Part shown: piece after piece, positions 1 to 64,000 of the stretch
Layout: the number at the start of each line of letters is the position of its first letter
Numbering within the stretch: the first letter of the stretch is position 1
NCBI GenBank assembly: GCA_012026655.1
Contig: JAAILG010000005.1
Span: forward strand, 124,001 to 188,000
Direction of reading: 5' to 3'
DNA from: Hydrolagus affinis
Taxonomy: Eukaryota
DNA length: 64,000 nucleotides
Position numbers and translations under genes: made by a program
The notes under the pieces: model-generated
What the model saw: the letters and a program-made list of their open reading frames with translations, nothing else
What the model was told of the DNA's origin: nothing
Databases searched by the model: none

Positions 1-269
1 GGCCAAAAAAGACTATTTGAAGGAACTGCATTAGCTTTACTTATCTGTCTAGTTGATGAGTCACTTCATTCTTCCGTCAAAGGCTTTAGGTTTTCTTGGG
101 TGGGAACTATATGGGTATATATCAGATTGGGTATGTTAATGCAAAAATGTTAAATTGCAGGACAAAAACACTGGGAAGCTAGATGTAATGATGTCATATT
201 TTGGTTATATCAATGGCCTGAATTTGTAAGCACATTCCTTATAATGAATTACACATTCATACATTGCAA

Positions 270-490
270 GATGAGCTTTCTCAAGCAGAGAATGGTGAAA
301 ATCCATGCAGGAAGCTTTGGTTGAAGCCAAGCTTGTCAATGTATTTAAGGGGAAACGTGATGCATACATGAGGGGAAAGGAATAGAGGAGTGTTAGGAAA
401 GGGAATTAGTAGCCGTGGGTAGCTCATGTGGAGTTTTAACACCGGCTGAACCCAAAGGCTTGTTTCCGTGCTATAAAACTTTAATTCTAT
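270..490 (+). mobile_element. CR1-type LINE 3' end fragment, decayed
   Basis: Contains the typical CR1 3' terminus pattern (TTTAAGGGGAAA..GATGCATACATGAGGGGAAAGGAATAGAGG..GGCTTGTTTCCGTGCTATAAAACTTTAATTCTATG). Family assigned from recalled consensus. Confidence 0.65.
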
Positions 491-903
491 GCAAAATACG
501 AAAGAGAGACCTCAACTTGTATACAATAAATAATGGATCCTCTGATTGTTTGGCATTAAATTGAAGTGTGCTGGGTTTCTTCGTATCATTTCGAAGAACT
601 GAACTTGCGCAGCTTCATTAGAAAGCAACTACTTCCATATTTTTCCATTGATTGGTAGTATTTTGGGGGAGATTTTACAGCAGGCAGCAGTAAAAAAAGA
701 AGCTTTTGTGCTTGTGGTGGATTCAATCCAGGCTACAATAAACACCTATATGGAGTTCGGACTCTGCATCAACAGCTTGCGTTAATGCAGAATTCCAGCA
801 GTAATTAAGAAGCAATTAATCTCGGAATTAAATGGTCAGAATGGGAAGAAAACAGCCAAACTGCAATTTTTAAAATCTTCTGGTGATAAGCAGTACTTAC
901 ATT

Positions 904-940
904 ACCCATGTCCATGTAATTACATTACATAGACATGGGT
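904..940. repeat. 17-bp inverted repeat with 3-nt loop
   Basis: ACCCATGTC-C-ATGTAAT [TAC] ATTACAT-A-GACATGGGT: 16/17 complementary. Confidence 0.9.
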
Positions 941-1144
941 CTTAACGTTATATAAAAATATTATATACATTGTATCCCACTGAAATCTCACTCACAACAG
1001 CAGCAGCTTAATCGGAATGAAGGAATTACCAGGGTATCATCCCTTCAGAAGGAAGGTGATAGCCCCAAATAGCCTTTTCTTGTTTCAGGTTCCCTTAGAA
1101 TAACAGTACTGTACTTTCATTTGATTTAGCTAGAGCAGCAATGA

Positions 1145-1353
1145 TAATAATAATAATCCTTGCATTTGATATGCAATGCTGACTTTTGTATTTTCCATTT
1201 TTTTTTAGGTTTTTTTAAGTCAATTACATACTTGTCTTTGATGGTATTATATTTTGGACTGTTGAGTTCCAGGCAGTGTTGGATACAGTGAGGAAGAGAG
1301 TGCGCCCTTAACAAGAACAATCCTTGCATTTGATATCGCGCTTTTCACGTCTT
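1145..1353 (-). mobile_element. Two very short 3' tail fragments of the (ATT)n-tailed SINE (1145-1173, 1318-1353)
   Basis: Both contain AATCCTTGCATTTGATAT, the reverse complement of the SINE tail seen in the full copies at 13781 and 54562. Confidence 0.75.
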
Positions 1354-1419
1354 CAAGTCCCAGCAGGATAAAAAGATGGACAGCAAATAATTTTGTGGAT
1401 GTTATATTTAGATGGTACA

Positions 1420-1670
1420 TAGTACGGCCAGAAATGACAGTGGTGTGGACACATGTCTCGCTAAATCGAACCTGGTGAACCTTTCTATACCAGGAGAATA
1501 GAAAGACTTGGTTGAAATTATAGGGAGGTACCTGAGGGGAAAAGCAGCAGATTTCTCATAACCTACTGTGATCTCCAAAAAGACTAGCTCTACATTTGAG
1601 ACACTGGGTTCCAGCACAGGCTGCAAGCGATCTACAGCCAGGAGACGCCGTGTGCAACATTCTGCCACTG
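1420..1670 (+). mobile_element. RTE-clade LINE ORF C-terminal relic
   Basis: Read through stops it gives QWCGHMSR...YREVPEGKSSR...YCDLQKD, resembling the RTE motif RWxGHVxR...YGELxxGKRxxG...YxDxxKxD. Confidence 0.55.
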
Positions 1671-1959
1671 GGCATTCTGTGCAGATGTTTTACATAGATA
1701 CAAAGCAGCAGCTTTTCTGTTCCTAACAGAAACAGCATCTGGCTTAAATGCTGGTAACTCACTTGTGCAGCTCTAGTGCATGGAAATCGTGCATGGAATT
1801 AACAGTTCGAAAACATGGCATATTGATTCGATTCCACAACATCATAGTTCCCTCAGTAGGCCATGACCATCTCTATATTTTCACGTTGTGTGAGGCAATA
1901 AACAAGGTGTTTTTTTCCCCGCAGTTTGTCAGATAATATTACAGCACGTGGCAGATTGT

Positions 1960-2150
1960 GTTGTTCAAGCTCATTTGGTAGCATTCTCACCTCTGGATCG
2001 TAATGTTGTAGGTCCATACACCCCACATCACTCTACCAGGTCACTACAGTGTTGAGGCAACTCTGCGTTATCAAAGATGCTAACCTTGGAAAAGGTGCTA
2101 AAGCAAGTGGTCCATCCTGAAGGTTCAAGTGGCTGATTAAATATCCTACA
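1960..2150 (+). mobile_element. Old DeuSINE/SacSINE1-like SINE, 5' part
   Basis: GCTCATTTGGTAGCATTCTCACCTCTG head followed by a degenerate Deu-like core; resembles 23117-23500. Confidence 0.5.
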
Positions 2151-2289
2151 GTTAGTTTCCCATGAAACATTCACTATAAAATGTGGCTGAGCAGTGCAAG
2201 CTCAAAGCAAATCATGCTGGAACTTAACTGTCCAGATCATCTTGAGGAGGAGCTTTTGGAAGCACATTGACTTGCAACTGTAGTAGTAT

Positions 2290-2350
2290 ACAGTGCCTTG
2301 CGATGTCCTCCCGATGTGAAAGGCGCTACACAAATGTAATGTTATCATTG
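2290..2350 (+). mobile_element. L2/SINE 3' tail
   Basis: GATGTCCTCCCGATGTGAAAGGCGCTACACAAATGTAA; a near-identical tail occurs at 23513-23550. Confidence 0.6.
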
Positions 2351-3009
2351 TATACATGCAAGGGTGTATATGCCTTTTCAGTAGATTCCCACTGCTACAA
2401 TGTAAATGCATAGAATGAAAAATAGTTCTACTTAGAATAGGTTTCTAACATGGAATAAGGCAAGGTTTGGAGAGAAAAAAAAAGTGTTTATTTGTTCTTT
2501 TAGTGTTTAGAATGTCTATTTACTAGGTGTCCCAAAGTTCCTCCAAAGATATTTTATGTGTCAAAGTCATTGTACAATTTGAATGCACAGTAGGTTTGTC
2601 CACAGAGCTGTGCAGACCCCTGGCATTAATGCATGGTTGAGGAATGAATTAATTTGCTCGGTTTGGGGTCCTGGGTTCAAATGGCCTGAAGGGGAAACAT
2701 GGGGCCCTACCTTGACCAATGGTCCCAGTGGTCAGTGCTGCTGTCCTTGCCCTACTTCAGTTAGGTCACTATGGCTTATTTCCCCTCCTGTGGTGGTCTA
2801 GGTGGTTAAGCATTAAGTGTCAAGCGTGTCTCTAGGAAGGAACCTCAGACAGCCTGGCATTTCCTCAGTTCCAGGCAAAGGCCCCACACCGTGATCTGAG
2901 CTCTTATTCTAGGCTGCCTCTCCAGTGGAGCGCTGAGGAACTGCTGCATTGAATGGTCTGTCCCAGAAAGCTGCAGAGACAGAATCAGTAGGAGAAATAG
3001 AACTGATAC

Positions 3010-3165
3010 TGAGAGAAATAGACTGATACTTGGGTAGTAGAGATGTTAAGAGGTACAGCGGAAAGGCAGGCATTAAAATCAAAAGATCTGCTAATATCCA
3101 GTAAACTCCTGGAACGGTTTGATGGGCTGAATAGCCTTCTCTTTTTCTCCTGTGTTTGTAACATC
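3010..3165 (+). mobile_element. CR1 3' end fragment
   Basis: GATGGGCTGAATAGCCTTCTC terminal motif, homologous to the reverse complement of 10120-10140. Confidence 0.6.
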
Positions 3166-4289
3166 ACAAATTTACATGGAACAGGCTGAGAGAAGAGAGC
3201 AGCTGGGTAGGTAGTGTTGCCGGATGTCACAGGGATAAGGAGTGTGGTAGATCCAATAAATAAGCTGCAGTTTACTCCTTGTAGGATGGAAATATATTTT
3301 GCTCTATTTCTTCCTTAGTATCCAGTGATTCAGTATTGTTCGCGGGTCCTTTAGAATTCAGGGAGAGAGGAAAGTCAAGTTACTTTAGTGTTTCTGGAGT
3401 GTTATGGGGATTTAGACCTAGTGTCTAATTTGGAGGTAGCATTTTTGGTCCAGTTTAATTTATCTGCTAAATACTCGCAGGGCGGATCTGGTTTCAGTAA
3501 ACATTCTATCATACTATTCTAGTTAGTTCCAGTTTTGGCTCCCCACCACCCACCCCCTCCCCCGCACACACCCATTTTGATAAAACATTTTCTCTTGCAA
3601 AAAAAAGGTCAAAGGTTATGTCTGTTACTTGTCAATAATATCGGTGTCTTTTGAAAAATTCTGGCTCACATTTGACTCTGGATTGGATCACCATTTATTT
3701 AATAATTGTTTGCAATAAGTGTTCAGAAATTTGCGGAGTGCCCAGAAGGTGAGAGACCCCAAGACGAGCCCCATTCTCAGAAGTAAGGCCACTTGATAAT
3801 ATCATAAGTAAAAGATTTAAGATGCTCGTTGTTGTCAGGCTTCAGGAAATAATCAACAGTAACCTGGCAGTCACAACACTGCTGACTTCTGCATGCTAGA
3901 GACATCACACTGACTGGTTGAACATCCCTCTCTGGCCATAAACAGGATGGGATCAGCGTATCAAAGAATAACCTTCAGGGCCAACACAACTTTTGTTGGA
4001 GCAATGTTGTGTCAGTTAAGTTGCACTGCAGATGCATTAGTTGTCCTGCACAGTGGTTGAAATCAATATACGTGCTCTTGAAACATGTACATACTGCATT
4101 AATATACCTATTAATAGGGATGTTTCAAATGGAAAGCGAAAGGGAGAAATCTGCATTAATATTCTCAAGTCTGAGTGCTGTTTGTGCTGAAGGTGTGGAT
4201 ATCGCTGCTGCACAATTAACACCCTTTCTCACTTTTGCCATCCAGGATCACTAAACACTCACATTGGTCCTTTACAACTCACTATACAC

Positions 4290-4800
4290 TATTCAATCTA
4301 CTCTAATCACAGAAGAGTGAATTCCTTTTACCATTTCCAATATCATTAACCTGACTCTTTGAGTCAGCTTAATGATTTAGTAGTAAATCATGAGCTGTTT
4401 CACTGTGGACTTGTATTGACTTACTGGCCTTAAATAGCATATATCCAATCCTACTGTCTTTCATTTTGCTAACAATGTCCATGAAGCTAATCCATGTCTT
4501 TGACCTTTTCCTTCACTGAATAACTAGGCTTTGGATTGAGTTTTCTCTCTATAACTAAGGATGCTGAAGTCAGTGTTCGCATATCTACCATCACTTTGGT
4601 CAAGATCATCTTGCACAACATTGAAAACAAATCTTTGTTGGTCTGTTCAACAAGCTGGGCAATGTCTTTACCCATAGTCACAGTCAGTCAGTCATCAGGC
4701 ATCTCCACTCACTGCTAGTGATTCTATTTTCATGAAAACGGTTGTGGTTTCTGAACAATGTTGAATCACTGTTACACTCAGCTGCTTCCCTTTGATCCAC
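4290..4800 (-). mobile_element. Highly decayed RTE-like reverse transcriptase fragment
   Basis: Minus-strand translation QLVEQTNKDLF..ILTK..D resembles RTE RT 'RQLxEKxxExNxxLYxxFxDLTKAFD'; there is an upstream ESQxGFRxxRS-like remnant. Frameshifted. Confidence 0.4.
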
Positions 4801-5160
4801 AATCTTCAAAACACTGGGCAACAAAACTACAAAGCGAACACTTTGCAAAAATAAATGGTTGCTGAAAATAAAAAGGTCTCTCTGTACACTCACCTCATTT
4901 TGTGGTGTGATGGCTCATTCCTCTTGCTGTTCCTGACCACTCCTTTTCCATGGTGTTCTCTCCCACAAATGTCCCAATGCCCAGCTTGTTCCTTCAACCC
5001 TGAACCAGCCAAACCATTATCCTCAGCGAGCCCTGTAACTCTTTCCCTACACAATTTTGGTATCTTTTCCTCTCAGCCTTCCTCTGCCCCCCACACCCCA
5101 CCAACCAAAATAAATTCCACACATTCTTGCTTATAATACTTAATATATATAATACTTAGA

Positions 5161-5379
5161 ATAATATATAATAATATAATAATAATATAATAATATAATA
5201 ATCATCCTTGCATTTGCGCTTTTCACATCCTCTAGATGTCTCAAAGCTCTTCACAGGACATACTGTAAAGTGAATTGACTATATATTTATGGGTGAATTG
5301 TGGCAGCCAATACCCTACAAATAGTTGTGACCAAATTCAGTGACCAAATTAGAATTTTTTTTGTTGAGGGATTATTATC
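5161..5379 (-). mobile_element. 5'-truncated (ATT)n-tailed SINE with expanded tail
   Basis: ATCCTTGCATTTG..CTTTTCACATC..TACTGTAAAGTGAATTGACT..GAGGGATTATTAT matches the full copies. Confidence 0.85.
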
Positions 5380-5519
5380 CCTGGAAAAGCGATCCACCAA
5401 TCGAGTAAATTACATAAATCAACTGTGAGTATTGCATATTTGACCAGCCTCTTCTTTCACCACACAGAACGGAAGATAAAATTGTACGACAACTGGGCAG
5501 AGCTTTTGAAACGACGGTG

Positions 5520-5545
5520 ATAAATAAATAAATAAATAAATAAAT
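5520..5545. repeat. (TAAA)n microsatellite
   Basis: About six TAAA units, directly visible. Confidence 0.9.
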
Positions 5546-8500
5546 CACTATGTTTATAAAATACTGTATATGGACCTGACTTTATCCATAACCATGTAAT
5601 ATAACAAATAGCGCACTTATATCTATTTATACAATGTAAAGATATGACTAAACAGAATATTTACATGTTGCTTATATCTGATTCTATAAACTGTGGCATC
5701 ACACCACCGAACTCTGTGTTGCTCTCTGTATACCACACAGGAAGGGCAACAAGAGGCAAATTGTATTCCACAGAAACCACATTTGTAAATTGGGATTAAG
5801 CACTCCACCCTGTTCAATCATTTGATGAGAAATTCCAAAAAAGATGGAAACAGTCTTCTGGAATAAATGTTTCTAGCTTAGTAATTAACAGATAAAACAT
5901 TGTAATGAAAAAAACAAGAGATTATTCGCACAATCCTGGGAGAAGATAGAAACCATTGTTCTGAAACTTTGTCAAAATGGGAAAATTGCAAGCACTAGGA
6001 GACATTCTGTTAGATATACCCTGTTTTTGTAGAATTTCAGAGCGTTCAGAATTTGGAGAGTGATTGAATTGAATTTCAACTTCTCTTAAAAGAACGTACA
6101 GAAAAACAGGTTCAAAATTCAGGCTGCCACTGGATTTAACCATTTACCAGGATCTGGATACTCTGAAATACTGTGTTAAATAGAGTAAGTCTAGATCCAG
6201 GTGGAATTTCTTACCAAATATCTTCACTGGAAGGCAATAAAAGGAAACAGATTCCTTGAAAGTAATGTAGAATCTACGATACTTCAAAATATGTGATGGT
6301 GCTTTGAAAAGCTGCTTCAGCTTTAGAATAAGAATTATGAACAAAACCACTTAATGTAACTCTATCTAGGCCACCTGCTCAAGTAAACATATATCTATTT
6401 GAAATCTATCTGCAGAAATCAAATTGATGACGCCAGGCTCAATCCTTTTGTTAAGGTAAGACTTAACCTTCTGATGCCTGGTTCCTAAACCTCACAAGAA
6501 GATCAGACTATGTTTTCAGCTCCATCCAAGATCAAATGCATTACAGTCGTGTGTCAAGGCTACAAGCAACTTGAAGAGTTAAATTAATCTGACATGATGG
6601 GAGTTTTCATGTGTGTTGAGGGTGGATTCAATGCACACTACATAAAAACTGAAGAAATAAAACTGCCCTCCCGTGTTCTTCGGCAATAAAAGGAGACTGG
6701 CTACAGACAATGTGTTCCCCATCTGGATTAAAAAAACAGCAACAAAATAGTTTATACTCTAATTGCAGGAAATATGCAGGTTGAAGCACATTGGCTAATT
6801 GTTGAAACTGAACCTTACTGTGAATTCTTGAAAGAAAATAAAAACAAACTTCTAATAAGGGCCTGTGTTTTTGCCCCCTCAGGAGGCAATCCTGAGGGAG
6901 GGAAGTAAAAGTTTACTTTTAAATACAATTTGGAACCCTGGAACTTGGCACAATTCGAGGTTGGTTTTTAATTGCTGCAGATTAGATTTGACTGTTTCTC
7001 GAGTCTCTGGTCTCTATATGGCAGGAAAAATGGTGACCCAACCTATGTACGTCAGGCCCACTGTCATGCTGCAGCACAGCTAGTATTGGGCGCAAGAAAA
7101 CTACAACAGGTAAATAAGATAAAATCCTTGGTGGTTGTTACCAACATCTTACACCTTATTTAGCGCTTTCATCTGACACAATAAATAACTTAAACAGCTT
7201 GGAAGAATGAGATGAATTCAAAATTAAGTGAATATTTCCATGAAGGCAAATGTCTAGTGCCAGCAATGTCCGACACATGCACAAACTTACAGGCATACAC
7301 GACACACAAACAATGACGCCAATTCATTAGAATTTGGTTGGAGGAAGGAGAATTTGAATGAGAGAATGTAAATCAGGATATACAGAAGGACACTCCACCT
7401 GAATCTGAAATAGCTCCATCTCTTAAGTAGCTCTCTATGTGTGAAAGAATGGTGTTTATCACAGTGGGTGACCAGGACTTTACCCCACCTCCATCCCCCC
7501 CATTCATATTGTGCTCAAATAGACAGAGAGCAAAGTACTCCTTCCATCTGGGTACAAACAGTGAAAAAAAAAGGCCCAAGGAGAACAGAAGACCAAGATT
7601 TATCTTCTAAATTATTTTTCTTCATTGGTGAACCTAATTGGATTTATTTTTTCTATGGTTTAATTTACAGTGGAGTGCAATGTCCTGTTTACAGTATGGC
7701 CCCGTTGCTTTAACCCCGAGACTGCACTCCCCAGCTGGTCATGTTTTCAAAAGTCTAGGGCTCGCAAGTTGTGATGTTACTGTTTATGTTACAGCAGAAA
7801 TGCTCATGGGCTTTGAGGCATTGTTTTTTATAACTGAAATCCTATTAAAATGTAGGAGCTCTAAAACTATTCAGCTCGTCTGGTGAATTAGTAAATCACT
7901 GCATGGGTTTAACTGTGAAACATGTAGCTCTGGAAGATCCCAAATTCAATCTCAGATAGACTTGACACATCTGACCGCAGTATTCCTGAACTAGGAGCAA
8001 TAACTGAGATCAGTCAGTGTCTCTGCTCAAAAATGTAAGCGTTTGGATGTGAGGTTTGACAGCAATTTATCTGAAAATAGAATAATAATAAAAATAATTC
8101 TTGCATTTGGTGTAGTGCCATTCACATGGGGAGGATGTCTCACAGCGCTGTTTTACTATTTATCAAATCCAGTACTACAATTCAAGCCTGATCGATGAAG
8201 TTTGACAGGCCAGGTCAAACAGTGAATCTCCTTTCAGCCACGCTTTCTGATTACAAAGGTCCCATCAGCAGTGTTGCCCAGGAACAGGTGAACCAAAATA
8301 AATCATCACCTCGGAGGCAGCCCAAGGGTTAAACTAGGCTTGGTTTTCAAATCATGTGGGTAAGTCTCATTTATGCTGCTGGCTCTCAGTGAAGCAGCTC
8401 CACAGGCATCTTTTTTTTGGCACATGTGTACTTTAAAAAGAAATTATACAGCACTTAGTATAGAGCAGATGTGGCCGCAAGATCCCCAAATCATTTATAC

Positions 8501-10091
8501 AGTACAGTGTTGCCTCTAAGTTGGTCCTTTCATAAAGAAAAACTACCCCAGAGGTGGTGTGCTCGAAGCCAGAATCAATTCATACTGTAGTACTAAGGAC
8601 AGGATGGCAGATATTTTTTTTACAACGTAAAGGAAAAGTATGTGTGTGAGGTGGAGGTACAGAAGGAAACAAAACAAGTAACCAAGATAAGTAAGCAGGG
8701 GCCTCATCGCAATGGAGGCTGTCCAACTGTTCTCTGAACAGAAGCAATAAGAACTGGTGCTAGCAGAGAATTCTGTGAAGATCAGAGGCCAAGTCAAGAG
8801 GCAAGTTTTGTGCAGTGAAAGGAATTTAATTTTTATATATAATATATATATGCAAAATATATCTATATACATAAATATATCCTAGTAGAAATTGATTTAG
8901 CTCTATTTATGTGATTCTCACAAAGTCACAAGTCTCTTTCTCCAAGAAAAAAAAATCTCAGGGACATGTGGAAAAGCAATTGTAACACTTTACGTTTTCT
9001 ATTTCAAAGAATAACAAAAGGGTGAAAGAGTAAAAAGGTGCGGTGTAGCAGAAATAAACACCGTGAAATTTAAGAAAATCAAATGGAATTCTTAACTTGC
9101 GTACGTGTCTGGTCCTTACAATGTATCAAATATATTTACTAATTCTCAGTCACTTGGATTTAAATAGTCTCTGCGGCTATATTAAAGCATCATTAAAGTC
9201 AGTGCATATTCATTCCTAAATGTAGAGTTATAGATATAAAATCAAAAGCCAGGGCTCCTTAGTTGTAATCAAAATAACTGTGCTGTTCCTATTGTACATT
9301 GATTCTACAGAATCAGAACAAATTATGACCACAAAATCTGGATCTACTGTACTTTGTAAAGAACAGCTCCCAGGGTATTACATGCCTGCAGTGATGGGCT
9401 AAGGGTCATTTAATTAGCAAAGCAAACCAACTTAATGCTTAGTGAAATATACTAGTCAATTTTATTGGGATAAGAGCAAATTTTGAGAGTGTATTTGAAG
9501 GAGGTCACTGCACATTATTGGTTTCAGAGGCCATAGCTTTTTTGACGAGCAATACCACTTCATATTCACGTTCTGGTTTGATCGAGAACTTGGCTTCGAA
9601 ATTGGCTATTGTGAGATTACCGCAAGAACTCATTAAATCAAAAAAACTCTGAAATCCAAACACTTCACTTACAAAAGCCGTGCATCTGGTACTTAAAGGT
9701 TGCACAGTATTCTGGGCTGTTCAACAGCTGGAATTCTGCATTCTTATTCAGGTTGAACCACAGCAACTGGGACTCGAAATACCGGTTACATCATCAAATA
9801 CATATTTCTGAGGATTACTTGGTTTATTTTTGAGCGGATCTGTTTATATTTTAGCTTTACAACTTTGTCTATTTGCATGCTCTAGTCATCAATTTCTTTG
9901 CGGTTCCTCCCTACATTGCATGTGTTTTAGCTGAGGGTTCCATCAGTTTTGGGTGCGAGGTGTTGGACGATTTGCCAGCCAGCTTCCAGAATTACATTTC
10001 TCAAGTCGCCCATTAAATGTTGGAAAAGACCAGCAGGAGTGTTGAAAGAATGACATTGACAAAATTCAGCAGCTCTGTTGGAGATAGGCAA

Positions 10092-11965
10092 ACCATAAGA
10101 CCATAAGAATTAAGAGCAGGAGTAGGCTATTCAGCCCTTCGAGCCTGCCCCGCCATTCAATAAGATTATGGCTGATCTTCTGACCTAACTCTAATTACCC
10201 TGCCCCATCTCCATATCCCCTAATCCCTCTATTTTAAAAAAAAATCTATCAGTCTCAGCCTTGAAAATGTTCAGGGACTGAGCATCCATAGCCTTCTGGG
10301 GGTAGTGAATTCCATAAATTGTGAAGTGAAGAAATGTTTCCTCAACTCCGTTCTAAAAGGCTGACCCTTAATTTTAAGACTGTGACCCCTGATTATAGAT
10401 TCTCCTACCAGGGGAAACAGTCCCTCAGTGTCTACTTTATCCATCCCTTTAAGAATCTTATATGTTTCAATAAGATTCCCCCCTAATTCTTCTGTACTCT
10501 AGAGAATACAGCCCTAGTTTATTCAACCTATCTTCATAGGTCAGTCCCCTCTTCCCAGGAACTAACCTCGTGAATCTACGCCGCACCCCCTCTAAGGCAA
10601 GTATGTTCTTTTTTAAATAAGGAGACCAAAACTGCACAAAATACTCTAGGTGCGGTCTCACCAAAGCCCTATACAGTTGCAGCAAGACTTCCTTCCTCTT
10701 GTACTCTAAACCTTTTGAAATGAACGCTAGCATGTCGTTCGCCTTCTTAGTTGTTTGCTGCACCTGCAAACTAACTTTTTGAGACTGGTCACCCAAATCC
10801 CTTTGAATACTAACACTATCTCCCCCTCTAGAAAATAATAATTTTTTTTTATTTTTGTTACCTAGGTGAATAATTTCACACTTCCCCACATTAAATTCCA
10901 TCTGCCACCTACTTGCCTACTCCCCTAGCCTATCTATATCTTGTTGTAATCTTTTTGCATCATCCTCAGAGCTCACTCTCCTACCTAGTTTAGTGTCATC
11001 CACGAATTTAGACATGTTACATTCAATGTCCTCATCTAGAGCATTGATGTAAATTGTAAATAGCTGAGGCCTAAGCACTGATCCTTGTGGCACTCCACGA
11101 GTTACATCCTGGCAATTCAAGATTGACCCATTTATCCCTACTCTCTGTTTTCTACCAGTTAGCCACTCATCTATCCATGTTAATATGTTCCAATTAATCC
11201 CATGGGCCTTGATCTTGTGCAACAGCCTTTTTGTGTGGCACTTTATCAAATGCCCTCTTAAAATCTAAATATACCATATCTTCTGATTCCCCTCTATCCA
11301 AACTGCTGGATACATCTTCAAAAAACTCTAAAAGATTAGTCAAGCATGACTTCCCGTTTGTAAAGCCATGTTGGCTCTGCCTAATCTTTTTGTGGTTTTC
11401 CAGGTATCCCATAATGACGTCTTCAATTAAGGACTCAAGAATTTTCCCTACCACTGATGTCAGACTAACTGGTCTACAGTTCCCCATATTTTCTCTCCCA
11501 CCCTTCTTAAATAGTGGAATTACGTTCCAATCAATGGGGACTTTTCTAGTATCCAACAACAACAACAACAACAACAAATTACATTTATAGAGCGCCTTTC
11601 AAATGTGTGAAATTTGAAATTCTCTATCCAGAGAATTTTGGAAGATCATAGACAAGCCATCCACTATCTTGGTAGCCACCTCCTTTAAAACTCTAGGATG
11701 CAGGCCATCCGGTCCAGGGGATTTATTGGTTTTAAGATCTGCCAATTTATCTAAAACCATTTCTTTACTAATATTAATCTCCTTAAGTTGCTCGCTAACA
11801 TTGTCTTCTTGGTTCCCCTCTATTTTTGGTATGTTTCCAGTGTCTTCTACGGTGAAGACATTAGAAAAATACTTCTTTAATGACTCTGCCATGTCTTTGT
11901 CCCCTATTATAATTCCCCCTGTCTCTGCCTGTAATGGACACACATTCACCCTTGATAGCCTTAAG
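10092..11965 (-). mobile_element. 5'-truncated CR1-clade LINE (ORF2 reverse transcriptase, pseudogenised)
   Basis: ORFs 11599-12171, 11194-11577, 10917-11249 and 10467-10901 give consecutive CR1 ORF2 motifs: KSPGPDGLHPRVLKE, RPVSLTSVVGKILE, QHGFTNGKSCLTNL, YLDFKRAFDKVPH, GVPQGSVL, KFVDDTKL, LYRALVRPHLEY. Frameshifts, a stop and FADD->FVDD are present. The 3' end has an 8-bp tandem repeat (ACCATAAG x2, 10092-10107). Confidence 0.95.
11556..11624 (-). mobile_element. Tiny L2/SINE 3' tail inserted in the CR1, with 6-bp TSD (TATCCA)
   Basis: Minus strand reads GAAAGGCGCTCTATAAATGTAATT(TGT)n. TATCCA flanks it at 11550-11555 and 11625-11630. Removing the insert restores CR1 ..IFQNSLD|TRKVPIDW. Confidence 0.85.
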
Positions 11966-13250
11966 CCACACACGCACAATTCAGAAAGCCAACCAAACAA
12001 CAATCTAACTGGCCAAAAAAAAAGCAAAGCTTGTAATAAATAATTAAATATTAGGCTTAATTTAAGTTGAAGAGCCAACCTTGGTTTGCCACTAAAGTGT
12101 ATCCTGAACAACTCTAAGCAATTGCAACTATCAAATCCATTCCAATCCATTCTGCCAAAGCCGAGAGCCACAAACTATAATTGTGATTATTATATACACT
12201 ATGACTGTGAAGAGGATAAGGGTGGGGGCGGGATTAGAGACTTTTGTATCCTGTCACCAAATTCCTCCATTTATTCTGCAGAAAAGCTCATTCAGACACA
12301 CAATCTCTCCGACGGTAACAGGATGAAGCCATTGTCTGGTACCGCACACCACCCAAGAGACAGACCCATAAGATTTTGGTTCAATTCATGTTCCCATCAA
12401 CTTTTGATCTTAGCTAGAGCAATACCCGCAGATACTACAATTGCCCAAAGCACCCATGATCTCAGGATGGGAAAAATATATTCTACAAAGCCAGGAGAAG
12501 ATTATTTTCTCTACTGATTGTGTGGTCCATGCCAGAAGTTAGCAAGCAGGGTAATAAGCATGGAGGGTACTGTATTAAAAATGGAACTGACACTTCACAT
12601 TCATGTAGTGCTTTTCAGGGATTGGGAGTCGAGACATTCTTGCAACATGGCGTAGGAAGTATTGTGCCCAGAACAGGGAAAAGGGAGAGAGATCATATCA
12701 AAAGAAATGTCAAAATTACATTTTGTAGTTGGACAGTCTACTTAAACTGTGCAGTATATTGCATTTGTTTCTGACAAAGATATAATTAAGATAAGTGTAT
12801 ACAATTTCTAGAAACTCAACCCTCTCCTACAATATACCATTTGCGTGCAGTCCAGTTTGCCATGTGCTCAAAATCTCTCAAGTACATTTACTTTCCCAAG
12901 ATTTGATGAACAGTGGAATAGAAAATGCATACATGTGATAGTAATAATCATCCGTGCATTTTCTATACCGTCTGTAATGTTGAAATGTTCAAAAGAGCTT
13001 CACAGGGAATTGCTGTCAAGTGAGGGAACTATGAATTAGTCGGCAAATATGTGATATTCACACCTAAGTAGAAGAAAGGAGTCAAATGCCACATATGCTT
13101 TCAGGTGCTGCATGCAAGTTACAATCTTTTGAAATTTGTTTCCTGCATTCTACAAATGTAAAACATTGTTATGTACAGAGTAATAAGACCGTGAAACTTT
13201 AAAATGGATCAACCTTGAAACATGTCTTTTTATAAACCCTCAGAAGGATA

Positions 13251-13388
13251 ATGCACAATTGGCTGTCACGTTTCACCCACAAAACATACAGTCAATTCAC
13301 TTTACCGTATATTCTGTAAAGCACTTTGAAACGTCTTGAAGATGTGATAAGGCGAGATATCAAATGCAAGGACTATTATGTTATTATG
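13251..13388 (+). mobile_element. (ATT)n-tailed SINE 3' half
   Basis: CAATTGGCTG..CCCACAAAACATACAGTCAATTCACTTTAC..ATATCAAATGCAAGGACTATTAT. Confidence 0.85.
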
Positions 13389-13445
13389 TTTAGTGTAGAA
13401 TCCACATAAGCATAATATGACGCTACCCTACAGTATATGATATAT

Positions 13446-13497
13446 AATAATATTTGCATTTGATATCACAGCTCATCATGTCCTTGAGACATCTCAA
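13446..13497 (-). mobile_element. (ATT)n-tailed SINE tail fragment
   Basis: TTGCATTTGATATC..GAGACATCTCAAA. Confidence 0.7.
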
Positions 13498-13780
13498 ATT
13501 CAAGTTGTTGTAATGTCAAAATATTCTGAGAGTAAATTGACTCTTATTTGTCACCCCCCCACATCCAACCATATCTTTTTCCAGGGCACGTAGCTGTTTC
13601 AGCTAAGACTGACCATTCATCAACAGGAGGTGTAAGCGTGCAGCCAAAGACAACTTGGTGAGGAGGTTTTTGCCCTCAGCTATCACTCACAATGTAGCTG
13701 AGCTCAACAACCTGGCAAAAATGGAAACTTCATCCCACTTACTCCACTGCACCATGTTGCTGTTCCAATGGCCCATCCGT

Positions 13781-14093
13781 GTGGAGTCCTGCAGCTCAGT
13801 GGTTGGAGCACTCGCCTTACAAGCGTGAGACCTGTGCTCAAATCCAAGCAGGTCAGGGCGAAACCTTGGGCAAGTTTCCTTATTCCACATGCCTAATAAT
13901 AATCCCTCAAAAAACAATTGGTCATTTTCAATCCACGACTGTTTGTAGGACACTGCTGTGTGCAATTAGCTGCTGCCTTTCGCCCACAAATATACGGTCA
14001 ATTCACTTTATAGTATATTCTGTGAAGCGCTTTGAGATGTCTACAACAAGAAGACATGAAAAGCGCTATATCAAATGTAAAGATTATTATTAT
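13781..14093 (+). mobile_element. Full-length tRNA-derived SINE (resembles Callorhinchus SINE2-1_CM)
   Basis: tRNA-like head GGAGTCCTGCAGCTCAGTGGTTGGAGCACTCGCCTTACAAGCG with A box and degenerate B box. Body GGACACTGCTGTGTGCAATTAGCTGC. L2-type tail GAAAAGCGCTATATCAAATGTAAAG(ATT)n. Colinear with the copies at 19831 and 54562. Family name is from memory. Confidence 0.9.
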
Positions 14094-14559
14094 GACACAG
14101 GTCTGTAAATAAGTCAGTATTTTTAAGTTAAGAATTTGAGGGGTAAGGAATTGTTCTTTTACTTCAAACTCTAAAACAGTAGGTTCTATAAATGTAATTT
14201 TCTATAATTTGAAACTTCAAACTGCGTCATCCTAAGAAGATGGTTCTTAACTTGAAAGGATGTAACCACTGCCCATTTTACACCATCTGTAGCAAGGCTG
14301 TTCTGGGTGGGGCAGCCACTACTAACAGCTGTCGCAGTGCAGGAAGTCAGACATGAGCAAAATATATCACAACTTTGTTTCTGTAATACACTCCAGAAGC
14401 TGTATTCACTTTTATCTCTTAAATAATGTGCTCCGATGTTTCAACTATTCACATAATCTGTTAACCAATACATTTCTCATCGGCTTATCTGCACTGTTGC
14501 AATGTTTTGCACAATATCATGTAGAAGTCAATCTGCATTGACTGTGCCAAAGCATCCAA

Positions 14560-14900
14560 TTGTGGACAGCCACACGAAATTTGGACAACAGAGATTTAAA
14601 TCGCAAGATACAATTTAGAATTGTGCTTGTAGGAATTAGAGGAATGAGCAAACAATTACACATATGAAGAATTTTCAATCTTGAAAAGATTCTGAGTGGG
14701 ATTTGTAAAGTCAGAACAATACGTTTGAATGCACTGAGGCAGAAGAACAAGTGAACACAGATTTAAAGTTGCAAAGGTCAATTCTAGCAATGATTCCAAG
14801 TGTTTCTTTACCCAGTGGGTAATTAATGACCATAACTGGTTACCAGGAAAGGTAGTTGAATCTTGGATGGTGTGAAAAGGAGATAGGTATTTTGGAAGGT
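14560..14900 (+). mobile_element. Decayed CR1 ORF2 C-terminal fragment
   Basis: AGAACAAGTGAACACAGATTTAAAGTT..TTCTTTACCCAGTGGGTAATTAAT..TTACCAGGAAAGGTAGTTGAA, a RTRGHxxK..FFxQRVxNxWNxLPxxVVE-like stretch. Confidence 0.6.
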
Positions 14901-16155
14901 CAAGTTCAAATAGATTAAAGGCACTTTCTAAATTTCTCCTGTGATTTGTGAAGCACAACAGGATTAAAATGGAAGGTCAAATAATGAACCAACCCAATCA
15001 TCTATTATAAGCATGCAAACTGTATCAACTTTGCGCATTGGGAGTATAGTTTTGGCCCCTCGTAGTACCAAAGCATTGCACAACCAACAATTAATGGATG
15101 AGAAGTCCTGTGCTCAATGGGGCACAAAGCCAAACAAAAAAAAATCATATTATTTATAGAAAGAAAGTGGCAAACAAAGAAGAGAAATACAGTATTTGGC
15201 ATCAACTTATCATAGCACATAAATCTATTGATACCTATAGGGACCTAAACTGATGGACCTCAGACATGTGCCTCCAGGCTTTAGGCCAGCTTTCTCCGCA
15301 GAGAAAGCTGTTTTTACTAACTTCAACAACATAAAGTGAATGTTTTTTTTAGCTGGTTTGCACGCTTGCAGTTGAAGGCATGGTTCAACAAATATTCCAG
15401 CCCAAACTGCGTTATTTAATACTGCATTTCTTAAAACTAAAAGAAAGCATTTAATTTTCCGTTTGATTTAAATTCTACAAGCAGCTATTGCTGTGATATA
15501 TAAAACTGATCATGCTGCATTCAAAGAGGTACATCATAACTATTTACCACTATAATTATTGATCAAGTCCTTTATTTTGAAGGCACACCAATCTGCTCCC
15601 TTTATGCAACGTGACTTGATTTCAAACAAGGTAACTTACATTGTCCTTATTGCTTCTTGCCTTCTTAGATTTAACTAAATGCAGATTACCACACACACAT
15701 CTCTTCTCCCAAGACACGTGACTGACACTCCTCTGCAATGCTGTTAACCAACTCAAGCTTCCTGCAACTCTTCGCTCTGCTGTGACCCATTAAACATAAA
15801 AAGTTTTACTTTACACTAAATGCAATGGCTCCAAATAATGCTAATCTTACATATGGGAGTTATTAAACACATTCAACAAGTTTATTCAAATTCCCTACTT
15901 CTAAGCAACACCACAATGAAACTCTTGACCTCTCATCTATTAGAACATAAAATGGGATAAAATTATGCAGAAGTAGAGAATGAGTTTGTTCTTTAGAAAT
16001 GCTATGATAATAAACAGATAATAGATTGTAAGTAATTACTCTGCAATTCTGACTTTCATTGCTGTGAATCATCATTTAAGCAGAGGAGTAGTCAGACAGC
16101 TGGGTGACCGTTACAGACAATATCATTCAGAGTTCATCTTAGTAGGTGGTACACT

Positions 16156-16285
16156 TAATAATAATAATCCTTGCATTTGGTATTTGATGCCTTATTGCAG
16201 CTTCGAGACATCTCAAAGCCCTTCACGGAATATACCATAAAATGAATTGACTGTATATTTTGTGGGCGAAACTCGGCAACCAATT
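16156..16285 (-). mobile_element. (ATT)n-tailed SINE 3' half
   Basis: TAATAATCCTTGCATTTG..GAATTGACTGTATATTTTGTGGGCGAAA. Confidence 0.85.
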
Positions 16286-17505
16286 TGGCAACACTTGACA
16301 CAAAGAGAGGCCGGTTCAATGTTTCCTCTCCTCTCTCAACCAAACTATGCAAAATGGCAAGACCATTTATGAAACCAATCTGTTGTGGTCAGATTTTAAT
16401 TTTAGCCAATATAGGGTACATGGCTCAAACTATGAACTGCGGTGGGAGTCACTTAGCTCCTCAACCTTTGCGTTACTGGATTTTAATGATCTTTGCTAAA
16501 ACTAAAAAGTGTACTAGCAATTGAAAGGAGAAATTACAGCCACAAGGCAGCCCATTGAAGCTATGCTGGCCATAAGAGCTATCCCTCTCTATTCACAATT
16601 CAATGCTCTATGCTGGAACCTTATTTTTTAATATTGCGCTCTTAATATACAGTTAACCAATTCCCTGTTAAACAATGTTACGGTCTTAGTTTCAATTGTC
16701 ATGTATGGCAAAGTAATTTGTGGAGAATGGGGAGGGGGAATACAATTTAATTTACAGCTCAGAAGTTGATCAATTATAAGTACGAGTCCTAACATCCCAC
16801 AAGAGGATGTCCATAACCCAATCATCCAACCACCCAACAGGTTGAACTTTTATTAGGAAAAATTAAGCTGCTTTGTTGCGGTGGTGATGGTTGTTGTGGA
16901 GGGGTGGGGGGTGGGAGAAAGGGAAAGATAAACACATATAAATAATAGAAAAAGGAAACTTAACATGTCCAAAGTGACTTTGTGTAATTAATCAAAGATG
17001 ACTTGGCAAGGAAATTATTCAGTCCTGATTTTTGACTGGAATCACTCTATTACTCTACTGTTAACTGTCCCTTTAACAGGTACTTTGAACCTTAAGGAAC
17101 AAGCACTCACAAACTCCTCAGTTGGATCCCAGCACTCATCGGTCTTATTTACAAATTGTGATCTGTGTAAAAAATCTGAAAAGTCTATACTGAGGTCAAA
17201 AATGAACAGATGTTAATGCGGGAAATAAAAAAAAGTATTGCTGTATTTCACCATAATAGAAAGTAAAAACAGATATATTTCTGAGCAAGGAATCCAGCAA
17301 TGAACTGAAAGTTATTTATACTCCGAAATGGCTTTACAAACCCAATTCTGTAATAACTGTGGTTCTGCAATGGAGCTTTATGACAGACCTTCAATACACT
17401 GAAACTGTATTTAGAAAAAAAGGAGCTTATAATTGGAACACATATTTGCAGGGTTCCAGATGACTGCCACATTTTATTTTTAATATGTCCAACCAAACGT
17501 TTGGA

Positions 17506-17720
17506 GCAAAAACAGAAATCGCTGGGAACACTCAGAAGGTCAGGCAGCATCTATGGAGGAAGGAAAGTGAGTCAACGTTTCAGGTCCATGACCCTATTTC
17601 AGTACTTTGTCAGTTCTGATGAAAGGTTGTGGACCTGAAAGGTTGTGGACCTGTGAGTGCTTGTTCTCAGCAATTTCAGTTTTTTGTTTCAGACTTCCAG
17701 CATCTGCAGTATTTTGCGCA
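17506..17720. mobile_element. Inverted pair of Penelope-like terminal-repeat relics carrying hammerhead-like motifs
   Basis: Left arm (AAACAGAAATCGCTGGGAACACTCAGAAGGTCAGGCAGCATC..AACGTTTCAGGTC) is the reverse complement of the family seen at 35341-35443 and, partly, of the right arm. CTGATGA..GAAA core at 17616-17640. The PLE assignment is inference. Confidence 0.7.
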
Positions 17721-19319
17721 AAAGATTGGAATTTTGGGGGGAGAATGTTTTTCAATGTGGAAGTTCACTGCAGAATATTTTCTACAAATTACTCCATCCA
17801 GACTCTTGTAACTTATTCGTATAGCTATGACACAACGTAGTAGATAAGAGGATGAGGATGTGAAAATGGTCAGTCGTGAAAATAAAGCAATGAACTGTGC
17901 ATTCAGCAAATGACTGAGACAGTCCTTCAATGTGTTGCTGCTCAGAGGTTGGCAGATTCTGCTGGGATGAGGAGAGGGAAGGGAAAGTGATATAGATTGA
18001 TGCTACTGTGGTGATTATTTCAGGAAACGGACTGCAAACCAATCATAATTCCTCATTTCTTTTCTGGAAGGCAGGAAAAATATTGAAACACTTGTTGGCA
18101 TTCGTGTTTAATTGGAGCCAAACACGGAATGCAATCACTCTTTTATAACCGAAGCTAGTAGCTTTGGACCTTGGCAAGAACGTCTGTTGTTGCTAATGTG
18201 TTGACAGGTACAGAGCTGAAATAGCGTAACCAAGGATCCCAAGGGATTCTGTTAAACCTATTATGTCTGTAAAAATATTGGATGATTTGCAGCAATTCTT
18301 TTTCTTTTGTTGCTCTCTGCTAATTAATATTAAGGATGTTAACCTGCCAGCAAGCTGTCTACCTTGTAGCTTTTGGCTCTGGGCGCTGGATGGGATTCAA
18401 CTATGATTAAACCTGTTTCCTTGCCTACTCCTTTCAGCTAATACAGTCCATTCCACTAAAGTGAACGGATGATAAGTGATTACATCCGTTAACAAAAAAG
18501 AATTTATGAAATACTTTATAAATCATTACATTGCTCTCAACTACTCTAGAGCAACAATTAAGAACAGACGTTACTAAGCACAGTACAGTATAAGGAACTG
18601 GCAGATTTTTAGTAGAAAGTCAGCTCACACATGAGGAAGCCAGCAATGCAATGTAGAGAGTAATGGGGAGAAAAGGGGAACATTACACAAGAAATTCTCT
18701 TTTTCGTTTTAAAATGAAAGATGAATTTGTTTAATGAAAACTGGTCTTCACTGATCATCTTGTGGCTCAATGGTCCACAATGCAGCTCTCCATTGAACTA
18801 ACACAAGAATCCTTTTAGTAAAATATATTCTGAATGATTTTTCCTCATTGGCCCTGGTTGAGAGAGGTGACGGGTTACCAACTCAGTACCGGAGGGTGGT
18901 GGGGGCGGAGGGGAGAGAGATAATCATACGTATAAGTGACCACCCCATCAGCAGTAAACAGAGCAAATACTAATAGTTATACTGTATTAAGAAACAATTA
19001 AGAGCACAAGCAGTACAATAGAAGATGTTGGTTGATTTCAACTTGAACACATTCAGAAAGTTATGCAGAAATGAGACAGTATTGAATGACAAAGAGTAGT
19101 GAAGATGAGGGGCGAGGGGGAATGAGGTTCTTGTTTAAAAATATTACACCTGCAAAATAAAAACAGATTAGGAAATATTGAAGGAACATTGAATTGAATG
19201 CTACTTTAAAAAAGCCTGAACAGAAATAGAGAATTAGGAAAAGTTTCTAAATCAGCGTATAACTTTAAGGATTATTACTACATTTTGGGAGGACAAGTTT
19301 CCCCACTACATTTGGGGTG

Positions 19320-19449
19320 GACAAGTTTGCAGGGTTATACGGAGAGAGTCAGAGAATTGGATTGACTTTGAATCTCTTTTCAAAGAGCTGGCACAGACAC
19401 GTTGGGCCGAATGGCCTCCTTTTGTGCTGTAAAATTCTATGATTCTATA
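19320..19449 (+). mobile_element. CR1 3' end
   Basis: AAAGAGCTGGCACAGACACGTTGGGCCGAATGGCCTCCTTTTGTGCTGTAAAATTCTATGATTCTAT terminal motif with an ATTCTATG repeat. Confidence 0.8.
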
Positions 19450-19499
19450 AATGACAGCTTTGTGATGCACTGCTCCAAACAAAAACCTCAAATGCTGAA

Positions 19500-19665
19500 A
19501 CAATTCAAGTGTTTAAAAGGGATACACATAGACACTTTGGGGGAAGTAAAGGTATTAAGAGATATGGAGCAAACACAGAGAAATGAGATTGGAAAGATAA
19601 AGAGCTGCCATAAACTAATAAAACGGTGGAACAGGCCTGATGGCCTCTTCCTGTTCCTAACTGTG
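19500..19665 (+). mobile_element. CR1 3' end fragment (second subfamily)
   Basis: AAAGGTATTAAGAGATATGGAG..GGTGGAACAGGC..ATGGCCTCTTCCTGTTCCT. Confidence 0.65.
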
Positions 19666-19830
19666 TTTTTGGAAATTGAAGCAGGTTGATAAATATCAGC
19701 TCTGTGTCTAAACTTATTGTTGGGTTTTTGGGAGGGGGAGAAAGGTAAATTGGGTCTCCTTTGGTGCGGAACTGGCTCTGAGGAGATATGCCTGCCAAAT
19801 CTAGATATGACCATAAAAATCCAAGGCAAA

Positions 19831-20137
19831 TAATAATAATAATCCTTGCATTTGATTGTAGTGCTTTTCATGTCTTCTAAACGTCTCGAAATGCTTCACA
19901 TGATATACTGTAAAGTAACTGTATTATGTGTGGGCGAACAATGGTAGTCAATTGCGCATAGCAGTGTCCCACAAACTAATAGATTGAAATGACCAATTGA
20001 TTCTTGTTTTTTTTAAAAGGGATTATTATTAGGCGTGTGGAGTAAGGAAATTTGCCCAAAGTTTCACCCTAGCTGGAATTGAACCCAGGTCTCTCAATTG
20101 TAAGGCGAGTGCTCTAAGAGCTGAGCTACAGGACTCC
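19831..20137 (-). mobile_element. Full-length tRNA-derived (ATT)n-tailed SINE
   Basis: Reverse complement begins GGAGTCCTGTAGCTCAG..AGAGCACTCGCCTTACAA..GACCTGGGTTCAATTCC (B box) and ends CAAATGCAAGG(ATT)n. Confidence 0.9.
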
Positions 20138-23116
20138 AAATGTGGAGATATCTGACATGTTCTCAATCCTGTAAACCAAAAGCCCCCCAAAATTGGATAT
20201 TCCTAGCTGGGCAAGGATGATTGTTAATGGTTCCCTGTTTTGTTTGATGCAGAAAAGCAGCTCCGATCCTCAACGGGTTAATGAAAACCCCCTCATTGCG
20301 TGCCATAATAAAAACAGTTCTTTCACAGAAAGTTAGAAAAATAAAGACAAAGTACTGTCTGTACTTTTGCATTTTATTATTCTTGCCATGAGTATGGGAA
20401 CACAGATTTTTACAGATGGTAAAATGACAGCTCCAATCACTGTGCAAAATGTTCACATTACCGATGAAATCAAGAATCATGCTTCTAACAGGAGTGTAAA
20501 TTACTCTTCTATTGGGATTGACGTCAATGCTTGTGACAATGAGAAACAGAATGCGTACACACAGATAATCATTTGGAAATGTTTGTGGCTTGGGAAACCG
20601 GGAGAGAAATTGTTAGTGGAACTGACCTCAGCTGAAAGCAAAATCGTTTCTTCCTATATTTCCCAGAAAAAAGATAAGTGATATCTCATTAAATAACAGT
20701 CTTTAGCAAGATGTATGCAATGGATACATTCAAAGAACCCAGTGTTGTATTGTCCTAAAATCTTTGTTTGTAACCCGCTTTAATAGCCTGAAATGTGCAC
20801 AGCGTACAACAAATACACTTTGCTCAGAGGACAACCTCGCAGTAAACATGAAAGTCAAAACGTTAAATTTTCAGCCAGACCAATGTTCACTTTACAAAGC
20901 GAGCACGTTTCAGAGTTGAATTTAAAAAAAAACATTTTCGCTAATTTGCTTGATAGTTTAAGAATTATCCACCAGCAGCCCAGCTACTGTCTGGCAAAGA
21001 ACTAGTTTTATAAAGTTGGCTAACTTACAATGCATGATCTTAATAAAATGCAGCATACTCCTTCTGTTAACGTTTAACACAGTACAGTATATAGCTGTAA
21101 CTACTGTACAATGCCACATATAATTTTGGCAGAATATTTAGCTAAATTGTAGCAACCAACTGTACATTTTGAGTCAAGTGGACTTTTCGTTTAAAAAAGA
21201 TAAACATTAGCTTTATCTTGTTTACAGCTGTACACTTTGGGTAAGGTACATTTTAGCAAAACTACATATACAACTACAAATAACAAATCTGTTATAAAAA
21301 ATCTCCAGGATAAGTTGTTTGAAGTATCTAGCCTGATTATGATACCAAAGAGTATGAGGTTTCAAAAACATTTTTTTTAAAAAAACATAACTCACAACAC
21401 AGGTTCAAAACACTTTTCCCTACGTTTCTCACCTAATGTTTCCTGCAACAATAGGTTGGGAATATTGTAACTTAATCATTAAATTGGTCTCTGACTAACA
21501 TGCTTTGAAGAGCCAAAGCACGCAATTGATCTGGTGAAGTAAGAGAAGATTGACTACGTGAAAGCCATCAATAGGGTGGACAAAGGTTTGATAACCACAA
21601 CTGCTCTTTGCCATTGCTGGAGTTGTTATTCTGGGAGGGTCGTTGAGCCACATTGAATCAACCATTCACTTAAAAAAAGGCAATTGTCTATCACCTTGAG
21701 AACTGATGCAATTAAATTACTGTAAGTTATCAGGATGACCCAAATGGAGACAGTTGGGCACGTCTGACCCTTTACATCTGTTAATGTTTCTTTCTTGTAA
21801 CTAACAAATTGATCAAACAAGCCCTGGTGTCAAATTCATGGGAGGATTTCAATTTACGAGTAGCTGATGTGCAGAGTTCATATGTTCGGCAATTCACGAC
21901 AGACACTGGCAAAGGAAACGGGAAATAAATGTTTACTTGCTCTTTCCAAACAGGGAAGAAGGAAAACTCCCAACGCCGACTAATTTCCATGAAGAACAGA
22001 CGATTTTACAAATGGTTATGAAGCAGCATTAATCACACGTACTGTTCACAGGCCATTGAGTCAGAAACTTCCTCTCGGTGTAGATCTCAATCAGAAAGGT
22101 ACTTCAAAGCTATAATAATTAAGATTCACTGCAGCTGGCCTTTAAAAAGAAAAAAATAAGAGAGGAGTAAAGTATTATCTTGATCAAGTCCATTAAACAG
22201 TTTATCTTCACTTTGGTAGGACAGTTCCTGAGGAACGTTGCAGATAAAAAGTTTTATCTTTTGTAGATCATTTTCTTGCAGCCCACACAGAATAACCTTA
22301 TGGATAAAAAGGTTAATAGCTTTTTATGGATGGCGAATATTAAATCTTAAAATGCAGAGCTTTGCTGTGTAGTTAAAATATTTGTACTTGCATGGGTTGA
22401 GTCACCCTCAGCCTCTTTGTAATTATTTTCACATGTTCGCAGGATATTTTATGGGTGGGGAAGTGTTCAGTTAGTTTCAAAAGTTTCTGAACACGGCAAA
22501 AAAGGTAAAGCAATTCACATGCATTTCTCATAACTAATATCAGCATTAAGATTAGGATAGTTCGAAGTCACTGGAAACATTAAAATGCATCCCAATGAAA
22601 CTAAAGCCAAAGCTAATACCATTTGTTTCTTCCTGACTTCAGTGACAAAATCTAATCATTAATCTAATGATTTAGAAAATCTAATTGTTAAGAACAACAT
22701 GCAAGGCTTCTTGAAGAAACTACGATTTGCAAACTGGGATTATGGTGTTAGACACTTTTGGTAAAAGAGTCAGAAATCATGACTATGGCATTCATCACAC
22801 ACCGATGAATTTTAAGCTAGTTTCTATAACTGGAGCCACAAAAATTCAATGAGGCAAAAAATATTGATACTCCAAGAGATAGGAGCTGTGCATTTCAAGC
22901 AATAACTGGTTAATTTGTTGGTCATTTGCCTTATTGTCTCACGCATCTTGATTACAATTAGAGTTAGAGTAATGGTTAGAATGTGTTTCTCAATACTATG
23001 TTAAGGTCGTTGGACAATCTTTTTTTTGAAAAGGAGCATCATGAATAATTTGGAAATGTTATTTCGGGTCATATTATTTTATAACCAAGTTCAGGCAATC
23101 TGGCTAAATCTGAAGC

Positions 23117-23500
23117 TGCTATATGTCAGTTGGTAGCACTCTCGTCTATGGGTCAGATGATTGTGAGTTCAAGTCCAGTGTTGGGGACTATGAGTTTATG
23201 TTCTAGCCTGACATTCATTGTAATTTGGGGGGAGCGCTGTAGTGTCAGAGGTTCAGTCCTATCGATGTGGTATTAAACTGAGGTCCCAAATGCCTGTAAA
23301 TGTTAAAGATCTCATGACACTATCTGAAAAGAGAAGGGAGTTCCTCCCAGTCTCCTTGCCAACAATTCTCCAGTTAATTGATTTACCTCCTGGCAGTTTG
23401 TGAGACATTACTGTGCACAAATTGGCTACTGTGACAAATACACAGTCGCTATGGTTTATGGAAAACTGAATCACTTCTGAGACATTCCAAAGACGTAACG
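23117..23500 (+). mobile_element. Near full-length DeuSINE/SacSINE1-like SINE
   Basis: TCAGTTGGTAGCACTCTCG..GAGTTCAAGTCC head; Deu-like core (TTAAACTGAGGTCCC..AAAGATCTCATGACACTAT..GGGAGTTC); CTGTGCACAAATTGGCT 3' part. Identified from recalled consensus. Confidence 0.7.
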
Positions 23501-23509
23501 TCAAAGCAA

Positions 23510-23721
23510 CTTAGGATGACCTCCCGATGTGAAAGGTGATATATAAATATAATTTTATATTGTGAAAAGGCACTATCTATATAAAAAAATTTAAAAGGGT
23601 CATTTCAATCCATGACTCTTTGTGGGACACTGCTGTGCGCAATTGGCTGCCACTTTTTGCCCAGAAAATATAGTCAAGTCCAAGGATTATTATTTATTAT
23701 TATATCACATGCAAGGAATTA
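23510..23721 (+). mobile_element. Stacked L2 tail (23510-23550) and internally deleted (ATT)n SINE pieces (23596-23721)
   Basis: CCTCCCGATGTGAAAGGTGATATATAAAT; GGTCATTTCAATCCATGACT..GGGACACTGCTGTGCGCAATTGGCTGCC..CAAGGATTATTAT. Confidence 0.75.
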
Positions 23722-24049
23722 TCTGAAATAGTTTTTTGGTAACGGATATGGGATATACTGACTAAGCATTGTTGGTCAGCAACTTACTTGCATAAAAGAT
23801 TATAGATAACGCAAATACCAGTCAAGTCTTCCCAGTCACATTTCACCATAACTAGACTGGACAAAATGTTGCGATTCGTGTCAATTCATTCCTAAAATGG
23901 TACATGTTCCAGTAGGGATTCCCCAGCAATGCATCGGTGGATCGTATGATAAAACTAATGTTCAAAGATTTAACCTACATTATCTCTGAACCTTCTTCAG
24001 CGGTGGAAAATGAGATGGTTCCATTAAAGAAATTACCTTGAAATAAGTA

Positions 24050-24103
24050 CAATGGGACACTCAACCTCATGAGGGGTGCTATACGAATGCAAGTTGTTGT
24101 TGT
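24050..24103 (+). mobile_element. L2-type 3' tail ending in (GTT)n
   Basis: GAGGGGTGCTATACGAATGCAAGTTGTTGTTGT; related reverse-strand tails at 26365-26435, 37725-37748 and 55444-55462. Confidence 0.65.
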
Positions 24104-24644
24104 TAAAGGCCTGTAACTCAATTTCCTCTATCAGCAGGTGTCTCACTGAAACACTCTATAGGAACACAATGGGAGGCCTACAATTTGTTTCATTTACCTA
24201 CCAAAAGTCATAACCACAGAAGAGGTTGAATGTTTAGGTTTGCGTGACTCGGCCCAGTTCCTTTGTGAGTATTACTAAAGCAAAAGGTTTGTGATGTGTG
24301 CCAGGACTTACTGCAAGATCAAAGCTTAGAGCAGCTCATAATGAGGCAAGATGGTAAAGCCCAGAGAATAAAGGAAACAAAGGAAATGTTTAGGAGATAA
24401 AGATCTGTCTCTGAAATGACATTCATCCAGACCAGATCCTGTGCAGAAGTTAAATCGCAGACGATAATTCAAACAGATCAGATTCAAGGCTCTTCTGATG
24501 TTCATCTCATGGCTGCCCTGCTGTTGTTGCCACCATCTTGTAATATACATTGTTTCTATCCCATTTGTTATGTTTGATGAAACTGGCATTATTTAGTACT
24601 GTACTATGAGACAAGAGTCATCAGAATAAATCTAAACATTCTCT

Positions 24645-24747
24645 CCCACAAAATATAATCAATTCACTTTACAGTATATTCTGTGAAAGGCGTTCAGGCC
24701 TTTTGAATAAGTGATAAGGTGTTATATCAAATGCAAGGGTTATTATG
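24645..24747 (+). mobile_element. (ATT)n-tailed SINE 3' fragment
   Basis: CCCACAAAATATA..AATTCACTTTACAGTATATTCTGTGAA..ATATCAAATGCAAGGGTTATTAT. Confidence 0.85.
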
Positions 24748-25439
24748 AATGTTAACATATATTTTGAAGAAATCAGTAATAAAATAATTGGCACGATTTA
24801 GACAATTGTAAGCAGTAATGTCTTTTGTTTGACAGGACCTCAGAATGTTATCCAAGCATATTAAGTGGGGAGCAATAAGTGGGGAGAAAGCAGTTGCAGT
24901 TACATTTAAAGTATAGAATTGGAATTATTTGCTTATTCTGTAATAAACAAGCTATGTTTCCAATCAACCTCAATAGCATGAGAATATATCTCAATGCACT
25001 TGGAAATAGATCAGCTTGAAGGATAAAGTTCATCTGAATCATAAAACCACAATGACAGTGATGATTTGATTATAAACCATAAAGTTTCTAAAGGTTTATA
25101 TTGAAAAAGTTAAGTGAAATTGAGCCAGCTTGAGAATAATAAAAAGTGGACTAACAAGACCTCAGAATAGCAAAAAGGTTCAAGTACATCTTAAAGAAAT
25201 CATTTAGAAACTGTAAATGAATGCATAAGCTCTGTGTAAAATGAGTTTACGAGTGTTAAAGTAAGGACACATGGAACAAGCAGAAATGAAGGAACACTTG
25301 GCTTATTCAGGGGATTATTGCAAAAAAGATATTTGATGGCTTAGTGGATAAAGATGCCATGCAATGAAGAAGCGAGCCATATAATCTAGATCAGAAAGCG
25401 GCATCTTCTGTGTTGTGCACTGATTCAAATCAAGGAAAT

Positions 25440-25630
25440 GACATTTAGACCCTATACTAGGGAGGGTAAAAACAGCGAGGGTTCTTAGTCCTGATCCCAA
25501 CCCAGTTGATCCAATACTGAAAAGTCTGCATTAGGATGTCAGACGAGGGCAAGGTCAGCCTTGACCGACTTGTGCAGGACCCGCACACTAAGCTCACACA
25601 TGGAGAACAGTTATTATGTTGAGTTACCCA
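25440..25630 (+). mobile_element. Ancient LF-SINE-like element
   Basis: AAAAACAGCGAGGGTTCTTAGTCCTGATC..GCTCACACATGGAGAA shares motifs with the copies at 38340, 51860 and 55470. The LF-SINE name is from recall. Confidence 0.45.
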
Positions 25631-27046
25631 ACTTTGCTGAGACAGCTGGCAAGTGTCAGCAGAGACAAAGTGTCAGCAAACAAAATAAATGGTCAAATGT
25701 AAGATAACCCTTACAGTTGTTCTAATATAAGGAGGTTTATTTCATCAGTTTGCATGAATATCTTTACTGAATGGCATAGGTACAAAAATAGCTGATATAT
25801 GCACTGTAAAATATAATTATTAAGGTACTAACTTACTAAATGTTGTAAGGAGTCAAAAGTCCCCAGAGTATAGAGGTTGGCATAAAATAAATACAGACGT
25901 TTGCTTCGCAAAAGAAAATCCACAATACCAGAACCGAAAATAATTAATAGTGCAAAACAAATTGTGACTAACTGCATTTGTTTTCTGGGCATCATTAGGA
26001 AAGTTATTACCCGTAACGCTGACATTTAGAAAAAAAACTAGATGTTATTCCTATATGAACTAACCCAATTGGGTCCACAGTACCCAAGGCTTTGGAGAAT
26101 TAATTTAAGATACACTTAAGTTTTTATTGGGTGACATGCTACTTTAGAACAAACAGAACAGCTCATTGCTGATGGAGGCTTCCAGGCATTCTTTTGTTCG
26201 GGCAAAAGACCATCATAATTCACTGGCAAGTCAAAAGGTCTTTCATACTTGTGAAAATACAGTGATAACTCACTGCTAGGAATGATAGAGATCCTCTCTA
26301 AAGTCCAGTTAGATTTGGCTGCCAAAGTTAAACTGCATCTTTTCCATCAGGTTATCCAACACTCAAACAACAAGAACAACAACTTGCATGTATTGTACAT
26401 AGCACCCCTCGCACAGGGTAGCATCCTAGTGCACTTAAAACAGCAGCTGTGAAAGTTATATAACAATTAGCCATGGAAAACCAGCACCAGTAGTTGCCAT
26501 ATATTACATAAAAATATATAAAGTATCTCCTACCAGCATGCTTTGCTTTTTCTTTGCTTAGCTGATAATATTCATTCCCAAGTTGCTGTCTTCAATAAAA
26601 TATGAAGTTCACGCAAACTTAGTCCACTACTGTTAAGTGAATGTAATAAGAGATATAATTCCCTTATCCATATACAGTATTTCATTTACAAAGCACTGTG
26701 CATATCATAACATAATTTAGGCCAAACTCAAGATTTTTTAAAAAACAAATTCAAAAGCAGAAATTCGCAAATAAAAGTACTGAATTTAAATCACATCCAC
26801 CTTTTGTGAGATTTTGTTTATGTTTAGTGAAGTACGCTTTCCTCAATCAACAAGGAACATGGAAATTTATCAATCAAATGACTGTTATGCAGCCTGCATA
26901 CAAGAGTGGTCAATTATTAACTGAAATTGTCAGTGGAACTGTGAGCTTTTTGAAATGATGCAACACAAAAATGTACATTGCCACGAGACAGTTTCTTGTG
27001 AACAAAAAAGAATCGGTTGTTAACTAAAATTCACATGTGGTACGAA

Positions 27047-27220
27047 GGAGTCCTATAGCTCAGTGGTTAGAGAACTTGGCTCGCAAGTGAGTGAGCTGGG
27101 TTCGATTCCTGACACAGGGCGCAACCTTGAGCAAGTTTCCTTCCTGCGCACGCCTGATAATAATCCTTCAAGAGAAAAAAATATCGGTCACTTCAATCCA
27201 TGACTATTCGTGGGACACTG
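27047..27220 (+). mobile_element. 3'-truncated tRNA-headed SINE
   Basis: GGAGTCCTATAGCTCAGTGGTTAGAG..GGGTTCGATTCC (intact A and B boxes), with body running to GTGGGACACTG. Confidence 0.85.
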
Positions 27221-28879
27221 AAAATCAGATGGCTTTCAATATTTGTGTTGGGGAAAGTAAATCGATATAGACAACAGGACTTAGTGCGTTGATCATAAAC
27301 ATCCATCCGCGCTTAGGTTTAAACTGAATTTTGGTAGTCTTGAAACATCAAGCATAAAACAGGAAAACTGCAGCAGGTGCGTTACCTGATCCAGATGTGA
27401 TCATACTCCAGGTGTTACTGTTTGATGGTGGCCCATCCAGGTTTGATGCATCAAAGATCAACCAGAAGAGGTCTTTGATGTATAACCAAGTCATTCTTCA
27501 GACTTCAAAACGTTCACAGATTAGGAAAAACAACCTTTGAAGCCAGAATTCGACTGGAAAGCAATATTTTGGAAGGTGCTCCACAGCCAAAATGATCCAC
27601 CAGAGTCACGAGGAAGAAGACAGGAAAGTAAAAGATTTTCAAAGCTGTTTTTATGAAATTAGAGCAACGGTGGAGAGCTTACAGGATATACATTAGGTTT
27701 GGTAGCGAAAAGTAAAACTTTTTTTTAACTGGGGGAAAGGGAGCAAATGGGCAAGTAAAGAGCAAAACATTTGAATTTTTAATAAATGTTATTTAAAATA
27801 TGTGTCATATTTTGGTTTCCGTTTATTTTGTTTGGCCAAGACCTTTTCCAGTTTTTCCTTCATTTTATTTTGGATTCCCTTTCCTGTTCCTTCCTTTCCA
27901 GATTCAATTTCCCTTTCCTCTGCCTCACAGTAAAATGTTGTTTATTGTTAATGCAATACCTACTCTGGGAGCTGATGTCAGAGCAAGTATAGGACAAGTA
28001 TACATGACCTTCAAATATACTTGCACTATGCCATGCCTTTTCCAAGTTCTAGGTTTGAAAACATGTGAAATAGTCCAATATCACTTTCTAAGCGTGCATG
28101 AGGAACAATCCTTGCAGTAAAGGTAGCAGCAAAGATCCCACCACAGTCCCCAAAACTACCAGCACTGGTCCTTATTACCTGCTCCACTAAATTAAGATAC
28201 ACATGTCGTCTCCTTGTTTCATGTTAAGTAAGCCGCAAGAGAGAGCAGAATGAGAAAAGCTCATTTAGTATGAGCATGTGCTCACACTCGAAGTCAAACA
28301 GCCTATGACACCATCTACACTATTCAGTACTTAGGCTTTCTGAAGTCTATCGAGGCCACAATAGTGAGCTCACTGTCACTTACACACCGACAGACACTGG
28401 CGCAGACATCACATGTCTATGCCCAAAGAGGCTAGCAAGATGTCGCAGACCATTCAATTTTATCCAAGACTAAGCCACAGCAAGATCATTGTCAGCTACT
28501 TTTTAACAAAACCTAAATTACAGGCTATGAGAGAGCTAAAAGGTCACTTGTTGCAACAATCAGATTTTGTTTGTGTTCAGCTAAATCCGTACTATGCCCA
28601 TCATTAGATAGCCCTGTTAACATGTGTTTTTCCCCCCATTTTGGTTGACAGCAGGAAGAATGAGGCTGCTGCATAATCAAACAATTAACAAGATATTTTT
28701 GGGCGTAGTCAACGAATATGTTTTGCTTCAATCTGCTGACTGAGAGTTTGAGCTTCATTTTATCACTATAAGACAATATTGGTAAATGCTTTGTGACTTC
28801 GCGCACCACCAATCTAAAGGAAGAAAGCACAGTGACAGCAATTAGGAGGCAATTGTAGCAGAGGTATTGGAGATGATGT

Positions 28880-29395
28880 ATAAGAAAACTACAACACTGA
28901 CTGCTGGAGCAGAGCTAATGGGACATTTAAAAAGGAATTAGATAAGGATATGGGTATTAAAGGATAGGACAGGCAATAGAAGGGGTGAAGAGGAGATTTA
29001 CTAGGATGATACCGGGGATGAGTGGTCCATGAGCAGGAACACCAAACAGAAACTTTTGCCACTGGAACAAAGGTCAATTATGAGAGGTTTTAATAAAGTC
29101 AATATGGAAACAATATTTCCACTGTCACCATTCAGTGACTAGAGGGCCTCAATTGAAGATAGTTATCAAACAAACATAAGGAGAGGTTAGAAGATTTGGT
29201 AAGAACATGGAATAACATGCTGGGAATGCTGGTTGAGGCAAAATCAATAGTATCTTTCAAAAGGGAACTATTATCGATAGATATCTAAAAAAAACTACAG
29301 GTGTATAGGGAAAGGGTAGGTAAATGGGACTGAAATGATTTTTTCTTTAAGAGTCAGCACAGACACAATGGGCTGAATGATACTCTTTTGTGTGG
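28880..29395 (+). mobile_element. Two adjacent CR1 3' fragments
   Basis: ACATTTAAAAAGGAATTAGATAAG..; ACTAGAGGGCCTCAATTGAAG..; AAGAGTCAGCACAGACACAATGGGCTGAATG terminal motif. Confidence 0.65.
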
Positions 29396-31759
29396 TAAAT
29401 GCCTGTTGTTCTAATAGTTCTAAGGAAAGAGGAAGAGACGGCTTTATTAGAGGAGCAAATACTGACATGAATGCAATGCCCTACTACCAATGTTGGTGCT
29501 GTATAGATTTCCATTGTTCCAGGAGTCAGAAATGTTATAATAAATGTTATAAACAGGATTGTGATGTGATATTTTAAATTGTTGGCAATGTTTCGGATCA
29601 ATGCACTTCAGAACAGACAATAAAGCCACTTTTTTTTTAAAATACTAATAAATCAAAAAATTAACTGCTAATTTATTGCTCCACTAGAGTTCTCCGAGTC
29701 ACAAGAAAGATTTGTGGAACAGAATGTGGCCTTTCAGTTCACCTGCAATAATCATGTAATTTATGATAGATACATGTCCAGACACAAATACTAACAATAA
29801 TTCCATCTATCCTGAAGAGTTATTAGGGCTCTGGCTCTGGCCCCCTTCACTATGCCTCAATAAACTCCATCAATTGACTAACCAATCCACCTACTCCAAC
29901 ACATAGAGGTGTAAAATTCCTAGACATTTGTGGAGGCGGTGGGGGTGGTGTGGGGGGTGGGCGGTGTGGGGGGGAATGGAAGAAGAGGGGGAAGAAGATA
30001 AACGCATTCCTAACTCTTTCAAGTATTGAATACATCAAAATTGAATAGAAACAGAAACTCACTTTTCAGGATGGAAGGTAAACAAAGGTGGGTAGAATTA
30101 CAGCTTTCACTTCCCACGGCATTATCACCAGGATCCCATAGCCATGTTCTGGGCAATCCTGGAATCGCTGCCAACAGCAGCAAACCAATCTTGTTAACAA
30201 GCTGCCCTGTACAACACCAGTTCTTCATAGAACTGGCAACCCTCAGTTGTAACAAAAGGTACAGCATCATGTTCCCTTATTCTCCCCCAACTTTAAACTT
30301 CTCCAACACTGATCCGCGCCACCCATGGATCTTCAATAAAAATAAATGCCCTTAAATGCTGCCCCTCCTCCCCATGATGGATGGTATACAAGTGCAAGTT
30401 GTTGTACAGAGAGTTGCAATCTATTGAGTTCCTTAAAATAGACTACTGATGCTATGTCATTTAACTACTTTGAAAAAATGGCTCAATAAATATCCGCTTG
30501 GGAAAAAGTATTGGGGGGATTTAGGGATGGGTTCAAACTAACATAAACGATTAAGGGTGTCACGATTTCTGTGTCCAACTTGGGTTGAATACTCTTACGT
30601 ATGGTGATCACTTTCTGCTTGTATCAGACACCCAACTGACCAATAAAAATAGTGGAAAAGGAGATTGTGACATCTGGAGGAAGCACAGATGTGGAGTTGG
30701 AGGTAACAGGATACATATTCATTTTCTTTGTGGATCAGGGAATATCGGCTATCGCTCCTGTTCGGATTGGTAATACACTACAACAGTAGACTTACTTCAT
30801 TTTATAAGCAATACACTGTATTTTACTGCACATACATACGAACAGCCAGTTAACAAATCATCCAGGCCTTAAATAGCATACATTTTAAAAAAGAGCTACG
30901 TTATAAGGTTTGGGTGTGAACGGGTTAAGTGGTTGAAAGCCTATTGCACTTGTCAGCTGGATTATCCAGCATCACATGGCTGCAAGAGCAGCTGAAGTTT
31001 TACAAGTCAATGAGAACACAGTGTTTCAGCATCTGTAGATGGAAAAGCAAAGCAAATGCAACGATAAGCACAGAACTTTCGCATTTCCAGTTGACCAGAG
31101 GTAGCCACTCATGTTTAGAAACAATAGCAAACTAATGACTGACCTGGATATTTTCTATGCAGCGAGTGTTGACAGAAACACATGGCTGGTGAATGACCCC
31201 TTACAGTTTTCTCACCATGCTAAATATATCTTGCACAATGCATTCTTTGTTACATGTTTATAAATGAAACCTGCAGTAATTTGGCAGCAGTTGAAATTCC
31301 TCTTGTCTCCTAATCAGTTCAATCAAACCCAGCAGTTTAGAAGAACCTGGGAAATCATTAATGGAGCACACCTGTTTGGTGGAATAATGTGAAAAATTGG
31401 AGCTTTTTTTGTGTTCAACAGGTGAAATTCTCCCAAGAATTGTCCATTTTAAAAGGCTGTAAATTTCCCAGTGTCTAATTTTATGTGGTCAACTGTGAAT
31501 AAAAGCTTACCTGATCCAAATGTAATTTAATCGGAATACAACATCAAATCTCAACAAACTAAATCACTCCCCATTCATGAACTATTATATAGGATTTCTA
31601 ATCCAAGCAGAATACTTAACTGTACAGTCCTGATCAAACCACATAAAATGAATTCTCAATTACTTGTTTTCTCAAGTTTAGCCCACTGAATAATGTTTGG
31701 CTTGATGTTTCACGCACTTTCTGAATGCAGTGTATTACAGGATTAATTGGATTCAGGAC

Positions 31760-31762
<3 letters not shown>

Positions 31763-31797
<35 letters not shown>
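31763..31797. repeat. (AT)n microsatellite
   Basis: About 17 perfect AT units. Confidence 0.95.
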
Positions 31798-31800
<3 letters not shown>

Positions 31801-32429
31801 TAAAAAGTAAAAGAAATGCTCACCTCTAGATGCTGTCAGCCATCAACATGTGGTGATTTAAGTGAAATACGCAAGTGCAAAAGTTTGTGGGATGTTTGCC
31901 CCTTTAAGAGGCTTCAGGGTAGGACCCTGTGATTTTCTATTCTTGCAGCATCTTTTCAACCTGAGGAAGTACTGAGACTTCGACGAGTTCCAAAGATCTA
32001 GTTGTTATGATCTTTAGAAAGACTCCCCCCACACCATCATCCCCATAAAATTGGAAATACGTGTTCAGCAAAGACATTTAATAGTTATATTTGTTACCAT
32101 GGAAAGAATATTGAATATCTGAGTTATCACAAGAGTGTAACCTGACCTGCAGGTTCAGATAACTGTAATCTAAACTTTGAGATGAGATTACAACCTTGAA
32201 ATCACTCCAGGATATTGTGCTACGTTCGTAGGATAGGTTTATTCTATTTAGATCTGAACACGAGTGTCACTAGTGTGCTCTGTTTATGATGAATGATTGC
32301 AACCAGTGCAAATGCAAACATGTCATAAAATCCCTATCAAAAAAGGCTAGAAAACAAGAAGTCCGGAAGGTTGATTGACAGAGAATAACATAACCAGTGT
32401 AAGAACAATATATTTACTCTGAGCTTAAG

Positions 32430-32580
32430 AGTAAGTCATGAGACTTTTAACATCCATCTGAATGGACAGAAAAGTGTTCCCCTTTATTATATTGCATGCA
32501 AGCCTCAAAATTCCAATATAGGACTGGAACCAACAACCTTCTGAGTCAAAGGTTAGAGGGCCATGAACTGAACCAGGCTG
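32430..32580 (-). mobile_element. DeuSINE-like fragment
   Basis: GGACTGGAACCAACAACCTTCTGAGTCAAAGG and CTTTTAACATCCATCTGA are reverse-complement matches to the head and core of 23117-23500. Confidence 0.5.
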
Positions 32581-35319
32581 ACATCTGATGGAAGTCCCAT
32601 GCCAGTAATGGGACAACTAATTCTGTGGCAATGCATTAGAGTTCTACATCTTGAAGCATCATTGGTGGTTCTCAACTCAAGGCAACATAGTGATTTGAGA
32701 TGTACCTATGCATCCGATATCATGGAAGTATCATGGAAATTATTTCCCTGTGGAGGCGAGTTAAGAGTTGTCTCTCACCCGCTGAGGAGAATCCATTGTT
32801 ATATTCTTTATGATTTCCAGATAATCAACAACATTGTGTGTTCTTATCACTGTCCTATCCCTGTGCTGTCCAAGCATATAATCCCAAAACACATACCTCT
32901 GTATGTATTCTTGTAATAGGCTACCATTGTGTTGCACATCCATTAAAGCATTCAAACCTTGATTAGCTTTTTGTGAAACTTCCAATGTACCTCTACTTAC
33001 TGGGTATATTTTAATTTATCCTGATAGATTCAAGATTCAATTTGAGATTCAATTGGTTGCATTCATTGTTTCCTAACCTTCTCCGTGGGACACATATGTG
33101 ATAGTCACTCAAACTAAAAGCAGATGATAGTAGAAATCTGCATTGGTTGAATCCTGCCTAGGAAATGCTGAACACCCCCATTTCATGTTTCTGTAACTTT
33201 GCCCGGACTGACCTTAGCTGCTCACCTCACTTATATGACCTCCCAAATTAACTTATTATCACAAGAAGATATTAAATTTTGAAAATAAGCATTTTTAATT
33301 GTGTCTAAGTACTTCCTTAAGAAACTGAATTAAACCAAATCTCACAGCATTGTAATTAAATAGGCAAAGCCTCTTAGCTATCCAGTTCATGATTAAAAAA
33401 AATTCTGTCCAACATGATCACCTAACCCCATCATTCACTGGGGGAAGTTTTCCCACCCAACTTAACCAGTGAAGAGTAAAGTGTATGCAAAAATAGGTTT
33501 AAAAAAATTAATGGTGGGGGAGGGGAGACATCAATGATGGAGGAGTATCAAAAGATAGAGGAAAAGTATCTGCAGTTTATCATGTATCCTGCACTGGTCC
33601 ACAAACCTGACAGCCTACACAACTGGTAATGACTAACACCCTCTAGGGCATGTCTATGCTCAACTGTAAATTAATCAAAATCAGCGCATCTTCCTCACAG
33701 AAATACAGCTCATTATTCCATAATCAGTGATTGGTCCCTAGTTTGTAGAATGCCAGAGCGAATATCACCCTTTCAGTTTCATTCGTTCCTTTGTTTGCGA
33801 TTTAAGTACCAAGAGGTTCTTGATCAGTTACCAGGTGGCAATTATAGGGACCATATGCCATAGAAAGATAAAGGGGACAGACACCTTCAGGAGTGGAATA
33901 TCGGAATAATAACCATTGCATCACTCTTGTCCCAAGATTGATGTCGGAAACAACAACATCAACAACAACAACAACAAAAAAAATGACATTCCATGAATAC
34001 TGTCATCTTCCATTCTACATTGAGAAATTAAATTACATTCTTCTCCATGTTTACTGTGTAAATTCCTGCAGAAAGACACAGCTCTCTGTTATTCTTATTA
34101 ACCTAACCTTTAATTTGTCTCCCACATGTCTTGTAAATGCTATTATGTATTTAACATTGGTCAAGTAAATTTTAACAACCATATTTATAGAGTGAATACT
34201 AGAAAGCATAATAAATACTAAAGCACGTAAAGAATACTAGCACACATAAATTGGGTAATGTTATCGATCTGATTCCTAAAACCTAAATATCTTAAGAAAA
34301 TGTTGATTGGAATTATAATCCCACTCCTGGAAGAGGAACCATTGTTTGCAGTGGGTACATTCAGTCTTATTAAGATATAGTAAAGACCTTTCTCTCATCA
34401 TCCATATTTGTATCCTGGTTTGCATGTTGGACAGCAGTGCTGGTTGTTTCTGTTCTCTTGGCCTGATCCCAACCAATTTTCCCGCTTGAGTAAATTTTTT
34501 GTATCTGCCATATCTATTCCTTTATCCATGTTAAATTGTGAAGGCTTAACAAAACCCTTCAGGCAAAACAGTTTTCACCTGCTGCAATCTTTTGAAATGT
34601 TTTTTACATTATGGATGAAATATGTATATATTTAACATTGCTTTTGCTTTCAGCAACCAGCAGTTGTTTTTAATGTAATATTCATCCAAATTCTTTGAGT
34701 GGTAAGTTGGGATAACTTTTTACAGTGCTAGACTTTTTCATATTCACAAGAACTTTATAGAATATGTTACTTTGATTCAAAATTAAGTATAAAGGTTCTG
34801 GGATTAAGTATAAAGGTCCTGAAAGTTTAGATGATAGGTAATGGTACGCACTTTCTCCAGTCCTTCTGGATGCAAGATGTTGGCAATTAAGTTTTTTTTC
34901 CATAAAAGGAACATTCACTAACCTCTACTTCCACACAGGCGCAAAAAGCCTTCAAATTGTTTATGGATGCTGCCTGACAATTCACATACATTTTTTTCAG
35001 TGCTGTAGCTGGTTTCTAAATCAGACATAATTTTGGCAGCATTAATAATGGCTTACATTAGATTAAAAGTTCACATTCTCACTATATAATCTCCCCCAAA
35101 TCATACTCTGTTTATGAATTTTACCATCAAAACACAAAAAACCTGATTTGAAATTAAAGCCTTGGCAGAGATGTGGTTTAAAAAATTCAGCCTCTGCCAA
35201 CGTCTCTGCAGTAGGTGGTAATGAGCAAGAGATTCCAGATTCTGACAGTGTTGTTTTTTGTTTAAGTTGCACATATAGTTCCTGCACATTACAAAAGTGT
35301 AATTTAGCCAATGTGACAT

Positions 35320-35443
35320 GTTCTGATGAAAGGTTGTCCATTCTGTCGAAGGGTTGTGGACCCGAAATGTTGACTCATGTTCCTTTCTCCATTGATGCTG
35401 CCTGGGCTGCTAAGTGTTCCCAACGACTTCTGTTTTTGTTTCA
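35320..35443 (+). mobile_element. Penelope-like terminal-repeat relic with tandem hammerhead-like motifs
   Basis: GTTCTGATGAAAGGTTGT then TTCTGTCGAAGGGTTGTGGACCCGAAATGTTGACTC..GATGCTGCCTG..TTCTGTTTTTGTTTCA; same family as 17506-17720. Confidence 0.7.
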
Positions 35444-35459
35444 CCTCTGCAGGGATTTG

Positions 35460-35652
35460 ACTAGGGCCGTGAGATTCTTAATATCCACCCGAACATGCTA
35501 ATGGGACTCAAGTTTAACGCCTCATCCAAAGGATTGCTCCTCCTGCAAAGCAACACTCCCCCAGCACTGTAATGGGAGTGTTACCTAAACTATATGAGTT
35601 CAACGTCCACAGCCTGCTAACTCAAGAGGCAAAAGTGCTATTAATTGACCCA
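35460..35652 (-). mobile_element. DeuSINE/SacSINE1-like SINE 5' half
   Basis: GTTTAACGCCTCATCCAAAGGA..CACTCCCCCAGCACTGTA..AGAGGCAAAAGTGCTA..TGACCC, the reverse complement of head and core. Confidence 0.65.
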
Positions 35653-37069
35653 GAATCATACCTGAATCTTTGAAGTGTGCATGCTATAACTTAAATATAA
35701 TTAACGATACCACAATGCTTCCTAAAAAGAAGGGACTCTCTCCCATGGCTGCTTATCAAGTTTGCACGAAATGCACACCAGTTTTTGCCTAACAGAAACA
35801 GTCTCTACACTCCACAGAATTTACTGTAAAGCATTTTGAGATGTTGTATACAACATGACAAGACGCTGTAAAAGTGTTTTCTTTTAGTGCTGTTTTGCAC
35901 GATTTAGCTTCTCAATCATTCCCCCAAGGCTTTAAAATCAGCTTGACTGAAATGTGATATAATCTGTTATCCAATTTGCGTCATTGTATCAAATTTAAGT
36001 ATATTAGGATCACTACAATGATGTCAAATCTTCACATACGTCTCACTTTCCCACCAGTTCAGGCTTACTGCTAAACAGTAAACATATTGCCCCTTTCCCA
36101 TTCCCTCCCAAGTGTACTGTCTAGAAACAGTCCTCCATTTCCTCCTTGCACTGACCTTTTGGAAGATCCCTTCTCCTGTTCCATTTTAAATTAGAGTAAT
36201 TAAAATGCCCTATAATTATAAAGCCCCTTTCATTGATGCTCTTTTTATTTTCTCATGTAATTCCATATCAACTTCCTCCTCTTTTGTAGTCAGTCACAGC
36301 AATTTCCATGTGTTAAACTTCCCCCCCCCCACCCCCCATTAGGACAGATTTCCACCCACTCTGGCTCAGATCTCTAATTATCAAAAGCTTTCAATAACAT
36401 TCATACCATACCCTCTTTTGCTGGAGATACTCCTCTCGGAGCTGTCTGTCTGTCCCTCCCTCCCTCCTCCCCCACCCGCTCACCCAGTCCATTTGATTCT
36501 TCTGTCACTTTTGAATATTTTACACCTGACAACAATGAAAACAATGGATGGAACCATTTCAAACTTGCTTTAGATGGTGTTGGCAGTGATCTGCTTCAGG
36601 TGGACTTACACGCTCTTTCATTATTTCTAGTATTCTTTGCAACTGGGCCAATATTTTGTTGTACAAGCTGCCTGACCTGAAATGTTCAGGTTTGTGAGGA
36701 TGCAGTGTGAAGAACATTGATCTATAAGTAGAGGATCTGCCAGTGCTTTGCTTTTACCCTATGTACCTTATTGAATTTCCAGATCCTGGGAAGCTTCACC
36801 TCCACACATACACAAAAGGAATAAACTAAAATAACCATGTGTGCACTTCCTGTTCAGGTTTCCCTCCTGGGGGCCTCGATGAAAGGAAAATAATGCGTGC
36901 GGTACACCATGCGGGACACTTGTCCAAAATACAATTTACAACTCTGCTGCAATCTGTCAAAAGAGGCTACCGAGGCCAGAGAGTGTAGCTTTTTTGGGGG
37001 GTGGGGGGAAGTTGTCTTTAAAGCATTTAAACATATATTACTTGCATCCATCACAAGAACAGGACGATC

Positions 37070-37183
37070 CAAGCTTGGTTCACATTTTACACAAAATACA
37101 GTCATATAGACTTTGCAAGTGCTTGGAGACATCACAACTCTAATATGCTTTATATCAAATGCAAGGATCATTGTTATTACTAC
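37070..37183 (+). mobile_element. (ATT)n-tailed SINE 3' fragment
   Basis: ACAAAATACAGTCA..TATATCAAATGCAAGGATCATTGTTATTAC. Confidence 0.75.
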
Positions 37184-38339
37184 TACATAGTCCTGCGCAT
37201 CACTGCAAACAAAATGTAGTACTCAAGAGGCCAGCCTTTCTGCTCCCACTTTTTCCATCCGTACTGAGATACATCATGTGAAGTTGTCCACGTCTTCTGT
37301 TTCTTTGACGGAACTGCAACCCCGCTTGAGGCTAGCCTCAAAATGGGTTAAGGACTTTAAACAGGATTTTTGTTTTCTTTAAGTCTCCTCTCTCATTGAG
37401 GGCAGTAGCCACTGCTGCGGAAACTACTTTAGATGAGACATGCCAATTACAAAAGGAAGGGAGAAAAATGTGATCAATTTACTGTCTTCCAGACAGCGAG
37501 TGTCTGCGGAGCGATCGGAAGAGAATTAAATACATTTCATATCACCGTGTATGGCGTATGCATCAATTATAATGCTGAAGTGTGCACAGATTTGTACTGT
37601 ATTTTGCTTGTAAACTGTTGGAAGATTTTATATCTACTTGGTCTTTTCAAATTTTTTATATATATTATGTATACATAGAAAAAATAACACACTATATAAA
37701 TGTTTTTTGGGTTAGTCCAGTAACCAACAACAACTTGCATTTATATAGGGGTGTTGAACCAATGTTAAACAAAAGTATTTGTGCTATTTGGGATATTTCC
37801 AGTGAATTGCAGATATTGTTTAAGCCATTGTCAAGGGCAAGATTAGAACACTGTTCAAGACTGAGTACTGCATTGATTTCTATTTGGTATTAAAGTTTTC
37901 CTGCTGAGTATTGATGTCAGCAGTGGGAACCATATGCTTCTATTTTACTGTGAAATTTGGAATCTATATACAGTACTGTACACAGTTATGCTAATCAGCA
38001 ATGATCTCTCATTTTAAGTGTGCAAGTGTTGCTTCTTCAAATTGCATAGACTTGAATTTCTGATTTTTGAAAGCAATAAACAGATACCTCAACAAGAAAT
38101 GTGTCTGTTTTCATGTGAATTGAAGGAACGGTAGCTTAATAAATGGAGGAAAAATGATATATAACATTAATACAATTTATTTCGACTGGCAGAGGTGCAC
38201 ACCTTTTCCCCAATGACATAGTGAATAAAGGTAAAAGAACCAGTAAGCCATTCCGGATCAGAGAGTTATAGGTTTGATGATCTCGGACGGGACACCAGAT
38301 GTGACACTACAATTGGCTTTGATATTCTTAGGTTAGGGA

Positions 38340-38520
38340 GGGTAGAAAACAAATCTGCCAGTATTCCCACTCCTGATTACTGACCAGTACGCCTGCAAAA
38401 TTAGCGCATACAGACGTGAACTGAAGGCAAGATTGGGTTTGACTGTGATACCTTTCACATCCACATTGTGTGCTGGAGTCTACCTTCAGTGAATGGCAGT
38501 TTTGGTGACATACCAAAGGC
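38340..38520 (+). mobile_element. Ancient LF-SINE-like element
   Basis: CTGCCAGTATTCCCACTCCTGATTACTGACCAGT matches the reverse complement of 52040-52090. Confidence 0.45.
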
Positions 38521-41500
38521 ATGCCTCTGGTCATGCAACATTACCCCAACATTACCCCAGCAACGGTCAGTGAACGTCAGGGAAGAAAATTGGAAATAAC
38601 ATAAAAGGTGAGGTGCAAAATTGAATCTGAGGGAAATTGTTACAAATTGTTGTGATTGCTTGGAGGATGTGCTGGCTGAGCAATATCACATGCAAACAAT
38701 TCGAAGGGAGTTGCGCCAAACCAGTTCTGTACAAAAAAACCAACCACAAATGTTTATTAAATGCATATTACTCCATTTTCTATTATAGAAGTGGAAAATA
38801 TTGTATAGTACAGTACTTGCATCGCTTGGAGTCATACTATGATTATACAAATTACATCTTGGTGTTCTATATTTTTCCTAAAACTCCCCAAAACTAGTTT
38901 GAGCCCTGCAAGTGGTTTATTGCTTACATGTGGTGATGTAATTATTGGTTGAATTTCTCCAAAACATTGAGTTTCCATTTCCACTGCTTTAATTGCGGGG
39001 AGTTGCTGAGGTCAAGCGTATCTCAGGACATTCTTATCCACTTCCTAGTGGGCAACATCAGTGAGACTGTGAGCAGGTGATTTGGCCTATTATCTGTAGA
39101 TGACATGGGCAATGTGATCAGCAAGAAAAAAGTTTGACTAAGAGGGAGACTTCTATCTCAAAAATAAGGCCTATATCCAAAGAACTTTCTTCAGCATTGA
39201 AAGCCACTCTATGATGATAGGCAGGATAAGGTGTAGTGCATGGAATGACAAAATATTCTCCATGTAAGTTGTTAACATACCAAATCTTACCACAAACTGG
39301 ATGGGCGGGGGGTGGCGGGAGTGTGGGGGAGCATGGAGTGAAGATGATGAATCGCAGCAAGATTTGAATGTAAACATATACGTTTTGGGGCTGGTTGCTT
39401 TATGGTACTGTACCTTCTATAATTCCCATTGAAAAAAAATTCCCCCAGAGAAACTCAGTCAAACAATAAAATCCTAGGATTATGAACTCTTAAATAACTT
39501 GCTTCCTTTCTCCTTCTAAGACATTAGGGCAATGGATCACATTGAGAGCAGAGTTTGAAACTCACGGAAAACTTTTGTCATGCTGAATCAAACTGCATTG
39601 TTTGATTTGTCCTCTGCTAATTACTAGTGACTAAGGTTTTCTTTTTATGTTTCAAGAAAACATCTTTCTGCTGCAGAAAGCCCAAGAGCAGGGAAATTCC
39701 TTCCTCCCCCTCTCGACATCCCAAGGGACGGGCACATGCTTTAGTCTTGAGGAAACCTGGCCAATGACCCTTTAGAAACGTTCCTTGGCTAGGAGAAGAG
39801 AAGCAAATAAGAACATAGGGAGGAGGCTTCTCAGGGCAAAGTGCCAGAACTGGTACTTCTGGGAGAAGCAGCTAAGTTTTTGGAATGAAAGGAATTTCAT
39901 ACTATGCACACTGAGAAGATATAGGATCTATTCCAACTCTCAGACTTGTGCAAGGGCTTATCCCATGATTAAGAGAGCTTGTTCTGCTGCTAATTTTTTT
40001 GGAACTGTAAAGATCTTTCATAGGCAGGTTGGGCCGAAACAATTTACATTCCTGAAAATTGAGACAGAAGAGGCAAGCCTAAATTGGCAAATACACAGCC
40101 TATTAATCCAGACATTACATCAATCTGCGCTGTTCATCTGGGCCTGTCAAATGTTGCAAACTTAAAAAGCTGCTGTTTATTAGTGGTCCCTCAGAATGAA
40201 TACTCCATTTTACACAAACCACTCTCTTGTGTAATGCAGAGCTGGAGAGTATCAGGAAACGCAACCAGCCCCAAGACTGGATTCACAATGTCTCAGTGAT
40301 TTGTATCTCATGTGCAAGGATTCAAACACCTTGAAGAGAATACCCTCCACCATCCCGCCAGTATCATTCAGTGGTAACAAAGAAAGTGGTGAAGGATTTC
40401 ACGGAACTCCTTTGAAAGAACATCCTTTATGTTTGACTTGGCTGTCGATAGCCAGCTTCATTTATTGTACATCAATTCAAACAGCTTCACTGTTATAGGG
40501 GCAAAGGCAAGTAGGGAAAAAATAGGAAAGGAGGATTACAAAATTGTGAAGCAGTGTGGGAGAAGATTTCCACCTCCTGCTCCTGGCACCATAATATAAT
40601 TTATGGCACCATATTGTGTATGTGGTTGGGAACAAATACAAAACCTGCTAAAACTACGATGACCACATAACTGGCTATAAGAGAGGGAAAGACCTGATAA
40701 CAATTGTCTACTCTGCAACCTTGAAGGTACAAGGACAGCTTGAGCTTGTTTTTTTTTCTCCTAAAGTAGTTTGTTTTTGCCTTTATTGTTTCATCCATGG
40801 TTCATGGTGAAAAGGAAGCAAGCTAATGGCTGCAATGCCAAACCGTTACTGGGTGGCTTCCTTAGACAGTCACAGCATAAGAAGCCATAGGCATTCCAGT
40901 AATTGGATCAACAGGAAGAAAGATGTGTGAGAAATTAACAAAAAACAGTCCACAGGAAAGACACAGAGAAGTTATATCATGGCCACGGGGTAAGAAGCAT
41001 CAACATGCTCCTACTCAATTTTTTTTTGCTTCATTGCCTTTGGTCATGTATGTGGTCAGCCACACAACCACGTTCAGTGGTGAAGATTATGAAGATTAAT
41101 GATCTCATTGATGTTTACAATACTGGTCAGTAACAGTACCATTTAATGTCAAGCATCTTCTAGAATAAGTGCACCTCAGTTGACCAGAGGCAATCCAAAT
41201 TTAATACATATCCCCAAATCATTTCACACCCATCTAGATGTGAATTAGCTTGTCATCAACCTCATTGATATCTGCGTTCAATTATCATTCAATTAACAAT
41301 GTTTTAATCCCATCCCACCTGGTTTGCAATCTTTCTTTCCTCCCTTAAACCTTTTACAATTTTTCATTTCCTTTGAAATTATATTTTAATTTTGTTTCTT
41401 CCCTTTTTAATTTAGTTCCACGGTTTAATTTAGTTCCACTGGGTCTGTTTAATGTCACAGTCCATATAACAAATTTATCTGGCAAAAGGAACAGACGAGC

Positions 41501-42181
41501 GAAACTGCTCTAGGGCTGAACTGCTGGATCTGAATGTTCTGAATGTTCAAGTATGTCTGAATTGAACCTGTTGAGATTGGTTGAGACAAAGCCCCTGCTT
41601 CGTTTTACATTGTATATGTTTTTAAAAACACAAGTTGCATTTCAAATAAAATCTGAAGACCAAAGGCAACTTGACCTGGTAAAGATTCAGAATCCCAAAC
41701 TTTGTGAATATATAGGTGATCACCTGTGTTTATCCTGAGCGAGCTTCACTGAACAGGTTGCAACAAGATGGGACAATATATACCAGTCAATTCATGGATA
41801 ATACCAAATGCACAATAGTTAGGAATAACAAGTTTATCGTGCAGATGATTAAATCTTCTCAATGTTAGAAAATATTTCTTGTGCATTATAATACAATTTA
41901 CACTTATACAGTAAATTTCACACAACTTCTATAAGCACTTAGATAGCACCCTCTGTGTCAGGCAGTTTCTCAGAATTGGGTCTGTACATTTAATGACTTG
42001 AGTTATGTCAAAATTACATAGATTATAAACTCTTGAATGGGAATTTGGCAGATGTATGATTTAGGTGATTATACAATTTATATGGATGAGACTTATGCAA
42101 GTTTTATTGTATAAAGTGCCTTTCACACCTTGAAGGTCGTGACACTGGTGGTAGGATACAAATGGGAGGGGAATGGGAAAC

Positions 42182-42290
42182 ATAATAACCCTTGCATTTG
42201 ATGTAGTGCCTTATCATGACTTCGAGAAGTCTCAAACCACTTCACAGAACATATTGCAAAGTGAATTGTCTGTATATTTTGTGGGCGAAA
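42182..42290 (-). mobile_element. (ATT)n-tailed SINE 3' fragment
   Basis: CCTTGCATTTGATGTAG..AAGTGAATTGTCTGTATATTTTGTGGGCGAAA. Confidence 0.85.
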
Positions 42291-43724
42291 GATGGCCGAA
42301 AACACAATCGTAGAGGTACATCTTGTAGGAAGCTGCTTTCAGCTACAAATGAGAATACTTTTGTGAAAGAAAAATGTTCCATGCCAAACTATCTCTATGA
42401 TAAAGATTTTGAACTGGCACGAACAACTTGGATGGGGGGAAAAAAAAGATATATTTTGACAACATAAAATCCTGAAAAGCACCTAAAGATTATATACAGT
42501 TATGTGGGGCCAACCTGATCTAATTAATTTCAAGGACGTACACATTGCATTGTCACGGAGGATAGTTTTGGCAGATTTCCCAAACATCAGCTAAGAGTTC
42601 ATTTTATTAATAAGCAGTAAAATGCATGGTCAGAGATCTTGAACAACTCCATGTAGATTAGTTAAAATAACACCACAGCACCCGCAACATGAAAGTCTGT
42701 ATCTGCTGATACATTGCTGCTAGTGCTTAGTTAGGACTGAGAGTTATTAACTTAACCTGAAGATACCTACAGGTGCAGAATGCTAGCTGGTAGTGTGATT
42801 TTGCTAAAGGTTTTTCAGAAATATTCTCTGCTTTTTTTAAAAAAAACTGATGAATGTAACTTTGGAAATGCAAAATAAGTCAATTTAAATCATCCGATTA
42901 GATTTTTTCTAAAAATCTGTCCAATCTACAGTCATTGGTTTAAGTCCTAGCTAGTAACTGCTTACCTATATTCCCTTTTAGAAGATACATCACTCTTCTT
43001 CTGACAGATTATTGGATGGAATATTCCACCGAGATGTAAAGTGGACAGCCTTCATGTTCCCAGAAGTGCATCGAGTCTCGATTTCAACACAGGGAAGTGG
43101 AAGAATACATTGGACAGTGCAATTGGAGCTTGACGAGGGGAGGGGGTGGGGGTGGGAGGGTGTTGGTTGGGTGGAAAAACAAGAAAGGGCTTTCAAAAGA
43201 GCAAGGAACATACCTATAGTAATATTGTTCTCTTAGAGAAAAACAAGAACAGTCGTGACGGAAAGAGAGAGAGAGAGAGAAGCACTACTCAAATGACATG
43301 ACATTTCTTGAATTCTGCCTAGGGCTGAGAGAGAGAGAGAGAATTCCAAATCCGATGTAGCTTAATTTTGAACTTTAAGCTTAAAGATGATTTGAGTACA
43401 CACAGCCACACATTAACTCGTGCAATTCCAGTGTTGTAATACAAAAGATGCTGGGGGGTGATGGGTTTTTAGTAAGATCGAACATTTCCTTGTCCATTGG
43501 CTTGGTGACTGAGTGCATTGAATGCCGAGCAGAAATCTGTGAGAAACACAGAGGTGGAAGTCCCCAGATCTGGAACAAGCTCACTGGACAGCTACAACTG
43601 GGTTTATCACCCTGGATCAGCAAGGTGAATAGTAGGCAGGGCTCCTGCCCCATTTCCCACCTGGTGTAGCTTCCAATACATTGACATGCTGTTCAATTCT
43701 GCATGGCTTCAGAACTGAGCCCTC

Positions 43725-43782
43725 CGAGACATCACAATGACATGATTAAGCTCCATATCAAATCAAAGGATTATTATTATTA
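43725..43782 (+). mobile_element. (ATT)n-tailed SINE tail
   Basis: GAGACATC..CATATCAAATCAAAGGATTATTATTAT. Confidence 0.65.
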
Positions 43783-45639
43783 TCATCTTGTTCCATGTGA
43801 TAGCCACACAGCAGGCACCATTTCATAGCTGCAACCCTACTGGTCTATATATGGCTTATGTTTGGTTAGCTTATAGGTTGGCTTGTGAAGGCTGCCCGCC
43901 ATTGTAGGCCCAACTGCACATAAAGCCTTTGTGTACTTGGAAACACAAGACACTAAACTGGTTTAGTCACTGGCTGCTGAGTGTCTAAAGCAGGTACATA
44001 ATCTTATCTTGTTCCATACGAGATGCTATCACATGTATATGGATGTTAATGCGCATGCAATGCGATGACATCTGCATCCCTTAAAGGCATGGAAATATGT
44101 GAGTGTCACTTTCTGCACAGCAGGAATCAATAGCTAAACCTCGTGTTACACACCTGGCAGTGCCTTAACCACAGAGTCATTGGGAGGGAGAGCAATGCTT
44201 TGTTCTTTACTTGAAACACATGAATGGTTCTTGGAAAAAGTGCTCCATATGAATCATTGTCCGTGAATTTTGAACTCTTAGGCTCTAGATAACAATCTAA
44301 ATTGCCTTTTGCCAGCAAACAACTACGTGCATACCCAGTGTATAAGCCATGAGTTACAACCCAAACTACCTTTTACATGCTTTATTGTGATGAGTGGCTC
44401 TGTGTGCTTACTATGGAAGACTACTTTTGAGATTAGCTCATCACATCTTCATGTGTTGCCAATCCCCAAGGAGCCTCTCCCCATTTCTGTCCCCAAATGC
44501 TTGGGTGATTACAAACTCTAATGCATAATTCAATGGCAGTTCAATGGCAGGTGTTCCTCACTACAGTTGCAAGGCAAGTTATGATAAGCAAATAGCGCAT
44601 GACCACAGGCACAGCTTTTTGGGTTTATTTCAACAAAACTAATGGGAAATGCTTACATAAATTCTGAATGATTTTGGCTGAAGAAGTTCTGAATAAGGTG
44701 GAAGGACGCACACTGTGGGATAACGTGAAATGAAGTACAGGAAGGTCAACATAGTCACTTGTTTCATCATGAAGCATTGGTATGTCCTGAGTTTTGTTAG
44801 AAAAAGGCCCCAAGCAATTTCCCCATTTGTGATTTCAAGTTGTTTATACAATTGAACAGAAAACCTCACTGATACTATGCATGGAAGATAAACAAATTCT
44901 CTGTGACAAACTCATAGGAACAAAAACTAAACATTAATAAGGATTTTTTTAAAAATGTTACAAAGAATTTGGTTAAATCATTCCTTAGGACTCACATCAT
45001 GGATACATGCTAGTTTCCAAATATCTTCCTTCAAAATAAAGAGCAGCCAAAATATGTTAGAGCTCAAGTGATATAAACTACAGTCATAAATCAAAGGTTG
45101 AGGATTTGTTTAACTGTGCACTGAGAAATGCAATTTTCTGAACCTATTAATCTTACGGTTAACAATCTATTCTAGCAGTGTGGTTGACCTTATGGATATT
45201 AATAAGATATACTGTAAACTTAAGTCATCCAACATTAATAATGCCATAGTCCACTTTTAACAGTAAGGCAAACTATCAGACACCAAGCAGTCAATAGCTA
45301 TACAGTGTAGCATGAATAATTTTATCATTGCATCAGCTAAATTAATCTTAAATTCACTGATACTTGAGCATAAAACGTTTGCTGGTGCCTCCATTTGCTT
45401 TACTATTCTGTTGAACGAGTGGCGGGATTCCGAAAGGGGTGAATTTGAACTGGAAATGGCAGCCTGTCATCTGAATACAGGCCCGACGAGAGAACTTCAA
45501 AAATGGCTTGAGAAACATAGCAAATGCTAATTTTACTAAAATGAGCAAATTCTGATTTTTAAGCCGTTAGTGGGGGAACCCAGTAACAATATGGTACTGT
45601 TAAAAAGTGAGCTTTGTACTTGTTAATTTCCCTCCACTC

Positions 45640-46110
45640 AGCGGGCTCCGGCCTGCTTCACGTCCCGTGTCACCTGCCCATGGTGAGCCTGCCTTCTGAA
45701 CCTCAGTCCCACTGCTTTGTGCCCTCCCTTGCTTCCTTCAAGACCCATATCTAGACCCTCTTTTTCAACCATACTTTCCATCACCTTCCATCTCCTAAAT
45801 TCCTAACCAAAACAACAGCAGAGAACTGCTGGGCAATTGTTGTCTGTGTTTCCCAGCTGTTGTGCAAAATAGACTAAAGCAGCACATATGTCAAGTTACT
45901 GCCCTTTATGGCTACTATCCATCTGCGTGACTGCTGATGCAACTTCTTATCAACTCCCACAACAGGCCAGGAATGTGATGGCACGGCTGCTACAAGTTGT
46001 TTGGCTGAAAGAAAATATTGAGCATTAGGTGCGACAGGCATAATGGATCTCATGATAACATGAATCACAACTTTCTCCAATATCGCAATAGTGACCAAAA
46101 GATCAAGCAC
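45640..46110 (+). mobile_element. Decayed L2 LINE fragments
   Basis: TCCTTCAAGACCCATATCTAGACCCTCTTTTTC (L2 3' region), and MNHNFLQ resembling L2 RT 'WMxxNFLQLN'. Confidence 0.45.
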
Positions 46111-46936
46111 ATGATGCTTGACCTTACTGCAGCAGAACGCCAGTATAAGGCACTTTACTATAGACACAGGTTCAATTATAGCTCAGGGCTGGGATATGGG
46201 CACTGACATTTGCCTACCAAAAAATTCTAAAGTGTGGGAAGAAAGTTTACTTTAAAAAGGCTGACACTACCCCGCAAGCTAAAAAAAAAAGGTCAAAATA
46301 CAGGTTTTCAAATGTCCACCAATGTCACCTCAATTGCTTTTGTGCCGGGAAACTGAAATGGACGACTTCTGTGGCTTCCTGCACAAGTGACATCAGCCGC
46401 AACAATACTAATAATCCTTGCATTTGATAAAACAACCCAATTATCCAGAAATTGTGGGTTGTATTTGGTCTGAGCTCCTATTCTTAGCTCTTAATCTAAT
46501 AGTAGCTAATATAGGTGACAATGTGTAGGTGAACAGAGAGCATTTACTAGCCCCTCCACCCCCCACCCCCCCATATCCATGTGCATTTATATAACCCGAG
46601 AGATATTCACAGTCCAGGCTTACATATCAATAGTGGACAGAGAACAACCGATTCCTGTTCACCCACTCTAGTCAAACACAAACCCCCACAGGGGAGGAAG
46701 AGCAGGGATAAAATTAGAGAAGATTGGCAAGAGGTGGGGGGGAAAGAAAATATTACACAATACAGACGAGGAGGAATGTATTCTTTCAATGGAATGTGAC
46801 TCCTTACAGGATATACATCTGCAAACCTGGCAGAAATGCTCATTGTTCCAATTCCAAAAGGCAAGCACAAGCTGCAATTTCTCATTTTATTCCACTATTA
46901 ATGCCATTGTGAAGTTAACATCCTGCCAAATTCAGT

Positions 46937-47253
46937 GGAGTTCTGTAGCTTATATGTTAGAGCACTCGCCTCACAAGTGAGGACATGGGTTCATTTCCCA
47001 GGCAGGGCAAAATGTTGGGCAAGTTTCCTTACTTCACATGTCTGTTTACCTAGCAGTAAGTTGGAACCCAGCTATTGACGATTGGCAGATGCCTTTAAAA
47101 AAATTAAAACAATTTAGTCACTTTATCCACTACTGTATAAAATCAGCTGCCACATTTTACCCACAAAACATACAGTCAATTAACTTGATAGCATATTCTG
47201 TGAATCGATTTGAGACATCTAGAAGATGCGATAAGGCAAGAATTATTATATTA
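46937..47253 (+). mobile_element. tRNA-headed SINE, near full length, with replaced middle segment
   Basis: GGAGTTCTGTAGCT..AGAGCACTCGCCTCACAAG..GGGCAAGTTTCCTTAC, then ~50 nt of non-family sequence (~47045-47092), then the family 3' half. Confidence 0.8.
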
Positions 47254-49642
47254 TTACCTGTCAGTGTCAAGCGCTTATGAATCTGGTTTCAGATTCTCCA
47301 AATTACCTGGATTTACAAAGAACACTATAAAAGTTTGCTTCTAAGTCCTCACGCTATCTTAACATTCCCCTCTCCTTTTAGTGCCTTCCGCCCCCACACC
47401 CACACTCCACGCTGCCCTTCCCTCTCATGCTAGCACACTGCTTGGCACAGTCTGAGCTGCAATTGCTACCATCATATCTCAGTGTTGCTTAACAGGACAC
47501 ATGCTTTATGGAAGCAGGTCAGGTCTCACTGACAATTTTGTTTCTGGCCATAGTATGAGTAGACTGCAATCCCAAAATGCCCCGTTTAACATAGCCAAGA
47601 AATACTAAAACCGACTAAGTAGCTCACAATACAATAGTTCTCAGTGTAATCCTATTCCATTTCAAATCAGTAATAATGCATTTTAGGTTAAATTAACACT
47701 AATTACTTGTTGAAAACATAATGTAATATAGTGAAGCCAGACAGCTATTCCGAAAAACAAGATAGTCACATTTTCCCCTCTCACCTTGTGGTTATTCTGA
47801 TATAAGATTTTTTGTCTATGCATTTGCAATTTTGGTGCTCATTTAGGGTTTCAGCTTTTTTTTAAAAAAAGGTGACAAAAAAAAACACATCAAACACATG
47901 GGGGACAAGAAGGAAATGCTCCTCTCTATAGACACAACTCTACCCATATTCTATATCTCTATCCCATCTTAGACTTTCTTTTAAGAGCTATGATGGTACC
48001 AGAAGTGGTTGAGACACTCAGTCTGGCTCTCTTCCTGACGTGAATCATTTAAAGACCAGAAACCAAATGAGGTTTTGGATGTTGTCCTTGGTGTGAGTGA
48101 ACCATTCAAGGTTTCAGGAATAAAATACAGCTTTGGTTTCAGCGTATACACATAGTACAATAAGAATTTACACCAACTGCAAAGCAGAACATTGCCTTAG
48201 TTTACAGCATGTTTGTTGCACATTTATCATTGTGTCCTTTCATTTTATTGGAGCAAAATTCTCTGGAATCTTGGAAGTGACAATTACCCAGTATCAAAAT
48301 TAGTTGTTTTTTTATCAGGCAAGTTAACTTGACTAATGAATCATGAACTTGCAAATGGATTTACATTTTATCAGTCTAGTTGTGTGTGTGTATGTGGGAT
48401 TGTGAAATACCATGTCTATTCCATAACTATGAACTAATAATTTCACAAGTTCAAGTTGTTTTGCATACGCTAACGTTTGTAACAGCATTTAGGGTTAGGC
48501 CTTAGTTACTGATGGCTTAGTCTGGGATCCGCAATAGACCACAGCTCTCCTTGGATGCCGGGGGTGGGGGGAAGAGAAGGGTGGGGAGAGAAAGCATACA
48601 AAGTAAAGGGAACGGATTAGGCTTGATTGTCATGTTCTCACAAATAATGTTCCGCCAACACTCCCTTTTAATTCTGTGTTGCATTGGAGAAACATGTTCA
48701 ACTCATTCTCGTTCGGTCAATGCACATAAAACGAGTGAGTGTCTCTCTTTCTTTGCAATGTTAGGGGCACTGCAGAATCCACAGTGGAATTTTCCAAATA
48801 GAGTTAAATAGTTACAGACACACACATGGGACTGATATAAATAGCAACCATATCAAATCCACTGATTTTTTTTCAAATTGACCTTTACTGTTAAATACTA
48901 ACATAGCTTAAAAAATAGCAACCCAGCTGTAGAGAATAATAAAAAAAAACTTGAACAACATATCTGCAAGTGCAAAGGCTATAGGAATTAGATTTTGAAA
49001 GAGACAATCTGGAGAAATGTGGGTAGCCTTCTTCTGAGAACTTAGTCAAGGAACAATGGAGTAGGTGAGATGAAAATAAGGGAATTTCCCCATAGTTGCA
49101 AAAGAAACTAACAACAGAAGTGGCTGAAATACAGACTGCCAAGTGTGTCAATGTAGGTGTAAGATGTTTCTTGCTGGACTAGCTGTATGAAGGATAGGAA
49201 TATGCAAATGCCATCAAGTTCAATAACAAACTGTACAGGGAATTTTACAAAGACTTCCTAGAACTTCGATACAATCTCTGTGGTTCATCCCCAGAAGCAA
49301 CTTGATCTTTTCTCCAACCGCTGCCCTTGCTTAGCTCAAGTCCATCTAATAACATCAAAGATTTCAGTCCACCTTTTGTACTTGTGGGCACCTCCCAGTC
49401 GCATTGTGCTCTCTAAAACTTTGAATCCACCTGTTCCACAAACGTTTCATGTTGATGGGGAAACTTTTCTCCTAGAACCATAATATGCAGAAAATTAAAT
49501 GCTGCTTTTAGTTTTTTTTTTAAAAAACACAAAAAAAAAGCACTTTGTAGTTGAAGTCACAGGATATCAACAAGTTGGCTATAGAATTGGATATCTTTAC
49601 TGATTTTTTTTCCTCCCTTGCCATGGACACTGAAATTAGTCA

Positions 49643-49700
49643 TTAATAATAATTTGCATTTGATACAGTGGCCTATTAAGTCTGCCAGACATCTCAAAGT
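49643..49700 (-). mobile_element. (ATT)n-tailed SINE tail
   Basis: AATAATAATTTGCATTTGATA..AGACATCTCAAAG. Confidence 0.65.
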
Positions 49701-50009
49701 TTTTTTTATATATATATACATACACACACACACACACGTGCAGTCCAACTATAGGACAGTGATTATGAGTCTTAGTTGATTTTTCCTGCTCAATTCTATA
49801 GCCAACTGCTGCCTGGTTCAGTTCAGTTAACACAACACAGCCTTTTCTTAGAAAAGGCTTTATTCTCACACAGGCACAGTTAGTCGGTGATACTGTACAA
49901 ATAAAGTAGGTGCAGTGTGGATGACTGTGTGTCTACAAACACTTCCAGCAAGAACAATGGCCTTTTAATAATGTTGCAACATCACCTAATGGGTCGTTTA
50001 GGGAAGCCA

Positions 50010-50300
50010 AGTGTGAAACAGTCATACAAATGCAGAAAATTCCAGATTCAGTCTCCGGTCCATGATGAATTAATCTGATATCCTGACTGTCACACTTCTG
50101 GTTGATCTACACACGTGGAAAATGGGTGAGGGATGGACTGAGATTAATTGTGTTGACCTCCTGAGTAAAATATTCTCTAGGCACTCAATTATCTAGACTC
50201 ACACGTAAACGTAAACGGTGGTCACTTGCATGAAATAAAGAGAGCAATCAGCAGTGCCCCCAGAAAACTAAAAAAAATTCCCCCACAATGAGCATTTAGC
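50010..50300 (+). mobile_element. Ancient LF-SINE-like element
   Basis: GGGTGAGGGATGGACTGAG..CTAGACTCACACGT..GGTCACTTG..CAGTGCCCCCAGAAAACT follows the motif order of the other copies. Confidence 0.4.
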
Positions 50301-51859
50301 TTGAGGGCAGAAATGAGTTTCTACCAACATTTGTACTGTAAGCAACAACGCTACTCAGATTAGCTAATAAATTATGCATTTTCCAACCACACTTGATAGA
50401 CTTGTCATACTCCATGACAGACATGCTGTTGGAACTGGCAAATTAATTGTATAACTATTTACAATGAATATACAGTAAGTTAAAGCTTTCCATTGATGTT
50501 GTCTATAATTGCGCACCCAAGTACTGCTGCTCCTCATTCAGTGAAATCATAGTTAAGTTGCATTTCTCTCCTTGGGCACCGTCAATGGCAGCTCTGCAGT
50601 AACTGACCACATGCAGTGGAACAATAAAGGATGGTCCTATTGATTTCCTCAAGACCCTTCCCAATGATATAGAACTCTGGTATCGCAAAGGGCTCCATCT
50701 AGTGGATTGATTGACGCTAGCAAACTATTGAACTGGTGCAAAACTAATGAGTCAACTTAGATTTGTACCTTGCTCTCAAATAGGAATCCAGCCACAAACC
50801 ATCCAATCAATATTATTGCACTGTGTAATCATAAAGGCTAGGCACTGAAAGTATTTTTTTTTAATGGGTTTTCTTCCCTTTTCCTTATGAAATCTCAAAG
50901 GAGGTTAAATAAACACGCGTGAATCAACCAAGTTGAAGAGCAAGACCATTTTAAAACAAAAGTAAGATTGACAAACCAGAGGAATTCTCTGCTGTCAAAC
51001 CTAACAAAGACAGGGATGACTGAGTGAACTAAGGGGAAAGGGAACCGCGCAATATGAAATTTAGACTTGCTAGAAGGATGGATGCCTTCTCACTATCCTG
51101 AAAAGCTATAATCTATAAAATAATAATTATTTAGTGCGTTTTATGAGTGAATTGAAAGGAAGATAAATATAATATTACATCAGGAAATGCAGACTAGTCA
51201 TTAAGGGACATGATAAAAGTCCAATTGACATCTCCAGCAACTAACTCAAGGTAAGAGAGGACAATGATATACATTTTTAAAACCCTCTATATAGAAGAGA
51301 ACTCTCTTACTCTAAACAAAATAAACAAAAAAGGATTATGAAGCTAGTTTTCAGAAAGAATGATCTCCTGTTTATACCAGACATCCTACGATAATTGGAT
51401 TTGCAATGTGGATAAGCCTTAACTACAGTAGTTTACAAAATATAAACTGAAGTTTTCTCCACACAACACAAGCACCCACATACACACCCCGTATGTGTAT
51501 GTGTGTGCGCACGCGTGAGCACGCGCTTTGGTGCTGATGCAGTGATATAATATTATTGCATTGCCATATCAACAAAGTATCTGACTGACAAACTGCCCAG
51601 CAGCTTCACAGCAACTGGAGGCAGACCACCCACCAAGATCGGTCTGTTACAATCCAGACCAGTTTGCTACCAACCTTCCTGCTTGTCTTTTAACTGGCAA
51701 CTTGAAAGCACATTGTCTGGGGAAATATTCAGAATAAAGTACAGTACTGAAGTTTACAACCACCATTATAACTAGGTTAGGTGTGCTATGACCGGGTATA
51801 CAGCCCAATTAACTCTTAGAATTCCAACAGGTTGAAGGAAATTGTTGTCTCACGATACC

Positions 51860-52200
51860 AGACATTCTTCCTGGGGTATAGTTCCACAAATACTGAATGT
51901 CCTCTGGTATCTTGACTAACTGATCATTCCTTACGAGTGAGTTCAGACTGCAGGCGTTGCCAGACTTTGCAATCGTGGGAGGCATCACGGTCAATTCCAA
52001 TGTGGTTTCAAACCAGCGTCCGCACACGTGCACTTTCCCAAAAAGGTCACTGGATAGCGATCAGGAATAGGAATTCTGGCTGGATTTTGTTCCCCGTCCC
52101 TGGCCCATAGCCACTGTGTGAAATTGCAGAATCTCCTGTCTCAGATCTGCTAATTCAGTAAATACTGAAAATTCAACCCAAACCCTCTCGCTTCACATCT
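51860..52200 (-). mobile_element. Ancient LF-SINE-like element (best-preserved copy)
   Basis: Reverse complement has CAGCCAGAATTCCTATTCCTGATCGCTATCCAGTGACC..AAAGTGCACGTGTGCGGACG..GTGGAACTATACCCCAG. Confidence 0.55.
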
Positions 52201-52539
52201 GATGGATATCTTTACCAAATTTGAGCCTCACTCCAGAACCTTTTGGTTGCCACTCTTCCAATGGCCAATAACTTTAAAACAAGACATTCCTACTGTTGGA
52301 AGTATCATTTATTGCAATTCATGTACTTTATTTCTGGAACTAGTTACAACAGGGAACACTCCAGCTTTTTAGTTTAGATTTCCTACTATTTAAAATCCAT
52401 AACAGCTGGCTCTCCTGGCGTTCATTATAAAGCTCCTTCTCTGCTGTTGTACTGTTGTACTGCCTCCCAGGAGTTGTATTAGAAATGAGGAAGGAGAGGG
52501 GCTGCCTGTTCCCTCCCTCCTGCCTGCCTGCCCACTGGC

Positions 52540-52830
52540 TGGTGCTGGGGTGCAGTTCCAAAGATGTCATCAGTACTCCAGTAACCAGTAAACCCCCCCC
52601 ACTACTTTCATGGGTAGCCTGGGCAGTGTACGTCACTAGGCTACTCAACCTTAGGGGACATTACAGCCAAGTCAAACACAGTTTTCACCCATTATTCATG
52701 CACACACACTTTCCAGAAGGTGAACAAGAATGAGGGCACTGGTTGAGTTTTTTTCTTCCCCCCCCACCAGCCAAAGGATGCTGAGGTCCTTGAACTTAGT
52801 CAAGACCAGGAATTGAGTCTGAAACATGTG
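52540..52830 (-). mobile_element. Ancient LF-SINE-like element
   Basis: GCTGGGGTGCAGTTCCA..CATTACAGCCAAG..CACACACTTTCCAG..GGATGCTGAGG, colinear with 51860-52200. Confidence 0.5.
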
Positions 52831-54009
52831 TAGCTTATTGGTATTGATACATCAGAACCCACTGAAACCATTCAACCTTTCAGATAAACATTGATTACCC
52901 ATCGATAACAGAACTGTACATTTGTACTTTTTGCCACGAATATTTCTGGAATTTCCATATGGGGCAGCCATTAAACAGGTTAATTTGAAATGTAATATGT
53001 ATTAAACATACTTTACCTATATCTGAACTGTAGATTAAATGCCAAGATACTATACAACATGAAGGCCACAATACAAATGTGAGTTGTTGATTTATTATGA
53101 AACTTTTAGAAAGTGATTATAACAGTTCTATTTGAGCATTTAATTTTCCTTCATGGTTAAAGGCCTCTGCGCATAAGATTTTTCTTCAACTTTTGAGAAA
53201 ATGGCCCAATTCAGCAATGTCTAGAAGCTGCAGTAGCAATACTTTGTTATTACATTGTTAGTACAAATATTTCTATACATATATATATTTCTATATATAT
53301 TTCTATACTATAGTCTATTCAGACTGTTAGAATTATTGTGTATGCTGAAAGCTTCCATCAGATTCTTTCTCAATGGTCTTATACATAAATGGAAATAAAT
53401 TAACTCTGAATAGGTTGGTTCCAATGGACCTAATGAGGATATATCCAAATGCAGCCACTTCATTTTCTCACCTTCATTACTTACAACAGGAGATAAAAAA
53501 AAACAAGAATCAATACACCCCTACTAACCTGATACATCCTGTGTTTCTCCCAAACCTGCTCTTCCTTTAGAACATTTATATTCAACACTCCCTGGTGGGT
53601 TCTTGGGAATTCAATTAATAGACTCCAGGTTTCCTGAATTATACCATTTGAATAGGATACCTTTGCAACACTTTGGTGCAAGTCTTTCGACGTGCAATAA
53701 AATGTGCCCATTTTCACTCCATTTTGTTTGGTCAAGTAATTAACCTCTTCAGGTGGTCTGAAGTCAACAACTAATATAATAACAAATAGTTCATTCAGGT
53801 TTAAAGTCTTCTGAATGATAGGCTGCAGTCCAGTTGTATTCACACCCACTGTTAAATTAACACTCCATTAAATTACTCTATCCTTTCATTGTCTTTAGAA
53901 AAGACACAAACTACACATCCCCCCACCCTCCAACCTATTACTTCTATACAAGTGTAATTTTGTTGTTGTTGTTGTTGTTGTAGAAGTATGTTATTTTATT
54001 CTTGCCTCA

Positions 54010-54114
54010 ATGATAATAATCTTTGCGTTGGATATAGCACTTTTCACATCTCTAGACATCTCAAAGTGCTTCATAGAATATGTTGTGAAGTGAATTGACT
54101 ATGTTTTGTGGGCG
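54010..54114 (-). mobile_element. (ATT)n-tailed SINE 3' fragment
   Basis: GATATAGCACTTTTCACATC..AAGTGAATTGACTATGTTTTGTGGGCG. Confidence 0.85.
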
Positions 54115-54369
54115 CACGTTGCTTCACAAAAGTCCATTGAATTGTTTGGGGGGCATCTGCAGTAAAGCATAATCAGATTGCCAAGAACCAAAGACTCTTG
54201 CTGCTTCTTAGGAAATCAGAAGCTAACATTCATAATGTTTAGGATTAAAAACCGTAATACAAACTTCACTTCAATTACCGTTGCATTTAATGCCTCACCT
54301 TCAAATCTAATTTAAAAATGCATGAATGCACTTACAGTAGTAGGGTTCATAGACCCTCTCTTCCTCTGA

Positions 54370-54520
54370 TATACACATTTTCCAGGCTTTATTGGAAAGC
54401 GATCAGAAAATGGAATTATGGATGTTATTTTCCCCTCCCTAGATCAGGGATGCTGAAATGAATTGCACTTCCCCAGCTAGGATCAAACAATACCAAACAA
54501 GAATCAAACTTGGAACCTAT
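54370..54520 (-). mobile_element. Ancient LF-SINE-like fragment
   Basis: GGAAAGCGATCAGAAAATGGAATT..TTTTCCCCTCCCTAG..GGGATGCTGA resembles 52050-52130. Confidence 0.45.
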
Positions 54521-54561
54521 CTACTCTCCACCATTCAGTATAATAAAAATAAAAATAAAAA

Positions 54562-54904
54562 TAATAATAATAATAATAATTCCTTGCATTTGATATAGCG
54601 CTTTTCACATCTTATCGACATCCCAAAGTGCTTCACAGAATATACTGCAAAGTGAGTTGACTGTATATTTGTGGGTGAATCGGGGCAGCTAATTGCACAC
54701 AGCATGTCCCACAAACAGTCGTGGATTGAAATGACCAATTTTATTATTGTGGTTTTTTTTGGAGGGATTATTATTAGGCATGTGGAGTAAGGAAACTTAC
54801 CCAAGGTTTCGCCCTGACCTGCCTGGATTCGAACCCAAGTCTCCCCAGCTTGGTCTCCCCAACTTGCAAGACAAGTGCTCAAATCACTAAGCCACAGGAG
54901 CTCC
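54562..54904 (-). mobile_element. Full-length tRNA-derived (ATT)n-tailed SINE
   Basis: Colinear with 13781-14093; B box GGGTTCGAATCC on the minus strand; long (ATT)n/(TTTTTA)n tail. Confidence 0.9.
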
Positions 54905-55469
54905 ACATATAATTTACATATCATTTCCACGTATAATTTCCTGTGCTCATTGTGAGCCCATCTGCAAGATTGGAGGAGGAAGAGGAGCTGAAAGTAAAAT
55001 CAAAAGAAGAAAGAAAACACATAGCGACTACCTATAAAGTTGATATAACTTATAGGAAACAACTTGAGCCAGCCCAGGATATTTCCTAAACAGACAGGAC
55101 AGCCTTTGTGTGGCATTACCCACAGGAATGAATTGAAAATGCTAAACATTTTGCTTCTGAATGCATCTCCATTGATAATGAACTGACCAGCACATCTGAT
55201 TTAAAATGTATCTTTGCGTCGCAAAATCAAATTTAGATGTGCATAGGTGAATGAGTAAAATAGCTTAATTACACGGTTGTTTACTGGTCTGCAATTGATT
55301 TGTATTTATCGAAATCAACTCCCAAGGATTCAGCGCCATCTGAGTCCTGGGATGCAGAAGGCTGGTGGTTCTGTTGTGCTCTGCTGGCATTTCATGTCAA
55401 ATTCAGCTCAATATGACATTGTTGACTACATCAGCCTAGTCGATAACAACAACAACTTGCATGTGTTCT

Positions 55470-55710
55470 GAAGGTTGCAGGTTTGTCTTATGGTGGGCTT
55501 GATCTGAATTGGAACCGTAGTTGTCTTAGCTAACCTGTGCTAAGAAGGAAGAGAGAGAAAAAAACAGGCAATTCCCATTCCAAATTACTGTACTATCTTA
55601 TAATCTCTACTGGAAAATATATGTGTGTGGATAGTGGGTGAGAACAAATTTGAACTTACTTGTGGCACCAACCAGCAAAGCCGCCTGTTGACATTCACTG
55701 TTTTGGCTCA
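55470..55710 (+). mobile_element. Ancient LF-SINE-like element
   Basis: AAAAACAGGCAATTCCCATTCC..CTGGAAAATATATGTGTGTGGATAGTGGGTGAG..GACATTCACTGT..GGCTCA. Confidence 0.45.
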
Positions 55711-57909
55711 ATGTACCTGTTTAAGCTTTTTAATGCAATATGAACAGTGTAACCAGATGTGCTTTTCCCTTAAGATAGGATCTAAAGGCGATAGACAACA
55801 GTAACATCCCTAAAGGTTGCAAAATAATTATTTTCACAGGATCTAACTTTCAAATTAATGTCCTCTAGATACATACAGGATGTACCTTAAGGAAAATTAT
55901 TTTTACTTCTGTAAGCAGGAAACCATATAAATCCCATGAAGAGAAAGTTACTGCACAGTAGTTGGTTACCGGCAGTTTAAGGATAGGAAATGGATCTCAT
56001 CACTAGCTTGTGTAAACATAATGCTTTTTTTTTGTAACACACAGATTACATTTAAACATGGATAAACTGGATCCTTCCAATAGGCCACCTCATCTCTAAC
56101 TTAGTTATGCAACACAAGTGTTTCATTGCAAGACTTAAATGCATAACCTACTACAGTATATGCGGGTTTCACATTGTCTCATGATGAAAAAAACATTATA
56201 AAAAGATTATGTTCCTATAAAAAAAAGACACTGCTGCTTTGATATATGTTAGATATATTTGAAAAGCATTTTTGTGATGTATGCTGGTTATAGAATTTCC
56301 TAGGAATTTACTATAAATTATTTGGTAATAATAACTTGCATTAATTGCACAATTCATAATTCTTCAGCGTGAATGTTATCATATCCATATGAACAGCCTC
56401 TGCTAACAGAAAACAAACGAATAAGTACCTGCAACACACATTACACTAATAGCAAATACTTTAGGCTGAATTCAAAGTATACTGATGAAATTGTAGGGCT
56501 CGAACATCCATCAAAATACTACATGATGAATTTTGAATCTCTTGAACAGTAATATTCTTTGGTATTCATTTCTCACTATAATTATTATCCTTTAACTTCC
56601 CACTCTGATGTCAGAGAATATTATGGCAGTATAATCCTATCATCCTCCTGTACTCCACTTATAGGCTACTAATCCAATATGCACCCATTTTTCACTGAAA
56701 AAAGCAAAAGTGGTTTCTATAAATTTCCACAATATAACAGACAATCGGGGGATGTACTACAGACTTTTGTTTTTTGGGCTGCTGGCTGGGAGCCCAAAAC
56801 CAACTCTCAACCACATATAGTACATGTCTAATTCACCCCCAGCCATCCATTATTCTATATAAATGTCTTACAAGGAAAAGCAAAGTGTAAGTAGATAAAT
56901 GACTCTTGCTTAAATGAAATTACAGCCTCAAAGTGTGTATGCGTCATTGAATAAAATACTTTTTATATTGTTTCCTAAACTGCTTTTCTGCAAAATGAAT
57001 AACTGGAGGCATTTCATTATGTAATCAATCATGCGCCACTGGTTTATTTGTGTAAGTTTGGAGACTCCACATTGTAGAGGTTTCAAATATGAACTAACAA
57101 AAACAAACATATTACAGAATGGCATGTAAGCACTGTGTCATTCCATTTCACTTCATAGCCTCTAATGCAGATACTGTGTCAGCATTACAGTTATGATGCA
57201 TGACTGAAGATGCAGTTGGATGTGTTAACATTATCTTACTGTTGGGCAAATTGTTACAAAATAATGTGAATTTATAGATTGATGAGTAGACTAATTATCT
57301 ACCACCTAATGAAAAGATGTTATGCCAAGCAGAATGGAAGGGGAATAAGATGTCCTTATTAAGCAATTACAGACATATGTACATCTTGAAATGATCCTGC
57401 TATGCTTGAAAAAAGAAAACAGTGCTTAACAGAACGTAGGGTACAGTGATTACCTTTGTGTCATCCTCAATATAAAGGGAGGGAATTAAGTGTACACAAA
57501 CAACATTAAATGCCCTTTACATTTGAAGGTGAACTCACTTATTACCCTGGCCTGGCAACGCCTGTCACTTGTCAAGGTCCTGCTCGCCTCACATGTATAT
57601 TATTAATATTATTATTATTATTATTTTACAATGGCATCCTTCTTATGCGCTCAGGATGGAGTTCAATGAAACCCATTGTCTAAATATAGAATGATACAGT
57701 ACACATACTCGTTCACTCCCAAGAATCCCCATCCATAACTAGAAGACGTGAAAAGGATTATTATTATTATTTTCGCTGGTTGAACGCTTTATGCATTGAC
57801 GTTATAAGTATAGCAGCAAAAGTTTCAGTTTCAGTGAGAAGTCGCCACGTTGTTTCTCTTCTATCTTGTGATATGTGAAAGTCATTTGTGCCCAGGGCAG
57901 TTTGAGGGA

Positions 57910-57935
<26 letters not shown>
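57910..57935. repeat. (GT)n microsatellite
   Basis: Directly visible. Confidence 0.9.
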
Positions 57936-57941
<6 letters not shown>

Positions 57942-60155
57942 CCCCATCGATTGTTACAGATCAGAGCCCAAGTAATCATTTGAGAAAATAAAAATGGTAC
58001 CTGATGGGAATAAAACTTTATCGAACCGAAAATGATCTCCACGAACAAGTCAGTGGTTTTGAAATGTTACAAGGCAATGAATGATCTTCCTGTGATCATC
58101 TTGCAGTGGTAGTTTTGAAATGAACCAGGATATATATAGATATATATATTTTTTTACACACACACATACACACACATGTTGGGAGTCTGTTCAACAGAAT
58201 AAAATTGGAACAAAGGAAAGATTTTGAAACTCGGGGTTGATTTATAAAGTAGTGATTTGATTTGGGTGTCCATACTTCTAGAAGGTGGGGGTTTGGTTGG
58301 TGGGGAGGGGAGGGGGAAGGAAGACTGGAAAGGAATTCTAGAAGCAGATGAATGAGGCACAGACCAAACGAGACATATTTTTTTAAGCGAAGCTCAGAAA
58401 AAAGCTGCGATACAAAAGGGTAATGTTACAATGGCTTTTGAGGTCTTATTAAGACAGGACAGCGCTGAGAAGCTTTAGATAAGAGCACCCATACAGGGCG
58501 GTTTGTAGTTTCATTTCCTGAAGCGTTTTAATAAAACGTTGGGTTTGCTTCTTTCCAACTCCTTACCCCCAAGTCGCACAACGTGTGTTAAAACTCGAGA
58601 GAGGGAGAGAGAGAGGAGAGAGGAGACTCACTGAGTGTTGGGGTAATGAGCTATACCAGACAATTACCATTCCAGGTTCTGTTAAAGGGAAGGCTGATGC
58701 TATCTGAGTGAAGCGTATCAGTTGAAATGTGTGTAATTGCACTGTCAAACAGCTGAAAAGTACTCCCCTTCAGCTTATTGCCACTTCAAAATGAAATTCT
58801 TTCTCTGGCATGGTTATGCCTGATATGCAGGCATCAAAGAGGAGGCAGCAGGTCGCAGCCTCGGGCTATACACCTTTTTTAAAAACACACACACACACAC
58901 ACAAGAGAGAGAGAGAGATAGCTCAACGATTGTTGAGGCAGTGAGAGGTGGTGGATTCTGAGAATTTTCTTTCTTCTTTTCGTGTGTTTTTTTAAAAACA
59001 CACACAAAATAAAGCACATTCAGTCTAAACAGCAGAAAGGATATTTTTTTCCGCTCACACGTTACGATTTCAGTGGCGAGATAGATTGCGAGTCTTTTTT
59101 GGGGGAGTGAGTGAGTGAGTAAGCAAGAGAAGAGACTTTTGCTCTTATAAATGTATAAATTTTGCTTTTATAAATGTATAAAGCTAGGAGATATGGTTGA
59201 ATGCTTTGTGCGTTCAAATATACAAATATGCTTTATGCATTCAAATATGCTTTATGTATATATAGTATGCATATATATATATATACATACACACACACAC
59301 ACACAAAATAACTTAAATATACTTCTATGCCGCATCGTGACATTCACAGTAGCAAGAGCGACATTATGTTTGGGATTACATTTTTAAATATACAATCTGG
59401 CGATGAGAAGGGGTTATTGTCCCTGGAAACAGACATAGCAGAGGGGCTGGTCTACAAACAGAAATGATTAGTTTGTTTACTGGCTGTCTTCAAATGTTTA
59501 GAATTCATATTTAAAGCATCGCAGACCACACAGAAGCTCTGGATGTAGAGTCCAGCGACATTTAAACACAGAAAACTTGTCTTCCCCCCCACCTCCCCTT
59601 CCTCTCCCGAGTTCGGGCGTCAAACCCAGCATTGTTAAATGTCCCCCAGAAGTATTTAAAATCAATACATTTCACGTGTGCTCCCTCTGCATTCATCGCA
59701 AAATAAGTCATGTACTGCCTTTGCATTCACCAACGCGAAAAAAAAACTTGGGTAAAGTTACCAGCATTACAAACTAAATATTGCTCGAGGCAGAATCAGT
59801 TTACTTAATAGTTTAAATGTTTCAGACTTGAAGTCGATTCCCTCACCCCCCCCCCCCCCCAACCTCCTCCACCCCAGCCAGTGGTATACAGTTTAGGGAG
59901 ATATTTGGAAACTGATGTGGAACAAAAAACAAATGTTGCCCAAGGGGATGTAATCATCAATCCTTTTTTTTTAACGATTTATCCAAGCTGACCACAAGCC
60001 TGAAAACTGTTACAGGGTCGGGAGTAAAACTGTGTGGACTGCAGCTGACTGTTCCTGAGGCTTTCTCTGATCTGTGCTCTCTCCACCTGTGGACTCCAGG
60101 GAAAGTAACTTTTTGGCAGGGCTCACAGTTTCTGTTGGGAGTGCTGAAGCCTTGC

Positions 60156-60200
<45 letters not shown>
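60156..60200. repeat. Compound (TG)n(TA)n microsatellite
   Basis: Directly visible. Confidence 0.9.
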
Positions 60201-60205
<5 letters not shown>

Positions 60206-61154
60206 TTGGGCCTAGGCAGGCTGGATTTCAACATCTCCAAAAAATTAAAGTCTACATACAACCTTGATTAACATCTGCTAACCCTCTTGCTTGCCTTCCT
60301 TCCATTTGTTTGACAAACAATGAATCGCTCCGAGGCAAGTCATGGGGGAGGGAGGAAAGAGAGAGAGAGAGAGAGAGATGAAAGGGGAGAAAATATCCCA
60401 GTACAGTAAATGCTGGTAAGAAATATACAAAAAAAAGGATGATTTCATTTTTAGAGAGAAAAAAAAACAGGCAAAAGTTTAATCAGGGGAGAAATTCGGT
60501 TTAATATATTAGCTTGGTACATGAACAGTTTGTTGTAATAGGGATCTAATATATATATTATATATATTATCATTTTTGGTTTCGTTTTTTTCTTAAGATG
60601 TTCTTCTCAGGGTTTGAAATGCCTGTAAAATGAATAACATGCAGCCCACGATTACTATATTTATATAAAAAAAAGTAGGAAGACAGATCAAGTCATTTGG
60701 AGATGACATTTCTCCAACTTCCCCCCCCACCCCCCAAACCCCTCCTCCCCCACATTTCCTTTCTGGGCTGTTCTTTTGGCATTCAACAGCTTTCTGGAAT
60801 CAGATCACCTATTTTCACCTGCAGTCTTAGCATGATAACTCGATTCATTCACACGTTGTTCATATGTATATCCTAACCTCCGTTTTACACCTTTTGCAAA
60901 TCAAGTTCTTTCTCCCCATAAAAACAATGACAACACCCACGCTTAAAGCGCTTCCTTCAGAATAAAGAGACACATTAGTAAGCCTCCTATATTTCTAATT
61001 GCGTATACATTTACACACTGTGATCTTACTATTTTAGAAGTGAAAAATAATAAATAGTACACATTTATGAACAAATTTTCTATATTCCCATTTAAACATA
61101 TACATTCTAATATACAAAGTTAACAAAGACGTTGTACAGAAATTTCTTTTTTTA

Positions 61155-61280
61155 CGTTTAAAATATGACTCACTTTTATTTTTTTCCTTTTATATGTAGT
61201 TATAAATATATTTTGTCAAAATATATGATCATATGGTCAACATTTGCACATAAGTCATAAATAATGTAATGGTGAACGCC
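61155..61280 (-). promoter_or_regulatory. Conserved AU-rich BMP4 3' UTR block
   Basis: Minus strand TTATTTATGACTTATGTGCAAATGTTGACCATATGATCATATATTTTGACAAAATATATTTATAACTAC closely resembles the recalled human BMP4 3' UTR; it includes TTATTTAT ARE-like sequence. Confidence 0.7.
61175..61180 (-). terminator. BMP4 polyadenylation signal AATAAA
   Basis: TTTATT on plus, 190 nt after the stop, in the context AAAAAAATAAAAGTGAGTCATATTTTAAA, which matches my recollection of the mammalian BMP4 mRNA 3' end. Confidence 0.75.
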
Positions 61281-61339
61281 TGTGTTACGAATAGTGTCCA
61301 GACATCATAAAAAGTTAATTATTAGTAGTATTTTTGTTT

Positions 61340-61370
61340 TCTCTCTCTCCTTCTCTCTCTCTCTCTCTCC
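61340..61370 (-). repeat. (GA)n tract immediately after the BMP4 stop codon
   Basis: TCTCTCTCTCCTTCTCTCTCTCTCTCTCTCC on plus, abutting TCA at 61371. Confidence 0.9.
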
Positions 61371-62248
61371 TCAGTGGCATCCGCATCCCTCTACCACCAT
61401 CTCCTGATAGTTTTTCAACACAACTTTGTCGTATTCGTCCAAGTAGAGCATTGAGATAGGGCTGAGTTCTGTGGGGACGCAGCAAGCCTTGGGGATGTTG
61501 GAGTTTACAGAGTTTACAAGAGTCTGCACGATGGCGTGGTTGGTTGAATTCAGGTGATCTGCCAGTGGGAATGGGCAGTCGCCGTGACAGTAAAAGGCTT
61601 GGTAGCCAGGCGGTGCCACTATCCAGTCGTTCCAGCCCACATCGCTGAAATCCACATAGAGCGAGTGCCTCCTGCAGTGCGACTTGTTCTTCTTGCGTCT
61701 CAGGCCTTTGCCGCTACGTTTCACCCTCCGGGTGAGAGCGTGTCCCTTGCCATCGTGGCTGAAAGTTACAAGCAAAGGCCTGAGCTGCGACCAATCGCCT
61801 CCAACGCCTCCTCCACCTCCCTCACCCCTCCTCCCTCCAGCTCTCTGGTGCAGCGATCTGCTAATCCTAACGTGCGAGCCTTGCTGGCTTCTCGTCTCGT
61901 TCAGGTGAATCACTTCGACCGCCAGCCCGTGGTTAGGCTGTTTGTGCACCGTCCATCTCAACACGGCCGGGCTCACGTCAAAGCTCTCCCACTGTGTCCT
62001 GTTCTGATGGACCAACCTGGTATCCAACAGCCTGGTGATGAGGTCGCCCTGTTTGCTGGGGGCCCTCATGATCTCATAGACGTTGATGCGGTGGAAACCT
62101 TCATCCCAGTTCAACAGGCTGTCGATCCGCTCCCGGTAAACTCTCAGCTCGGCAGAAGAAAGCACTTCGTTCTCGGGAACCGCGCTGATATTAAACACAA
62201 AACGAAACGTGAAGTCTTGCCTCCAGCCCGGCACCAACTCCAAGTGGT
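61371..62248 (-). CDS. bmp4: Bone morphogenetic protein 4, last coding exon (prodomain C-half and mature TGF-beta domain)
   Basis: Acceptor TTTCTGTTGCGAAACAG|AC at 62250-62249, phase 1. Contains the RISR (S2, 61857-61868) and RVKR (S1, 61716-61727) cleavage motifs and a 7-Cys mature domain [90 protein letters not shown] and YQEM favour BMP4 over BMP2. TGA at 61373-61371. Confidence 0.97.
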
Positions 62249-63355
62249 CTGTTTCGCAACAGAAATGAGAGACAACCCTTAAAACAACTGATTCATCAAG
62301 TGTATGTGAGGTGGAGAGGGGTGGGGGGGGGAGAGGCAAACACACACACACACACACAAACATGTACTGTATACCCATTCATACACACACACAGGACCCG
62401 AGTAAATACCCTTTAATTAAAAGATATGATACAACTAGACTAAACCGAGGCCAAACAAAAGGTGACGCCCGCCTCTAAAGTTATTACACCAAAAAACTAG
62501 TGTTTTTGACTCAAAAATGTCGAATCGACCACTTAATAACGCAAAACCAGTTTCACACAAGAGCTAAACACACAGCAGCAGGGAAAAAAAACCTTGGCTC
62601 GTTTCTTAGAAGTACTTTTGTCACCTGCCACAACTGCTCCCCCCCCCACCCCCCCCACCCCCTCACCCACAACCCCAACTCAGACTCGACTATTAATTGA
62701 AATCTGCAATCCTCTCCAGCTTGTGTGAAAGTCTAAATGCGCCAGCCACTCGAATACATTGCACTCACCCAACAATACTCGACTATAATATATATATATT
62801 TTTTAAAAACACGTCTGTCTCCCAATACGTGTGCCTGGATTCCTGAACATTCAACATTCAAATGACCTGTTCTGTCTGGGACTGTAAATACACAACTGTA
62901 AATACCCATTTCCCCCCCTTCTAAAAACAAAACATTCAGAAAGTCCCTTCTGTATACAGTGTACTCCATTCTTTGTACCCCCCTCCCCCCCCCCAACTTA
63001 GCCCAGTAACCCACTATTGGGGAGAGTATCATTATCATCATCAACAACAACAACAACAAGATTGGTAAGTGAATGGCTCGAAAAAGACAACACAAACGAG
63101 TCATCAAAGTGAGAATCTCAACACTCACTGCTATATATACATTATATACACACACATACATAATATACACACACATATACATAATACACACATATTATAT
63201 ATATATATAAATATATACACACACATAATATAAAAATACACACACACACATCGCCAAGGCAAAAGAAGAAAGAGAAGCCCCCGCCCACACACACCCCCCC
63301 CCCCCACACACACACACACCCCCACCTCCCAAGTGAAGTGAAGTGTGTTTAGTAC
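62249..63355 (-). other. BMP4 phase-1 intron (1107 nt), GT-AG
   Basis: Donor GAAG|GTACT at 63355; acceptor ACAG| at 62249. Joining gives FHHE-D-HLE in frame: 352+878=1230 nt = 409 aa + stop. Confidence 0.93.
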
Positions 63356-63707
63356 CTTCGTGATGGAAACCCCTCACGGTGTTGGCCCGACTCGCCGATA
63401 TCTCGGGATAATCGAAGTTGATGTCGTGGGTGATCTCGTCCCCAGACTGAAGCCTGTACAGATCCAGCATATACTGGGGAATGACGGCAGATTTGCTGGG
63501 CTGTGGGCGTCGTTGCAATCCGAACATGTTAAGTAAAGTGGCCTCGAATTCCCGTAGCAGTTCATGGTTTTGCGGAGAGCGACGTCCACCCGCCTGGTTT
63601 TGCTCAGCGAACTTCTTCCTTCCTTCCTCGGGTATTAGACTAGCATTACCTCCCAGTAAGACTTGGCATAATAAAATTACCATCAGCATTCGGTTACCAG
63701 GAATCAT
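63356..63707 (-). CDS. bmp4: Bone morphogenetic protein 4, first coding exon (signal peptide and prodomain N-half)
   Basis: [20 protein letters not shown] is the diagnostic BMP4 N-terminus; ends ..[12 protein letters not shown]. The exon begins at 63714 (CCGTAG|AGACACCATG), giving 7 nt of 5' UTR and a Kozak-like ACCATG. Confidence 0.97.
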
Positions 63708-63724
63708 GGTGTCTCTACGGAGCG

Positions 63725-63770
63725 CAAAAAACACACATACACACACACACAACACACACACACACACAAA
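63725..63770 (-). repeat. (TG)n tract abutting the 3' splice site of the ATG exon
   Basis: Minus strand (TG)n..TGTGTTTTTTGCGCTCCGTAG|. Confidence 0.9.
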
Positions 63771-63807
63771 AGGAGCGAGAATTAGAGTAATCTTCAATCA
63801 ACGCCCC

Positions 63808-63935
63808 AGAGAGAGCGAGGGAGAGAAAGAGAGAGAGAGAGAGAGAAAAAGAGAGTAAGCAAGAAAGAGAGCGAGAGAGAGAGAGAGAGTGAGTGAGAGG
63901 GAGAGAGAGCGCTACACAGAGAAAGAAAAGAAGAG
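63808..63935. repeat. (GA)n polypurine tract in the upstream BMP4 intron
   Basis: About 120 nt almost purely purine on plus. Confidence 0.9.
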
Positions 63936-64000
63936 TGAAAGAGGTATAATTACTTGGTCTGACTCGGTTACAGTTAAATAGCCCCATAATCAGTCAGATA

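Follow-up and report, generated by a model that had tools for sequence, protein, structure and literature searches.

Minimal type I hammerhead ribozymes are known from the pseudo-LTRs of metazoan Penelope-like retrotransposons (PLEs), including the Neptune elements of fish (Cervera and de la Pena 2014; PMC4209133), where they are described mostly from single truncated copies, with opposite-strand pairs 100-700 bp apart in Schistosoma (PMC4209133). Insertions with inverted pLTRs, a one-sided tail of 30-40 bp and a target-site duplication (TSD) have been described for endonuclease-bearing PLEs (PMC3846280, PMC8557442), and non-LTR retrozymes have been reported in the one cartilaginous fish sampled (bioRxiv 10.64898/2026.07.22.740005). 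Minimal pseudo-LTR hammerheads, inverted truncated copies and the one-sided tail are all already published; the origin of the inverted repeats of PLEs and of the one-sided tail, and the role of the hammerhead, are stated as open questions in PMC8557442 and PMC11167929. A search of published papers found no description of the family studied here in cartilaginous fish, and the family may already be catalogued in repeat libraries such as Repbase or Dfam.

As a case study, we considered a 213-bp element at positions 17506-17718 of the window (the whole 64,000-nt stretch of Hydrolagus affinis DNA that was analysed). We conclude with good confidence that it consists of two 5'-truncated, hammerhead-bearing PLE end repeats placed head to head, likely of Neptune type and likely brought in by one insertion; both ribozymes carry mutations and are predicted to be inactive. 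Both arms correspond to the 3' end of a PLE pseudo-LTR. The inverted arm (17506..17606, minus strand; profile match E 1e-30) ends at a short, tail-less terminus; it was aligned with 29 other copies and differs from the family majority at 16 of 110 aligned columns, a few of which lie in the flank. The direct arm (17612..17718, plus strand; profile match E 6.5e-10) includes a tail of ~30-37 nt (~17690-17718) that is absent from its partner, two alternative 3' ends being found across copies of the arm. Both arms begin, at their 5' ends, a few bases at most from the first stem of the ribozyme, and between these ends stands a centre filler (17607..17611) that resembles, and probably derives from, a short inverted piece of the ribozyme start, similar short pieces being found at many centres.

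A mechanical repeat search of the window returned an inverted repeat at 17573-17606 and 17612-17645, 76% complementary, and the palindrome exceeds the two ribozyme motifs, as the whole of 17506-17718 folds as one hairpin. The element is flanked by a likely 12-bp TSD, 17494..17505 on the left and 17719..17730 on the right, which match at 10 of 12 bases; a match of at least 10 of 12 within +-4 nt is expected by chance in 0.5% of cases. With one mismatch allowed, our TSD script missed this pair, which has two, and it was read from the sequence. The insert, including the region 17620..17651, is also present in a contig of a second genome (run X1), with flanks ~1% different from those of the window and no empty allele there.

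According to the first-pass annotation, two back-to-back hammerheads lie at the centre of the element, and the sequence bears this out: on the plus strand AGTT (17612-17615), CTGATGA (17616-17622), an extra A (17623), the stem-loop AGGTT/GTG/GACCT (17624-17636) and GAAA (17637-17640), on the minus strand the motif of 17606-17570 as it had been written, and across 17620-17651 the 16-nt tandem. The layout is, as proposed, that of the minimal type I hammerheads of PLEs, including the extra base after CUGANGA. Both copies had been called damaged, and they are. The minus copy (17570..17606) has G8 and A9 changed and keeps stem II, GAAAC, GUU and the 3' strand of stem I. The plus copy (17612..17644) keeps CUGAUGA, stem II, GAAA and also GUU, still found at 17642-17644, which it had been said to have lost; what it lacks are C15.2 (17641 is a G) and the 3' strand of stem I, losses that a duplication and a deletion brought about. 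The duplication is the plus-arm tandem of 17620..17651, recognised by a gap against the other aligned family copies, from which it is absent, and it adjoins the deletion.

From sequence, column comparison and alignment with intact copies, both ribozymes are predicted to be dead. In predicted folding, stem II has a probability of at most 0.011 in the window copies alone and of about 0 in the whole element. A scan of 15000-20000 against Rfam at E<=10 gave eight weak unrelated matches, none of them a hammerhead, and a strict CUGANGA..GAAAC pattern had no match in the window, both of which are in keeping with damaged copies. The idea of a dimer does not hold for this pair, because its motifs are on opposite strands and read-through would yield an RNA that is predicted to form one long hairpin with stem II near zero.

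The window locus is an ordinary, decayed insertion stub, an old and broken repeat that shows no sign of function. It lies ~44 kb beyond the stop codon of a vertebrate BMP-type gene of the TGF-beta family (61371-63797, minus strand), which has two coding exons, the 3' exon matching Pfam TGF_beta and its propeptide, and whose N-terminus we take to be that of BMP4. Broken LINE-type reverse transcriptase frames, presumably CR1/L2-like, lie at 10467-12174 on the minus strand, and an abundant short repeat with a TAA-repeat end, which we assume to resemble shark SINEs, occurs in both orientations (13252-14113, 16156-16290, 19831-20138 and 23583-23736); many PLE stubs sit in the AT-rich end of this repeat. 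The window also holds a second copy of the same arm (35319-35445, plus strand), single and with the ribozyme start duplicated and damaged, and near it a 16-bp fragment (34963-34978). Three poly(A) single-cell runs of another organism, of which 27-30% of each was read, cover the repeat and not its flanks, and are uninformative on this locus.

Using a 33-nt family core pattern, we obtained 660 exact matches in the genome against none for the reversed control, and a looser hammerhead pattern gave 4131 against 5; the motif pair of the window is therefore not a chance occurrence. The first 100 of the 4131 loose-pattern matches listed all resemble the PLE family of the window. A DNA search of the same genome returned 2263 first-look candidates, 40 of which were scored, and 80 stretches of 10 kb from large contigs contained 14 arm matches at ~11 loci, with none in reversed sequence. 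This corresponds to roughly 15,000 inserts in 1.11 Gb, by a rough scaling that is biased to large contigs.

Counted by column over 84-113 arms, the majority sequence of the family shows the complete minimal type I hammerhead, with CUGANGA, GAAA, a U16.1-H17 site and the extra base after A9. For two intact copies, folded from -4 to +40, stem II is predicted with a probability of 0.77-0.97 and stem I with 0.42-0.73, the latter dropping to about 0.04 when the tail is included. At least three subfamilies can be distinguished (for example L292-L308 against L201-L230), and among the first 100 of the 4131 loose-pattern matches listed their stems differ by a one-sided change from C-G to U-G and a loop change, with no two-sided change seen. 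The longest open frames belong to the subfamily in which the stem II closing pair and the loop are changed, possibly the youngest of them. Selection on the dispersed copies was rejected, non-CpG divergence being 3.9% in the core and 4.8% downstream, and the catalytic CpG bases decay like other CpG sites, with G8 changed in 26% and G12 in 23% of arms; decay across the family looks neutral.

The search for linked GIY-YIG and reverse transcriptase (RT) sequences proposed in the first-pass annotation gave a positive answer. Some copies of the arm extend upstream, and one led into an endonuclease-like frame. The arm lies downstream, on the same strand, of GIY-YIG-type coding DNA at 28 of 30 loci (one of them the query's own locus) and downstream of RT at 15 of 20, four of which also have an inverted copy upstream. 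At one locus, 487 amino acids without a stop reach from the RT through a C-X4-C-X2-C linker to a GIY-YIG-type motif that contains an internal CxxC. The RT piece matches Pfam RVT_1 at E 1.5e-6, just below the curated cut-off, and had no match among PDB sequences at E<=1. The endonuclease piece matched no Pfam family, and its identification therefore rests on the motifs given in PMC8557442. In five independent insertions (four single loci and one flank-sharing group counted once) the arm joins the N-terminus of the ORF directly. Since it is found both downstream of the ORF and running into its N-terminus, the arm is the leader as well as the terminal repeat of the element. The element accordingly has the make-up of an endonuclease-bearing PLE, a single ORF with an RT followed by a GIY-YIG domain with an internal CxxC, the latter recognised by motif only, linked to the arm. 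The proposal of a separate, non-autonomous, retrozyme-like family with inverted architecture is not supported, since the arm belongs, as terminal repeat, to an ORF-bearing PLE of the same genome.

A zinc finger of the CX2-5CxxC pattern is found in the RT-EN linker at 36 of 45 ORF loci. According to PMC8557442, such a linker finger is present in Neptune, reduced in Nematis and absent from Penelope and Poseidon; judged by this motif, the element is likely of Neptune type, with Nematis as the less likely assignment. Six loci with shared flanks (L321, L323, L325, L328, L329 and L340) hold a single PLE insertion, composed of an arm, ~1 kb of ORF start, a second arm and a 14-bp duplication, and the shared flanks show that this insertion was re-amplified as the passenger of another repeat. 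A template jump at the RNA start was considered for the second arm inside the ORF of this group and set aside, as a short similarity at the joint accounts for it just as well. The likely ORF start lies ~30 nt past the tail, right behind a pyrimidine tract ending in AG (L321, oriented 1030-1080; L320), which hints at a 5' UTR intron such as other PLEs have.

To study the anatomy of the stubs, arms were picked by a pattern ~60 nt downstream of the ribozyme, so as to avoid selecting for the ribozyme itself; 90 loci were used from the first 100 of 1394 pattern matches listed, and one (L196) was dropped as misaligned, which left 89. Family copies occur as single arms, as head-to-head pairs and as longer truncated copies, and 40 of the 89 sampled arms have a head-to-head inverted partner. 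Head-to-tail arrays of the arm were not seen in the loci examined, where the sampled arms are single, inverted or ORF-linked. The 3' ends of the arms fall into two groups, at ~+100 and ~+135 from the first core base, and exactly one tail per pair was found in 29 of 32 classifiable pairs (16 expected, p 1e-6), as in the window copy. Once four arms that extend far upstream had been left out, flanking duplications with 9 or more matches were present at 45 of 85 inserts; among palindromes they were present at 27 of 41, and in a null of mismatched flanks at 2%. Their frequency among the palindromes suggests that the palindrome was inserted in one event. Family TSDs have 9-16 matches.

The centre junctions differ in all 36 cases of 36, many centres have a short inverted filler, and a tiny inverted repeat stands at the ribozyme start. 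The two arms of a pair share subfamily marks at 127 of 147 sites (86%; shuffled pairs have a mean of 63% and a maximum of 76%) and share only 3 of 189 private non-CpG changes. Shared marks, few shared private changes and differing centres together point to arms of one source lineage that were joined anew each time and decayed separately thereafter.

The 5' ends are sharply placed. The core is reached by 58 arms, and 37 of these end within -8..0, where 3.2 are expected from the downstream rate, with a mode at -3; loose ends pile up at the same two bases in 168 and 177 contigs of the public run that also carries the window insert. Both 5' ends lie in -8..0 in only 8 of the 40 pairs, and at least one does in 27. 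At the cleavage site the stop rate is 0.5% per nt against a background of 0.6%, and on this lack of excess we rejected ribozyme cleavage as the source of the 5' ends. We infer from these figures that the RNA of the element starts at the ribozyme and had not been cut before it was copied. Of 30 extended copies, 16 have a TATA-like box 29 nt upstream of the first stem; the box is non-canonical and does not stand at -29 in the other 14. An internal promoter has been described in the Penelope element of the fly (PMC2377424), and TATA and Inr-like motifs have been noted in a rotifer pLTR (PMC3846280). Family sequence is present on both strands in poly(A) reads of another organism, with no pile-up of starts or ends in these 101-nt paired reads, which were not designed for 5'-end mapping. 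No mapped RNA start at the hammerhead was found described in the literature searched.

The sharp 5' stop and the single tail per pair hint that uncut RNA is copied from both target strands until run-off. In such a route the element RNA would begin at the ribozyme, and the endonuclease of the element would nick both target strands ~12 bp apart. From each nick, reverse transcription would start inside the uncut RNA, at one of two fixed positions (~+100 and ~+135); each cDNA would run off the RNA 5' end and the two would then be joined, the stub being a dead-end product. The ribozyme of the parent element would cut only as a dimer or with the help of protein, as reported for other PLEs. We give two-strand priming with run-off a slightly better than even chance of being the way in which the stubs arose; it follows the behaviour in vitro of an element of the anole (PMC11167929).

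A wider proposal can be advanced only tentatively, at somewhat less than even confidence, namely that the stubs are an in vivo record of PLE integration. A capped RNA would have the first hammerhead base as its start, each target strand would prime at its own fixed site, one of two, on uncut RNA, and the two run-off cDNAs, akin to retroviral strong-stop DNA, would be joined head to head. Cutting would then remove a capped leader of ~33 nt, and the ribozyme would be an off-switch or a timer, not the maker of unit-length RNA.

The pairs might instead arise by fold-back: close to the ribozyme start, the first cDNA (or an antisense template) would serve as its own primer and be copied back, and the one-sided tail would result from trimming of one end by the endonuclease. 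Self-priming has been proposed for the head-to-head palindromes of rotifer PLEs (PMC3846280) and the tail has been viewed as a resolution product (PMC8557442); the subfamily marks common to both arms, the tiny inverted repeat at the ribozyme start and the short inverted filler of many centres agree with it. In its simplest form, starting from a tailed first strand, the tailed arm should always reach further 5', whereas this was observed for the tailed arm in 9 pairs and for the short arm in 13, with 7 ties. Moreover, unpaired arms have their stop in the same position (19 solo and 18 inverted arms end in -8..0), and nicking and extension of both strands have been observed in vitro with the anole protein (PMC11167929). 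We therefore consider fold-back conceivable but rather improbable as the source of the pairs.

The pile-up of 5' ends, for its part, could mark a stall of the RT or a splice acceptor at the first stem of the ribozyme and not an RNA start. The upstream sequence is pyrimidine-rich and ends in CAG, an intron of the D. virilis Penelope has its end at helix I (PMC4209133), and stems I and II are predicted to form in intact copies. However, by eye, no first-exon sequence is shared before the modal end at -3 in 13 copies, and an RT that stalls should do so where it enters the fold, on the 3' side, and no excess is seen there. A stall or splice acceptor is in our view a doubtful explanation of the sharp ends, and an RNA start remains the reading we prefer.

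Far less probable, and already largely refuted, is a self-propagating non-autonomous palindrome, retrozyme-like or MITE-like, whose paired hammerheads would give a mobile or circular RNA: high copy number, TSDs, a near-constant size among palindrome-selected matches and the both-strand poly(A) reads of another organism speak for it, but the size constancy stems from the palindromic query, the centres differ in every case, the 5' ends vary among loci, about half of the arms stand alone, G8 and G12 decay like other CpG sites, and motifs on opposite strands cannot dimerise in one RNA, in which stem II is sequestered. A MITE in the sense of a DNA transposon was rejected, the TSDs being long and variable and the arm being tied to RT.

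The regularities of this family offer a modest, testable lead on PLE integration, since the sharp 5' stop, the lack of a stop at the cleavage site and the rule of one tail per pair provide numbers with which an in vitro system could be tested. Such stubs are also a recurrent source of false leads to new retrozymes. The non-LTR retrozymes (bioRxiv 10.64898/2026.07.22.740005; PMC7229834) do resemble them in having a type I hammerhead derived from PLE pseudo-LTRs; they are, however, described as head-to-tail tandem units with a ribozyme in each, whereas the window locus is an inverted pair in which neither ribozyme is intact.

The closest match for the ribozymes themselves is found in the minimal type I hammerheads of PLE pseudo-LTRs described in PMC4209133, with which they share the core boxes, the extra base between 9 and 10.1, the G10.1-C11.1 pair, the palindromic 15.2-16.2 and a short helix I. 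Stem II has 5 bp here and 7-8 in the Schistosoma hammerheads of the same account, and, compared with the motifs reported there, those of the window pair lie only ~5 nt apart and both are mutated. For the architecture, the nearest counterparts are the insertions of Adineta Pen2a (PMC3846280) and those of the Fig. 2 legend of PMC8557442, which have the same head-to-head inverted 5'-truncated copy, one-sided tail and TSD. The TSD measures 9-10 bp in the Adineta Pen2a system (PMC3846280) and 9-16 here, and, unlike inserts of the Pen2a type, the present ones consist of two arms only, without an ORF, number in the thousands and have a sharp 5' stop.

For the mechanism, the best comparison is the Poseidon element PAc of the anole (Frangieh et al. 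2024, PMC11167929), in which two internal RT start sites define the tail, both strands are nicked and extended, uncut RNA is the main template and the ribozyme is assisted by protein. By contrast with the present family, PAc belongs to the Poseidon clade, its ORF starts in stem II and its start sites are AC-rich and inside the ORF, whereas here the linker zinc finger is present and both ends are U-rich and precede the likely ORF start, which itself stands past the tail.
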